Assembly (NCBI GenBank): GCA_951406725.2
Contig: OX597817.1
Coordinates: 86,552,001-86,616,000 of the forward strand
Direction of reading: 5' to 3'
DNA from: Octopus vulgaris
Lineage: Eukaryota
Length of the DNA: 64,000 nucleotides
Shown: piece after piece, positions 1 to 64,000 of the stretch
Position numbering within the stretch: the first letter of the stretch is position 1
Layout: every line of letters starts with the position of its first letter
Made by a program: the position numbers and the translations under genes
Notes under the pieces: generated by a model
What the model saw: the letters and a program-made list of their open reading frames with translations, nothing else
Told to the model about the DNA's origin: nothing
Database searches by the model: none

Positions 1-348
1 TCCCACTGCGTGGCACCTTGGGCAAGTGTCTTCTACTATAGCCACGGGCCGACCAAAGTCTTGTGAGTGGATTTAGTAGACGGAAACTGAAAGAAGCCCG
101 TCGTATATATGTATATATATATGTGTATGTATGTGTGTGTATGTGTTTGTGTGTCTGTGTTTGTTCCCCCAACATCGCTTGACAACTGATACCGGTGTGT
201 TTACGTCCCCGTAACTTAGCGGTTCGGCAAAAAAGACCAATAGAATAAGTACTAGGCTTACAAAGAGTAAGTCCTGGGGTCGATTTGCTCGACTAAAGGC
301 GGTGCTCCAGCATGGCCACAGTCAAATGACGGAAAGGAGTAAAAGAGA
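1..348 (+). mobile_element. tRNA-derived SINE family A (internal TA/TG microsatellite), 5' end cut off by window
   Basis: Body matches other copies in the window (e.g. 18845-19259): tcccactgcgtggcaccttgggcaagtgtcttc...(TA/TG)n...ggcggtgctccagcatggcc...gtaaaagag tail. Confidence 0.9.
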
Positions 349-992
349 GAATACGCAGACATACAAATCGCACATACACACATATGCATAATACAACCGT
401 AATACACTAAGACATACAAAAGAAGCGTACAGATATATGCACACATATATACATAATACACATAGACATGCAACACAAACATACAGCTACATAAACACAA
501 ACATCCGTATAAGCCAAGCAAATCTACGACTCAAGCAAAAATACAGCAAGAGAAGCGACGGTGATGAGAGCTGATACATAAAATACGAGATTTCCAGGTT
601 TTTTGTATTTTTTTCTCTCAGCATTTGATTTCAGTGAAGAAATGAAATGGCCGAATGATATATAACTACATAACCAACAGATGGTGCGTCTTGACTTACA
701 AGTCCAGCTTGTTGGTTTTATTGTTTTTTCTTCTTTTTTTTTTTGTCTATGACGCGGGGATAATTAACCCATTCACGTGAGGAACATTCAGGCGATTCGC
801 TATTTCTTCATTTAACGTTGTGATTGGAAACGGTTTCCTGCATTTCACGAGGGAAGGTGTAGAGGATCGAATATAAGCCAGATTACATATTAATACAAAT
901 TTCTAAACCTCTGGCGTGATTTTAACACACAAATCCCAGAGACAAACAACTAATCATGTCTCTTTTCAATGGATATATTATACACACACACA

Positions 993-1048
<56 letters not shown>

Positions 1049-1111
1049 AACACACACACACACACACACTGTGAAGGCGCATGACACACTGTGAAGGCGC
1101 ATGACACACTG

Positions 1112-1440
1112 TGAAGGCGCATGGCTCAGTGGTTAGAGCGTCGAGCACACAATCATGAAGTAGTAAGTTCGATTCCTGGACCGGACTTTGTGCTGTGTTC
1201 TTGTGCAAGAGACTTTATTTCATGTTGCTCCAGTGAACTCAGCTGTAGAAATGAGCTGCGACGTCATTGGTTCCAAGCGGTGTCGGCCTTTACCTTTCTC
1301 TTGGATAACATCGATGGCGTGGAGAGGGGAGACTGGTATGAATGGGTGGCTGCAGGTCTTCCATAAACAACCTTGCCTGTTTGTATCGAGGAGGGTACCT
1401 TCCTAGGTGCATTCTCATAGTCTTTCATGACCGAAGGAGC

Positions 1441-1443
<3 letters not shown>
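1112..1443 (+). mobile_element. tRNA-derived SINE (family C-type head and core)
   Basis: A box tggctcagtggttagagcg, B box gttcgattcc; core tgttcttg.gcaagagactttatttcatgttgctccagt..actcagctg shared with 45880-46208 and 10057-10270. Confidence 0.8.
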
Positions 1444-1492
<49 letters not shown>

Positions 1493-1563
1493 ATATATAT
1501 ATATATATACTGTATATATATATATACATGCATATATTATCATCATCATCATCATCATCATCA

Positions 1564-1598
<35 letters not shown>

Positions 1599-2095
1599 GA
1601 GTGAGTGAGAGAGTAATGTACTGAGGTACAAATATACGAAGCTCAATATACCCATCTGATAAGAGTACATGCATCACAACCATATGTACACACACGGTGA
1701 TCTTATATCAAGATAAACGGCGTATGTCCTTCCATGTGGGGCCCAGTTAGAATTTTTTCAGAACCAGTGGCCTATCCTGCTCAAAAGGCCCCTGAATAAG
1801 GTTTGATGAAAGAAACACCAATGTTTCCAGAGGTGAATTATTCAAACCCCATAGAATTCCTCTCAACACATGGCTATGATGTTCCCCAACCTTTCCTGCT
1901 GGTGTCAGAAATGCACATATCGTCAACCACTAAGAGATATGTTCACCTGCTTAAGGTCAAGCAAATATGTGGTATTGGGCAGAATATTTGATGTAACCGA
2001 TATTTTACACCAAGACAAAATATGTACATGACAACACTTCCAATCAGTTAAGATCAGAAGCCACAAGAGTCACTGTCTGGCCCTGCTTCATCATC
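1599..2095 (-). mobile_element. Probable 3' UTR fragment of a TAA-targeting non-LTR element
   Basis: Non-coding segment bounded by (TTA/TCA)n tracts, like the neighbouring RLE-LINE 3' fragments; no coding motif recognised. Confidence 0.4.
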
Positions 2096-2111
2096 AACAT
2101 CCTCATAACCA

Positions 2112-2154
<43 letters not shown>

Positions 2155-2155
<1 letters not shown>

Positions 2156-2760
2156 CGTAGTTTTATTTTTATAGCGTGCTTTCACTTCACTACCGAGCGC
2201 AGTTCTCTGTGCCTTGGGTATGTCCTGTGATTTGTTGTGATGCTCTGATGGTTATTGTATGGAAAGTGTTCTGCGTAGGATGTGTGCAGTGCCTGGTAGT
2301 GCAATTTTCTGTATGTTATATGTGTTTGTAAGTCCTGGTGTTTTTGTTATGTATTTGTCTGAATATTTTTTTATCATGCCTAATGCACCTATTATGATAG
2401 GAATTGTTTCTGTTTTTAGATTCCACATTTTGATTACCTCTATTTCCAGGTCTTTGTAGTTTGAAAGTTTCTCCATTTCTTTTAGAGACACGTTGTCATC
2501 TGCCGGTATTGATACATCAATTAGAAAGCATTTTTTTTCTTCATGATCTCTGACAACTATATCTGGTCTGTTGACCTTAATTTCTCTATCTGTGTGTATC
2601 GGCATATCCCAGAGTATGGTTGCTTTCTCGTTTTCTGTGACCTTTTCTGGTGTGTGCCTATACCATCTTTTTTCTGTTGTTATTCCATAATGTTGGCATA
2701 GCTTCCAGTGTATGTAGGTTCAAACTCTGTCATGTCTGTGAATATATTCCTTCTTAGGAA
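2155..2760 (-). mobile_element. 5'-truncated R4/Dong-like non-LTR retrotransposon: RLE endonuclease plus 3' UTR (subfamily a)
   Basis: ORF 2252-2605 has NRPDIVV...LIDVSIP...KLSNYKDL...PIIIGALG, a PD-(D/E)xK restriction-like endonuclease; (TTA)n on both sides. Confidence 0.9.
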
Positions 2761-2771
2761 TATATTCTATA

Positions 2772-2831
<60 letters not shown>

Positions 2832-2879
2832 CATTATTATCATCATCATCATCATTATTATTATTATTGTATTAAATCT

Positions 2880-3308
2880 CCCAGCTTATATTGCTGAATA
2901 TGATGAAAAATGTCAGTTGTCCACAGCCAGCAGACAAAGGTGACACTTTTTTTGCTGGTCATGCTTCAAGAACCCTGCCGTAGAATTCTTGTTGTTCCAG
3001 GCAATGCTAATTTTTGTAGGTGTTCTACCTTCACACTTGCACCGATCTTTTTCAGCCATATTAGTTGTTGAGTGCTGATACTTCCAAGTGCACCAATTAC
3101 TATTGGTATCATGTCTGCTCTCTTCATTGACTACAACCTTCGTATTTCCTACTTCAAATTATCATAATTGTTTATTTTTTCTTCTTTCACATTGATCCTG
3201 TTGTTACCTGGGGCATGTTATGACGATTATCATACATGTTTTTGTTTGTTGTTTTTTGTTTTGTTTTTTATTCACCACAACAATGTCCGGTTTCCAATGT
3301 CTGGTCAT
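2880..3308 (-). mobile_element. Degenerate R4/Dong-like 3' fragment (subfamily b)
   Basis: Minus strand PIVIGALGSISTQ...VKVEHLQKLALPGTTRILR; 3' UTR matches 16880-16970; TTA flanks. Confidence 0.8.
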
Positions 3309-3329
3309 TGTTATTATTATTATATATAC

Positions 3330-3500
3330 ACTCAGCAGGTTAGACTGTTGGAAAAGAATTGATTCCTAACATTGGGCTACAACAAATAGCCTTAGATGCT
3401 AAGAATCCTCCTACAGTAAGTAACCTTAGATGCCAAGAACCCTTCTAAGTATCCTAACTGTCCCTAATAGCACTATTTTCTGCAGCTGTACTAAACTGCG
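3330..3500 (-). mobile_element. Very short R4/Dong-like 3' end (subfamily c)
   Basis: SLVQLQKIVLLGTVRILRRVLGI* C-terminal motif directly abutting the (TTA/TCA)n tract. Confidence 0.75.
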
Positions 3501-3584
3501 TATTATTATTATTATTATTATTATTATCATCATCATCATCATTATCATCATCATCATCATCATCATTATTATTATTATTATTAT

Positions 3585-5671
3585 TCTATGTTTGACTTTT
3601 GCTTTATGTCTGTACAAGTTGGCTCCAAGTCTCACCCAGAGACCTCAAGAGACAACAGGTTGGAAGTTCTGTGCCATATATTTGGGGTTTTATTTTTTTT
3701 TTTTTTGGTGAATGTCTAATACATAAAAAAATAAAAAAATAAATAAAAAAAAAAGTTTGTTTTAAACCTTGGGATTACATAGAGAGTATTTTGCGTAGGA
3801 TATGAGCAGTTCCCATGAGCACTATCTTTTGAATTTCTGCCATTTTGGGGTTTCCTGGTATCTGAGTTAGGTAGCAATCAGTCCCTTTCGCTATCATTCC
3901 CAGGGCACCTATGACAACAGGTATTGTTTTAGTCTTCAGCTTCCACATTTTGCTGATTTCTATTTCAAGATCTTTATATTTGCTCAGCTTTTGGTAGGTC
4001 TTGACAGATACGTTTATATCGATTGGGACAGTCATATCAATGAGGAGGCATGTTCTTTGTCTGAAGTCTTTCAATATAATGTCTGGCCTATTTGCATCTA
4101 TCTTCTTGTCAGTTTGAATGGCGAAGTTCCAGAGGAGTGAGATGTGGTCATTTTCAAGCACAGGGGGTGGATTGTGTTCCCACCAGTTTTTTTCATGGGG
4201 CAAATCCAGGTTTTTGCAAATTACCCAGTGAATATATTGTGCAGCTCTATCATGCCTACTGAGGTACTCTGTAGGCGCTAGAAGACTGCATTTGGAGACA
4301 ACATGGTCAATGGTTTCATTTTTGTTGTCGGCATACACGACATGTTGGGCTACTGCCGTTCTTTAATATGTTGGCCCGGTAGTTTCTTGTTGGTAGGCAT
4401 TGATCTTGAGCTGCTATGATAAACCCCTCTGTTTCAGATTTTAAGCCAGAGGCCATTAGCCATTGATGGGTCAGGGCTTTGTCGATATCTGCATTATTCG
4501 CTCTCTTTGGGTATTTGCCATAGAGAGGTTTTTCTTACCATTTATTATTCAGAATATCTAAGGCCGCAGTTTTGGCACGGGTTTTCATGCGCCTAGCTTT
4601 TTCTGTGCTTGTTTCTTGTATATCTATCTCTAATTCCGAAATTGGTTGTATTCGGAATTCACTTAGATATTCCTTTGCCTGTTTTGTGACTGAGTATGAT
4701 GCTTTCTTGTTTTCATGTTTTGAGACAAGTTTTAACATCCAGTCCTCAGAGTTTTTCAGGTAGGTGTCTAGGCCAATTGTAGCAATCTTCATTGTTATTG
4801 CCAGTTGCAAAAGACCACGGCCTCCCTCTTTTCTTGGCAGATAGAGTCGTTCTGTATCTGCCTTAGGGTGGTGCATTCTATGCATTGTCAGCAGTTTCCT
4901 TATTTTTCTGTCGAGCTGACATATTTCAGTAATTGACCAGTTAACAATATTGAAACTGTAAGTCACGACTGGTATGGCTAATGCATTGATCGCTTCGATC
5001 CTGTTTCTTGCATTCAGCTCTGTCTTGAGTATTGCTCTCACTCTTCGATAGCATTCTCTCCTTATCCTTTCCTTCATCTCTGAATGCCTTATTCCGTTCC
5101 CTTCAATTACCCCTAGGTACTTGTAGCTCTCCGCTGGGTCTAGTTCTTTTATGACATTCTGTTGGTCAAGGTTAACGTTAGGTGTTTCTGTCATTTTTCC
5201 TTTGATAAAGGTAGCCTTTGCACATTTATTGAGGCCGAATTGCATTCTGATGTCGTCACTGAATTGTTTGACTATCGCTAGTAAGCCCTTGAGTTGTTGA
5301 TCATTTTTTGCAAAAAGCTTTAAATCATCCATGTAAACGAGATGATTTATATTTTTATCAAACATTTTATACCCGTACTGCGCGTCATTGAGCAGCTTTG
5401 AGAGAGGTATTAAGGATAAACAAAAGAGGAGTGGTGACAGTGAGTCACCCTGGAAAATGCCACACGAAATTTTTACATCACCAGCATTTAGGGATTCATT
5501 GTCACTGTTCAGAGTTAGTGTGGTTCTCCATGATCTCATACTTACAGTCAAGAAGTTTCGCAGAGTAGGTGCTATCTTATACATTTCCAGGCATTTCCTA
5601 ATCCAGCTATGTGGTAGGCTATCAAAAGCCTTTTTATAGTCTATCCAGGCTATTGATAAGTTTTTGTGTCG

Positions 5672-5673
<2 letters not shown>
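3585..5673 (-). mobile_element. 5'-truncated R4/Dong-like LINE (subfamily d): RT, CCHC-type knuckle, RLE endonuclease and 3' UTR; disrupted
   Basis: IDYKKAFDS at ~5620-5645, GIFQGDSLSPLLF, YMDDLKL, YKYLGV in 4535-5584; premature stop at 4535; frameshift near 4340 (CRV..ETIDHVVSKC); ANRPDIILKD..LLIDMTVP..KLSKY in 3775-4338; TTA arrays at both ends. Confidence 0.95.
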
Positions 5674-5746
<73 letters not shown>

Positions 5747-5749
5747 TTT

Positions 5750-6005
5750 GGTTTGGCTCGGGTTTGGTCTTATTCCTGGTAGGATAGTGAGTTACTACTT
5801 GTAACCTTAAGTATCCACAAGTTTTCAACAGTCTTTCAAGCGCTTTGAACCCTCCTGATAATCTTTGCTGCCCTTAAGAAGCAAACTTTGTGTTGGAGCT
5901 CAACCGGGCATTCTATTTCAATCTCCTTCAACCATTTGTCTATAACTTGGCTTACTGTTCCCAACGCACCGATTATCATAGGCACAACCTTCACTGTTCG
6001 CTATT
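5750..6005 (-). mobile_element. Short R4/Dong-like 3' end (subfamily e)
   Basis: Minus strand TVKVVPMIIGALGTVSQVIDKWLKEIEIECPVELQHKVCFLRAAKIIRRV; between TTA tracts. Confidence 0.75.
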
Positions 6006-6035
6006 ACTCCAAATTCTTCCTGTTGTTGTTGTTGA

Positions 6036-6315
<280 letters not shown>

Positions 6316-6357
6316 ATATGCATCATATCTATATCTGTTTGTTCTACAATACGTAAT

Positions 6358-6455
6358 AATCTTTCTTACTATAGAGACAAAGGCCAGAAATTTTAGGGCA
6401 AAGGGGTAGGCTAGTCGATTACATCAACCCCAGTATTTAGCTGGTACTATTTGTA
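6358..6455 (-). mobile_element. SINE family B 3' fragment
   Basis: aatctttcttactata...aaggccagaaatttt...agtcgattacatcaaccccagt...ctggtact matches 11465-11560. Confidence 0.65.
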
Positions 6456-7369
6456 TCCAATAGTTGGGTATCTCAACTGTCGCCAGGTTTTCTTTCAGGA
6501 TAGCGTTCGCCTGACGATGATTCGCGTCAACTGACAGCAGCCACTGCCTCAGTCTGATTCCAGTAAGACCTCTACATTCAATCTTCTATAGCACTTCAAC
6601 CAGCTGACAATTATATAAAAGCGAAAATAATAAAACTGATTTTGGTTTCAACGAAAAGAAGAAAAAACAGATAATGTGAAAATGGAAAGAGATGGCATTA
6701 AACAATAATCGTTAATCTATAATTGAACGCAACCGTTGATGAACGATTAAAGCACATTTAAATAAATGTGAATAAATGTGAATTTAAAAGAAATTTCGTT
6801 AAAAGAATCCCAAAAAACAAAACAGTTTCTAACATATAAGAACGGCAAGCATTAAACTTAGATTCCTTCAGATAAAGATATTTGATGGTAAAATGAATTG
6901 AAAATAGATACATACGCGCACATGCACATACACATGCGCACACACATATACGTATATCCACATACACGCTCATTTCTATATAGATATATACACGTAAATG
7001 TGTGTGTGCGTTTATGTATGAATATATATATGTATATTATGCGCAAGCACAACCACCTATCCACGCACACACACATTCATGCACACACACACACACACAC
7101 ACACATATGTATGTAGAGAAAATTATGAGTGAGTTCACATTGCTTTGGTACATGTAAGCATAAGAAAATGTATTCGATGCGAGGCGTAGAGTGCTACAAA
7201 ATGTCCATTAAATTTTGTTTATATCTGTGTGTGCTTTTGCGGTAGGGTGTGTCTGTGTGTGCGCGCGCGTACGCGTCTGTGTGAGTCTGTGTGTGCGTAT
7301 GTCCTTTTGAAGCAAAGCACACATATATAACCACATATCCTTGCATTTATATATACATATATAAGATGG

Positions 7370-7970
7370 GAAAAACAACTTAAAACTTACAGAAATCCAC
7401 CGTCTAAACCCAGCTCTTGCGAATTTTGAAAATGATCTTTTGAACATGATTAAATGGCTGAAGTTTTCCAGATACACAAATCCTTTCCAGAAACTCCTCT
7501 CTGAGAAATCTCTACAATGAAATTAACTCCAGATTTGCTCATCTTATCGGATAAGACCGGGAATATTTATTCTGTACCTCCAAGTCTTTATAATGACTTG
7601 ATATTGAAAGAGCTTAATTCTGGATATAAACACGAAAGCAAAAATGCTTCGGAAGAGATTAATGATACTTATCTAGATATCATCTCTAGTTTGGGCCTAC
7701 TTGATAGAACCCAACCTTATGCTCCAAAAACTCCCCATTGTCATTTGGAGGATCATAAGTCTGATGTTTTATCAAATCCTTCGATTAGGTTAATCTTCCG
7801 GACCAAAACTGATTTGGGCAGAATTAGTAAATATATTAAAGATTAGATTATTCCCATCCTGAAAGATAAGGTTCAGCTTCCCCTATGGAACTTTACTGGG
7901 AACGTTATCTTATGGTTCGACTCCCTTACTTATAAGCCTAATTTAGACTTTATCCAATTTGATATCTCAG
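7370..7970 (+). mobile_element. Penelope-like element RT N-terminal fragment (degenerate)
   Basis: LANFENDLLNMIKWLKF..NPFQ, SDKTGNIY, DHKSDV.SNPSIRLIF.TKTDLGRISK, W..TGNVILWF...FIQFDI; with stops and frameshifts. Confidence 0.8.
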
Positions 7971-8697
7971 GAAATGGAACAATCTTCCACTGGTAGCTTT
8001 GGTTCGTAATGCTTTGAATGTCGCACACTTTCCCACATCAAACTCTTTTTGTCTACTTAAATGGTTTGATAGAAAACTCAACAGCATTGGCATTAAGCTG
8101 GCTTGATGTTGTTGGTGTTGTCTCCTGTTTTCGCTTTTTTTTTCCCCATTTTTCTTCTGTCTGATTTTTGTTTACTAGAATCTCTGCATTGTGTTGTCGG
8201 TCCTTTGTTTCTTGCTGTTTGTTCCTTTGTATAGCTTGAAGCATCAACAATGAGGCATGGCTGATAATCTTGTTATCTATTGCTTTCTCTCTCTCTCTCT
8301 CTCCCTCTACCCCCTCTCTCTCTCTCACTCATCTAACGTTCAGGGCTTAGGAAGACTTTCTGGCAATCTCGTTCCACTTTTTAAATCCTTATTCAGTAAG
8401 GTTTGATTAAGTATTGTTACACCCTATTCTGAATGTACACAGTTGCTGAGGGGCGCTATTACATAATACCGGTGTGACATAATACCAGAGTAACACACTA
8501 GCTGAGTGACATCATGGTCTAGTGAAACAGTTAGTTAACAAGAATACCGGTGAAAATGTCACGATAAAAATTATATTTTTAAAATATTAATAAAAAATGA
8601 GAAGCTAAACGTTTCACTGAAAAACGTTTCTGTGATAGTTTTTAAGATGACATAATGGAATAGTGACATTTAACGAAATTAATATTTAAAAGAGATA

Positions 8698-8865
8698 AGG
8701 CGGCGACCTGGCAGAATCTGAGTTCAAATTCCATCGAGGTCAACTTTGCCTTTCATATTTTCGAGGTCGATAAATTAAGTACCAGTTGCGTACTGGGGTC
8801 GATCTAATCGACTGCTCCCCCACTCCCCAAAAATTTCGGGCTTGTGTCTAGAGTAGAAAAGAATA
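8698..8865 (+). mobile_element. SINE family B (Deu/Nin-like core), internally deleted
   Basis: aggcggcgacctggcagaatc...gagttcaaattcc...gcctttcat.tttcgaggtcgataaattaagtaccag. Confidence 0.8.
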
Positions 8866-8877
8866 TTTAAAAGAGAT

Positions 8878-9090
8878 AAGGCGGCGACCTAGCAGAATCG
8901 TTAACGCACCGGACAAAATGCTTAGCGGCATTGCTCCGTCGCTATGTTCTGAGTTCAAATTTAACCGAGGTCGACTTTGCTTTTCATCCTTTCGGAGTCG
9001 ATAAAGTAAGTAGCAGCTGATCACTGGGGTCGATCTAATCGAACAATCCCTCTCCCGAAATTGCTGGCCTTTTGCCAAAATTTGAGAGCA
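8878..9090 (+). mobile_element. SINE family B (Deu/Nin-like core)
   Basis: Full head to tail; core ttttcatcctttcggagtcgataaagtaagtagcag resembles the Deu/Nin SINE central domain. Confidence 0.85.
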
Positions 9091-10056
9091 ATATTTAAAA
9101 TAAATGAGATGTTTAAGGAATATTTGCTTCAAAGTTAGTGGTAGCTATCCGATTGCGAAAGCAAGTTGGGCACCAGTAATGATACATCAATGAACTGAGT
9201 TCAGAAAGTAAAAGACTTGATACTTTATTAGTGTTTGACAACACTTTGGTAATAGATTCTAACACACCGAACCAAATAATTACATGAAAACATTCAGAAG
9301 CTGACTCAGAACATACGTGGTTTTCGTTAGGGAGGGTGGGAGTGTTCGTATGATATTTTTCAGTAAATCGAGAATAGACAGATATTCATTTAGAAGATAG
9401 ATGGTGTGATTTGAGAAAGATTACCCGTTCATTGGCTTATCTGTAGTATGTAATATGGTGTAGTAGTAAGGTACAGTGTAATGTTGTTTTTTTTCAATTA
9501 AGGGTGGGTCAAGTATCAGCGTTCATTGAATAGGTATATTTCCTGGCATAAAACTCCAGTTAACTGCAATAGTTCCATATTTAACTTTTCGGAAGTAATT
9601 TCTTGTCTTTGCAGGTTTTCTGTGTTTAGTCGTTCTGTTTGATACATTGTGACAGTATGGACATTATCATCGACAGTATGGACACATAGTGACAGTATGG
9701 ACATTATATTGTTTGCTGTTTGTCATTGTGGTTTAGCATGCGTGACATAGGAGAAATATTTACTGTATGTAATGCATATGTAATTGTCTACAATACTGCA
9801 AATTTGAAAGAAAATAAGGTACTTTTAACAAGCGGATCTCTTTTTATTTATACATTGCCGAAGACTGTGTCCCTGTTTCTTGACAAGTATATTCTGAAAG
9901 TTCCCACAAAGTTTTTCTCTAATTGCAGTTTGTATTTTGTTTTGTTTTCTCCCTAGAAGCATATGAACACGTTGTGAATGTATACGCTTGAAGACATTTT
10001 TAGAAAGCAAGAAACAGAGAGTAATAAAGTAAGTACTGTCTCGTGTCCTAGGACTC

Positions 10057-10270
10057 ATAAGGGATAACAGGTTTCCACGGAGTTTAAGTTACCGAAATGA
10101 CAACTTACTCCCTGAACGGGACGCCGGTCTGTCACAGGATTACTCATTAACAGCCGAGTGGAGTGCAGCAACGTGAAATAAAATGCTTTGCTTAAGAACA
10201 CAGCGCACTGCCTCATCTGGAAATCGAAACCACGATCTTGAGAGAAAAATCCTAACTACTAGGCCACTCA
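10057..10270 (-). mobile_element. tRNA-derived SINE (family C-type core)
   Basis: cagccgagtggagtgcagcaacgtgaaataaaatgctttgcttaagaacac...ggaaatcgaaac (B box on minus strand). Confidence 0.7.
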
Positions 10271-10837
10271 CCTTAACAAAAAGCAGAGTAGAAGAACTGA
10301 AATTAAATTCCAAATAATTAAAAAATATATGAAATATTAATAGATATAAATCCATTTCCAAGCAATTAAAAGAATATAAAATAAATACAAATATAACTAT
10401 TGTTGTGTATATTTGCGGGGTAGAGTGGCGATTTCCTGAATGTTGGCAAGCTCCAAGCCAAATTCTACCATATCTGTTATAGAGCTTCGTTTCTGTTACA
10501 TCAAATATGCTCCATTTCATAACACTGTAATCTACGGTCTGCCAATAACAGGTGTCAAAATCTAGAAGGTGGCAACGTGCGATAATTAGTGAGTTGTTAA
10601 TGAGAACTAATTGGTCGGTCGAATAACGGATTAATTTGGTGATTAGTTTGGTAAGTGGAAATAAAGTGTTTCGTTTTCAGCTTTTATTCATTAATCAAAC
10701 ACTTTGGTTTAGTGATTGATTGAAGGTCTTGATAGAATTCACCAATATGATCAACTAGTCAACTGATGAGGTTTATTGAAAAGCGAAACGACAGACGACT
10801 AACGTCTTCGATAATAATAATGATAATAATCCTTTCT

Positions 10838-11035
10838 ACTCTTTTACTTGTTCTTGTCATTTGACTGTGGCCATGCTGGAGCACCGCCTTGAGTCGAGCA
10901 AATCTATCCCAGGACCTATTCTTTGCAAGCCCAGCACCTACTCCATCGGTCTCCTTTGCCGAACCGCTAAGTTACGGGGACGTAAACACACCAGCCTCGG
11001 TTGTCAAGCGATGTTGGGGAGACAAACACAGACAC

Positions 11036-11085
<50 letters not shown>

Positions 11086-11238
11086 GTCGGGTTTCTTTCA
11101 GTTTCCGTCTATCAAATCCACTCACAAGGCTTTGGTCGGCCCGAGGCTATAGTAGAAGACACTTGCCCAAGGTGCCACGCAGTGGGACTGAACCCGGAAA
11201 CATGTGGTTCGTAAGCAAGTTACTTACCACACAGCCAC
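10838..11238 (-). mobile_element. SINE family A, full length
   Basis: Reverse complement of the 18845-19259 type with internal (CA)n(TA)n. Confidence 0.9.
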
Positions 11239-11244
11239 TCCAAC

Positions 11245-11445
11245 AGACACAAGGCCTGAAATTTTGTGGGAGTGGGCAAGACGATTACATCGACTCCACT
11301 GTGTAACTGGTACTTATTTCATCGACCCCGAAAGGATGAAATGTAAAGTGGGTCTTGGCGTCATTTAAACTTTGAACGTACAGAAGAAATGCCGCGAAGC
11401 ATTTTGTCCGGCATTCTAACGATTCTGCCTGTTCGCTGCCTTTGC
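11245..11445 (-). mobile_element. SINE family B
   Basis: ctggtacttatttcatcgaccccgaaaggatgaaa...ctaacgattctgcc. Confidence 0.8.
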
Positions 11446-11464
11446 CTTGATAATAATTATAATA

Positions 11465-11662
11465 ATCCTTTCTACTTTAACCACAAGGCCTGAAATATGG
11501 CGGGAGGGGTTAAGGTGATTACATCGACCCCAGTACTCCACTGACACTTAATTTATCGACCCCGAAAGGGTGAAAGGCAAATTCGATCTCGGCGGAACTT
11601 GGACTCAGAGCGTAAGACGGACGAAATGCCGCTAAGCATTTTGCCCAGCATGCTAACGATCC
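11465..11662 (-). mobile_element. SINE family B
   Basis: ttaatttatcgaccccgaaagggtgaaaggcaaa...gacgaaatgccgctaagcattttgccc. Confidence 0.8.
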
Positions 11663-11715
11663 TAGTAATAATAATGATAATAATAATAATAATAATAATG
11701 ATAATAATAATGATG

Positions 11716-11777
<62 letters not shown>

Positions 11778-12249
11778 CAGGACGAAGATCGCGATGCGAT
11801 TGCAATAGATATTTTATTGGTTGAACGATATTTCGACAGCAAGCCTCTCTTTATCGAGTTCAAAATAAGTGATAAAAATTCAAAATTATATAAATTTAAA
11901 GTATGAACGAGAGCAACCAGCATCCATACGTTGATGGAATGACATCATCAGCCTTTATGTTTCAATTTTATAGCAGGCGAAAAGAAAAAGACAGGAAAAA
12001 GAGGAAAGAAAGGGAAAAAGAAGAATATTAATCTAACAATTTTGTATAAATTTGATGATATTCTCCCGACATTTTATTCAGACATAAAGTGTGTGTTTGG
12101 GGGGGATTACATATAATGAAATGATAAAAATTTCAAAAAAATAGAAAGAATAAGAACTAGCTCAAGGGCTATTTCAGCTTGTACGCCGTCAGAAGCTGAA
12201 GGAATATTGTTTTGACAAAAACTGGTAACGAGAAGTCTGAAAACCATAT

Positions 12250-13299
12250 GTTTACTGAAAATAAAAATGATGATGATCGAATCTGGCATAATTGGATTGA
12301 AAAGAATCCCAACTGGTATGCAGATTAAGTTCGGGATGGACGTTCAGCAGCACTACTGGAATTTCTTGAATCTTGTCAGACAGGCATTAGAGAAAGACTT
12401 AAAACAAGTGGAAAGAAGTCCTGGAATAACCTCACAAATTCCCAGCATTATGCTCTCTGACGTCTAAGTAATAACGATTCTATTGTTATTAAAATGGCGG
12501 ATAAGGGAGGTGTTATCGTAATTATGGACAAAAGTGGATATATTTCGGCTTGTGAAAAAGTTTTAAGTGACAAAACTTCATATGAAGAATTGCCTGTCCA
12601 TACAAACCCCAATTACAGAGAGGAACTTGACACAATAATTCTGGGAATGGAGGAAAACGATTTCATTAATAAGGTCGAATCCAGGATTTTACGGTCAGAA
12701 TGAAGAACACCTGTATTTTATGGTCTCCCTAAAATACACAAAAAGTTCGAAAGATTTCCTCCAATGCGCCCAATTTGCAGCGAATATGAATGTTATACAG
12801 CCAAGATTTCGGAATGTCTGGATGGCTTTCTACTCTCTGTCGCAAAAAGATCAAGTTCCTATATTTGGGATACCTTTGATTTTGAGTCTAAAATCAACAA
12901 CTTTTTTAAGCACCGAGGCCGTTTCGAGAATTGTATTTTGGTAACCATGGATGTTTCTTCCTTACATCCAAACACTAACTACGATGAAGGGGTAGAAGCA
13001 TGCATGGATGCCTTCAAAAAGCGGCCAAGCAAAAGCATTCCATCTAATTTTCTCCGTAGGTTATTGAGGTTTGTATTATAAAGTAACACAATGAAGTTTG
13101 GACAAAGATTTTACCACCAGACTAGGGGTTTCGCCATGGATACCCCCATGGCAGTTAATTTTGCTAATGTCTTCATGACGAAATTCGAGACACGTTAAGA
13201 AAGACATTCAAATTCCTCCATGGTCATGAACCAATATTCTAGTTACGGTTCACTGATGACGTCTTTTTAGTCTGGGAAGGATCCCAGGATGGTTTAATG
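12250..13299 (+). mobile_element. Penelope-like element reverse transcriptase, degenerate (Neptune/Poseidon-like)
   Basis: IVIKMADKGG, FYGLPKIHK, PMRPICS, SYIWDTFDF, LVTMDVSSLHPN, FYHQTRGFAMDTPMAVNFANVFM, RFTDDVFLVW; several stops. Confidence 0.9.
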
Positions 13300-14513
13300 G
13301 GTGTGCTTCTGGTCAACATCATCTTCTTTGCTATGTCCCACATATTTGCCATGCAGAGGTCTCTGTTCCCACCTATCAGCCATGCTCTTTTTATCTTGCC
13401 ATCAACTTCACCTTCTTTGCAGCAACAGTTGCTGCGTTTCCATCATGCTATTCAGCCTGGGTATTATGCATGAGTTCAGTTGCAAATGCTTTGCTCTCCT
13501 TCATGACATGTCTGGAGCTTCTTACGCCGCTCGTGATTTTAAATGAGTATTAGTATCCAGCTGTTAGTTATTTCATAATGTTTGGTCAGTCTAATCGCGC
13601 GGTAATTTTGTAAGAGAGTTCAAACTGGATCGAGTATCGACCTCTTTGAGCTCAGGGAAGGTAAGGACGATCCACGTCTGCCTTTGGGTGGTGCATCATA
13701 TTACAAATTCGCAGCTTATGTATTTTTCTGTCAACTTCACTTTATTCTATTGATATTCAAGTTTGACACGTTGAAACTGTAAGGAAGAGATGGAACTGTT
13801 AAGGAATTTATGGCTAACATCTTACGTGCATTTAGCTCATTTCTTCCTGATCTTCTCTTTCATGTTTGCATGCTGAATGCCAGAGCCTTCATTCATTCCC
13901 AGGTATTTTAAAGTTTGTTCCTGCTCAGGTTCTTTTATAACTGTGTTAGCATCTAACACGACTGAATTTGAGGTCTTTAATTTCCCTTTCTGGAAAGTGG
14001 CCTTGGCACACTTATGAAGACCCAACTCCATCCCGATATCATCACTGAATCCTTCAAGCTCATCATTTAACAGGTATTCAAGCTTCAAGTAATAGGCCTT
14101 CAAGCTCATCATTATTTTTGCTATAGAGCTTTAAGTCATTATCTTAACCTCTACTAAGTTAACCTGTAAAGGGTATCAAAGCTATGCAAAAACTTAGAGG
14201 TGAAAGTGAGTTACCTTGGAAACTTCCGAAGTTGATGTTAATATTATTCGAAACTTGTATTTCATTAGAGTGATACAACTGGAGATTCGTATTCCACAAT
14301 GGCATATTATGCTTCAGGAAGTTTGAAATTGCAGGAGAAATTTTGAAGATAACCAACGATTTCAAGATCCATGAATGCGATATGCTGTCAAAGGCCTTTT
14401 TGAAATCAATCCATGTGGAACTGAGATTTCTGTGCTTGTTATGACAGTTTTAAAGGAGCAAGCAATTAATTAAGAGTTGATCTTTACATCCATGTGAGCC
14501 TCGTCGGCACCCT
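13300..14513 (-). mobile_element. Old R4/Dong-like LINE RT fragment
   Basis: GCRRGSHGCKDQLLIN, WIDFKKAFDSISHSW, FQGNSLSPLSFCIALIP, GMELGLHKCAK, LKYLG, WEQRPLHGKY; 5' end abuts (TTA)n at 14514. Confidence 0.85.
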
Positions 14514-14619
14514 TATTATTATTATTATTATTGCATCATATTTCTTCCTTGCATTTTCTCCAACGTCTTAGGAACTTGGGGCTAATAAAAGAAATCATTA
14601 TTATTAACATAGTAACAGT

Positions 14620-15078
14620 AGCGACTTGGCAGAATTGTTAACTCGTCAAAATCAACTGCTTCGAGCTATTTCTTCCAGTTCTTTACATTCGATTTTCAAA
14701 CTTTGCCTTTCACCCTTTCCAGATAAATAAAATAAATACCTATTTCTTTACTACCCACAAAGTGCTAAACACAGAGAGGACAAACAAGGACAGACAAACG
14801 GATTAAGTCGATTATATCGACCCCGGTGCATAACTGGTACTTAATTTATCGACCCCGAAAGGATGAAAGGCAAAGTCGACCTCGGCGGAATTTGAACTCA
14901 GAACGTAACGGCAGACGAAATACCGGTAAGCATTTCGCCCGGCGTGCTAACGTTTCTGCCAGCTCGCCGCCTTCCAGATAAATAAAATAAATACCATCTC
15001 AGCACTAGGGTCGATGCAATCGACTAACTAAAGTTGCTGGATGCTAAAATTACTGGCCTTGTGCCAAAATTGGAAGCT
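14620..15078 (+). mobile_element. Old SINE family B copy interrupted by a younger copy
   Basis: gcgacttggcagaattgttaa...ctttgcctttcacccttt [insertion] ...cactagggtcgatgcaatcgactaac...ggccttgtgccaaaattgga. Confidence 0.7.
14741..14971 (-). mobile_element. Young full-length SINE family B copy with 24-bp target-site duplication
   Basis: Flanked by identical ttccagataaataaaataaatacc at 14717-14740 and 14972-14995. Confidence 0.92.
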
Positions 15079-15416
15079 GTTGTTGTTGTTGTTGTTGTCA
15101 TTGTTATGGTGTTGACATTAACGTTTTATTTTTGTCTTTTTTGTGGTTAACAGATTTTGCTTTTTCTCATTCATCTTAAGAGTGCATTAATCAAATGATT
15201 TGTGATATTCTTAATTAAATAACGTCTAATTAATCACCAAGTTTATCCAATAACAACAAACACAATAAAAACTAAAAGTTGATCAATATAATACTTTTTC
15301 GAACAATTGACTCAGACCACTGTCACCCCAAAATTTAAACAAACATTATTTCTGCATTTACAGATGACACTAAATAGTCACAGGGTACAATAACAGTTAC
15401 TGATTGTGTGTGTGTG

Positions 15417-15480
<64 letters not shown>

Positions 15481-15634
15481 CATGAAAAGGACATACGGAA
15501 TTACTGAACGAAAGATTTTGCCAGGGCCTAACACTCATTGAGTACTACAGTAAGACCGCCGTGGTTAGCCGGCATCTGAAACCGACTTTAGAGAAAATAC
15601 TGTAACTGCCAGGATAATATATTTCTTTAAACCC

Positions 15635-15714
<80 letters not shown>

Positions 15715-16077
15715 CAGAGAGAGACAGAGAGACAGAGAGACAGAGAGACACAGAGACAGAGAGACACAGAGAGACAGAGGGAGGGAGCGAGGGAGGGAGC
15801 GAGGGAGGGAGGGAGAGGAAGAGAGAAAGGGAGACATGCAAATACATTCTTTTATTTGTGTCAACTATTTGACTGCAACCATGCTGGAATATCACCTTTA
15901 GTCTAAGAAATCGACCCCAGGACTTATTGCTTGTAAGCCTAGTACTTATTCTAACCGTCTCTTTTGCCGAACTGCTAAGTTACGGACACGTAACATACCA
16001 TCATCGGTTGTCAAGTGATGGTGGGGGGGACAAACAAAGAGACACAAACATATACATATATATATATATATATATAT

Positions 16078-16200
16078 ATCATCATCATCATCATGTGACC
16101 GACCAGACCATCAGATGTTGCTACACATCGCTGGTCACAATGCGTTCGCATTGTTTTAGTCTTCGAATGACGCCACCCCGCTGGCTAAGCGAGCAGGCCA
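16078..16200 (-). mobile_element. Short LINE 3' end with (ATG)n tail (RTE-like)
   Basis: GC-richer ~105 bp segment following (CAT)n, inside a (TA)n tract. Confidence 0.45.
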
Positions 16201-16229
16201 ATATATATATATATACATATATATAAATA

Positions 16230-16337
16230 AATACAGTGTACATTTAAACACATAAGAGGCATCCATCATAGGATTCCTTCTAGCGTGAAAGGAATCCTAT
16301 GACGGATACCTCTTATGTGTTTAAATGTACACTGTAT
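16230..16337. repeat. Inverted repeat with ~50 bp arms and a short spacer
   Basis: atacagtgtacatttaaacacataagagg..tcataggattcctt / aaggaatcctatga..cctcttatgtgtttaaatgtacactgtat. Confidence 0.9.
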
Positions 16338-16668
16338 GTATATGAATAATATATAGTCTATTGACTAATTTTTCAACACGCTAGGTCACAGGAAGTAAAC
16401 TTTTCTAAAATCTTTATTACACTAATATTATTATTATTATTTTTATTATTATATATATATATATACGATGGGCTTCTTTCAGTTTCCATCAACCAGATCG
16501 ACTCACAAGGCCTTTGGTTGGCCCGAGGCCATAGTAGAAGACACTTGCCCAAGGGGCCATGCAGTGGGACTGAACCCGGAACCTTATGGTTGGGAAACTT
16601 CTTACCACACAGCCATACACCCACATGATACATACACACACACGCACGCATACACACACACACACATA

Positions 16669-16750
<82 letters not shown>

Positions 16751-16869
16751 TACATACGTATATATATACATATACTTGTATATACGGATAGATATTGATA
16801 TAGATACGCACACAGACACAGACACACACAGACATATATCTTTGTTATTATTGTTATTGTTATTAATAT

Positions 16870-17641
16870 ATGAAAACTCACAGATTATTTTGCTGGGTAT
16901 GATGAAAAATGTCAGTTGTCCACAGTCAACATGCTAAGGTGATACTAGTTTACTGGTCATGCTTCAAGAAACCTGCAAAGAATTCTCGCAGTTCCAAGCA
17001 ATGCTGATTTTTGTAGGTGCTCTACCTTCACACTTGCACCAATCTTTTTCAGCCATGTTGGTAGTTGAGTGCTGATACTTCCAAGTGCACCAATTCCTAT
17101 TGGTATCACGTCAACCCTCCTCATTGATCCCACAACCTTCGTATTTCCCACTTCAAATCGTCATAGTTGTTTATTTTTTTCTTCTTTTTTCACATTGATC
17201 CTGTTGTCACTGGGGCATGCTGTGTCGATTATCATACATGTTCTTTCTTTTTTATTCACCACAACAATGTCCAGTTTCCGATGTCTGGTCGGGCGATCGC
17301 ACTGGATCATTGCATCCCACATAATTCTCATTTTCAGTGACTCCTTCCGGAATTAAACTCATACAACATCTTTGCTCTTTGTATAGAGCGTGATTTACAC
17401 AGAACTCCCAAGTATCATTCTCATCACATTGTCATGGCGTCTTTTGTATTCGGGTTGTGCCAATTTCGAGCATTCACTAACGATGTGCCATGCTGTTTCA
17501 CCCCTCTCACCACACATTTTGCATTTGTCGCTGTCGGTAGTGTTGTCTGTTCTGCACTTCATAAGATTGGTCCTTAATGCTTGTTCTTGTGCTGCGCATA
17601 TGAGTGCTTCTGTCTCTATCTTCAGGTCACTCATCCTCATA
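16870..17641 (-). mobile_element. R4/Dong-like LINE 3' fragment (subfamily b): CCHC knuckle plus RLE
   Basis: LKIETEALICAAQEQALRTN, CKMCGERGETAWHIVSEC, RRHDNV, PIGIGALG...LQKSALLGTARIL; TTA flanks. Confidence 0.88.
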
Positions 17642-17663
17642 CATTATTATTATTATTATTATT

Positions 17664-18131
17664 TTATGTTTGACTTTTGCTTTATATTTGTACAAGTTGG
17701 CTCCAAGTCTCACCCAGAGACCTCAAGAGACAACAGGTTGGAAGTTCATGTTGTTGTTATGCCTAGTGTGCCATATATTTGGTTTTGTATTTAGTGTTGT
17801 ACTAGTGAATGTCTAAAAAAACATACGAAAATTATGTTTGTTTTAAAACTTGAGATTACATAGAAAGTATTTTGCGTAGGATATGAGCAGTTCCCATGAG
17901 CACTATCTTTTGAATTTCTGCCATTTTGGTGTTTCCTGGTATCTGAGTTAGGTAGCAATCAGCCCCTTTTGCTATCATTCCCAGGGCACCTATGACAACA
18001 GGTATTGTTTTAGTCTTCAGGTTCCACATATTGCTGATTTCCATTTCAAGATCTTTATATTTGCTCAGCTTTTGGTAGGTCTTGACAGATACGTTTATAT
18101 CGATTGGGACAGTCATATCAATGAGGAGGCA

Positions 18132-18132
<1 letters not shown>
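17664..18132 (-). mobile_element. R4/Dong-like LINE 3' end (subfamily d)
   Basis: CLLIDMTVPIDINVSVKTYQKLSKYKDLE...ILRKILSM* nearly identical to 3775-4050; same 3' UTR; TTA on both sides. Confidence 0.92.
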
Positions 18133-18184
<52 letters not shown>

Positions 18185-18278
18185 GTGAAGGATACAAATA
18201 TACAGAGCCCAATATAACCATCATGGTAGACAGAAACTGAAAGAATCCCTTCATATATGTGTGTGTGTGTGTGTGTGT

Positions 18279-18318
<40 letters not shown>

Positions 18319-18324
18319 TATATA

Positions 18325-18715
18325 TTCTTTTATTCTTTTCCACTGCAGCCATGCTGGAGCACCGCCTTGAAAGGTCTTTTAGTCGACAAATCGACCCCAG
18401 CACTTATTCTTTGTAATCCTTTGAAATCTATTGATCTCTTTTGCCGAACCGATAAGTTACGGGGACGTAGACACACCAACATCGATTGTCAAGCGATGGT
18501 GGGGACGAACACAGACACAAAGAGACAAACACATAAATATATATACATATATATGTATATGACGGGCTTCTTTCAGTTTCCATCTCCTAAATCCATTCAC
18601 AAGGCTTTAGTCGGCCCGAGGCTATAGTAGAAGACACTTGCCCAAGGTAACACGCAGTGAGACTGAATCCGCAACCATGTGGTTGGGAAGCAAGCTTCTT
18701 ACCACTCAGCCACGC
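18325..18715 (-). mobile_element. SINE family A
   Basis: Full-length reverse copy. Confidence 0.88.
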
Positions 18716-18844
18716 ATATATATTCAAATATATATTAGAAGCAGCTCATGGTATATGAACGATATCAAATACACACACACAAGGTATATGTTTTACTAGT
18801 TCGTGGGTCGGTTGCGTTTATTGGCGTAAGAAAATATATTCTCA

Positions 18845-19259
18845 TGGCTGTGTGGTAAGTAGCTTGCTAACCAGCCACATGGTTCCGGGTTCAGTCCCAC
18901 TGCGTGGCATCTTGGGCAAGTGTCTTCTGCTATAGCCCCGGGCCGACCAATGCCTTGTGAGTGGATTTGGTAGACGGAAACTGAAAGAAGTCTGTCGTAT
19001 ATATATATATATATAAGTGTGTGTGTATATGTTTGTGTGTCTGTTTGTCCCCCTAGCATTGCTTGACAACTGATGCTGGTGTGTTTACGTCCCCGTCACT
19101 TAGCGGTTCGGCAAAAGAGACCGATAGAATAAGTACTGGGTTTACAAAGAATAAGTCCCGGGGTCGATTTGCTCGACTAAAAAAAAAAAGGCGGTGCTCC
19201 AGCATGGCCGCAGTCAAATGACTGAAACAAGTAAAAGAGTAAAAGAGTAAAAAAGAGAG
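18845..19259 (+). mobile_element. SINE family A, full length, young
   Basis: A box tggctgtgtggtaag, B-box-like ggttcagtcc, internal (TA)(TG), (GTAAAAGA)n tail. Confidence 0.92.
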
Positions 19260-20510
19260 TATTCACCTGCTGTTAAAAGATCTGGAAGTCATAGATAAGC
19301 GAGATAACTCGCATCCGGTGCCATTCGGGAGCGACAGACACCGATATTCCCTCACCTTTGTATCTGAAAAGAGGCTCTAAATTGTTGTCGATGACTATAT
19401 GCAAAATGGTGCAAGAACCATCTGCTGGTATATCGCTACATACCAGAGGAAAAATTCAAATATTCAAATTCCACACATACATTTACATCGCTTCCTTTAT
19501 ACATTTCTACAGATTACGACTCTTAAACTCGGTACGTTTTCACAATCTTTCTTCCCCTCTTAAACCTCTCTCTCAATCATCCTTCTATCTCTCTCTCCCT
19601 CTTTCATTCAACACTTTCCGTCCACGTTTTTCTTTAAATATCAACCCACAAAATTTCAAACTGATTTTCAACTACATCGACATCACCAGTCTCTAAAGTC
19701 AGTTTATGGGCACACCCCCAATTTCACGAACTAAATATTGCTACACAACCGAGGTACAATGCCACAAATTTAAGTGAAGTCCGGTGAATTCCGGTGAAAT
19801 CGAACCCTAATCTCAGGTAGCATGTAAAGTATTGACAGTGGGAAACAAGGGTCAAAATCAACAGAATTGAAACTTTGATCATAATCAAATATAACAAAGC
19901 ATTTTCTCCACTGCTCTCCCGAACCTCGCTTGTGAATAATTAATAAAAACAATTTCCGGTCCCCGGAAAAAATGAGATTGTGCCTGTTGGAAAAAATCAA
20001 TAATTTTATAGATCATTATTACTATTGTTGCTGTTGCTAAGAAACCCTTACAATTGAAATAGAGGGATTTGGTTGTCGTTTGTAGCCGTGGCTACACTGA
20101 TTTCACTGGTTTAAGATTTAAGACGTAGAACTCTCTATTTAAATAGTGGTAACAAATTTTGGGAAAGATATTTTGCTATGCACATTTTTACACATATAGC
20201 TATATAGATAGATGCATATGTATATGTATATGGATATGCGCGTCTGTATATAAATAAATATGTATAAGTACTTATACATACATATGTTTCTTTTTTTATT
20301 CTTAATTGGCACGATTTTAAAGTGCCTCTATAGCCTATAGTCTTGTGCATGGCACTTGATAATATAATATACAATATATATATAATACAAAATGGGGCAA
20401 GAACGCAAAACATCCGGACAACTAGGTGATACAAAAAGGGACAACAAAACATGCAGATAGACGATACAAAAACACAAGGACGGGTCATTCGAAGCTTTTT
20501 ATCCTCATTT

Positions 20511-20561
<51 letters not shown>

Positions 20562-21115
20562 CTGTGTACGTACACTTTGTTCTCTTATATACATATATAT
20601 ATACATACGTATGTATGCATATATTTATGTATGTATATATAGATATAGATATATATAATGAGTGTCGTAACTTGCAAGAGACTCGACCAAAAGAAAGTAT
20701 TACGATGGTGTGGGGTGGGGGTGTTTAGTGATGACAGAAAGAAAACATAAAGTCCCATGCCAGGAAGTGAATGTTCTGCTATTCGTTAGCAATTTAGATT
20801 GTAGTTAGTCAACTGCTTTAGCAACCGTCCAGTTCGTTCACCAACTTCACGCATTATAACAGCTTATTTTCACATTAGTTGCTTTTCATCTTTGCTCCAG
20901 TATTCATGGTGTTCCTGTTGGTGAACAACACTGATGGCAACTAAAACAATTAACGTTAATCCAAGTTAACTGGGAATAACAAAACTTTTGCCTCTTAATA
21001 GGGAACTTAAATTTTTGTGCTTTTTTTTTGCCCTGTTACTAAAAACGCCCGATGTATAAATATTAATAACTCTTAAAGGTGCTGAATCCATTTTTGTTGA
21101 ACCAATATAATGTAG

Positions 21116-21452
21116 TGGCTGTAAGGTAAGAAGCTTGCTTCACCATCAGTCCCACTATAGCCTCGGGCCGACCAAAACCTTGTGATAGATTTGGTAGATG
21201 GAAATAGAAAGAAGCCCGTCGTATGTATATATGTGAGTGTGTGCGTGTTTGTGTCTGTTTTGTCCCCCACCATCGCTTAACAACCGATGTTGGTATGTTT
21301 ACGTCCTCGTAACATAGCGGTTTGACGAAAATGACCGATAAAATAAGTACTAGGCTGACAAAGAATAAGTCCGGGTGTCGATTTGTTCGACTAAAGGCGG
21401 TGCCCCAGCATAGCTGCAGTCAAATGGCTGAAACAAGTAATAGAATAAAAGA
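21116..21452 (+). mobile_element. SINE family A with internal deletion
   Basis: tggctgtaaggtaagaagcttgctt...cctcgggccgaccaaa...actaaaggcggtgccccagca. Confidence 0.85.
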
Positions 21453-21467
21453 ATATATGCGTGTGTA

Positions 21468-21500
<33 letters not shown>

Positions 21501-21626
21501 TACATACATACATATATATACATACATACATATATATGTATGTATATATATATATGTATGTATGTATATATATGTATGTATGTATATATGTATGTATGTA
21601 TGTATGTATATGGATATATATGTATG

Positions 21627-21688
<62 letters not shown>

Positions 21689-21793
21689 AAAAAGGAGATG
21701 TGGAACACGAGTTGTGATATATAAAAAAAGGAAATGAAGAAAATGCTGACAAAATAATTTAAGTAAGGGAGAGTGTATTTAATTAGGTGAAAG

Positions 21794-21834
21794 TTCTTTT
21801 TACCGGTTGCGCATTTGTTATGCTTATCAAAAGA
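21794..21834 (-). ncRNA. Decayed minimal hammerhead ribozyme in a probable PLE terminal repeat
   Basis: Minus strand tctt TTGATAA gcat-aacaa-atgc GCAA ccgg TA aaaaga: stems retained, core mutated from CUGAUGA/GAAA. Confidence 0.5.
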
Positions 21835-22697
21835 TATTTTTTTAAGAGAGATAGAGTTCCTTTCTGATAGATTTTTTTTCTCTTATCTGACTTTATGTTG
21901 GGTTTGCTGTCTCTTATATGTGAAAAAAGAGGCTCCAGAGTTGTTTAAGACTTGCTTGGTTTCGCGCCTAAAATTTTGTGGACAATGGTCAATACAATTT
22001 TGATTGGTCATTATAAAGGGGTCACGTGAATGTTTGAATGGAAGTTGGTGTTGGGGTAAGAAAATAGGCTCCAGAGATGTTAAAATTTGACTAGTGTCGC
22101 GCCTAAAATTTCTTATTGGTCATAATAAAGAGATCACGTGGATGTGGTCATAATAGAGAGGTCACGTGAATGTTTAGAATGAATGTTGATGTGGGTGGTG
22201 TATGGAGTTTTCGAAAATAGCGTTGTTGAAAATTCTTATTGTTCAGGCTGGTCAGTAGACGTCATGTGGATATTTTAAATAGCTTTTTAGCGCGTAGTTA
22301 AGGAGTGTATTTTCCGCTTGACTGAATTTGAGCTGGATAAGTAAGTTCGTTTAGGACAGGAAGAGCTATATGTATGTATGTGTGCGCGCGTGTATGTGTA
22401 TGTGTGTGTGTTTATATGTATGTTGGGGCGCGCGCGCGTGTATATATGTGTGCGTGTGTGGGTACAATTTTCAATATTTATAGTTCTGCTGGCCTTGTGC
22501 CTGTATCGGGAAGCAACGTGTTTGTGTGAAGTCAATATTTACAGTCATTTCCAAAAAATAGTGTTGGATGTTTTGCACCCGTATCAAATTATGTGTATGT
22601 GTGGAACCATATATTTGCGTGTGTCATGGTGTTAATATCTGGGTAAAAGTGTGTGTAGGGTGTGTGCAGGTGTAAGTGTGTTTGTTGTGGGTTCGTG

Positions 22698-23120
22698 TTA
22701 GGGGGATGTGTTTAGAAGTGGTCTGTATTTATTAATAAGGTGGGATTCCATGGTTATTCGCTGGGTATGAGTGGCATTGTCTTTAAATTAGTAGAGGGGA
22801 AAGATTCTAAAATTGGAATGAAGTTGTGCGGCACAGGTATCAATATGTGCACTAAGTGCTATTTTTCTGTATTCCTGTATTTTTATTTGGGATCTGTGGA
22901 CAGTCATGCGTTGGTGGAGGCTATTTTTAGTTTGGCCTATGTAGTGTTATTTACAGCCCGAGCAAGTTAAGACATATACTAGGTTTTCTGATGCGCATGT
23001 GAAGTTGTGTTTTACTGTGAAACGTTGTCCTTGTTTAAAAAGGAATTCCGGACCTTCTATTAGGTTGATGCATATACCACAGTTGGGTCTTGATTGTGTG
23101 GTGTTGGTGGCGATGATAAT
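22698..23120 (-). mobile_element. Penelope-like element GIY-YIG endonuclease fragment (Neptune-like)
   Basis: RPNCGIC...FTCASENLVYVLTCSGCK*HYIGQTKNSLHQRMTVH...LSAH...ESHLINKYRPLLN. Confidence 0.9.
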
Positions 23121-23447
23121 TCTCTCTATGAATGCAGACAGCGAGATATACAACGCCGTTTGACGAAGTGAAAGTGATGGGAAGATAGGAAATAGAGTGA
23201 GTGAAAAAGTGCTGGGAAGGGAGGAAATAGCGTGAGTGAGTGAGGAAGACAGATACATTAAAGAATGGGAGTGGACTTGTCAAAGTGGGTTTTTGGCCCT
23301 AGCAACGACACCTTTTAAGATAGGGATTTCTATCGTCACCTCATTTTACATGTCCCTGTAAATTTTGGAGTCAATCCAACCGGATGTAGTGGCCTTGAAA
23401 GCGATCCAAGCGGTCGAGTTAAACAAAATTTTTTCAGTTTTATAAAT

Positions 23448-23660
<213 letters not shown>

Positions 23661-23661
23661 T

Positions 23662-23824
23662 AAACAATTGCAGCGTGGAAGGTGTTTATAAGCCATTTAA
23701 TAAACACACAAAAACTGTTAGATTCGCTTCAACATTTAAATTTAATTTAAATGTTGAAGTGAATCTAACGGTTTTTGTGTGTCTCTTAAACGGCTTATAA
23801 ACACCTTCCACGCTGCAATTGTTT
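23662..23824. repeat. ~160 bp near-perfect palindrome between (TA)n tracts
   Basis: aaacaattgcagcgtggaaggtgtttataagcc...cttcaacatttaaat / atttaaatgttgaag...ggcttataaacaccttccacgctgcaattgttt. Confidence 0.92.
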
Positions 23825-23878
23825 TCGTTCCAGCACACGATCTCAGATCAGGTCACCTGCTATGCAAGTACATCTCCG

Positions 23879-23955
<77 letters not shown>

Positions 23956-23984
23956 TGTATGTACGTACGTATGCATATATATTA

Positions 23985-24175
23985 CACTTGTTACTTCAGT
24001 CAGTTAAGCGTGGCCATGCTGGAGTACCACCTTTACTAGAAGAAATCAACCTCTGAACTTATTCTTTGTAAACCTGGTGCTTATTCTATCGATATCTTCT
24101 GTCAAACTGGTACGTTACGGGGACGGAAACACACCAACATCGGTTTCTAAGCGATGGTGGAAGGGAACAAGCACA
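23985..24175 (-). mobile_element. SINE family A 3' half
   Basis: gtggccatgctggagtaccacctttac...gttacggggacggaaacacaccaacatcgg. Confidence 0.75.
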
Positions 24176-24211
<36 letters not shown>

Positions 24212-24232
24212 TTATATATATATATATATATA

Positions 24233-24770
24233 CTAGTTGTACCCACCTTGACCCGTTGGGTCACAACCACTCCAAGTTGAAAATGTCGATGCGCGGCCTC
24301 AAAGGTAAAAATATTATCATATTTCGAACTTCATGTCATAAAATTCTTAAATAACAGTTCTCCTGCCAAATGTTTCTTCACTGAAAACGTTCAAATGGTC
24401 TTCAACCTTTTTCCCTCGCTTTCTTCTTTGCCATTCTCTGTTACTACTGTTCCAAATGAAATATATAGATATATATTCTGCTTGAAAGCTTTTATCTTCG
24501 CCCGACAATTTTAAGACGTCACAGTCCGTTGTATTTATGTTGTAGTCTCCATGTTGCTAAGTTAACGTTAAAATCGCCAAAATAAATAAGTGCATTTAAT
24601 CATTAGTTTTTTATATAAGTTGGCGGTCATAGATTTATAAGATATGAAACATGAGTGTTGTCACGTCCACGCACGTCGGAGCAGCAGAAACAAAAAGTGA
24701 AATAGCGATTTATGAATTTTAAATTAGGTTACGGAAGTGAATAGTTAGAAACTTATCGCCACAATTTCCC
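24233..24770 (-). mobile_element. Probable non-autonomous Helitron (3' end defined, 5' end uncertain)
   Basis: Minus strand ends in a tgaccc-aac-gggtca hairpin, 12 nt, then CTAG|t at 24233. Confidence 0.5.
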
Positions 24771-24784
24771 AAAACACAAGCCAG

Positions 24785-25010
24785 CTGGGGAGCCTCTACG
24801 TTGTTATTTTACACGCTGGAAATAGCATCTACATCTCCCTCAGATCATACTTTAACGCCATTAAAACGAGGGACTCGTTCAATAATGTAGTTCCGACAGC
24901 ATTATGCATGTAAGAAAGATAGGATGATCGCGGCTTGATTGCATTTGACCAAAGGTCAGTTCAATCAGTGGTAAATTGGAGCTAAAGATAAGAACAACAA
25001 CAACAGCAGT
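24785..25010 (+). repeat. Old dispersed repeat with (CAA)n tail; related copies at 33290-33430 and 34315-34500 on the minus strand
   Basis: gctggaaatagcatctacatctccctc...ggagctaaa..aacaacaac resembles the reverse complement of the other two loci. Confidence 0.5.
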
Positions 25011-26422
25011 AGCAGCAGCAGTGGCAGTAGCAATTAGTAAAACTATTGTCAAGAACGGACGAGGAATTTCTTTGTAAACCGTTGAGCATTTTAACACAGA
25101 CACCAAAGTCTTTTTCAACAAATTCTCAAATGAAGGCCACATTTTGGAGTTTTAGAAATTGTAACAAACAATTTGCAATTCGTTGGTTTGCCGTTCATTG
25201 GAGTGAAAACTACCGACATAGACAAAGTGCTGAATTATTATGTCGTAAATTCGAATTCACCTTCTATTGTTGATTTGAATTTACGTGATAAGAAAAATAT
25301 TATCATTGCAAAATACCGTTTAATCGCCAGAAGCTGCAGTTTTTCGTCCGGGAAAATCCTTTTCAAGACTTATAATGTTCTTTAAACATACAATATACTT
25401 CAGAGTTCAGTGAAACAAAATCATACCAGAAACGATTACGAAAGCGACAGATACGGATTTCGTGATAGTTGCGTGATCGTATCACTTTCGAAACAAAATT
25501 GAATCTGCTGATCTGAAGTATATGCAGATAGTATATAAACTATCCACTGGTTTGCGATTGACTTGCAGAAACAGGATAAATTCGAATTATGCAGCTCTGA
25601 AATAGAAACATTATCAATACAACTACGGCGAAATACGTATCTGTCGCTGTCGTGATCACTAGCGGAATCATTTTGTTTCGCCTAGTTCTAAAGTATATAG
25701 TGTTCTGTAACACTATAAGTCTATACGTGAAGCATTTTATATTGGTAACGTTTCTATTATAGAGCTGTGATTCTGCTGCATAATTCGAATTTACCAAAAT
25801 TCCAGGAGCAGTTATCACATCTAAGACATCTACCAATTTTATAATAACACCCTATCCAGGGACACTTTTAGCTCACATCTATTTAATACAAAAGAAACAA
25901 ACAGTAATTAATAAGAAATGTCTTTCGTTAGATTTTAAATGCCCACAACAACGACGATTAGCCAATTACAATCAACGTATATTGAACAAACAAGGAACGT
26001 TTCTGCCAGGTATATTGATTCGAAACTGGGTGGAGAGATTAATGAATAGAGTTGAACGATTAAATAACATCCGACGACATGTTTAAGTTTCCTTGCCTCG
26101 TTCTTATCTTCTCGTATCTCTTGCTCTCCTCCCCATCTCTCTCTCTCTCTCTCTCTCATTACGCCTCTCTCTCCCTCTCTCTCCCCCCTCTCTCTCTACC
26201 TCTCTCTGCTGCTCAGTGTCAAAAACTGGTGCCAACAAACTATAAATTGTTGTTATGGTCGCCATTATTTTTTTTTTTTTTCATTTTATGTATTTATTCA
26301 TAAATTTTTTGTCTCATTTCTACAAAATCCGTGTTTAAAGAGAAGGGTGGTGACATGAGAAAAAGAAAACTAAAGATAAATTCTCGCTTGTTCGTTAAAC
26401 ATTTGGACAACTGGTTACTGTA

Positions 26423-26503
<81 letters not shown>

Positions 26504-26593
26504 CACGCACATGCATATGCATCTGTACACTTACACGCACATATATGTACGCATGTATTCAAATATATATATACAAAATATATATACATATAC

Positions 26594-26656
<63 letters not shown>

Positions 26657-26763
26657 TATATATATTTGTTTTACGTAATAATGATTTCTTTACTTTTAAA
26701 ACCAATTTTATATCAAATTAAAAAATTATTCAATATATTTGGGAAAGTGCAAGAATAGTATTA

Positions 26764-26805
26764 GCAATGACTTCGAAGTTTCAGCTAACTAAGCCATCGT
26801 CAGAC

Positions 26806-26808
<3 letters not shown>
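26764..26808 (-). ncRNA. Minimal type I hammerhead ribozyme fold
   Basis: Minus strand cagt CTGACGA t ggct-tagtt-agct GAAA cttcgaag TC attg; related copy at 35695-35780. Confidence 0.7.
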
Positions 26809-26882
<74 letters not shown>

Positions 26883-26885
<3 letters not shown>

Positions 26886-27006
26886 ATTTATAAACAAGGC
26901 AAAAAGAAAAATATTTCAATGCCAATATGCTGAGAACAGACTTTAAAGTCTGTTCTCAGCATATTGGCATAGAAATATTTTTCTTTTGCCCTTGTTTATA
27001 AATTGT
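26883..27006. repeat. ~120 bp near-perfect palindrome next to (TA)n
   Basis: acaatttataaacaaggcaaaaag..atgccaatatgctgagaacagacttt / aaagtctgttctcagcatattggcat..cttgtttataaattgt. Confidence 0.93.
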
Positions 27007-27106
27007 TTAGAATTTTCACTACTAAAGATATTTTAATATGCTACCGCTTCTGATTAAATTTTTCCAGGAAAAAAGTTTATCCCATATTAGTAGTAGTAGT
27101 AGTATA

Positions 27107-27153
<47 letters not shown>

Positions 27154-27189
27154 TTGGAAATGGATGCGTGGAGTTCAATTAAATAACGA

Positions 27190-27815
27190 TATAAATAATA
27201 TATATGTGCATATATGGGTACAGGACGTCACCAACAGTAAACAACGTGAAATTCGAAAACAAATGAGTTAAATACGCAAATAACGAGAGAAAATGGAAAA
27301 CAAGACAAGTACGACCCTTCATCAGTTGTCGGTTGTCTATCTACTCCCCATTTCGAGCAATCAAAAATATTATGAGTCTTCCAAGACAATTTCTCCCATA
27401 AATACCAAAATGAAATTTTGGATTTGTGGAGGGTCAAAGTTAGGAACAAAAACAAGATAGTGGAGACATACAGGGAAACCAAACGAAACAAACATGGAGG
27501 GTCGTTAGACCTGAACGAGGGGGAAATAGTGGACGCTGAGAGAAATATTTTCTTTGAAAAGAGAAAAGGTAGAAGAGAGAGATAGGAGACGTCCAATCCT
27601 TTAAACGTCCGTGCAGGAAAGAAAGATAGTCACGTGAGGAAAAGAAAGATGGATGATGGTCACGTGAGGAAAGGAAAGATGGACGATAGTCACGTGTCAG
27701 CGACGAGAAAGAGAAAGAGAAATAGGGGGAGAGAGACAGAAAGAGAGAGAAAATATTTCTTTCAGCGTTCAATATTTTTCCCTCGTTCAGGTCTAACGAC
27801 CCTCCTTGTTTGTTT
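27190..27815. mobile_element. Non-coding element with an inverted terminal segment (PLE terminal-repeat-like) in (TA)n
   Basis: 27485-27555 is repeated in inverted orientation at 27748-27815; flanked by TA tracts. Confidence 0.55.
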
Positions 27816-27832
27816 ATATATGTATATATATA

Positions 27833-28782
27833 TAAGGTCATCCCATAAGTTCTGTCCGACATTGTGTGGAGCCGCTCATTGGGCTGATGAAACATCACCC
27901 CTTTTCGATTCACTAAAGTGGGTCTTTTTTTCTTCAAAGCTTGGTTCAAACGCTCTAATTGCTGACAGTAGACTTGAGCATTGATTGTTGCATTAGGTGG
28001 TAACAATTCAAAGTGAATTACTCCTTGCAATCCCACCAGATAGAGAGAAGAACCTTTTTCCCATGAAGTTCCCTTCTCGGTTGTGGTTGAGCTTTTTCCC
28101 TTTTACCAAGCCACCGTTTACGACATTTAATATTTCGATAGGAGATCCATTTTTCGTCACCAGTCACAAGTCTATCCAAAAAGGGTGAAATGAGTTTACG
28201 AGAATGGAGAGAAGAGCAGATCTCAACTCGGGATTTGCTGTTGCTTTCGGACAATTCATGAGGCATCCATTTTCCAAGGTTAGGAACCTTTCCAAGTTGT
28301 TGAAGATGACGATGGACAGTTGTATGGTTTGAACTAAGCTTTATTGCCAATTCTTCAGCTGATAATGCAGGATTTTCTTCAAGTAATGCCTCAAGGAGCT
28401 TATCATCAAACTCAACTGGACGTCCTGTTCGATCTTCATCTTCAAGGCTGAAATCCTCATTTCTGAATTTTGCAAACCATATTCTTTCATTCAAGCATTC
28501 TTTCCCATAAACTGAGTGTATATTTCGAGTCGCTTCGGCAGCAGAGTTTCCATTTTTATACTCATAAAGCATTATGTGCTTCAGATGCTCTTTGGATACT
28601 TCCATGTTAGAAAAGGTTTTAATCAAAGAAATTTTAATTCTATTATTCTGTAAAATAATATTTAATTAGTTTAAATGTACACAAATGCATAAAAATAATT
28701 TTTAATTCCATTAGACATTCTAAAATACTATTAAATTTCATTCAATTTTAAAAAAGGTAAAATCGGACAGAACTTATGGGAA

Positions 28783-28787
<5 letters not shown>
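27833..28787 (-). mobile_element. Mariner transposon with both TIRs; transposase frameshifted and C-terminally deleted
   Basis: TIRs tcccataagttctgtccga / tcggacagaacttatggga; ORF 28018-28626 has HTH, WMPHEL, TGDEKW, VLLSIWWD; continues GVIHFELLPPNATINAQVY...FHQ and then jumps to the TIR. Confidence 0.95.
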
Positions 28788-28848
<61 letters not shown>

Positions 28849-29332
28849 GAGAGAGAGAGACCCAATTGACAATCCAAAAATTTATTTGTATTGTAATATA
28901 GCATAATGTATGCGTAAGGTTGTCCGTTAGGTTCCAAGCTCACAGCTGACGCTGGACCTAGGGATCCGTAGCAGGCTTCCGAGTCAGCAGGTATATATTA
29001 AAGGAAAACGAAAAGAAAAGCAAGCCATATATAATCTTAATTATTTTATCTTTCTCTCTCCACCAGTCATGATTTACATTCTACAGAAAGCCAGCTCTCA
29101 TTATTGATGCAGCTAAAGGAGATAAAACAAATACCAGTAATACACTGTGAGTGACGGTGTATCAGCAAGCACTTAGCCTGCAAGTTGGAAGAGAATACAA
29201 GAATATTCAATCAATCGGAACAAAAGTAAGTTGTAACTTGTGCGGGGCTACCATTTTTTTGGGGGTGGTGGTCTCTTTCATACAGACATGTTTAGTATGT
29301 TTGGACAATAGCATCATTGTAGCTCCCTAAAG

Positions 29333-29540
29333 TTGGCTAGCTGACAGAATCGTTAAAGCGTCGGACAAAATGTTTTATAGCATTACTTCTGAATCTTTCA
29401 AATAATGCCGTGTTCAACTTTGCCTTTTATCTTTTCGGCGGTCGTAAAATAAAGTAGCAGTCATGAAGAACAAAGGGGCCATGTAATCGACTAATCTCCT
29501 TCCTATAAAGTTACTGGTCTTCTACCAAAACTTAAGACCA
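29333..29540 (+). mobile_element. Old SINE family B
   Basis: gctgacagaatcgttaaagcgtcggacaaaatg...caactttgccttttatctttt. Confidence 0.7.
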
Positions 29541-30130
29541 TCATAGAACTCTCCTAAAAAGTTTTCTACTGGCACAATATTTGTACATTTCTTACGCAAA
29601 TCTTCTACATTTACTGATTTACTTTCACCACAGCTTTCCTTCCTTGAATTATCTTGCACGTACATCTTTCAATTTTAGTCTTTCATCCATCTAGACAACC
29701 ATCACAATCATTAACCCCACCCCACCTCTTTTCTTATGCATTTCTATACCTTCTTAGTTTTCCCCTACTGTTTTACCTGTTTTCATGCTTATTTCTAGTC
29801 TTTCTTCCATTAGTTCCTTCGTATTAATCATGGAACAAAACATCAGTTTTTTTTATCTCTTTTCCGATTTTTTAAATCTAAGCTGTTAAAGATTTCAAAC
29901 CGCGGAGGCTTTTTTTTTTCTTACTACTTAAACTTTCATCCATTGAACGCTTTTGAGGTTCTTTCTTTTTTTTTTTTTTTAGATTTCACCTGACCTTTCC
30001 CTTTCATTAGCTTTTTCTATCTCTAAATTGTTTTCTAGCAATCGGAATTTCACCTGCTTTTCTTTTCATATAACAGTATTCATTACTCATCTCTCTCTTT
30101 CTTTCTTTTTCTCTCTCTTCCATTCAATAC

Positions 30131-30163
<33 letters not shown>

Positions 30164-30194
30164 TTCATACTCTTCGCACATTGGCTTCCATTTT

Positions 30195-30700
30195 ACTTGT
30201 CATCAATAACCTTTTATCACTTCTTTCTCCATTGAACTGAAGACTCCTTCCCAGGATTCCTGTAATGACTTTCTGCTGCATCTCTTGTTCAGCTTTGTTA
30301 GACTTAACCACATTTCCTCAAACCTAAACGCAAGAACTACTACACTGCAATTTGAAGCTGTTGTTAGACTTTTGTCGAAGAGTTCCAGTTTAACCAAAGT
30401 TTTAATTCATTTACAATTTTAATTGAAATCCGTTTGGCTATTTTTATTTCGACAACTGTTTTCGCCATGCTCACAGCCAAGAAATTCTGAGACTTTATTA
30501 TATTCTCAATCAGTGGATTTTATTCTTTCTGAGATGCTTCCAGTTCTGCTTCTTTTGCTATTTTCTCTCTTAAATAAGCACTCGCTGCTTATTTTTAGCA
30601 TCACCATTCCTGAGTTGTGGATAACTTGCTTTATAGTGTTACTAGTTATTTGTAGCTTTGAGTGCCTTACCTGCGAGAATTTAGATCGATAATGTTACAG
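30195..30700 (-). mobile_element. Possible highly decayed LINE (RTE-like) RT remnant
   Basis: Weak resemblance of NCSVVVLAFRFEEMWLSLTK to the V.PVL.YG.E.W thumb motif; A-rich minus strand. Confidence 0.25.
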
Positions 30701-31083
30701 GCTAATGGTTGTCTTCACACTTCTGGATCCTTATAATATTATTAGTTACTTTTGGCTCAAAGTGTCTTACCCGGAAGAATGTACGGCTAATGGCTATCCT
30801 GACACCTCTATATCTTCTAGTGATAATGTGATCAGTACATACTTGAAACAAAATCCCTCAAGTCAGGCTGCCTTCTTACAGTAGCTTATTTGTTTTCCCG
30901 TTGGCAAAGATTCTATTATTTTTCTGATCAAATTATTTGCTCTTGTAAGCCTACACATACGATTCAGTGATGATATACTTTATCATATTTCATTAACATA
31001 GAAAAATACAGTGGATGTCAGTGATAGCGTTTGATTCATCACCTAATTTATCTATTAACAATTGGTCAACCCTAGTTAGTGTG

Positions 31084-31395
31084 TGGAGGCGCAATGGCCC
31101 AGTGGTTAGGGCAGCGGACTCACGGTCAGAGGATAGCGGTTTCGATTCCCAGAACGGGCGTTGTGTGTGCTTATTGAGCGAAAACACCGCTCCACGAGGC
31201 TCCGGCAGGGAGTGGTGACGACCCCCGTTGTACTCTTTCGCCAAACTTTCTCTCATTCTTTCTTCCTGTTTCTTGAGTAACGCCGCGATGGACTGGCGTC
31301 CCGTCCAGCTGGGGGGAACACATACGCCATAGAAACCGGGAAACCGGGCCCATGAGCCTGGCTAGGCTTGAAAAGGGCGCATAAAAAAAATAAAA
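31084..31395 (+). mobile_element. tRNA-derived SINE with V-domain-like segment, with TSD
   Basis: A box tggcccagtggttagggc, B box gtttcgattcc, gcgatggactggcgtcccgtccag (V-SINE-like), poly-A; near-identical ctagtta(g/t)tgtg on both flanks; second copy at 54790. Confidence 0.88.
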
Positions 31396-31704
31396 CTAGT
31401 TATTGTGACTCTACATGTCTCATATGGTTATATGTCATTCTAATCTTCATGGACCACCATACCCTGAATTAATTTTATTCTAAAAATATTTCACGATGAA
31501 CTTAAGTGAACGATTGGCTTGCAATGACTTTCCTCGTTCACTTTTTTTCTGACTTAGAAATAAGAGAGTTTGAATTAGTGATATTTAATTTGACGTATTA
31601 GATGCATTTAAACCTTGTTCCTGCGTTAGAGGATAGCAATGTGTCTTGTAATACAAAAATTTTAATTCTTCGACCATTATTTTTTAAATAACTGAATACC
31701 CGAA

Positions 31705-31922
31705 AGCGGTGAGCTGGCAGAATCGTTAACATGCCGAACAAAATGCTTAGAAGCATTTTATCTTATCCGTCTTTATATTCTGAGTTCGAATTCAGCCGGG
31801 GTCGACTTTGCCTTTCATCCTTTCGAGGTCGATAAAATAAGTACCAGTTAAGCACCGGGGTCAATGTAATCAACTTAACCCCTCCCCCGAACTTGCTAGC
31901 CTAGTGCCAAAATTTGAAACCT
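31705..31922 (+). mobile_element. SINE family B
   Basis: gcggtgagctggcagaatcgttaac...gtcgactttgcctttcatcctttcgaggtcgataaaataagtaccag. Confidence 0.88.
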
Positions 31923-32641
31923 ATATTTTTTAAATACCTTCTACACCAGATATACATAAAATTTTTCCTTATTCTCAAAGTCGCTTAAATGTCTTCTCTG
32001 CAAGTCATAAAGGCTTCCAACATATCTTACTTAGAATCCTAAATCAGCGAGTTTTATCAATCCATATCAATACCAGGTATGGTGAGTTTTCTCTTTCCTG
32101 TAGTCTTGCTCACAGCTCAATTATTTCTAATCTCTAGTTATTAAATACATCATACTCTTTATCTTAATATTGCAACTACTTTGGATATTTTCTCCATTAC
32201 TATATTTCTATTAATTCTTCCATCATAACACATCTTCTTAGCAATCCTTAACTGTTAATAGTTTACAGTTTATGTGTTTTGTTTCTATTCTGACAATCTA
32301 TATTCTATCCTTGCAATTGTTTTCCCCATCACAACATCCATATTTATTATTTACTGTTCAATTCCTATTAAATTAATTAAGTCATATATACCTCATGTGT
32401 CTTAAGAGTGGTGTCCCACTATCCAAATAGCAAATAATTGAATGATATTTGTCTATTTTGCTTTAATTTGAACTAATTCTTGATTCAGTTCCCTTGGAGA
32501 ACCATTTTTGAAATAACTTAATTTGTAATACGAAAGAATCCCTCAACAAGTTTTCTTCTCTTCTTCAACCCTGTGGTCATTTGCTCACTTAATACTGTGC
32601 CGGGTGCTTTCTCGCTAGTGTATCTTCGCTTATGTACTACA

Positions 32642-32850
32642 TTGGCGGAATCGTTAGAATGTCGGGGGAAATGCCTTGAGATATGTGTTCCGACTCTTTA
32701 TGTTCTGAGTTCAAATCTTGCTGGGGGTCAACTTTGACTCTCCTCCTTACATGGGTCGATAAAACAAAGTTCCAGTCAAAGTATCGGTTTATGTAAGTGA
32801 CTAACCTCTACCCCTCAAAATCGCTGGCGTTGAGCCTAAATTAGAAACTA
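32642..32850 (+). mobile_element. Old SINE family B
   Basis: tggcggaatcgttagaatgtcgg...gttctgagttcaaat...gggtcgataaaacaaagttccag. Confidence 0.72.
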
Positions 32851-34504
32851 TTATTGTTGTTGTTGCTGTCATTGTGGTCATCGATGTAGTTGTTGTTGTT
32901 GTTGGGAAGGTTTTGAGATGTACGTGGTGATGGGAGTGTGGTGCGGGTTGTGTTGGGGGCGTTGGAGGGTAGACTTTATGAAGCGGGACTCGATGACATG
33001 TGGTGTGGCGGTCTGTTTTCTTATCCCCAACTTCCCTAGATAATTACTTTTGGAATACAATGAAAGGAGCCTTGTTTCTAGAATATACCCAACATTAAGA
33101 GAGCACATCACCAAGAAATGGTCAATTACAATTTAGAGTCTGCTTAGGGCTTCATTATGCTCGGTTTACCTGCCAGACATTCTCCTAATTTGGTCTAGAA
33201 CCTTGTCATCAATACATTTTGATCGAAATATAATGCTTTGACAAACATCGATGTTTTTTTTTTTTTTTTGATGGTGTGGTTTGCTTTTGTTTTTGTTCAG
33301 CCCCAAGTCAGTTCTTTGGGGGCAGATTTATATTACCTAACGTTTCCTTCCCTTTTAAGGGGGTAAGGTGACATTTGAGAGAGATATGACAGCTATTTCT
33401 AGCATTTCTACTGATCGGATAGACGCTTCCACTATATTTTGTTTGTTACTTTTTGACGGACCTGAAGAATGAAAGCAAATGCAGTTAAGTCTGTGTTTCT
33501 AATAAGACCGAAACAGGTCTAAAGTTATCTCCCCTTCTTGTCGAAATAATTAAAATAATTTTGTTGTATTTACTAATATTTTATTTTCGTCGTCACATAA
33601 TTATTTCTAATTATGTGATTAACTGTTCTAGATATCATATACGTTAACGCTAACTTAACTATAGAATATCATGGTTTCGAGTTGCAAATATAACATCTTG
33701 CGACACTGTTATTTATTTTTGGCAGGACCCCAAGAATGACGATGCACTTGGACTGAAAAAGAAAAATCTACCTTAAGTACTGCAAGCCTCTAGATAATCG
33801 CCCCGCCAGCTAGAAACAAGCAGATGAGTCTCACAGATGAAACTCTACTGCCTTAAATAAAGAAGGCAGGATATACTGGAGCTGGTTGTAGTCTCTACTA
33901 GAAGAGCTAGAACTGCTTTGATCAACCAGGTGTGCACAATCAGAGCTGACATCGACGACAATAACAACAACGGTAACCGTAACAACAACAAGCCCCTGCT
34001 TTAAATATTTCGACTGCATTCATGTAATTTAATCTTCAGTCGAGTGATTCAGTAACACATTCGCTTGGCTTTCTATATTTTTGACGTTGTTACTGATGTA
34101 ATAAATAGATAAAGCTTTGAAGGGAGAGGGACGATAGAGAGAAGAGGTAAAGTAAGAGAAAGAGCGCGTAAATAATGTGAGTGAGAAATAGAGGGTGGAG
34201 AGAGAGGGAGAGGGATATAGACAGAGAATGAGGTTAGGTAAGGAGACGTTTGCTAAGTGACATGTAAAACAAACATGAAGTTATTGCTATTGTTGTTGTT
34301 GTATCCGTTTCTGCTGTCGTTTAGACTCAGGCCAACCCTCTCAGCCAGATCTACAATTAAAAGGCATTCCAAACACGACCATACCGTCTTACTAGGAACG
34401 ATATGTAGGACTATTATTTGATGTGTCTTTTCTTTAAGACTGAAGAGTGTAGTTTAAATGAGATGGCAATTGATTGCTGTTTCTGGCAGATCGAGTGTTC
34501 AGTG

Positions 34505-34855
34505 ACTGTTGAGTCAGTCGTTATTTTGGCAGGCATTAATTGAGGTCAGATATTCTGGTGGGTTATTATGAGGTCAGTTATTTGGTGGTATTTTATTGAG
34601 GTCATTTATTTTCGTAGGAATTAACTGAAGCAATTGAGGTCAGTTATTTTGGTGGGAACTGAGATCGGTTTGTGTTGGTGGGAATGAATTGAGGCCAGTA
34701 ATTTTGGTGGGAATTAATTGAGGTCAGTTTTTTTCGGTGAGAATTGAGGCCGGTTATTTTATTGCGAATTAATCTTATTGCGAATTAATCTTATTGCGAA
34801 TTAATTTTATTGCGAATTAATAGTTATTTTGGTACGAATAAATTGAGGGTAATTA
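34505..34855. repeat. Degenerate ~26-bp minisatellite with an embedded 16-bp tandem
   Basis: aattgaggtcagttattttggtggg repeated about 10 times; ttattgcgaattaat(c/t) x4 at 34759-34821. Confidence 0.85.
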
Positions 34856-35134
34856 TCACAGACAAGGTGGAAACGTTTAATATAGAGAGGCCAACAGGAC
34901 AGAGAGAAAGAGGCCAACCGAGAGAAAGAGACAGGCCGAGAGAAAGAAACAGACAGAGAATCAGAGAGAGATAGAGAGGGGGTAACTGGAGAAACTGAGG
35001 AAACTTAGGAAACTGATGAAACTGGGGAAACTGTCGACAAAAACATAATATACAGAGAGGGAAAGAAGAAAGGTATATGTATATGTATATGTAAACGTAC
35101 ACATACACACACACACACACATTTATATATTCAT

Positions 35135-35278
35135 TATTTACATTATTTACATTTGACGGATATTTGTCCTCATCTTGTTTGTTGTTAACACAACGTTTCG
35201 GCTGATATACCCTCCAGTATCTTCAGGTGTCTTGGGGAAATTTTGAACCTGGGTTCTCATTCCTAGGGTATTTTTCGA

Positions 35279-35348
<70 letters not shown>

Positions 35349-35402
35349 CAGAGATGATGATAAAAAGAGAATACAAGATCTGCAGTTCTATATTTAATAT
35401 AT

Positions 35403-35454
<52 letters not shown>

Positions 35455-35655
35455 TAATAACAATAATAACATCGAAAAATACCTTAGGAATGAGAACCCA
35501 GGTTCGAAATTTCCCCCAAAACATCTGATGAAAGCTGGAAGGTATATCAGCCGAAACATTGTGCTAACAACAAACAAGATGAGGACAAATGTGCGTCAAA
35601 TGTAAATAATGTAAATAACGTACATAATTCCTCATCTCTTAAATATAGAACTGTA
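35135..35655. mobile_element. Inverted pair of hammerhead-bearing terminal-repeat-like segments around TTA/TAA tracts
   Basis: 35135-35280 is the reverse complement of 35470-35620; cores acac CTGAAGA..cagcc GAAA cg TT gtgt (minus) and CTGATGA aagctg..cagcc GAAA at 35525-35556 (plus). Confidence 0.8.
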
Positions 35656-35667
35656 TTAACACTTATA

Positions 35668-35880
35668 TATTATTCTTTAATAAAAATAGTATTGACAGTG
35701 ACTTCGACGTTTCGGCCAGCTAAGTCTATAATCGGTCAGTCTGATGATAGGTTAGCTGGCCGAAACTTCAAAGTCGCTATCAAGTATTATTAAAGAAAAA
35801 TAAATTTGTACTCTACAAAAAGTATGGAGTAACCCTTCGGATTCATATAAAATTGGTTTTACTAAACTGAACATAAAAAC
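35668..35880. mobile_element. Inverted hammerhead-bearing segment, same family as 26660-26810
   Basis: gacttcgacgtttcggccagctaa / ttagctggccgaaacttcaaagtc; cagt CTGATGA at ~35737-35747; shared ataaaattggtttta. Confidence 0.65.
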
Positions 35881-35891
35881 AAGCATTGATG

Positions 35892-35958
<67 letters not shown>

Positions 35959-36017
35959 GTGCGTGTATGTGATTACGTGATGTAGGTAGCTAGCAGAGTT
36001 TCACCAAAAAGGAAAAC

Positions 36018-36257
36018 AATAGATGTCATTACATATGACTGGACTGAGGGTGTTAAAACGCCTACACTGCTAGAAATAGAAGCTGAAAGGCTCCGTTACT
36101 GCTGTCAACGCGCATAAAATTGTATACATACATGATAGCCACTACCAGTTATGTATACAATTCTATGTGCGTTGACAGCAGCAACAGAGCCCTTCAGCTC
36201 TTATTTCAAGCAGTGTAGGTGTTCTAACACCCTCAGTCATTTTTAATTACATCTATT
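36018..36257. repeat. Imperfect inverted repeat with ~100 bp arms
   Basis: gactgagggtgttaaaacgcctacactgct..ctgctgtcaacgcgcata..ttgtatacata / tatgtatacaa..tatgtgcgttgacagcag..agcagtgtaggtgttctaacaccctcagtc. Confidence 0.88.
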
Positions 36258-36267
36258 ATATACAGGT

Positions 36268-36613
36268 TGGCTGTATGTTAAGAAGCTTGCTTCCCAATCA
36301 CATGGTTCCGGGTTCAGTCCCACTGCGCGCCACCTTGGGTAAGTGTCTTCTACTATAGACTCGGGCCGACCACAACCTTGTGAGGGGATTTGGTACACAG
36401 AAACTGAAAGAAGCCCGTGGTGTGTATGTGTGTTTTCCTCCCAGCATCGCTTGGCAACCTATGTTGGGGTGTTTATGTCCCCGCAACCTAGCGGTTCGGC
36501 AAAAGACTCTGATAGAAGTGCTAGGCTGACAAAGAATAAGTCCTGGAGTCAATTTATTCGACTAAAGGCGGTGCACCAGCATGGCCGCAGTCAAATGACT
36601 GAAACAAGTAAAG
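36268..36613 (+). mobile_element. SINE family A
   Basis: Full length, with a short internal microsatellite. Confidence 0.9.
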
Positions 36614-36645
36614 GAGTGTGCGTTCGTGTGTGTGTGTGTGTATCT

Positions 36646-36728
<83 letters not shown>

Positions 36729-36757
36729 TATAGATAGATAGATAATTATATATATGT

Positions 36758-36940
36758 ATGTATGGTAATTAGCTTGCTTACCAATGTATGTGTGGTAATT
36801 AGCTTGCTTACCAATCACATGATTCCGGGTTCTGTCCCACTGCGTGGGACCTTGGCCAAGTGTCTTCTACTAGAGCCTCGGGCCGACCAAAGCCTTGATA
36901 GTGGATTTGGTAGACGGAAACGGAAAGAAGCCCGTCGTAT
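36758..36940 (+). mobile_element. SINE family A 5' half with duplicated head
   Basis: tggtaattagcttgcttaccaat occurs twice at the start; body runs to gaagcccgtcgtatg(TG)n. Confidence 0.85.
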
Positions 36941-36943
36941 GTG

Positions 36944-37009
<66 letters not shown>

Positions 37010-37017
37010 TGTTTGTG

Positions 37018-37225
37018 ACCTGGCAGGATCGTTAGCATGCCGGACAACACGCCTGGCAGTATTTCGTCCGTTTTTATGTTCGGAGTTCAAATTCCACCAA
37101 TGTTGACTTTGCTTTTCATCTTTTCGGGGTCGATAAAATAAGTGTCAGTTGAACACTGGGGTCGAAGTAATCGACTTGACCCCACCCTCGAAATTTCTGG
37201 CCTCATGCCTAAATTTGAAACCAAT
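37018..37225 (+). mobile_element. SINE family B
   Basis: cctggcaggatcgttagcatgccggac...ttttcatcttttcggggtcgataaaataag. Confidence 0.85.
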
Positions 37226-37505
37226 ATACGTATATTCATATAATGTATACTCAATACTCAATACGCTAAAGTAGAGCAAAAATTGTGTGTGTGTGTGTGT
37301 GTGTGTGCGTGCGCGCGCGCGCATGTGTGAGTGCGTGTGTACAAGACATATTTAAGAAGTTTGGATTATTCAATGTTCAAATAAATTGTTGACTGGAATT
37401 CTGATAGAATACAAATGACAAAGGTAGCATGCAATGAATTCAAACCAGACCAAATTGCTTATCACACATCCATGCTCTTTCTCTGTCTGTCTCTTTCCCT
37501 CTTTA

Positions 37506-37572
<67 letters not shown>

Positions 37573-37627
37573 ATCTATCTATCTATCTATCTAATATATT
37601 TATTTATTTATATATATAAAGCAAGAG

Positions 37628-37995
37628 TGACTGTGTGGTAATTAGCTTGTTTACCAATCACATGATTCCGGACCTTGTACAAGTGTCTTCTACTAGAGCC
37701 TCGGGCCGACCAAAGCCTTGATAGTGGATTTGGAAGACGGAAACGGAAAGAAGCCCGTCGTATGTGTGTGTGCGTGTGTGTGTGTGTGTGTGTGTCTGTT
37801 TGTCTCTCCACCCTCACTTGACAACCGACAACCGATGTTGGTGTGTTTACGTCCCAGTAACTTAGCGGTTCGGCAAAAGAAACTGATAAGTACTAGGCTT
37901 ACAAAGAATAAGTCCTGGGATAGATTTGTTCGACTAAAGACGATCCTCCAGCATGGCCGTAGTCGAATGACTGAAACAAATAAAAGAAAAGAATA
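37628..37995 (+). mobile_element. SINE family A
   Basis: Full length with a small deletion after the head. Confidence 0.88.
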
Positions 37996-38057
37996 AATAT
38001 ATATATTTACATGTGTGTGCGTGTATGTATGTGTCTGCGTGTGTGTGTCTGTGTGTA

Positions 38058-38805
38058 CAGGGTGATTGAAAAGTGACTCCTTATTTTAAAATATTTACGA
38101 TTTATTTATTAACTATAATTTTTTCCTCAAATTTGTTGTGTATATTCTATAATGTATAGGATTTGATTCTATGTTGATGCTGTTTTTTTTTTTTTTGTTT
38201 TTTTTTTGTTCAGATCGATTATTTTGTTAGAAATTTAGAAGCCCTACAAACATGGTTGGACATCTTACTGTGCAGGAGCGTGCCCAGCTAGCGGCACGTT
38301 ACGAAGTTTGGAGATCAGCTGATCAAGCGCAAAGATGGTGGAGGACCATTAGAGGAAGACATGCACAAGTTGATGCAAAGACGACCAAGAATTTCCATGC
38401 AAGACTCATGACTACAGGATCTGTAGCAGATACTCGAAGAAGCGTTCGACCTTCCAATTCATCGAGGTCTGCATGATTGGCCGCCCAGAAGCCCTGATTT
38501 GACACCCTGCGACTTTTTTCTTTGCGTTTGGTTAAAGGAGCAAGTCTACCAAACCAACGACTTTAGAAGAACTTAAAGGGCGAATACGAGAAGTTATATC
38601 TTTCCTCCCACAAGTGTTCCTGATGAAATCAATTGTTGCGGTTCACGGGTGGCTTGAGAAGCTGGTAGCGAGTGCTGGTGTCTGTATCGAATTTTAAATA
38701 AAACTCCATGCTATACGCTTTCTTCACATATTTTTTTCTAAAAATTATAGCTAATAAATAAATTATAAGTATTTTAAAATGGGGAGTTACTTTTCAATCA
38801 CCCTA
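38058..38805 (+). mobile_element. Internally deleted Tc1/mariner-superfamily transposon (rosa/DD41D-like)
   Basis: TIRs cagggtgattgaaaagtgactcc / ggagttacttttcaatcaccct with TA flanks; N-terminal HTH ORF 38252-38476 (TGSVADTRRS.RP) joined to C-terminal WPPRSPDLTPCDFF..WLKEQVY. Confidence 0.88.
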
Positions 38806-39399
38806 TATATCTATATGTATGTGTGTGTATGCATGTATGTATGTATATAAATGCGAATTAGTTTTGCTTTGTTCCTAGGTTTGAATGCAAAACTGTTGTT
38901 ACACAACCTAGTGCACCTATGAGAATAGTTACAAATGAAAATCTATAGTCTGAATATCAGAGTTGTAAGTTTCTAACTAGGTCTCCATAGATGTTCTGCT
39001 TTTCTCCAGTTTTTAATGAGACAATTACATCTCCCTGGCAGCTAACCTCTACAACAGTGCCTGATTTTCGTTCCCTTCCCCATAGAATATTTGGCCTATT
39101 ATGTTTACGCTGGATTATTGTTTTTATTAGAATGTTCCACTGGTATTCTTTATTTTTAAAGGTACGGATACATTTTATTCCTGGTATGCTCATCAGAGAA
39201 ATTCTTCCTGTGTGTAGCAATGTAGTCTGTCTTAGCAACAATATCAAGTCTCTTGGGAAGATGGTGTCTTGCGGACATTTTGGGATAGCTACTGATATGA
39301 ATGGAATTTTATTACTTTAAATAAAAAAAAAAGGCAAGAAATACTGGAGCTGGTATAGTCTCTAATTGAAGAGGTAGTACTGCTTTGATCACCATATTC

Positions 39400-39735
39400 T
39401 TTTATTCTTTTATTGTTTAACTTGTTTCAGTCATTTGACTGTGGCCATACTGGAGCATCTCCTTAAAGAGTGAAATCGACCCCAAGACTTATTCTTTGTA
39501 AGCCTAATACTTATTCTATCAATCTCTTTTGCCGAACCGTTAAGTTACGGGAACGTAAACAGACAAATATCGGATGTCAATCGATGGTGAGAGAACAAAT
39601 ACAGACACAAAGACACACACATAAATATATATACATATAGATACGACGAGCTTCTTTCAGTTTCCACTCACAAGGCTTTGGTCGGCTGGAGGCTATACTA
39701 GAAGATACTTGCTCAAGGTGCCACACAGTGGGACT
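39400..39735 (-). mobile_element. SINE family A, head replaced or truncated by a MITE
   Basis: cttgtttcagtcatttgactgtggccatactggagca...ccacacagtgggact. Confidence 0.85.
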
Positions 39736-39736
39736 A

Positions 39737-39960
39737 AGAGGGTGGGCTGAAAAGTTTATAGGATGACTATGAAGGAATGATGCTAGAGCTGTGGAATCTT
39801 GCATGCATTAATTTCCACACTGGAAAGAAACAATGAGATTATTAAGAAATTAATGAAATTAATGCATGCAAGACTCGCTCCTCTAGCATCACAGCTCTAG
39901 CATCACAGCTCTAGCATCACTCCTTCATAGTCAGCCATTGAACTTTTCAGCCCACCTTTG
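39737..39960. mobile_element. Mariner-derived MITE with long TIRs
   Basis: gggtgggctgaaaagtt..gactatgaaggaatgatgctagagctgtg / cacagctctagcatcactccttcatagtc..aacttttcagcccacc; ends shared with the mariner relic at 56760-57600. Confidence 0.85.
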
Positions 39961-40583
39961 TACGGTACAACCGACATTTTCTATCACAACGTGGATGTCT
40001 AGAAGCATCAGTTCCCCTTGTTGATGAAGTATTTAGTAACAATCTCCTATTCTTGGATAGCAAAGACATATCCTTCAGAGGTCTAGAAGAGGCTAATATT
40101 TCTGTCAATATTGTTAGTATTTTCAAGTTTGCGGGATATGTACCCATGCATAACTTACTGCTGGCACAGCGAGTGCTCCTCTACCTAGTCTCTGTTTAAG
40201 TAGGCCAATCCAATCATTCTTGGTTCACAGGGAATAGATGTAGACTATATACGGAATGTAATAATTACTCTTTTTACTTCTTAATAGGTGTTGTCTAAGT
40301 TACACGATCTAGCACTCAAAGGCTGTCTAGACTGATCTTATCGTTTGTCTCCATCCCTCCTTTGTCAGTTTATGTGGAAGTTATTAGCCATTGTTAGTAT
40401 CTTTCGGGTCTTGATGTCTAAATTGCAGATTTCTTCAAGTGTTCAGACTAGCATTAGCATTGCGAAAGCATTGTAGGGTATAGTTATTGAATGCAAACAA
40501 TTCTGACTTTCATATCTCAGAAGTTTGCTGAAGTTTTGTTTTGTCACCCTAGCTTTACTCACAGCACCGGTATATGCGATATA

Positions 40584-41085
40584 CAGTAATCACTTGCCAT
40601 ATCGCGGTTCCCTTATCGCACCCTTAGCACATCGCGGATTTTTCAGGTTAATACATGTAAATTTATATCACGCACTCCTCAGTATATTGCGGGTTTCTGC
40701 GGCCGATTTGGTATTTATATATATATATTTTTTATTTTAATTATTTCCCTGATAAAATAAGCATTTTCACGCCTAAAAATTAATAAATTAATGAACAAAA
40801 ATGCAATACAGTACTGCACTGTATAACACATTAATTAAAATATATTAAGAAAAAATACTAGTGCACCGTAGATGAATAAACAAAGAATTGCGCATACTGT
40901 ATGGAAAACGAAACTCGGGAGGTGAGTGTGTGTTGTTTTGCGTTTAAAATAAAATAAATACATACAAATTATTAAAATAATTTTTAAAATGTACAATATC
41001 GTACTGTTTCTACTTCGCGGATTTTCTTCTATCGCGGTGGGGGGCCGTTTGGAACGTAACACCCACGATAGTCGACGGACTACTA
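40584..41085. mobile_element. Tigger/pogo-like MITE
   Basis: Imperfect TIRs cagtaatcacttgccatatcgcgg / ccacgatagtcgacggactacta with TA flanks; repeated tatcgc motifs. Confidence 0.65.
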
Positions 41086-41130
41086 TATACGTCAATTCCC
41101 AGGTAATTTCTCGCATTCAAAAAATGCTCC

Positions 41131-41203
41131 GGAGATGCCAGAGATCGAACCCGGTGCCCTTTTATATATACAAAGTTAACGCTTTGCCACTGAGATATAA
41201 CAT
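41131..41203 (-). pseudogene. Degenerate tRNA-Ala-like sequence (copy 1)
   Basis: Minus strand ctcagtggcaaagcg...ccgggttcgatctctggcatctcc followed by TTTTTT. Confidence 0.6.
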
Positions 41204-41259
41204 TCACTTTCATTCGTTCCCGTTAATTCCTGCGTATTCGTAGCATTCAAAAAATGCTC

Positions 41260-41320
41260 TGGTATTCCCAGGGATTGAACCCGGTGTCTTTCACATGCAA
41301 AGTGAACGCTGTATCATTCA
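41260..41320 (-). pseudogene. Degenerate tRNA-Ala(UGC)-like sequence (copy 2, 5' part lost)
   Basis: Minus strand agcgttcactTTGCAtgtgaaagacaccgggttcaatccctgggaatacca followed by TTTTTT. Confidence 0.6.
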
Positions 41321-41755
41321 TTTCCATTCGTTTGAGAGGGAGATAGAAAAGACAGCTTAGTGAGGGAGCTCTTTCTGTAGATCCTAAAACGTGAAAATTC
41401 TTATGTTGGGCGACCCAGAATGGCATACATTGATTAACTCTCTGGTGATGTCGAGTTACAAACAGAAGACTTCAAAAGTTTCGTGGAAGACGGGAACGCT
41501 TGGGGAGAAATAATTGTTTTGGTCCGTCAATCTGCCTGAAACGATAGGCAGATAGAAAATTCATCACTAGTGATAAGGAAGATAAACAGGCTATTAATAT
41601 CCATATTCCTTGACGAATCGACAATCTTTCTTCGTTTGACAATGCTATATGACCACTTGTCTTGACCAAACTCTATTCTTATATCCCACAAGAATGCAGT
41701 AACCAGTTCTAACTATTTCTCAGTGTTGTGAAAATTACTCGACTACAGTTCGAAT

Positions 41756-42610
41756 CAGTAGTTCTTAACCGAGTTTTACATGAACCCTGAAAGTCCATAT
41801 AAAATTTTGGAGGAGTCGATGCAAGCAAAATAGTAAACTGGGGATTCACAATAGCATTTTAAGCGTCCCTGAAAAAATTTGTTTTAGATGTGCTTATTGT
41901 AAAAAACAGCTAGATTTCTTTCTCTAACGTTTTACTTACCGTAAATCCTCGAGTATAGTCCGCCCTTGAGTATAATACGCAGGGGATTTTTAGGGGGCTG
42001 TACCTCTGAAAAACCTAAACCGTGTGTATAATACGCAGCCCTTCTCTAACTTGAGTCAAGGAGGTATATAAAACGTCCCTGGTTTGTAAAAATATATACG
42101 GTAACGTCCTTTATTATTATTGTATATATAACATAATGCAAACGTGTAGCTTTTTTGTGCATTTTGTTTGCAGAAAATAAAGAAATAACAGTAATGACGT
42201 TTAATAAATGTTGCTTACTGCAAGTTATGGATGATTCTTTTATGACTTCATTGCTTTCAAGGCATAGCTTAAGGTATTTTCGCGCCCGACATCACAAAAT
42301 GCCTCTGAATAAACAGCACCGGACAGCAAATAGAGACTCGGACATTGCTTAGAAAATAATTTTCATTTTTAACTTCGTAAATAGTACGCACCAGGGATTT
42401 TGACCTTTAAATTTTTGGGGGAAAATGCGGATTATACTCGAGGATTTACGGTAGTTCAAGCTACACAAGTGAATGTGTGAAAAACAAAATAAGAATTTTG
42501 AAAGAAATTTTTATAAAACTAGTTTTTAAACAACGAATGGTTATAGGGATCTGTAAGAATAAAACAATAATCAAAGGGGTCCATAGGCAAAAAATTGTCC
42601 AGAACCACTG
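41756..42610. mobile_element. hAT-type MITE interrupted by a Tc2/pogo-like MITE
   Basis: Ends cagtagttctt / agaaccactg, with subterminal ggggtccat typical of hAT MITEs; TSD not clear. Confidence 0.6.
41939..42451. mobile_element. Tc2/pogo-like MITE with near-perfect TIRs and TA TSD
   Basis: ta|ccgtaaatcctcgagtatagtccgc ... gcggattatactcgaggatttacgg|ta. Confidence 0.92.
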
Positions 42611-42899
42611 GATTAGATCACCAGCATTTTCTTTTTCCTTTGTGAGAGTGTGGCTGCTTCCTTGATTCTCTGATTCCGGACCGTTACACCAGCTGAACAC
42701 CACTCTAATAGGTTTTGTGTATAACCCATAGTAAAAGGAAAAATATTTCCGCAAGGTGCTTTGCAATCGAACCCAGAAACATACGATTGCGAAGCGAATT
42801 TCTTAACCACAGAGCCTACCGCAGGTCACATAACCATCATATTTCCCTTCTTTCTTTCTCTGTTGCTCATTTTTCTTGTCTTTTCTTTTGTTTCTAAGC

Positions 42900-45735
<2,836 letters not shown>

Positions 45736-45845
45736 GTAATTGAGTTCTGTGGGTACGATTACTTATGTGCCCAAGTGTAGTGTACAGATTTGTGAATGGG
45801 AGGAACGACTGCGAGAGAAAAGATTATAAGGATCGCATACTATCA

Positions 45846-46314
<469 letters not shown>

Positions 46315-46533
46315 TACACCACCGTTGTATAGCCCTAGGAAGCATCGACGCCTCCTGATGGCTTTGACACATTTTTCCCTGTGTCCTTATATACATTTAC
46401 GAAGGGAGACAAACACCCCCGGCCGCCGGAGCTGCATCTAGGGACACGTGTTTCAGGATCATTGTTTTTCATCGGCCTAGAGTAGCAGACACCGGTCAGC
46501 TGGCGATATTTGTCTCGACTTCGTATTGTATAT

Positions 46534-46580
46534 ATCTAGGCCGATGAAGGACAATGATCCTGAAACACGTGTCCCTAGAT
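46534..46580 (+). ncRNA. Minimal type I hammerhead ribozyme (CCGAUGA variant)
   Basis: atctagg CCGATGA agga-caatga-tcct GAAA c-acgt-g TC cctagat; all three stems paired. Confidence 0.88.
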
Positions 46581-46903
46581 GCAGCTCCGGCGGCCGGGGG
46601 TGTTTGTCTCCCCTTCGTAAATGTATATAAGGACACAGGGGGAAATGTGTCAAAGCCATCAGGAGGCGTCGATGCTTCTTAGGGCTATACAGCGGTGGTG
46701 TACCCCCCTACTGTCACGTTCGTGTTAGATTGACAGTATACAACCATTCTATCGCCCCACCACCGTACATGTATCTACAAGAGATTTAGAAATTTAGTAT
46801 TAGTATTTCTTATTTTGATAATCAGTGAATAGACTTCACTGAATTATAGATATATACAATACGAAGTCGAGACAAATATCGCCAGCTGACCGGTGTCTGT
46901 TAC

Positions 46904-46948
46904 TCTAGGCCGATGAAGGACAATGATCCTGAAACACGTGTCCCTAGA
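46904..46948 (+). ncRNA. Minimal type I hammerhead ribozyme (second tandem copy)
   Basis: tctagg CCGATGA agga-caatga-tcct GAAA c-acgt-g TC cctaga. Confidence 0.88.
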
Positions 46949-47183
46949 TGCAACTCCGGCGGCCGGGGGTGTTTGTCTCCCCTTCGTAAATGTATATAAG
47001 GACACAGGGAAAAATGTGTCAAAGCCATCATGAGGCGTCGATGCTTCCTAGGGCTATACAGCGGTGGTGTAACCCCCTACTGTCACGTTCGTGTTAGATT
47101 GACAGTATACAACCATTCTATCGCCCCACCACCGTACATGTCTCTACGAGAGATTTAGAAATTTAGTATTTCTTATATATATA

Positions 47184-48019
47184 CTAGCAGAAATGCCCGG
47201 CGTTGCTCGGGGCTGAATTACTTGAAAGTACTGTTAATGATTGCACTGAATGATGATGATTATTCAGGCAAATATTGATATAAGTTTACGCTGGGAGATA
47301 AGGACTTAACGATCAAACGTGTGCCATTGCATTGTTTTGGGGGAACCAAATTTCTGATGAGCATTATAGGGGCACCAACTTTAAGTTTGAGAATGTGTGG
47401 TGGTAGTCCGGGGTGCTCAAAGGAATTGAGTACCTCTATTGGATAGTTGATGACGTCCTCTGGGTCAGGAGTTGTATCGATAGACTGATATACATAGACT
47501 TCCCCAGGAATGAGTTTTAGCATTTCATCATTAATATGGTGAACAGTTTTATTCCTCGGGGCCAGTATAGCCTTTTTGCCAATCCAATCCATATTCTGAT
47601 AATTAGCTTGTAGATCTTGGAACACTGCATCAGAAGGCGTCTTAACAATGGTACAAATGGAATCGATGGCAATATTACCATTTTCATCCCCTGGTATTTT
47701 GCCTTCGCCAAGTGCAATGAGGGTGTGAGGAAATGCTGCTGATGTGATATTACGTCGCATATGAGCACGCATATTGGTGTGAAGTTTGAGAGTTACTTCC
47801 CTTAATTTTAAAAAATGCATTAAAATGGGAAAAAATGATGGTAAATTATTTGTAAAATCGTAGACTCATCGTAGACGCGCGCTAATACCCAGAAGGGCTC
47901 GATATGAATCACGACTATAAGATACTCGGTTTTGGTTAAACTGCATCACAAAATGTGGGAGTAGTTAGGAATCTAAATCGGAGTAGACAGACACACAACC
48001 TTTCTTTTATATATAAAGA
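47184..48019 (-). mobile_element. Non-autonomous Helitron (family HA) retaining a Pif1-like helicase fragment
   Basis: Minus strand a|TC...cccgagcaacgccggg hairpin...CTAG|t; ORF 47260-47820 LHTNMRA, AILAPRN..VHHIN, YPIEVLNS..PGLPPHILKLKVGAPIMLIRNL...CNGTRL. Confidence 0.93.
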
Positions 48020-48020
48020 T

Positions 48021-48675
48021 TTTCGTCCTAAAAAACTTTGTATGGAGTGAATGGTTACCTCTATGGAAATATATACACACACATTATACATACATGTGTG
48101 TATAGATGAATATATAAATACATTTAAATATCTATATACACTTTTGGATGATCTTTCTGCTTCTTAGAGATAACTTTAGATGTTATTTTCGTCCTAAAAA
48201 ACTTTGTATGGAGTGAATGGTTACCTCTATGGAAATATATACACACACATTATACATACATGTGTGTATAGATGAATATATAAATACATTTAAATATCTA
48301 TATACACTTTTGGGCGATCTTTCTGTTTCTTAGAGATAACTTTAGATGTTATATTCGTCCTAAATAACTTTGTATGGAGTGAATGGTTACCTCTATGGAA
48401 ATATATACACACACATTATACATACATGTGTGTGTCTATACACACTTTTGGGCGACTGCTACTTAGAGATAACTTTAGATGTTATTTTCGTCCTAAAAAA
48501 CTTTGTGCGGAGTGAATGGTTACCTCTATGGAAATATATACACACACGTTATACATACATGTGTGTATAGATGAATATATAAATACATTTAAATATCTAT
48601 ATACACTTTTGGGCGATCTTTCTGCTTCTTAGAGATAACTTTAGATGTTATATTCGTCCTAAATAACTTTGTATG
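48021..48675. repeat. ~167-bp tandem repeat, about 4 copies
   Basis: ttcgtcctaaaaaactttgtatggagtgaatggttacctctatgg recurs at ~48021, 48188, 48354, 48487 and partially at 48654. Confidence 0.95.
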
Positions 48676-48917
48676 AATTGAAAAAGTAAATGAATTGAAA
48701 TTCTAAAAGAAAGGAATTTGTTTACATACATGTGTAAAATGGCAAATGTTTGTGCAGTTGTCCGATGGAACTGATGTATTATAATGAATAGTCCTTCTTC
48801 TTGTGAATATTAATTTGATTAATATGAACTGAAAACCAGTGGTGTAGCATAGGTGATCTTCTAGCAAAAAGGATGACCAGTCTGAATGGGTCGTCCCTGT
48901 CACACACACACACACAC

Positions 48918-49030
<113 letters not shown>

Positions 49031-49314
49031 AGCTTACAATGTCTGTCAACAATTGACACTGTCGTATATATTAGCGTGTCTATGTGTCTAAAGAGGAAGT
49101 GGAAGTAATAGGCAGAGTAAAGGCTTCAAAGTGAAATGTTAAAATATTGAGTTTTCTCGAATTTTGTCTTAATTGGGGGTGAAATTGAAAGAAATTTTGT
49201 ATGGCATGAACCAATGGAATTTCTTGGAAAAATCATAGGTAAAGTCTAATTGAAGAAATTGTGTGAGGAGTAAATCATTATGTATTTATTTGTTTCTGTT
49301 TGCTGCTTTCTTTT

Positions 49315-49595
49315 TAAATATTACATCTAGTTTCACTTTATTCGTTGCACACTGTGTGTGTGCGTTTGCGTGTGCTGTAAACCAGACTAAGAAAAGCATT
49401 TGACATACACACCAGAATGTGAGTTTTCTGTAAATTTTGCTTAATTGGAGTTTAAATTTTAAAAACTGGACCTGGCATGACCCGATGCATTCTACTCTTA
49501 AAAATGCTAGGTAAATTGTAATTGAAGAAATCCTATATTGTAGATTTCTATAACTTACAAAGGGAGGCAGATAAAATCTGCCTTTTATAATAAGA
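49315..49595 (-). mobile_element. Helitron-like family HB 5' segment
   Basis: Minus strand begins TCttattataaaaggcagattttatctgcc; matches 51393-51670. Confidence 0.75.
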
Positions 49596-50229
49596 CTAGC
49601 AGTATCGCCCGGCGTTGCTCGGGTTTGTAAGGGAAATAACTATATAAGCATTTTTAGAGAGTTATAGCCAAAAAATAGCAAAAATGCAAAAAATGGAAAA
49701 AATATGATGGTAAATTTTTTTTTAAATCGTTGACTCATCGTAGACATTTTTAGAGAGTTACTTCCCTTATATAATAGCGAAAAAATGCATTAAAATGGAA
49801 AAAAAACGATGGTAATTTTTTTTTTAAATCGTAGACTCATGTAGACGCTTTCTTAGCCATTTCTGTTTTGGTGTCTTCAAGCCATGAAGTCGTTGTTCTA
49901 AAAGAACACTGGTCTCCTTGACAACGCATTACGACGTTGATTTCCTTACACTCCCTTCCTCACAGGTGCAGGTGTGAGCGTGGACGCCAACTCCGCCGCC
50001 ATCGACACACGAAAAATTATGCATTAAAATGGAATAAAAAATGATGTTAAATTATTTTTAAAATCGTAGACTCATCGTAGACGCGCGCTAATATTCAGAC
50101 GGGCTCGATATGAATCACGACTATAAGCTACCCGAATTTGGTTAAACTGTACCGCAAAATGTGGGAGTAGTTAGGAATCTAAATCGAAGGGGACAGACAC
50201 TCACACAACTACAGTTTTATATATATAGA
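49596..50229 (-). mobile_element. Non-autonomous Helitron family HA
   Basis: TC start, cccgagcaacgccggg hairpin plus CTAG; internal repeats of aaatcgtagactcatcgtagac. Confidence 0.9.
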
Positions 50230-50297
50230 TATACATAGCGCAGTAGTGGTGAGATATGACAGCAAAGAAAAGCATACATTCACTCTCTGCATGCAAT

Positions 50298-50605
50298 TAG
50301 ACTCGGAAAGTTCGTGAGGAACCCATTGACCCAATTTGCTGACTTTTCCGATAGCACACAGGTGTCAATGAATGGTTGAATGACCAAATCCAAGCTTCTC
50401 TGCTAGTTCCTCAACAGTTACGATGATATTTTGTTCCACCAGGGTTTTCAGGATGTCCTTGTCGAGTTCTACAGATCTTTCAGGATGAGGCTCGTCTTCT
50501 AGGGTGTAGTTTATGGCTCGGGATTTCTGGAACCACCATTGACACTGCCTTACGCTTATTGTCCAATCCCCATATACTGCATTAATATTTCTTGTACTTT
50601 GCACA
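50298..50605 (-). mobile_element. Mariner transposase N-terminal fragment
   Basis: STRNINAVYG..ISVRQCQWWF...LEDEP...TVEELAEKL..GHSTIH*HL.AIGKVSKLGQWVPHEL. Confidence 0.88.
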
Positions 50606-51019
50606 CATTTATATTCTGTTATTCTTTTATATGTTTCAGCCTTGAGGTTGTGGCCATGCTGGATCATGTGTGTGTGTGTGTGTGTGTGTGTCTATCTGTC
50701 TGTCTGTCTGTATGTATATATGTATATCTATGTGTGTGAACAATAATATTTTCAACAGATGTGTTGCAAATGTATCTGATTGTTCTCAAGCTTCAATACT
50801 GTGTGTGTGTGTGTATGTGTGTGTGTGTATGTATGTATGTATATGTATGTATGTATGTATATGTATGTATGTATGTATGTGTGTATGTATGTATGTGTGT
50901 GTGTATGTATGTGTGTGTGTATGTGTGTGTATGTATGTATGTATGTATGTATGTATGTATGTATGTATGTATGTATGTATGTATGTATGTATGTATGAGT
51001 GTATGTTTACTTTATTACT

Positions 51020-51378
51020 GATTACTCTCTTCCAAGAACATTTTCACTCACTCTTAGCTCTTAGCTTCCCATACATTTTACTCATGTATCTATCAGCGTC
51101 ATAGACAGAATACTTTCACTTTAGTCTTCCTCAAATCACTCTGTCGCTATTTACTTTCATTTTATTCGTTGCCCACTGTGTGTGTGTGCGTTTGCGTGTG
51201 GTGTAAACCAGACTAAGAAAAGCATTTGACACACACACCAGAATGTGAGTTTTCTGTAAATTTTGCTTAATTGGAGTTTAAATTTTAAAAACTGGATCTG
51301 GCATGACGCGATGCATTGTACTCTTAAAAATGCTAGGTAAATTGTAATTGAAGAAATCCTATATTGTAGATTTGTATA
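51020..51378 (-). mobile_element. Family HB segment, inverted relative to 51435-51810
   Basis: Reverse complement of parts of 51435-51810. Confidence 0.8.
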
Positions 51379-51392
51379 TATATATATATATC

Positions 51393-52170
51393 TCTTATTA
51401 TAAAAGGCAGATTTTATCTGCCTCCCTTTGGGAGTTATACAAATCTACAATATAGGATTTCTTCAATTACAATTTACCTAGCATTTTTAAGAGTACAATG
51501 CATCGCGTCATGCCAGGTCCAGTTTTTAAAATTTAAACTCCAATTAAGCAAAATTTACAGAAAACTCACATTCTGGTGTGTGTGTCAAATGCTTTTCTTA
51601 GTCTGGTTTACACCACACGCAAACGCACACACACAGTGTGCGACGAATAAAATGAAAGTAAATGTAATATTTGTTTCTGTCTATCACGCTGATAGATACA
51701 TGAGTAAAATGTATGGGAAGCTAACAGATAACAGTGAGTGAAAATGTTCTTGGAAGAGAGTAACTTAGCGACAGACTGATTTGAGCAAGACTAAACTGAA
51801 AGTATGAAACAGTGTTTATGTATAAACAGACGACACTTATATAAACCCTTTCGTTACCAAACCGCCCGAATTTACCTATTCATATTTAAATGAGAATATC
51901 AGAGTAAATCTCTTTAGTACATTCGTGAAAACACGTATTATACTTCGTAAACAGTTCAAATACAGTTTTGTACAAAAATCGAAGTGTAATTTTAATTCCG
52001 TGAATTATGGGAGATTTTTTTCCGAAATTTGTTCCTATTGTGTTTTCAAAATTTGTAATTCTGACAAAAAATGGATACGAATTTCATTATATCAAGCAGC
52101 GAGTCAGAATTCGAAGGATTTTCTACTGAAGACCTTCATAAATCTAACTCTATGACTGAAAAAAAAAAGC
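51393..52170 (+). mobile_element. Helitron-like family HB (5' TC end; 3' end not identified)
   Basis: TCttattataaaaggcag start, repeated at 52568 and at 49595 on the minus strand. Confidence 0.65.
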
Positions 52171-52171
52171 A

Positions 52172-52567
52172 TCTTTATATAAGAGTGAAGTTGTGTGTCT
52201 GTCCCCTTCGATTTAGATTCGTAACTACTCCCACATTTTGCGGTGCAGTTTAACCAAAAGCGGGTATCTTATAGTCGTGATTCATATCGAGCCCTTCTGG
52301 GTATTAGCGAGCGTCTACGATGAGTCTACGATTTAAAAAAATTTACCATCATATTTTTCCATTTTAATGCATTTTTTTCGCTTTTATATAAGGGAAGTAA
52401 CTCTCTAAAAATATCTACGATGTGTCAACGATTTTTTAAAAAAATTTACCTTAATTTTTTTTCTATTTTTAATGCATTTTTTTGCTATTTTTTGGCTATA
52501 ACTCTCTAAAAATGCTTATATAGTTATTTCCCTTACAACGCCGAGCAACGCCGGGCGATACTGCTAG
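52172..52567 (+). mobile_element. Non-autonomous Helitron family HA (short variant)
   Basis: a|TCtttatataagag...ccgagcaacgccggg..ctgCTAG|t. Confidence 0.9.
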
Positions 52568-52655
52568 TCTTATTATAAAAGGCAGATTTTATCTGCCTCC
52601 CTTTGTAAGTTATAGAAATCTACAATATAGGATTTCTTCAATTACAATTTACCTA

Positions 52656-52699
<44 letters not shown>

Positions 52700-52701
<2 letters not shown>

Positions 52702-53223
52702 ATAATAATTCTCTAAAAGAGATATAGACAGTAACTGCTCGATAACATAAGGGACTAAAGCCATCTGAATATGGCTAGGGACAGGGCAGGGTGGTGGTGT
52801 TACTGTTGCATTTAGCCCCAGGCGAACATCGACGTCACCAGAAAGGCTCGACACCGTCACGGTGTCCTTATCCTGCAAAGGGAGGTAATTCCCCGATGAA
52901 GCGGAAACCACACACGGACCATGGTTTCAAGGTGTATTGCCTATCGTCGGCGTGTGGTAGGCTTCCGCTCCTCGACGAATTCTCACTCTGCAGGATATTC
53001 ATATATAGATTTTCAAGCAAAATACATTTGCTGATTTCGAAAATCTGTTCGAAAGCAATAATAATTCTCTAAAAGAGATATAGACAGTAACTGCTCGATA
53101 ACATAAGGGACTAAAGCCATCTGAATATGGCTAGGGACAGGACCCCCACCACCCTGCCCTGTCCCTAGCCATATTCAGATGGCTTTAGTCCCTTATGTTA
53201 TCGAGCAGTTACTGTCTATATCT
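52700..53223 (-). mobile_element. Retrozyme-like or non-autonomous PLE: 356-bp unit (~1.2 copies) plus inverted segment, in (TA)n
   Basis: 52701-52785 repeats at 53057-53141; 53147-53223 is inverted; hammerhead on the minus strand. Confidence 0.85.
52911..52956 (-). ncRNA. Minimal type I hammerhead ribozyme (CCGACGA variant)
   Basis: Minus strand cacacg CCGACGA t agg-caataca-cct t GAAA c-catg-g TC cgtgtg. Confidence 0.82.
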
Positions 53224-53271
53224 ATAGAAATCTACAATATAGGATTTCTTCAATCAGCACAATTTACCTAG

Positions 53272-53303
<32 letters not shown>

Positions 53304-53369
53304 CTCGAGCCTTTTTTACTCTTTTACTTGTCCCTTATGTTTATATATATATATATATATATACTCTCT

Positions 53370-53836
<467 letters not shown>

Positions 53837-53861
53837 TCCACTCCTATATATATATATATAT

Positions 53862-54503
53862 ATCAAAATGAGGGTGAAAAAATCGTATATTAATTTAATA
53901 ACATCAATTTAACACCAGTGATTTAGCGCATAAGAAACTGAGATTCAGTAAATATTATTAATACACATATGAGAGAGAATCCACTAAAGTGGACGCCCTT
54001 ACGCTAACCACTAAAAATTGTTCTCAAGAAAAACTTAGCACACTATGAACGTTATTAAATTAATATACAATTTTTTCCCCCTCATTTTGATTTTAATTCT
54101 TAAGTAATATGTTCTCAAACCGGCGTAAACTACTGCAGTGAATTGTTCATGCAGTATTTATTTCCGAGAATTTGGCGCGTTAGAACGAGGGCATTTGAAT
54201 ATAACTATGAATACAATAAGCCGTACTGTTCGTATTTTTGACCTCGTGTTAAGATATGGCGTGCAGTTCGACAAATAAAATTTCTGACGGACTCCACAGA
54301 GGATCTGCAAATTAATTGTGTAAGTAAAATTGCATAATTTATTAACAGTGAAACAATTGTATGGGGTTAATCTATATTTTTGTTATTTTTCATTTGTCCT
54401 GCTCGCTTACGTTCATAGTGTGCTAAGTTTTTCTTGAGAACAATTTTTAGTGGTTAGCGTAAGGGAGTCCACTTTAGTGGATTCTCTCTCATATGTGTAT
54501 TAA
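53862..54503 (+). mobile_element. Retrozyme-like or non-autonomous PLE: ~510-nt circularly permuted unit with 5' inverted segment, in (TA)n
   Basis: The reverse complement of 53862-54050 reads through the end of the plus unit (54410-54503), ~55 extra nt, and then its start (54051-54092). Confidence 0.8.
54291..54367 (+). ncRNA. Type I hammerhead fold with long stem II and CAGAGGA core variant
   Basis: actcca CAGAGGA t ctg...aattgtgtaa-gtaaaa-ttgcataatt...cag t GAAA c-aatt-g TA tggggt. Confidence 0.62.
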
Positions 54504-54561
54504 TATATATATATATACACACATGTGGTGGGATATACACTGTTTATATAGATATATAAAT

Positions 54562-54695
54562 AGGACGCATGGCCTAGTGATTAGGGTGTTGCACTCATGA
54601 TCTTGCGAACGTGTGAGCTCAATTACTAGACCGGGTGGTGCGTTGTATTCTTGAGCAAAACACTTCATCTCGCATTGATCTGCAATCACTTCGAC
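54562..54695 (+). mobile_element. tRNA-derived SINE 5' fragment
   Basis: gacgcatggcctagtgattagggtg...gcgttgtattcttgagcaaaacactt. Confidence 0.65.
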
Positions 54696-54708
54696 ATATA
54701 TGTGGGCG

Positions 54709-54779
<71 letters not shown>

Positions 54780-54789
54780 GTGTGTGAGG

Positions 54790-55047
54790 GAGGGGCGCAA
54801 TGGCCCAGTGGTTAGGGCAACGGACTCGCGGTGGGAGGATCGCTGTTGTGTGTGTTTATTGAGCGGAAACAAAAGCTCCACGAGCTCCGGCAGGGGATGG
54901 TGGCGAACCCTGTTGTACTCTTTCGCCACAACTTTCTCTCACTCTCTCTTCCTGTTTCTTGAGTAACGCTGCGATGGTGGGGGGACACGTACGCCACAGA
55001 GACCGGGAAACCGGGCCCATGAGCCTGGCTAGGCTTGAAAAGGGCGA
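54790..55047 (+). mobile_element. SINE, same family as 31084-31395, with internal deletions
   Basis: ggcgcaatggcccagtggttagggc...gggaaaccgggcccatgagcctggctaggcttgaaaagggcg. Confidence 0.88.
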
Positions 55048-55055
55048 CGTTTATC

Positions 55056-55138
<83 letters not shown>

Positions 55139-55142
55139 CATA

Positions 55143-55999
55143 CAGGGTGCGGTGATTACATTATCGTGTAATTACTCAAAAATGAAAATAACATTGACAT
55201 TTCATTTTAACAGATATATTTATCAAAATTACATAAAAACTATCTTGAAATACTAAAGAGTAAATTTGTTCAATACAATTGCAATTGACTTCAACCACGT
55301 CCTCCAGACTACTTCGGAATCTTCTGCAACTCTTCTGGACGGTCTCTTTCTATGATATGGAAAATGTGCCATAATCCTTGCCTTCAGTTCATCTTTGGTG
55401 TTACAAGGAGTTTTGTTGGTCTCTCGCTCAACTGCACCCCACACATAATAACCAAAGGGGTTGCAGTCAGGGGAGTGAGGTGGCCAGATATTAGGGATGA
55501 TGTGGTTGCAGAAGTTCTCTGACAGTCATCACCGGTTTCTCTTGCTTGTGTGACATAGGGTCTTCCAACAGCCACCCTCTTGACCAATGGTAGCATTACC
55601 TCCTCCAGGAATTTGATGTAGGCCACCATGTCGAGTCTGAGGCCGTGTGGGAAGATGAATGGAGGCATAATGTCGCCATCACTAGCGATCATTCAAAACA
55701 CTATGATGTTGACTGGATCATTATCACTCTTGGTATATGTCCTCAGATTGCAATGACCTCAGATCAACAACCAAACACTCTGAAATATTCGTCTAGGAGA
55801 TTCCGGCGTGAATGCCAGGCAGTACAGCATGTCGTTTCCAAATTTCTATTAGAGTGAATTGCGCCATGGTGCTTTTTTCCTTACAGATGGTGCCCAACAG
55901 ACCCTACTTTACTGTGTAGTTGACAAAATCAAAAACAAACAATGCGCATGCGTGAAATTAAGAGTACAAAATGGCGACAATCTACCCATCGCACCCTTA
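55143..55999 (-). mobile_element. Internally deleted maT/DD37D-like Tc1/mariner transposon
   Basis: TIRs cagggtgcggtgattacattatcg / cgacaatctacccatcgcaccct; SDGDIMPPFIFPHGLRL..AYI..LEEV, WPPHSPDCNP.GYYVWGAVER. Confidence 0.88.
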
Positions 56000-56038
56000 T
56001 GCATGTATGTATGCATGCATGTATGTATGTATGTATGT

Positions 56039-56039
<1 letters not shown>

Positions 56040-56105
<66 letters not shown>

Positions 56106-56128
56106 TCTAGCTAACTAGCTAGCTAGCC

Positions 56129-56173
<45 letters not shown>

Positions 56174-56174
56174 T

Positions 56175-56260
<86 letters not shown>
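56040..56260. repeat. (GACA)n/(GATA)n microsatellite
   Basis: Direct reading. Confidence 0.95.
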
Positions 56261-56262
<2 letters not shown>

Positions 56263-56759
56263 ACTTACGTCGAATCACAACGTAGTCAAGACAAAATAGA
56301 TCCTTCAGCAGAAACCTTCTACAATGAACACCTTGATAGCTCAATAGCAACCCGTTTTTTTTTTCTTTCTTGAAACAAATTTTAATTCCATCTTTCACTG
56401 ACTCTCTGTGGCCCTGTACTTCTTTTTCAACAAGAACGACAACGACAATACCAACAACCTGTCATTATGGGGAAAGTATTTTTATAGTTTGTGTTGTATT
56501 GTCTATATATTGAAAGAGATACAGGAACACACACAGACAAGCAACTTCAAAATAATTATATGTATATATAATACATATAATTATTTTTCTAAGTCTGTGT
56601 TGCGTTATATTGACAGACTTGAACTTAAAATACCTGAGTTTTAAATCAAAACTTGTTACAAAATCTTTCACGCAGACACTTTCTTTCTCTTTCTCTCTCT
56701 TTCTCCCCACCTCTCTCTCTCTCCAACAACAACTTTTTTCTCCTTCCCGTCTTGTAAAT

Positions 56760-57600
56760 ATATGAAGGAGCTGTGAAATCTTGCATACACTAATTTCAGC
56801 ACATCTTATTTATGACTGCATTGTTTTTTTCCAAGTAAGCTGACACTTCAAAGAAGACTTCAACACTAACTAGAAGCTACTTCTCTTGAAAACGGACGAA
56901 ATTTGGCATCGTGGCATTATCAAGAACTTGCAGAAGAAATGTTTAACCCACAACGACATTCATGCTGACATGATTTGTTGCATTAGAAGACGACGCTCCA
57001 CTGCAAAAGTGGGTAGTTGAATTTAGGAAGGGAAGGGAGAGTGTTGAAGATAGATGTCCTGCAACTGTCACTATCGAGAAAAACATTGATCGTGTTCACC
57101 ACATGGTGATGGATGACAGGCAATGGACTGTAAAACAACTAGCCAACGCTATTAGCATATCCCGAGGGTGAGTTGCGGATATTCTGTGCTAAAAACTTGG
57201 CATGACGAATGTTTCTGGTCGTTGGATGTCACGTTTTGTGACACCTGATCAAAAGCCTACAAGGCTGATCACATCACAGGAGAATCTGACATTGTCTGTG
57301 ACAGATCCAGTTGGTTTCCTTCAACGTTTCCAAAGCCAGGACAAGAGTTGGCTTCGTCACTTTGATCCAGAGACGAAGAGACAATCCATGCAGTGAAAAT
57401 ACCCCTTCTCGCCATTTTTGTTTTTGTTTTTTTGTTTTTGTCTTTTCTTTTAGCAATAGGACGAAAGCACTGTAACACCGATATAAGAAGAGTGTGGACC
57501 GCAAGTGGGGTGGGGGGCTATCCTGAAAACTAAACCTCGTTTGGTCACATTTCACGGGTATATCTTAGTCAGCCTGTGAATCTTTCAGCCAACCTTCGTC
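56760..57600 (+). mobile_element. Decayed mariner (irritans/Himar-like) with internal deletion
   Basis: KWVVEFRKGRESVED, VSGRWMSRFVTPDQK (WVPRLL-like), DKSWLRHFDPETKRQSMQ; ends similar to MITE 39737-39960. Confidence 0.8.
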
Positions 57601-57804
57601 CATATATATATGGACAAACGGGAGTGTGAAACTCTGAGTAACAGTTTTTGAGGATGTTTTTGCAGCGGTATTTGAGTACTATTTTTTCCACTTTGTTTTG
57701 CATTTATGAGTGTGTGTATGTGTATAAGAGTTAAATTAACTCCAAAACCACTAAAGCACTATACTTAATGACTGACAAAGGGAGGTAAGTCCTTAGCGTA
57801 TATA

Positions 57805-57859
57805 CCCGTATCGCGATTTCGAATTTTGGTGTAGACCATCTTAATTCTCATCAGCGGCT
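57805..57859 (-). ncRNA. Type I hammerhead ribozyme, canonical core
   Basis: Minus strand agccg CTGATGA gaatt...aattc GAAA t-cgcg-a TA cgg. Confidence 0.82.
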
Positions 57860-58137
57860 CTTATCACCTAGGGTTAAACTCAACTTCTTTTGTCAATCTT
57901 ATAAGAAAAACCGTTGAAAACATGTACTGATTTTCAAAATGGTAAAAGTATAAACAAAAACCAATAGGTTGGCCTATTAGCAATTAGAACCTAAAGGCAA
58001 AATTAATAGAGGTCACAAAGGTGGCGCAGGGCACTGACCAGCACCGTTTATGCTAAAATATGAGTTAAATTAACTCCCAAACCACTAAAGCACTACACTT
58101 AATGACTGACAAAGGCAGGTAAGTCCTAAGCGTATAT

Positions 58138-58193
58138 AGCCGTATCGTGATTTCGAATTTTGGTGTAGGCCACATTAATTCTCATCAGCGGCT
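58138..58193 (-). ncRNA. Type I hammerhead ribozyme, canonical core (second copy)
   Basis: Minus strand agccg CTGATGA gaatt...aattc GAAA t-cacg-a TA cggct. Confidence 0.85.
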
Positions 58194-58608
58194 CTTAACG
58201 CCTAGGGTTAAACTCAACTTCCTTTGTCAAGCTTATAAGAAAAATCTTTTGGTTTATTGTTTACACTTTTATAATTTTCAAAATCAACACCTTCTTATAA
58301 CGTTGACAAAGGAAATTGAGTTGAACCCTAGGTGTTAAGAGCCGCTTATTTTAGCACAAGCGGTGATGATCACTGCCCTCTGTGACTTTTGTGACGTCTA
58401 TTAATTTAGTATTTAGGTTCTAATTGCTAATAGGTCACCATTTTGCTTTTATATATATATACACAATTATATAATAATATATATAATAAGAGCAAAAGAA
58501 AAAAAATTTCTATGCCAATATGCAGAAAAATCGTCTAACCACATACAATAGATCGTCTAACCACTGGAACGAGGAAAGTAAGCTAACAGAAATTTTTAAA
58601 ATTCATTA

Positions 58609-58668
58609 TTCCCGAATCGGACCGATTTCTGGATTAATCCACAAGGATTCTTCCTTCTTCAGCGAGAA
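58609..58668 (-). ncRNA. Type I hammerhead ribozyme fold
   Basis: Minus strand ttctcg CTGAAGA a gga-agaatcc-ttgt-ggatt-aa-tcc a GAAA tcgg-t-ccga TT cgggaa. Confidence 0.7.
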
Positions 58669-59099
58669 ACACGACTAGAATAAATGGAACACTTACATAT
58701 ACCCACTGAAAAAGCAGATGCAAAGACATGGGTACATTTAAGTACCCCAAATATATCTAAACAGAAATTCTGTTGCGAGCCTCAGTACACGTGTAGACGG
58801 TCTGGAAAACTGACGTAAAGTGGTTACCAGTGCCGAAGTGAATGGTAATAAATTTACTTCTAATATAAGAATAACATTTTTCGAAAAAAATATTATCAGT
58901 GGCCGAGATGACCAGTAACCATTTGAAACCGCAGGTTTTACATCAGAATGCCCCTTTTCTAGAAGGATGCAGTGGTAGCAGCTGGGGTTCATCCTTCTTG
59001 TAGGTAGGTACAAGCATGATTCGAGGTTGCGTCCCACTACGTAGCACCTTGGTAAGTGCTTTTTACTGTATACTGGTCATATATATATATTAAGGATTG

Positions 59100-60590
59100 C
59101 GTACGTTACATAAATATTTTCAAACAACAAACGGAATATTTGACACACCCGTATATATAATTCACAAAAACGTGTAGTAAATAATCAAACAAACATATAC
59201 TAAACACATAGGCAAGCAGAAATCACAAACGGTCACCAACTCCTCATCAGTTATCGGCCAGAGAGGTCGAACGCAATTTCAGTTATTATTGATAAGATTG
59301 CTTCCACTCTGGAGGGACGGACAAGAAATTTGCCGGGAATGGTAACAAAACGTAATGAAACGAGACCGTTAGTGGACGGACGAGGGACAAAACAATAAGC
59401 AGAATAAAAGCTTAGGGCCAGACGATGACAACAATTGATAAAAAGTAATAATACATATACAACAAAAGAGCCTGGGGGTAGCAAGACAAAAGTGGGTAAC
59501 GCGAAGGGGCAATGAAAACTCTCCTAAAAGACTATAGACACGGGAGGGGTGCAGCGACGAGCAAAGAGAATCCTGACCGGTCCGGTCCAAGGCCACGCAA
59601 GAAAGAATGACACCGCCTTAGGTCGTCACGGGTTACGTGATAGTGGGAGGAAAATAAAAAAGGAGGGAAAGAGAGGAAGAGAGAGATAGAGAAAGAGAGA
59701 GATAGAGAAAGAGAGAGAGAGAGAGAGAAAGGAAATTAAAAGAGAAGCAAAGTAAAGGGACAGAGTGGTACAAAAATATTCGAAGAGTATTTCTACAAAT
59801 GGGTAAAAAAAATTAAGGAGTGCGTGCCTTACATAGATATCATTTTCAGGATTAAATAAAAAGACAAACGGAAAATTTGACATAGCTATATATATACATA
59901 ATTTTAAAAACGTGTAGTAAATAATCAAACGAACCCATACTAAATATACAGGCGAACAGAAAGCACAGACAGTCACCAATTCCTCGACAGTTATCGGCCA
60001 GAGAGGTCGAACGCAATTTCAGCCATTGTCGATTAGACTGCTTCGACTCTGGAGGCCCCAGCAAGAAACTTGCCGGTAATGGGACCAAAACATAACGAAA
60101 CGAGACCGTTAGTGGACGGGCGAAGGACAAAACAATAAACAGAATAAAGGCATAGGTCACGATTCTCTTTGCTCCCTGCTATACTCCTTTCATGTCTATA
60201 GTCCATCTAGGACAGTTTTCATTTCTCCTTCGCGTTACCCATATTTGTCTGTCATGCAGCCCTCAGGCTTTTTTTTGTTGTATATGTGCTATTATTTATT
60301 ATTAATTGTTGTCTTCTTCTGGCCCTAAGCCTTTATCCTGCATATTGTTTTGTCCCTCATCCGTCCACTAACGGTCTCGTTTCGTTATGTTCTGGTCCCA
60401 TTCCGGCAAATTTCTTGTTGGTCCCGCCAGAGTGGAAGCAATCTTATCGATAAAGCTGAAATTGCGTTCGACCTCTCTGCCCGATAACTGACGAGGTGAC
60501 TTTCTGTGTTTTCTGCACACACAGCTGTATATAGTATATGTTTGTTTGATTATTTGCAACACATTTTTTTTATTTCGTTCACACAATGTC
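59100..60590. mobile_element. Older non-coding tandem-plus-inverted element (~740-bp unit, ~1.4 copies, plus ~430 bp inverted)
   Basis: 59167-59415 repeats at 59906-60157; 60158-60585 is the reverse complement of ~59160-59575. Confidence 0.8.
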
Positions 60591-60710
60591 ATTATTAGTT
60601 TTTTAATAAGAACTTGTCAAATTGTCAGAGACGTATAACTTATGCGTTACATTATTGGGTTAAATCTCTAAGATGGTTGAAAATCAACCGTCGTAGGGAT
60701 GACTAGCGAC

Positions 60711-60750
<40 letters not shown>

Positions 60751-61621
60751 GTGTGTCTGTGTACTGAGAGAGAGAGAGAAAGTGAGAGAGATTAAAGAGA
60801 GGGAGAAAGGAAGAAAGAGAGAGTGATGTGTACGATACATGATATAATCTATTACTTTTGTCTATACATATTCCAGTTTTACTATAGACTTTCCCATTTC
60901 CGCCAAAAACCATAACTATGTGTAGATATGAAAAATTGGTATAATATGAATACCAGTGGGTTTAATTAAATATGATATCGTACAAACTTAACTATTGCTT
61001 TTCATGGATTTGCGTGTCTGAGTAATTCCATTCAGTGATTTACATTTTGAAATATGTTGACGGATAATAATAAGACCTTACTTGACGAAATGACTAAGTT
61101 AATCATTGAGATAAAGACGTCTTTTCCTCATTGCATAATAATTAATCATTTCAGATTTGATATACGTTAAATATGCTATCACAAACGTTCAACATTCTTT
61201 ATCTTGTCATTAAAATCTTTCTTAAAGTTCATCCAGACACACAAATATATAGATAGATACATGTTGGTTTGTGACAATATGTGTATGTGAATGCTTGCCG
61301 TGTTGTATATGGTTGCATGCGTGCGAGAATATTTGTGCATGTATGTGCATTTGTTATCATGCTTTCGGTTTCGTGTAATTAATAATGTTTGTTCATATAG
61401 TTATTCATGTGACTTCACTTCCACACACTCACACAGATACACATACAAACACAAACACACACATAAACACTCACACATATATACACACATACATACATAC
61501 ATGCATGCATACATACATACATACATACATACATACATACATACATACATACATACATACACAGGCAAATCATAAATAAAATAATAAAATCAGTTAATTA
61601 GATGTACACAGAAAATATATG

Positions 61622-61712
<91 letters not shown>

Positions 61713-61779
61713 GCAGAGTGGGAGAGAGAAAGAGAGAGACATACATAAATATACAAATATGTATGCTTATATATGTATG

Positions 61780-61839
<60 letters not shown>

Positions 61840-62649
61840 TAAAGAAAGAGAGAGTGAGAGACGTATATAAATATACATACATATATATTGATATATAAAT
61901 GTATATATAAAGTATACGTTACTATATGTACATAAATATGCATGCTTATTTTATGTGCGTGTGTCCGTGTGTGTGTGTATATGAGTATGTGTGTATTTGT
62001 GTGGGTGTGTGCGTGTGTTTCTCGTTCTTTTCTGTTTCAAGAAAAAATTATTTTATTATATTTTATATCTTTATTGATGTTCATTTTTTTTCTTCTTCCT
62101 CATCTTCATATTCAGAAAAAAAATAATAATAATAATGGCAAAGAAAAGCAAGGAATTTTTCATTTTGACTCTTATCGAGATATGTGTTCTTTAAAAACGG
62201 CAGTGTTAAGGGATAAAAGCCTTGACATCAAGGTTCACATTTGACAGAAAAAAAATGTTAGCCTTCTTTTCTTTTTGCTTGCATATCCTGCTCCACCTAA
62301 CTATTTGACATTCAACACAACGCCACTCGCTCTCGCAAGCATGGGGGCGGCGGTAATAATATGATGGCAGTGGTGATGATGATGATGATGATGATGGGAT
62401 ATGTTGGTGGCAGTGATGGTGGGAGCACGAGCAGAGCGGGAAAGATCGGAGTAGGGGCCTTTGAAATGGGGGTGGAGAGTTTAAGATGAAAATATCGATA
62501 AATACGTCAATTTCAAATATACCAAAAAGCTTGTTGGCATACAATTCTCTTTCTCTCTTTCTCTCCCTCACTCTCTATCTTTATCGCTCTCTCTTTCTTT
62601 CTCTACATACACGCACACAAGCTCACACACACACACATGCTATATGTAC

Positions 62650-62688
<39 letters not shown>

Positions 62689-62916
62689 CACACACTCACA
62701 TATATATGAGTATATTTGATATATATGTATGTAAGCTATGTCCATGTATACATGCATGTTACAAGTATGTATGTTTGTATGTGTGTATTTGTATATACAT
62801 CTGCATCTTGCTTTGTGTGCATATGGAGGAGTTGAATATGCACACATACAAATGTTTGTGTCTCTATGCATATGCATGCACATATATGCATACATGTGTG
62901 TGTACGTATGTGTGTT

Positions 62917-62990
<74 letters not shown>

Positions 62991-63014
62991 TTTATTATAT
63001 AGAAGGAGCTTCTA

Positions 63015-63054
63015 CAGGACTAGAACTGTTTCATTCAAGAGAAATCTTCAGGTC
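63015..63054 (-). ncRNA. Hammerhead core in the probable inverted 5' terminal repeat of a PLE
   Basis: Minus strand gac CTGAAGA t ttc-tctt-gaa t GAAA cagttc TA gtc; stem III imperfect. Confidence 0.55.
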
Positions 63055-63780
63055 GCTACACCTGTAGCTAAAATCTTCTTCACTCTCCTACAGAAACACT
63101 TCCCCACCCAACATAAGTACTACACTATCCTAAATAAGAACACTATTAGACTCTCCTACTCTACCACGCCCAATCTAGCCAGGAACCTAGCCAACAACAA
63201 TGTGAAAAAACTTAACATATCTACTTTTTCCGAGGCCCATCCAACGTCCGATAGCAATTGCAACTGCCCTGATAAAACCACCTGCCCCCTCAACAACAAC
63301 TGCCTACAGAGGGACCTAGTATATACATGCGAGGTAAGATCAGGCCCTGACGATAAAAGAAAATCCTACATCGGAATGACGTCAAACAGCTTTAAGACAC
63401 GTTGGTACGCACACACACACTCGTTCCGGCGACCGGATAAATCCAACCAAACTACCCTCGCCGCCCACATCTGGTACCTTAAAAGGAACTCCATCCCCTT
63501 CAAGACCAAGTGGAAACTACTACAGAAGGCGCGTTCGTACACAGGAGGCCATACCTGCTGTGACCTTTGCATTTCGGAGAGCCTAGAGATCTTGTTCGCC
63601 AAAGGCCCTCTCCTTAACAAGATCTCAGAACACTCCCCAAATTGCATGCATAAGAATTATGCAAACTACAAGAACTATAGACCTACCCGGCAACCAGATT
63701 AATGACACCCCACCCACAAACCCCCCCCAATCCCACTGTTCCCCTAGCACCCCCGACTACCTTTTCTCCTAAGACCTTTC
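63055..63780 (+). mobile_element. 5'-truncated Penelope-like element: RT-EN linker plus open GIY-YIG endonuclease (Hydra-clade-like); coding part ends at 63702
   Basis: KHFP..HKY..ILNKNTIRLSYS, CNCPDKTTCPLNNNC, LVY...YIGMTSNSFKTRWYAH..SF, LAAHIW, KW...CDLCISE..EI, LLNK..E..CMH; between TA/TG tracts. Confidence 0.92.
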
Positions 63781-63907
63781 ACATATTGTATGTGCACGCT
63801 TGTATATGTGTATCGTATATATGTATAGAAATGTATGGGTATAGTAGGAATATACGCATGTATTATGTGTGTGTGTGTGTGTATGTATGTAAAAAAATAT
63901 ATTTATA

Positions 63908-63954
<47 letters not shown>

Positions 63955-64000
63955 ATATATGTATATATGTGTGTATGCATATGTATGTGTATTTGTATGT

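What the first reader, a model, noticed from the sequence alone, without database searches (positions are those of the whole stretch)
52700..53223. Second CCGA-core hammerhead element, with the ribozyme embedded in a long rod-like fold
Seen: 356-bp unit with minus-strand cacacg CCGACGA t-agg-caataca-cct-t GAAA c-CATG-g UC cgtgtg. Stem I is extended by further complementary blocks (agcggaa/ttccgct, then tatcctgca at 52869 with tgcaggata at 52989). It shares the U4C core variant and a CAAU-starting loop II with the 46.5 kb family despite otherwise unrelated sequence. Inference: a distinct hammerhead subclass in which the CAAU loop II makes a conserved tertiary contact with the stem I extension.
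Basis: partly seen in the sequence, partly recalled or inferred. Interest (0 to 1): 0.72.

Follow-up and report, generated by a model that had tools for sequence, protein, structure and literature searches.

The report
Penelope-type retrozyme with variant hammerhead
This is one of over a thousand near-identical copies of a small, protein-less repeat that likely jumps through an RNA copy and carries a hammerhead motif predicted to cut itself; its odd core letter is real and recurs in several sister families, but the predicted loop contact matches the textbook one, so it is a variant of a known kind, not a new subclass.

Summary
A type I hammerhead (core CCGACGA, loop II CAAUACA, palindromic stem III) lies at 52900-52970 (-) inside a strong rod (z -7.6). 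It sits in a young 360-bp non-coding unit (356 bp here) with tandem copies, an inverted 5'-truncated arm, a tail and (TA)n targets: the footprint of a Penelope-mobilised non-LTR retrozyme. C4 is fixed in this family (1209 exact copies with C4, none with another base).

The 'distinct subclass' is not supported. The same CAAUACA loop, the U-R-H/U internal loop and the rod also occur in canonical-U4 families of this genome. C4 rows are not one clade (11 changes, AU p 7e-6). The loop II/stem I contact matches the one solved for the Schistosoma hammerhead.

What remains unusual: about 40% of pattern hits genome-wide carry C4, and a candidate C4 hammerhead also lies in an autonomous Penelope-like element. 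U4C is in print for a viroid, where it slows cutting. Cleavage is untested. The scan has already noted 359-360-bp retrozyme families on other DNA of this genome, and U4C in phage hammerheads.

The parts
52900..52970 (-). Type I hammerhead with stem I extension: UAC/U internal loop, core CCGACGA (U4C), U10.1-U11.1 mismatch, 3-bp stem II with loop CAAUACA, palindromic stem III; predicted cut between 52917 and 52916
   Evidence: Sequence; two-sided base changes across 34 family rows; cleavage inferred, not tested
52869..52997 (-). Long rod carrying the hammerhead at its tip
   Evidence: Fold z -7.6; similar rods in U4 and C4 sister families
52701..53056 (-). Full retrozyme unit, 356 bp (4 bp shorter than most copies); 3' end runs into (TA)n at 52657-52698
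   Evidence: Tandem junction and copies; the two small indels also show against public contigs
53057..53141 (-). 5'-truncated partial tandem copy (pseudo-LTR-like)
   Evidence: 100% identical to 52701-52785
53137..53223 (+). Inverted 5'-truncated second arm
   Evidence: two-armed layout in most of 39 insertions
53031..53035 (-). ATCAG motif resembling the U2 snRNA proximal element; predicted transcription start near 52976
   Evidence: ATCAG at -57 to -61 in 9 of 10 U2 loci, and at -78 to -95 from the core in 10 of 34 hammerhead rows against 7 hits in the rest of the 200 bases; promoter role inferred
52611..52698 (+). Left copy of a duplicated flank (about 46 bp plus (TA)n)
   Evidence: 93.8% identical to 53223-53303 over 81 bp
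53223..53303 (+). Right copy of the duplicated flank
46313..47170 (+). Second retrozyme family (369-bp spacing, two + copies and an inverted copy) with CCGAUGA core, A10.1-U11.1, loop CAAUGA; UAC/U internal loop in the intact copies

Best explanation
It is a young copy of a 360-bp non-coding repeat, likely a Penelope-mobilised non-LTR retrozyme, whose type I hammerhead has a C at core position 4 and is predicted to cut slowly, likely using the standard loop II/internal loop I contact. Working model: (1) an snRNA-type element inside each unit starts transcription about 26 nt ahead of the core (inferred from motif position). (2) The hammerhead cuts after GUC; with a 2-bp palindromic stem III it would work best as a dimer of tandem units (palindrome shown; dimer inferred from known animal hammerheads). 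(3) The 360-nt monomer would be ligated into a rod-shaped circle in which the core is mostly folded away (predicted). (4) A Penelope-like RT/GIY-YIG protein in trans would copy the hammerhead-sense RNA into (TA)n, giving tandem units, two diverging arms and a tail (layout shown; enzyme inferred, partner not found). C4 is a tolerated change that has arisen or reverted many times and is not tied to any one loop.
For: Copy anatomy in 39 insertions: arms end at unit position 323 or about 367 in (TA)n, with scattered 5' ends, as described for Penelope-like elements (PMC8557442, passages). RNA intermediate on this strand: A>G makes up 7 of 15 variants shared by several units of one insertion against 4 of 53 single-unit variants, p 0.0013. 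Structure under selection: the extension helix, which was not a search filter, has two-sided changes in 6 of 6 pairs, and the inner stem III pairs stay palindromic. Position 4 is U or C in this architecture: 3498 U and 2365 C hits against reversed controls of 80 and 96; purines give 546 against 255, and about 2 of the first 100 listed look like this superfamily. Contact letters are as in Schistosoma. U4C lowers activity in vitro yet supports a viroid in vivo, and U10.1-U11.1 is known (PMC3088659, passages and section 8; axolotl HHR_Amex2 in PMC7229834).
Against: No cleavage assay. Copies do not begin at the predicted cut (1 hit against 7 at a control site; 2 of 61 5' ends within 2 nt); this fits a sealed circle but equally an uncut RNA. 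Circle versus linear multimer template was not resolved. A mutational scan of a type III hammerhead found low activity for changes in CUGA (PMC9901934, passages), and 8 of 9 predicted Xenopus retrozyme dimers did not cleave in vitro (bioRxiv 10.64898/2026.07.22.740005). The active-compatible fold lies 8.8 kcal/mol above the predicted minimum (U4 families 4.7-17.6). No autonomous element sharing this unit's sequence was found in the two Penelope-like families examined. Core conservation is partly built into the pattern searches. One older, unrelated-looking family has A at position 4.
Confidence: 0.68

Rival explanations
1. The ribozyme is effectively dead or dispensable in this family. C4 drifted in, and the element is copied from uncut multimeric transcripts by a Penelope-type enzyme.
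For: No excess of 5' ends at the cut. Two unusual features at once (C4 and U10.1-U11.1). Low activity of CUGA mutants in a scan. 8 of 9 Xenopus dimers inactive. Naiad elements spread without a canonical hammerhead (PMC8557442).
Against: Family A and family E are 66% identical over 319 nt yet keep the core, GAAA, GUC and a palindromic stem III. Helices around the core show two-sided changes across families. Position 4 is nearly confined to U or C in this architecture.
Confidence: 0.17
2. C4 is positively selected as a brake: a slow ribozyme lets the ligated circle survive long enough to be reverse transcribed for many laps, which is why several young families fixed it.
For: 11 changes of state on the tree, at least 9 forced by well-supported branches. 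About 40% of net pattern hits carry C4. C4 also in 37 of 44 copies of a candidate hammerhead in an autonomous element. G10.1-C11.1 in only 1 of 34 rows. Arrays of up to 15 near-identical units in one arm.
Against: A fully canonical family (CUGA, G10.1-C11.1; L063, L137) is also young and tandem. U-to-C is a transition, so neutral toggling also predicts many changes. Some U4 rows inside C4 families may be decay after insertion.
Confidence: 0.12
3. One reading: a distinct hammerhead subclass in which C4 and a CAAU loop II go together through a special tertiary contact.
For: Both families in this window have C4 and a CAAU-starting loop, and both are fixed within the family.
Against: CAAUACA with U4 (L066, L141); other loops with C4; same internal loop in both groups; C4 not a clade; contact letters match Schistosoma.
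Confidence: 0.03

Closest known systems
Metazoan non-LTR retrozymes (Cervera and de la Pena 2020, PMC7229834; parts 2-3 of 6 read): mussel 350-390 bp repeats, axolotl Rtz_353 with HHR_Amex2
   Same: Tandem non-coding unit of similar size, one type I hammerhead per unit, short palindromic stem III, strongly self-paired predicted circle; HHR_Amex2 also has a U-U mismatch at the base of stem II.
   Different: C at core position 4 fixed in the family. Two-armed Penelope-type insertions into (TA)n. Circular RNA and cleavage not shown here.
Non-autonomous derivatives of Penelope-like elements (Li, Clavereau and Pollet, bioRxiv 10.64898/2026.07.22.740005, parts 1-3 of 5 read; Craig et al. 2021, PMC8557442, passages)
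   Same: Partial tandems, inverted 5'-truncated arm, tail of about 40 bp, (TA)n targets; autonomous Penelope-like elements with intact frames are present in the genome.
   Different: No autonomous element sharing this unit's sequence was found (two families checked). The unit carries an snRNA-like promoter motif.
Schistosoma mansoni Sm-alpha type I hammerhead (as described in Dufour et al., PMC2632901, passages)
   Same: Internal loop in stem I with a single-strand U and a strand ending U-A-C; loop II starting with C and ending with A.
   Different: U4C, U10.1-U11.1, 3-bp stem II and a 7-nt loop (CAAUACA rather than CAAAUA).
U4C viroid hammerhead (Ambros and Flores 1998; not held, seen only as cited in Perreault et al. 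2011, PMC3088659)
   Same: Same core change.
   Different: There a rare variant of one viroid; here fixed in several high-copy animal families.
Penelope pLTR hammerheads (Cervera and de la Pena 2014, PMC4209133; parts 1-2 of 4 read)
   Same: Palindromic helix III, presumed dimer action, location in Penelope-type repeats.
   Different: Those minimal forms have a long helix II with G10.1-C11.1 and no clear loop 1 contact; the core variant named in the parts read is U3-A8, not C4. The candidate in the autonomous element found here (L114) has the long helix II and C4.

Membership tests
Type I hammerhead ribozyme | Three helices around the core with helix I open | tested here: met
Type I hammerhead ribozyme | Core C3 U4 G5 A6 N7 G8 A9 / G12 A13 A14 A15.1 / U16.1 H17 | tested here: not met
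   All met except position 4 (C). U4C is a described natural variant. No Rfam RF00163 hit for this copy; a canonical sister family scores 32.2 bits, below the cut-off of 34.
Type I hammerhead ribozyme | Letters for the loop II / internal loop I contact (3' A of loop II; U and extrahelical pyrimidine of loop I) | tested here: met
   the contact itself is inferred from sequence
Type I hammerhead ribozyme | Site-specific self-cleavage | not testable with these tools
   Needs an in vitro assay
Metazoan non-LTR retrozyme | Non-coding unit of 150-450 bp, dispersed and in tandem, one type I hammerhead per unit | tested here: met
   ORFs inside the unit were not listed separately
Metazoan non-LTR retrozyme | Highly self-paired predicted circle | tested here: met
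   Circular fold -119.6 kcal/mol, z -6.0 against 60 shuffles
Metazoan non-LTR retrozyme | Expressed as linear and circular monomer RNA | tested here: inconclusive
   Only contigs of runs with guessed type were available; A>G excess points to an RNA stage
Non-autonomous Penelope-like element | Partial tandems, inverted 5'-truncated arm, 30-40 bp tail, microsatellite target | tested here: met
   (tail about 44 bp); compared with PMC8557442
Non-autonomous Penelope-like element | Shares its 3' sequence with an autonomous Penelope-like element | tested here: inconclusive
   No match in the two autonomous families examined; other families not examined
Proposed C4 / CAAU-loop subclass | C4 and CAAU loop II occur together and form one lineage | tested here: not met

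The most novel reading that the evidence does not exclude
Animal retrozymes and their Penelope-type helpers repeatedly select a throttled hammerhead (C4, plus loss of the G10.1-C11.1 pair) because a slow cutter keeps the RNA circle intact for rolling reverse transcription. About 40% of the type I hammerheads in this genome would then be working ribozymes that searches demanding CUGA miss.
Probability: 0.2. Interest if true: 0.65.

Novelty: new variant of a known kind. Interest (0 to 1): 0.36.

Why it matters
The element is a known kind, but it shows that a supposedly strict core letter can be fixed as C in young, successful animal families. Descriptors and Rfam models that expect CUGA therefore undercount hammerheads, here by up to about 40% of pattern hits. 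Near-identical sister families with U4 or C4 give natural pairs for testing what the ribozyme does for Penelope-type elements, a question the papers read leave open.

Tried and rejected
Rfam scans of the window and the stretch: no hammerhead hit, only microsatellite-driven miRNA noise.

Expression: no RNA holder listed. Four coded runs laid were contigs only; two gave one 390-nt contig spanning the unit, which cannot tell a circle from a tandem. Position 4 in other species was not examined beyond run X7 (another organism label, no change at position 4).

Truncation at the cut as a sign of cleavage: not found. Single-circle template: mosaic A>G patterns fit a circle or a multimer alike.

The GIY-YIG frame beside the hammerhead in L043 first looked like the partner; it is a separate neighbour on the other strand. 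A second Penelope-like family (window 63043-63702) showed no recurring hammerhead in its 3' region. Local alignment of U2 upstream regions to the units found nothing useful; only the fixed-offset motif count did. The idea that C4 stabilises an inactive fold is not supported: energy gaps overlap between C4 and U4 families.

Literature: 'hammerhead' + 'U4C' gave one paper. 'hammerhead ribozyme' + 'octopus' and a retrozyme/cephalopod search gave no description of this family. A core-motif text search was pure noise. Lunse et al. 2017 on Penelope-associated hammerhead variants and Ambros and Flores 1998 are not held and were not seen; the first, and supplements of PMC4209133, PMC7229834 and the bioRxiv preprint (not read), may already list C4 variants.

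Full report
Setting. The window lies in a 2.8-Gb, microsatellite-rich genome (G000). Earlier scan notes call it octopus-like; I did not test that.

Observation. The hammerhead runs 52956-52911 on the minus strand, core CCGACGA, predicted cut between 52917 and 52916. The rod is real: z -7.6, and -6.2 for the unit. Stem I is not a plain extension: after 6 bp there is a UAC/U internal loop, then 11 more pairs. The base of stem II is U-U. Stem III is the palindrome ACCAUGGU. Rfam misses the motif, but gives a canonical sister family 32.2 bits on Hammerhead_1, the only hammerhead row among the 150 of 165 shown.

What carries it. A DNA search found 1769 candidates; 47 matches were listed, the full-length ones 97-100% identical. 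The exact 26-nt core pattern occurs 1209 times with C4, 0 times with another base at position 4, and 3 times with G5 changed; the family is too young for this to show selection. In 39 insertions (186 segments) the unit is 360 bp and forms tandems, mostly in two diverging arms. One arm ends at unit position 323, the other about 44 nt further, both in (TA)n, and 61 5' ends are spread along the unit. This is the layout described for Penelope-like elements (PMC8557442, passages). Unit size, hammerhead type and fold match non-LTR retrozymes (PMC7229834, parts 2-3), which a 2026 preprint derives from Penelope-like elements (parts 1-3). The window's copy has one full unit, an 85-bp partial tandem, an 87-bp inverted arm and an 81-bp flank duplication; its second arm ends atypically at 345.

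Testing the subclass. A loose pattern gives 2365 hits with C4 (reversed control 96), 3498 with U4 (80) and 546 with a purine (255). The lists show only the first 100 places. From these I took loci and kept 72 distinct hits with at least 5 of 6 stem I pairs. The 3' internal-loop base is U in 71 of 72. The 5' strand is U-R-H in 35 of 41 C4 rows and 31 of 31 U4 rows. The extension pairs (3 of 4 or better) in 61 of 72. On a tree of 64 rows (4 of this family's rows kept, 8 dropped as near-copies; core columns masked), position 4 changes 11 times, at least 9 forced by starred branches, and one C4 clade is rejected (p-AU 7.4e-6). Some of these changes may be decay of single copies. Rods form in two U4 and three C4 families (z -6.0 to -7.0), and not in two other U4 loci (z about 0). 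In a 34-row alignment the extension helix has two-sided changes in 6 of 6 pairs with 72.5% of cells paired, the three upper stem II pairs covary, the inner stem III pairs stay palindromic (94% and 82%), the last loop II base is A in at least 90%, and 10.1-11.1 is unpaired in 21 of 34 and G-C in 1. Stem I was a filter and the core was fixed by the pattern, so they are not evidence there; rows are related.

Comparison with print. [quoted passage not shown] The element has those letters, so the predicted contact is the textbook one. Perreault et al. report that U4C lowers activity in vitro yet supports viroid infectivity, and that U10.1-U11.1 occurs naturally (PMC3088659, passages and section 8). 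A search for hammerhead plus U4C returned only that paper; Lunse et al. 2017 could not be read. Against activity: CUGA mutants were weak in a pairwise scan (PMC9901934, passages), and 8 of 9 Xenopus dimers did not cut.

Mechanism, step by step. Transcription (inferred): ATCAG stands at -57 to -61 in 9 of 10 U2 loci and at a fixed distance ahead of the core in 10 of 34 rows, many of the others being truncated, plus the intact 46.9-kb copy; this puts a start near 52976. The lead came from earlier scan notes. RNA stage (supported): among variants shared by several units of one insertion, 7 of 15 are A>G on the hammerhead strand, against 4 of 53 single-unit variants (p 0.0013); A-to-I editing is my reading of this. 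Cleavage (inferred): dimer action is expected from the short palindromic stem III (PMC4209133, parts 1-2). Circle (predicted): -119.6 kcal/mol, z -6.0, with the core 8.8 kcal/mol from an active-compatible fold. Copies read through the cut without a pile-up of 5' ends, which fits a sealed circle or an uncut RNA. Insertion (layout shown, enzyme inferred): the genome holds young Penelope-like families with intact 778-aa frames bearing RT-like motifs and a weak GIY-YIG match; Pfam gave no hit on the whole frame, and 5 of 11 relatives carry PF26215. The label 'Hydra clade' is recalled, not tested. This family's 3' repeat has a candidate type I hammerhead with a long stem II and CCGAAGA in 37 of 44 copies, though its fold is no better than shuffles (z 0.25). 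It shares no sequence with the unit studied.

Verdict. A real hammerhead in a known kind of element. The loop contact and the rod are ordinary. The repeated fixation of C4 in young animal families is the part I did not find described in the papers searched, and it is untested. Earlier scan notes report 359-360-bp retrozyme families in this genome and U4C in phage hammerheads. New variant of a known kind; interest 0.36.

Noticed in passing
L112-L115; L114:4822-4925 (+): Young autonomous Penelope-like family with intact 778-aa frames, tandem and inverted copies; its 3' repeat holds a candidate hammerhead with C4 (37 of 44 copies), a long stem II and N17 varying between C and A.
   Followed up: partly
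window 63043-63702 (+) and 7379-7972 (+): Fragments of other Penelope-like families; the first is the GIY-YIG end of a young high-copy family with no recurring canonical hammerhead in its 3' region.
   Followed up: partly
G000:C1:15417805-15417841 and many others: An older, variable repeat family fits the loose hammerhead pattern with A at position 4 and a longer spacer; it makes up a large share of the first 100 purine hits.
   Followed up: no
L192 (G000:C14:72707000-72711300): An array of 11 segments, mosaic for A>G at four places and also for A/T at unit position 191, in both arms; the A/T mosaic is not explained by A-to-I editing.
   Followed up: partly
L018, + arm: Both units of one arm carry C3 and C4 changed to T while the other arm is intact.
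   Followed up: no
window 52611-52698 and 53223-53303: Second arm ends at unit position 345 and is followed by a duplicated flank with a small indel, unlike the usual end at 323.
   Followed up: partly
window 26803 (-), 58188 (-), 58662 (-), 9858 (+): Further loose hammerhead-descriptor hits; 26803 has a canonical core and a 4-bp stem III.
   Followed up: no
L063, L137 (G000:C1:21143250-21144700): A fully canonical young 353-bp retrozyme family, nearly identical in flanks to C4 copies such as L031; a natural control pair.
   Followed up: partly
window 48019-48587: Tandem repeat of 166 bp (97% match) with a 133-bp variant.
   Followed up: no
window 49504-49662, 51330-51484, 52501-52688: Another short repeat family flanks the element on the left; the insertion target is part of it.
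   Followed up: no
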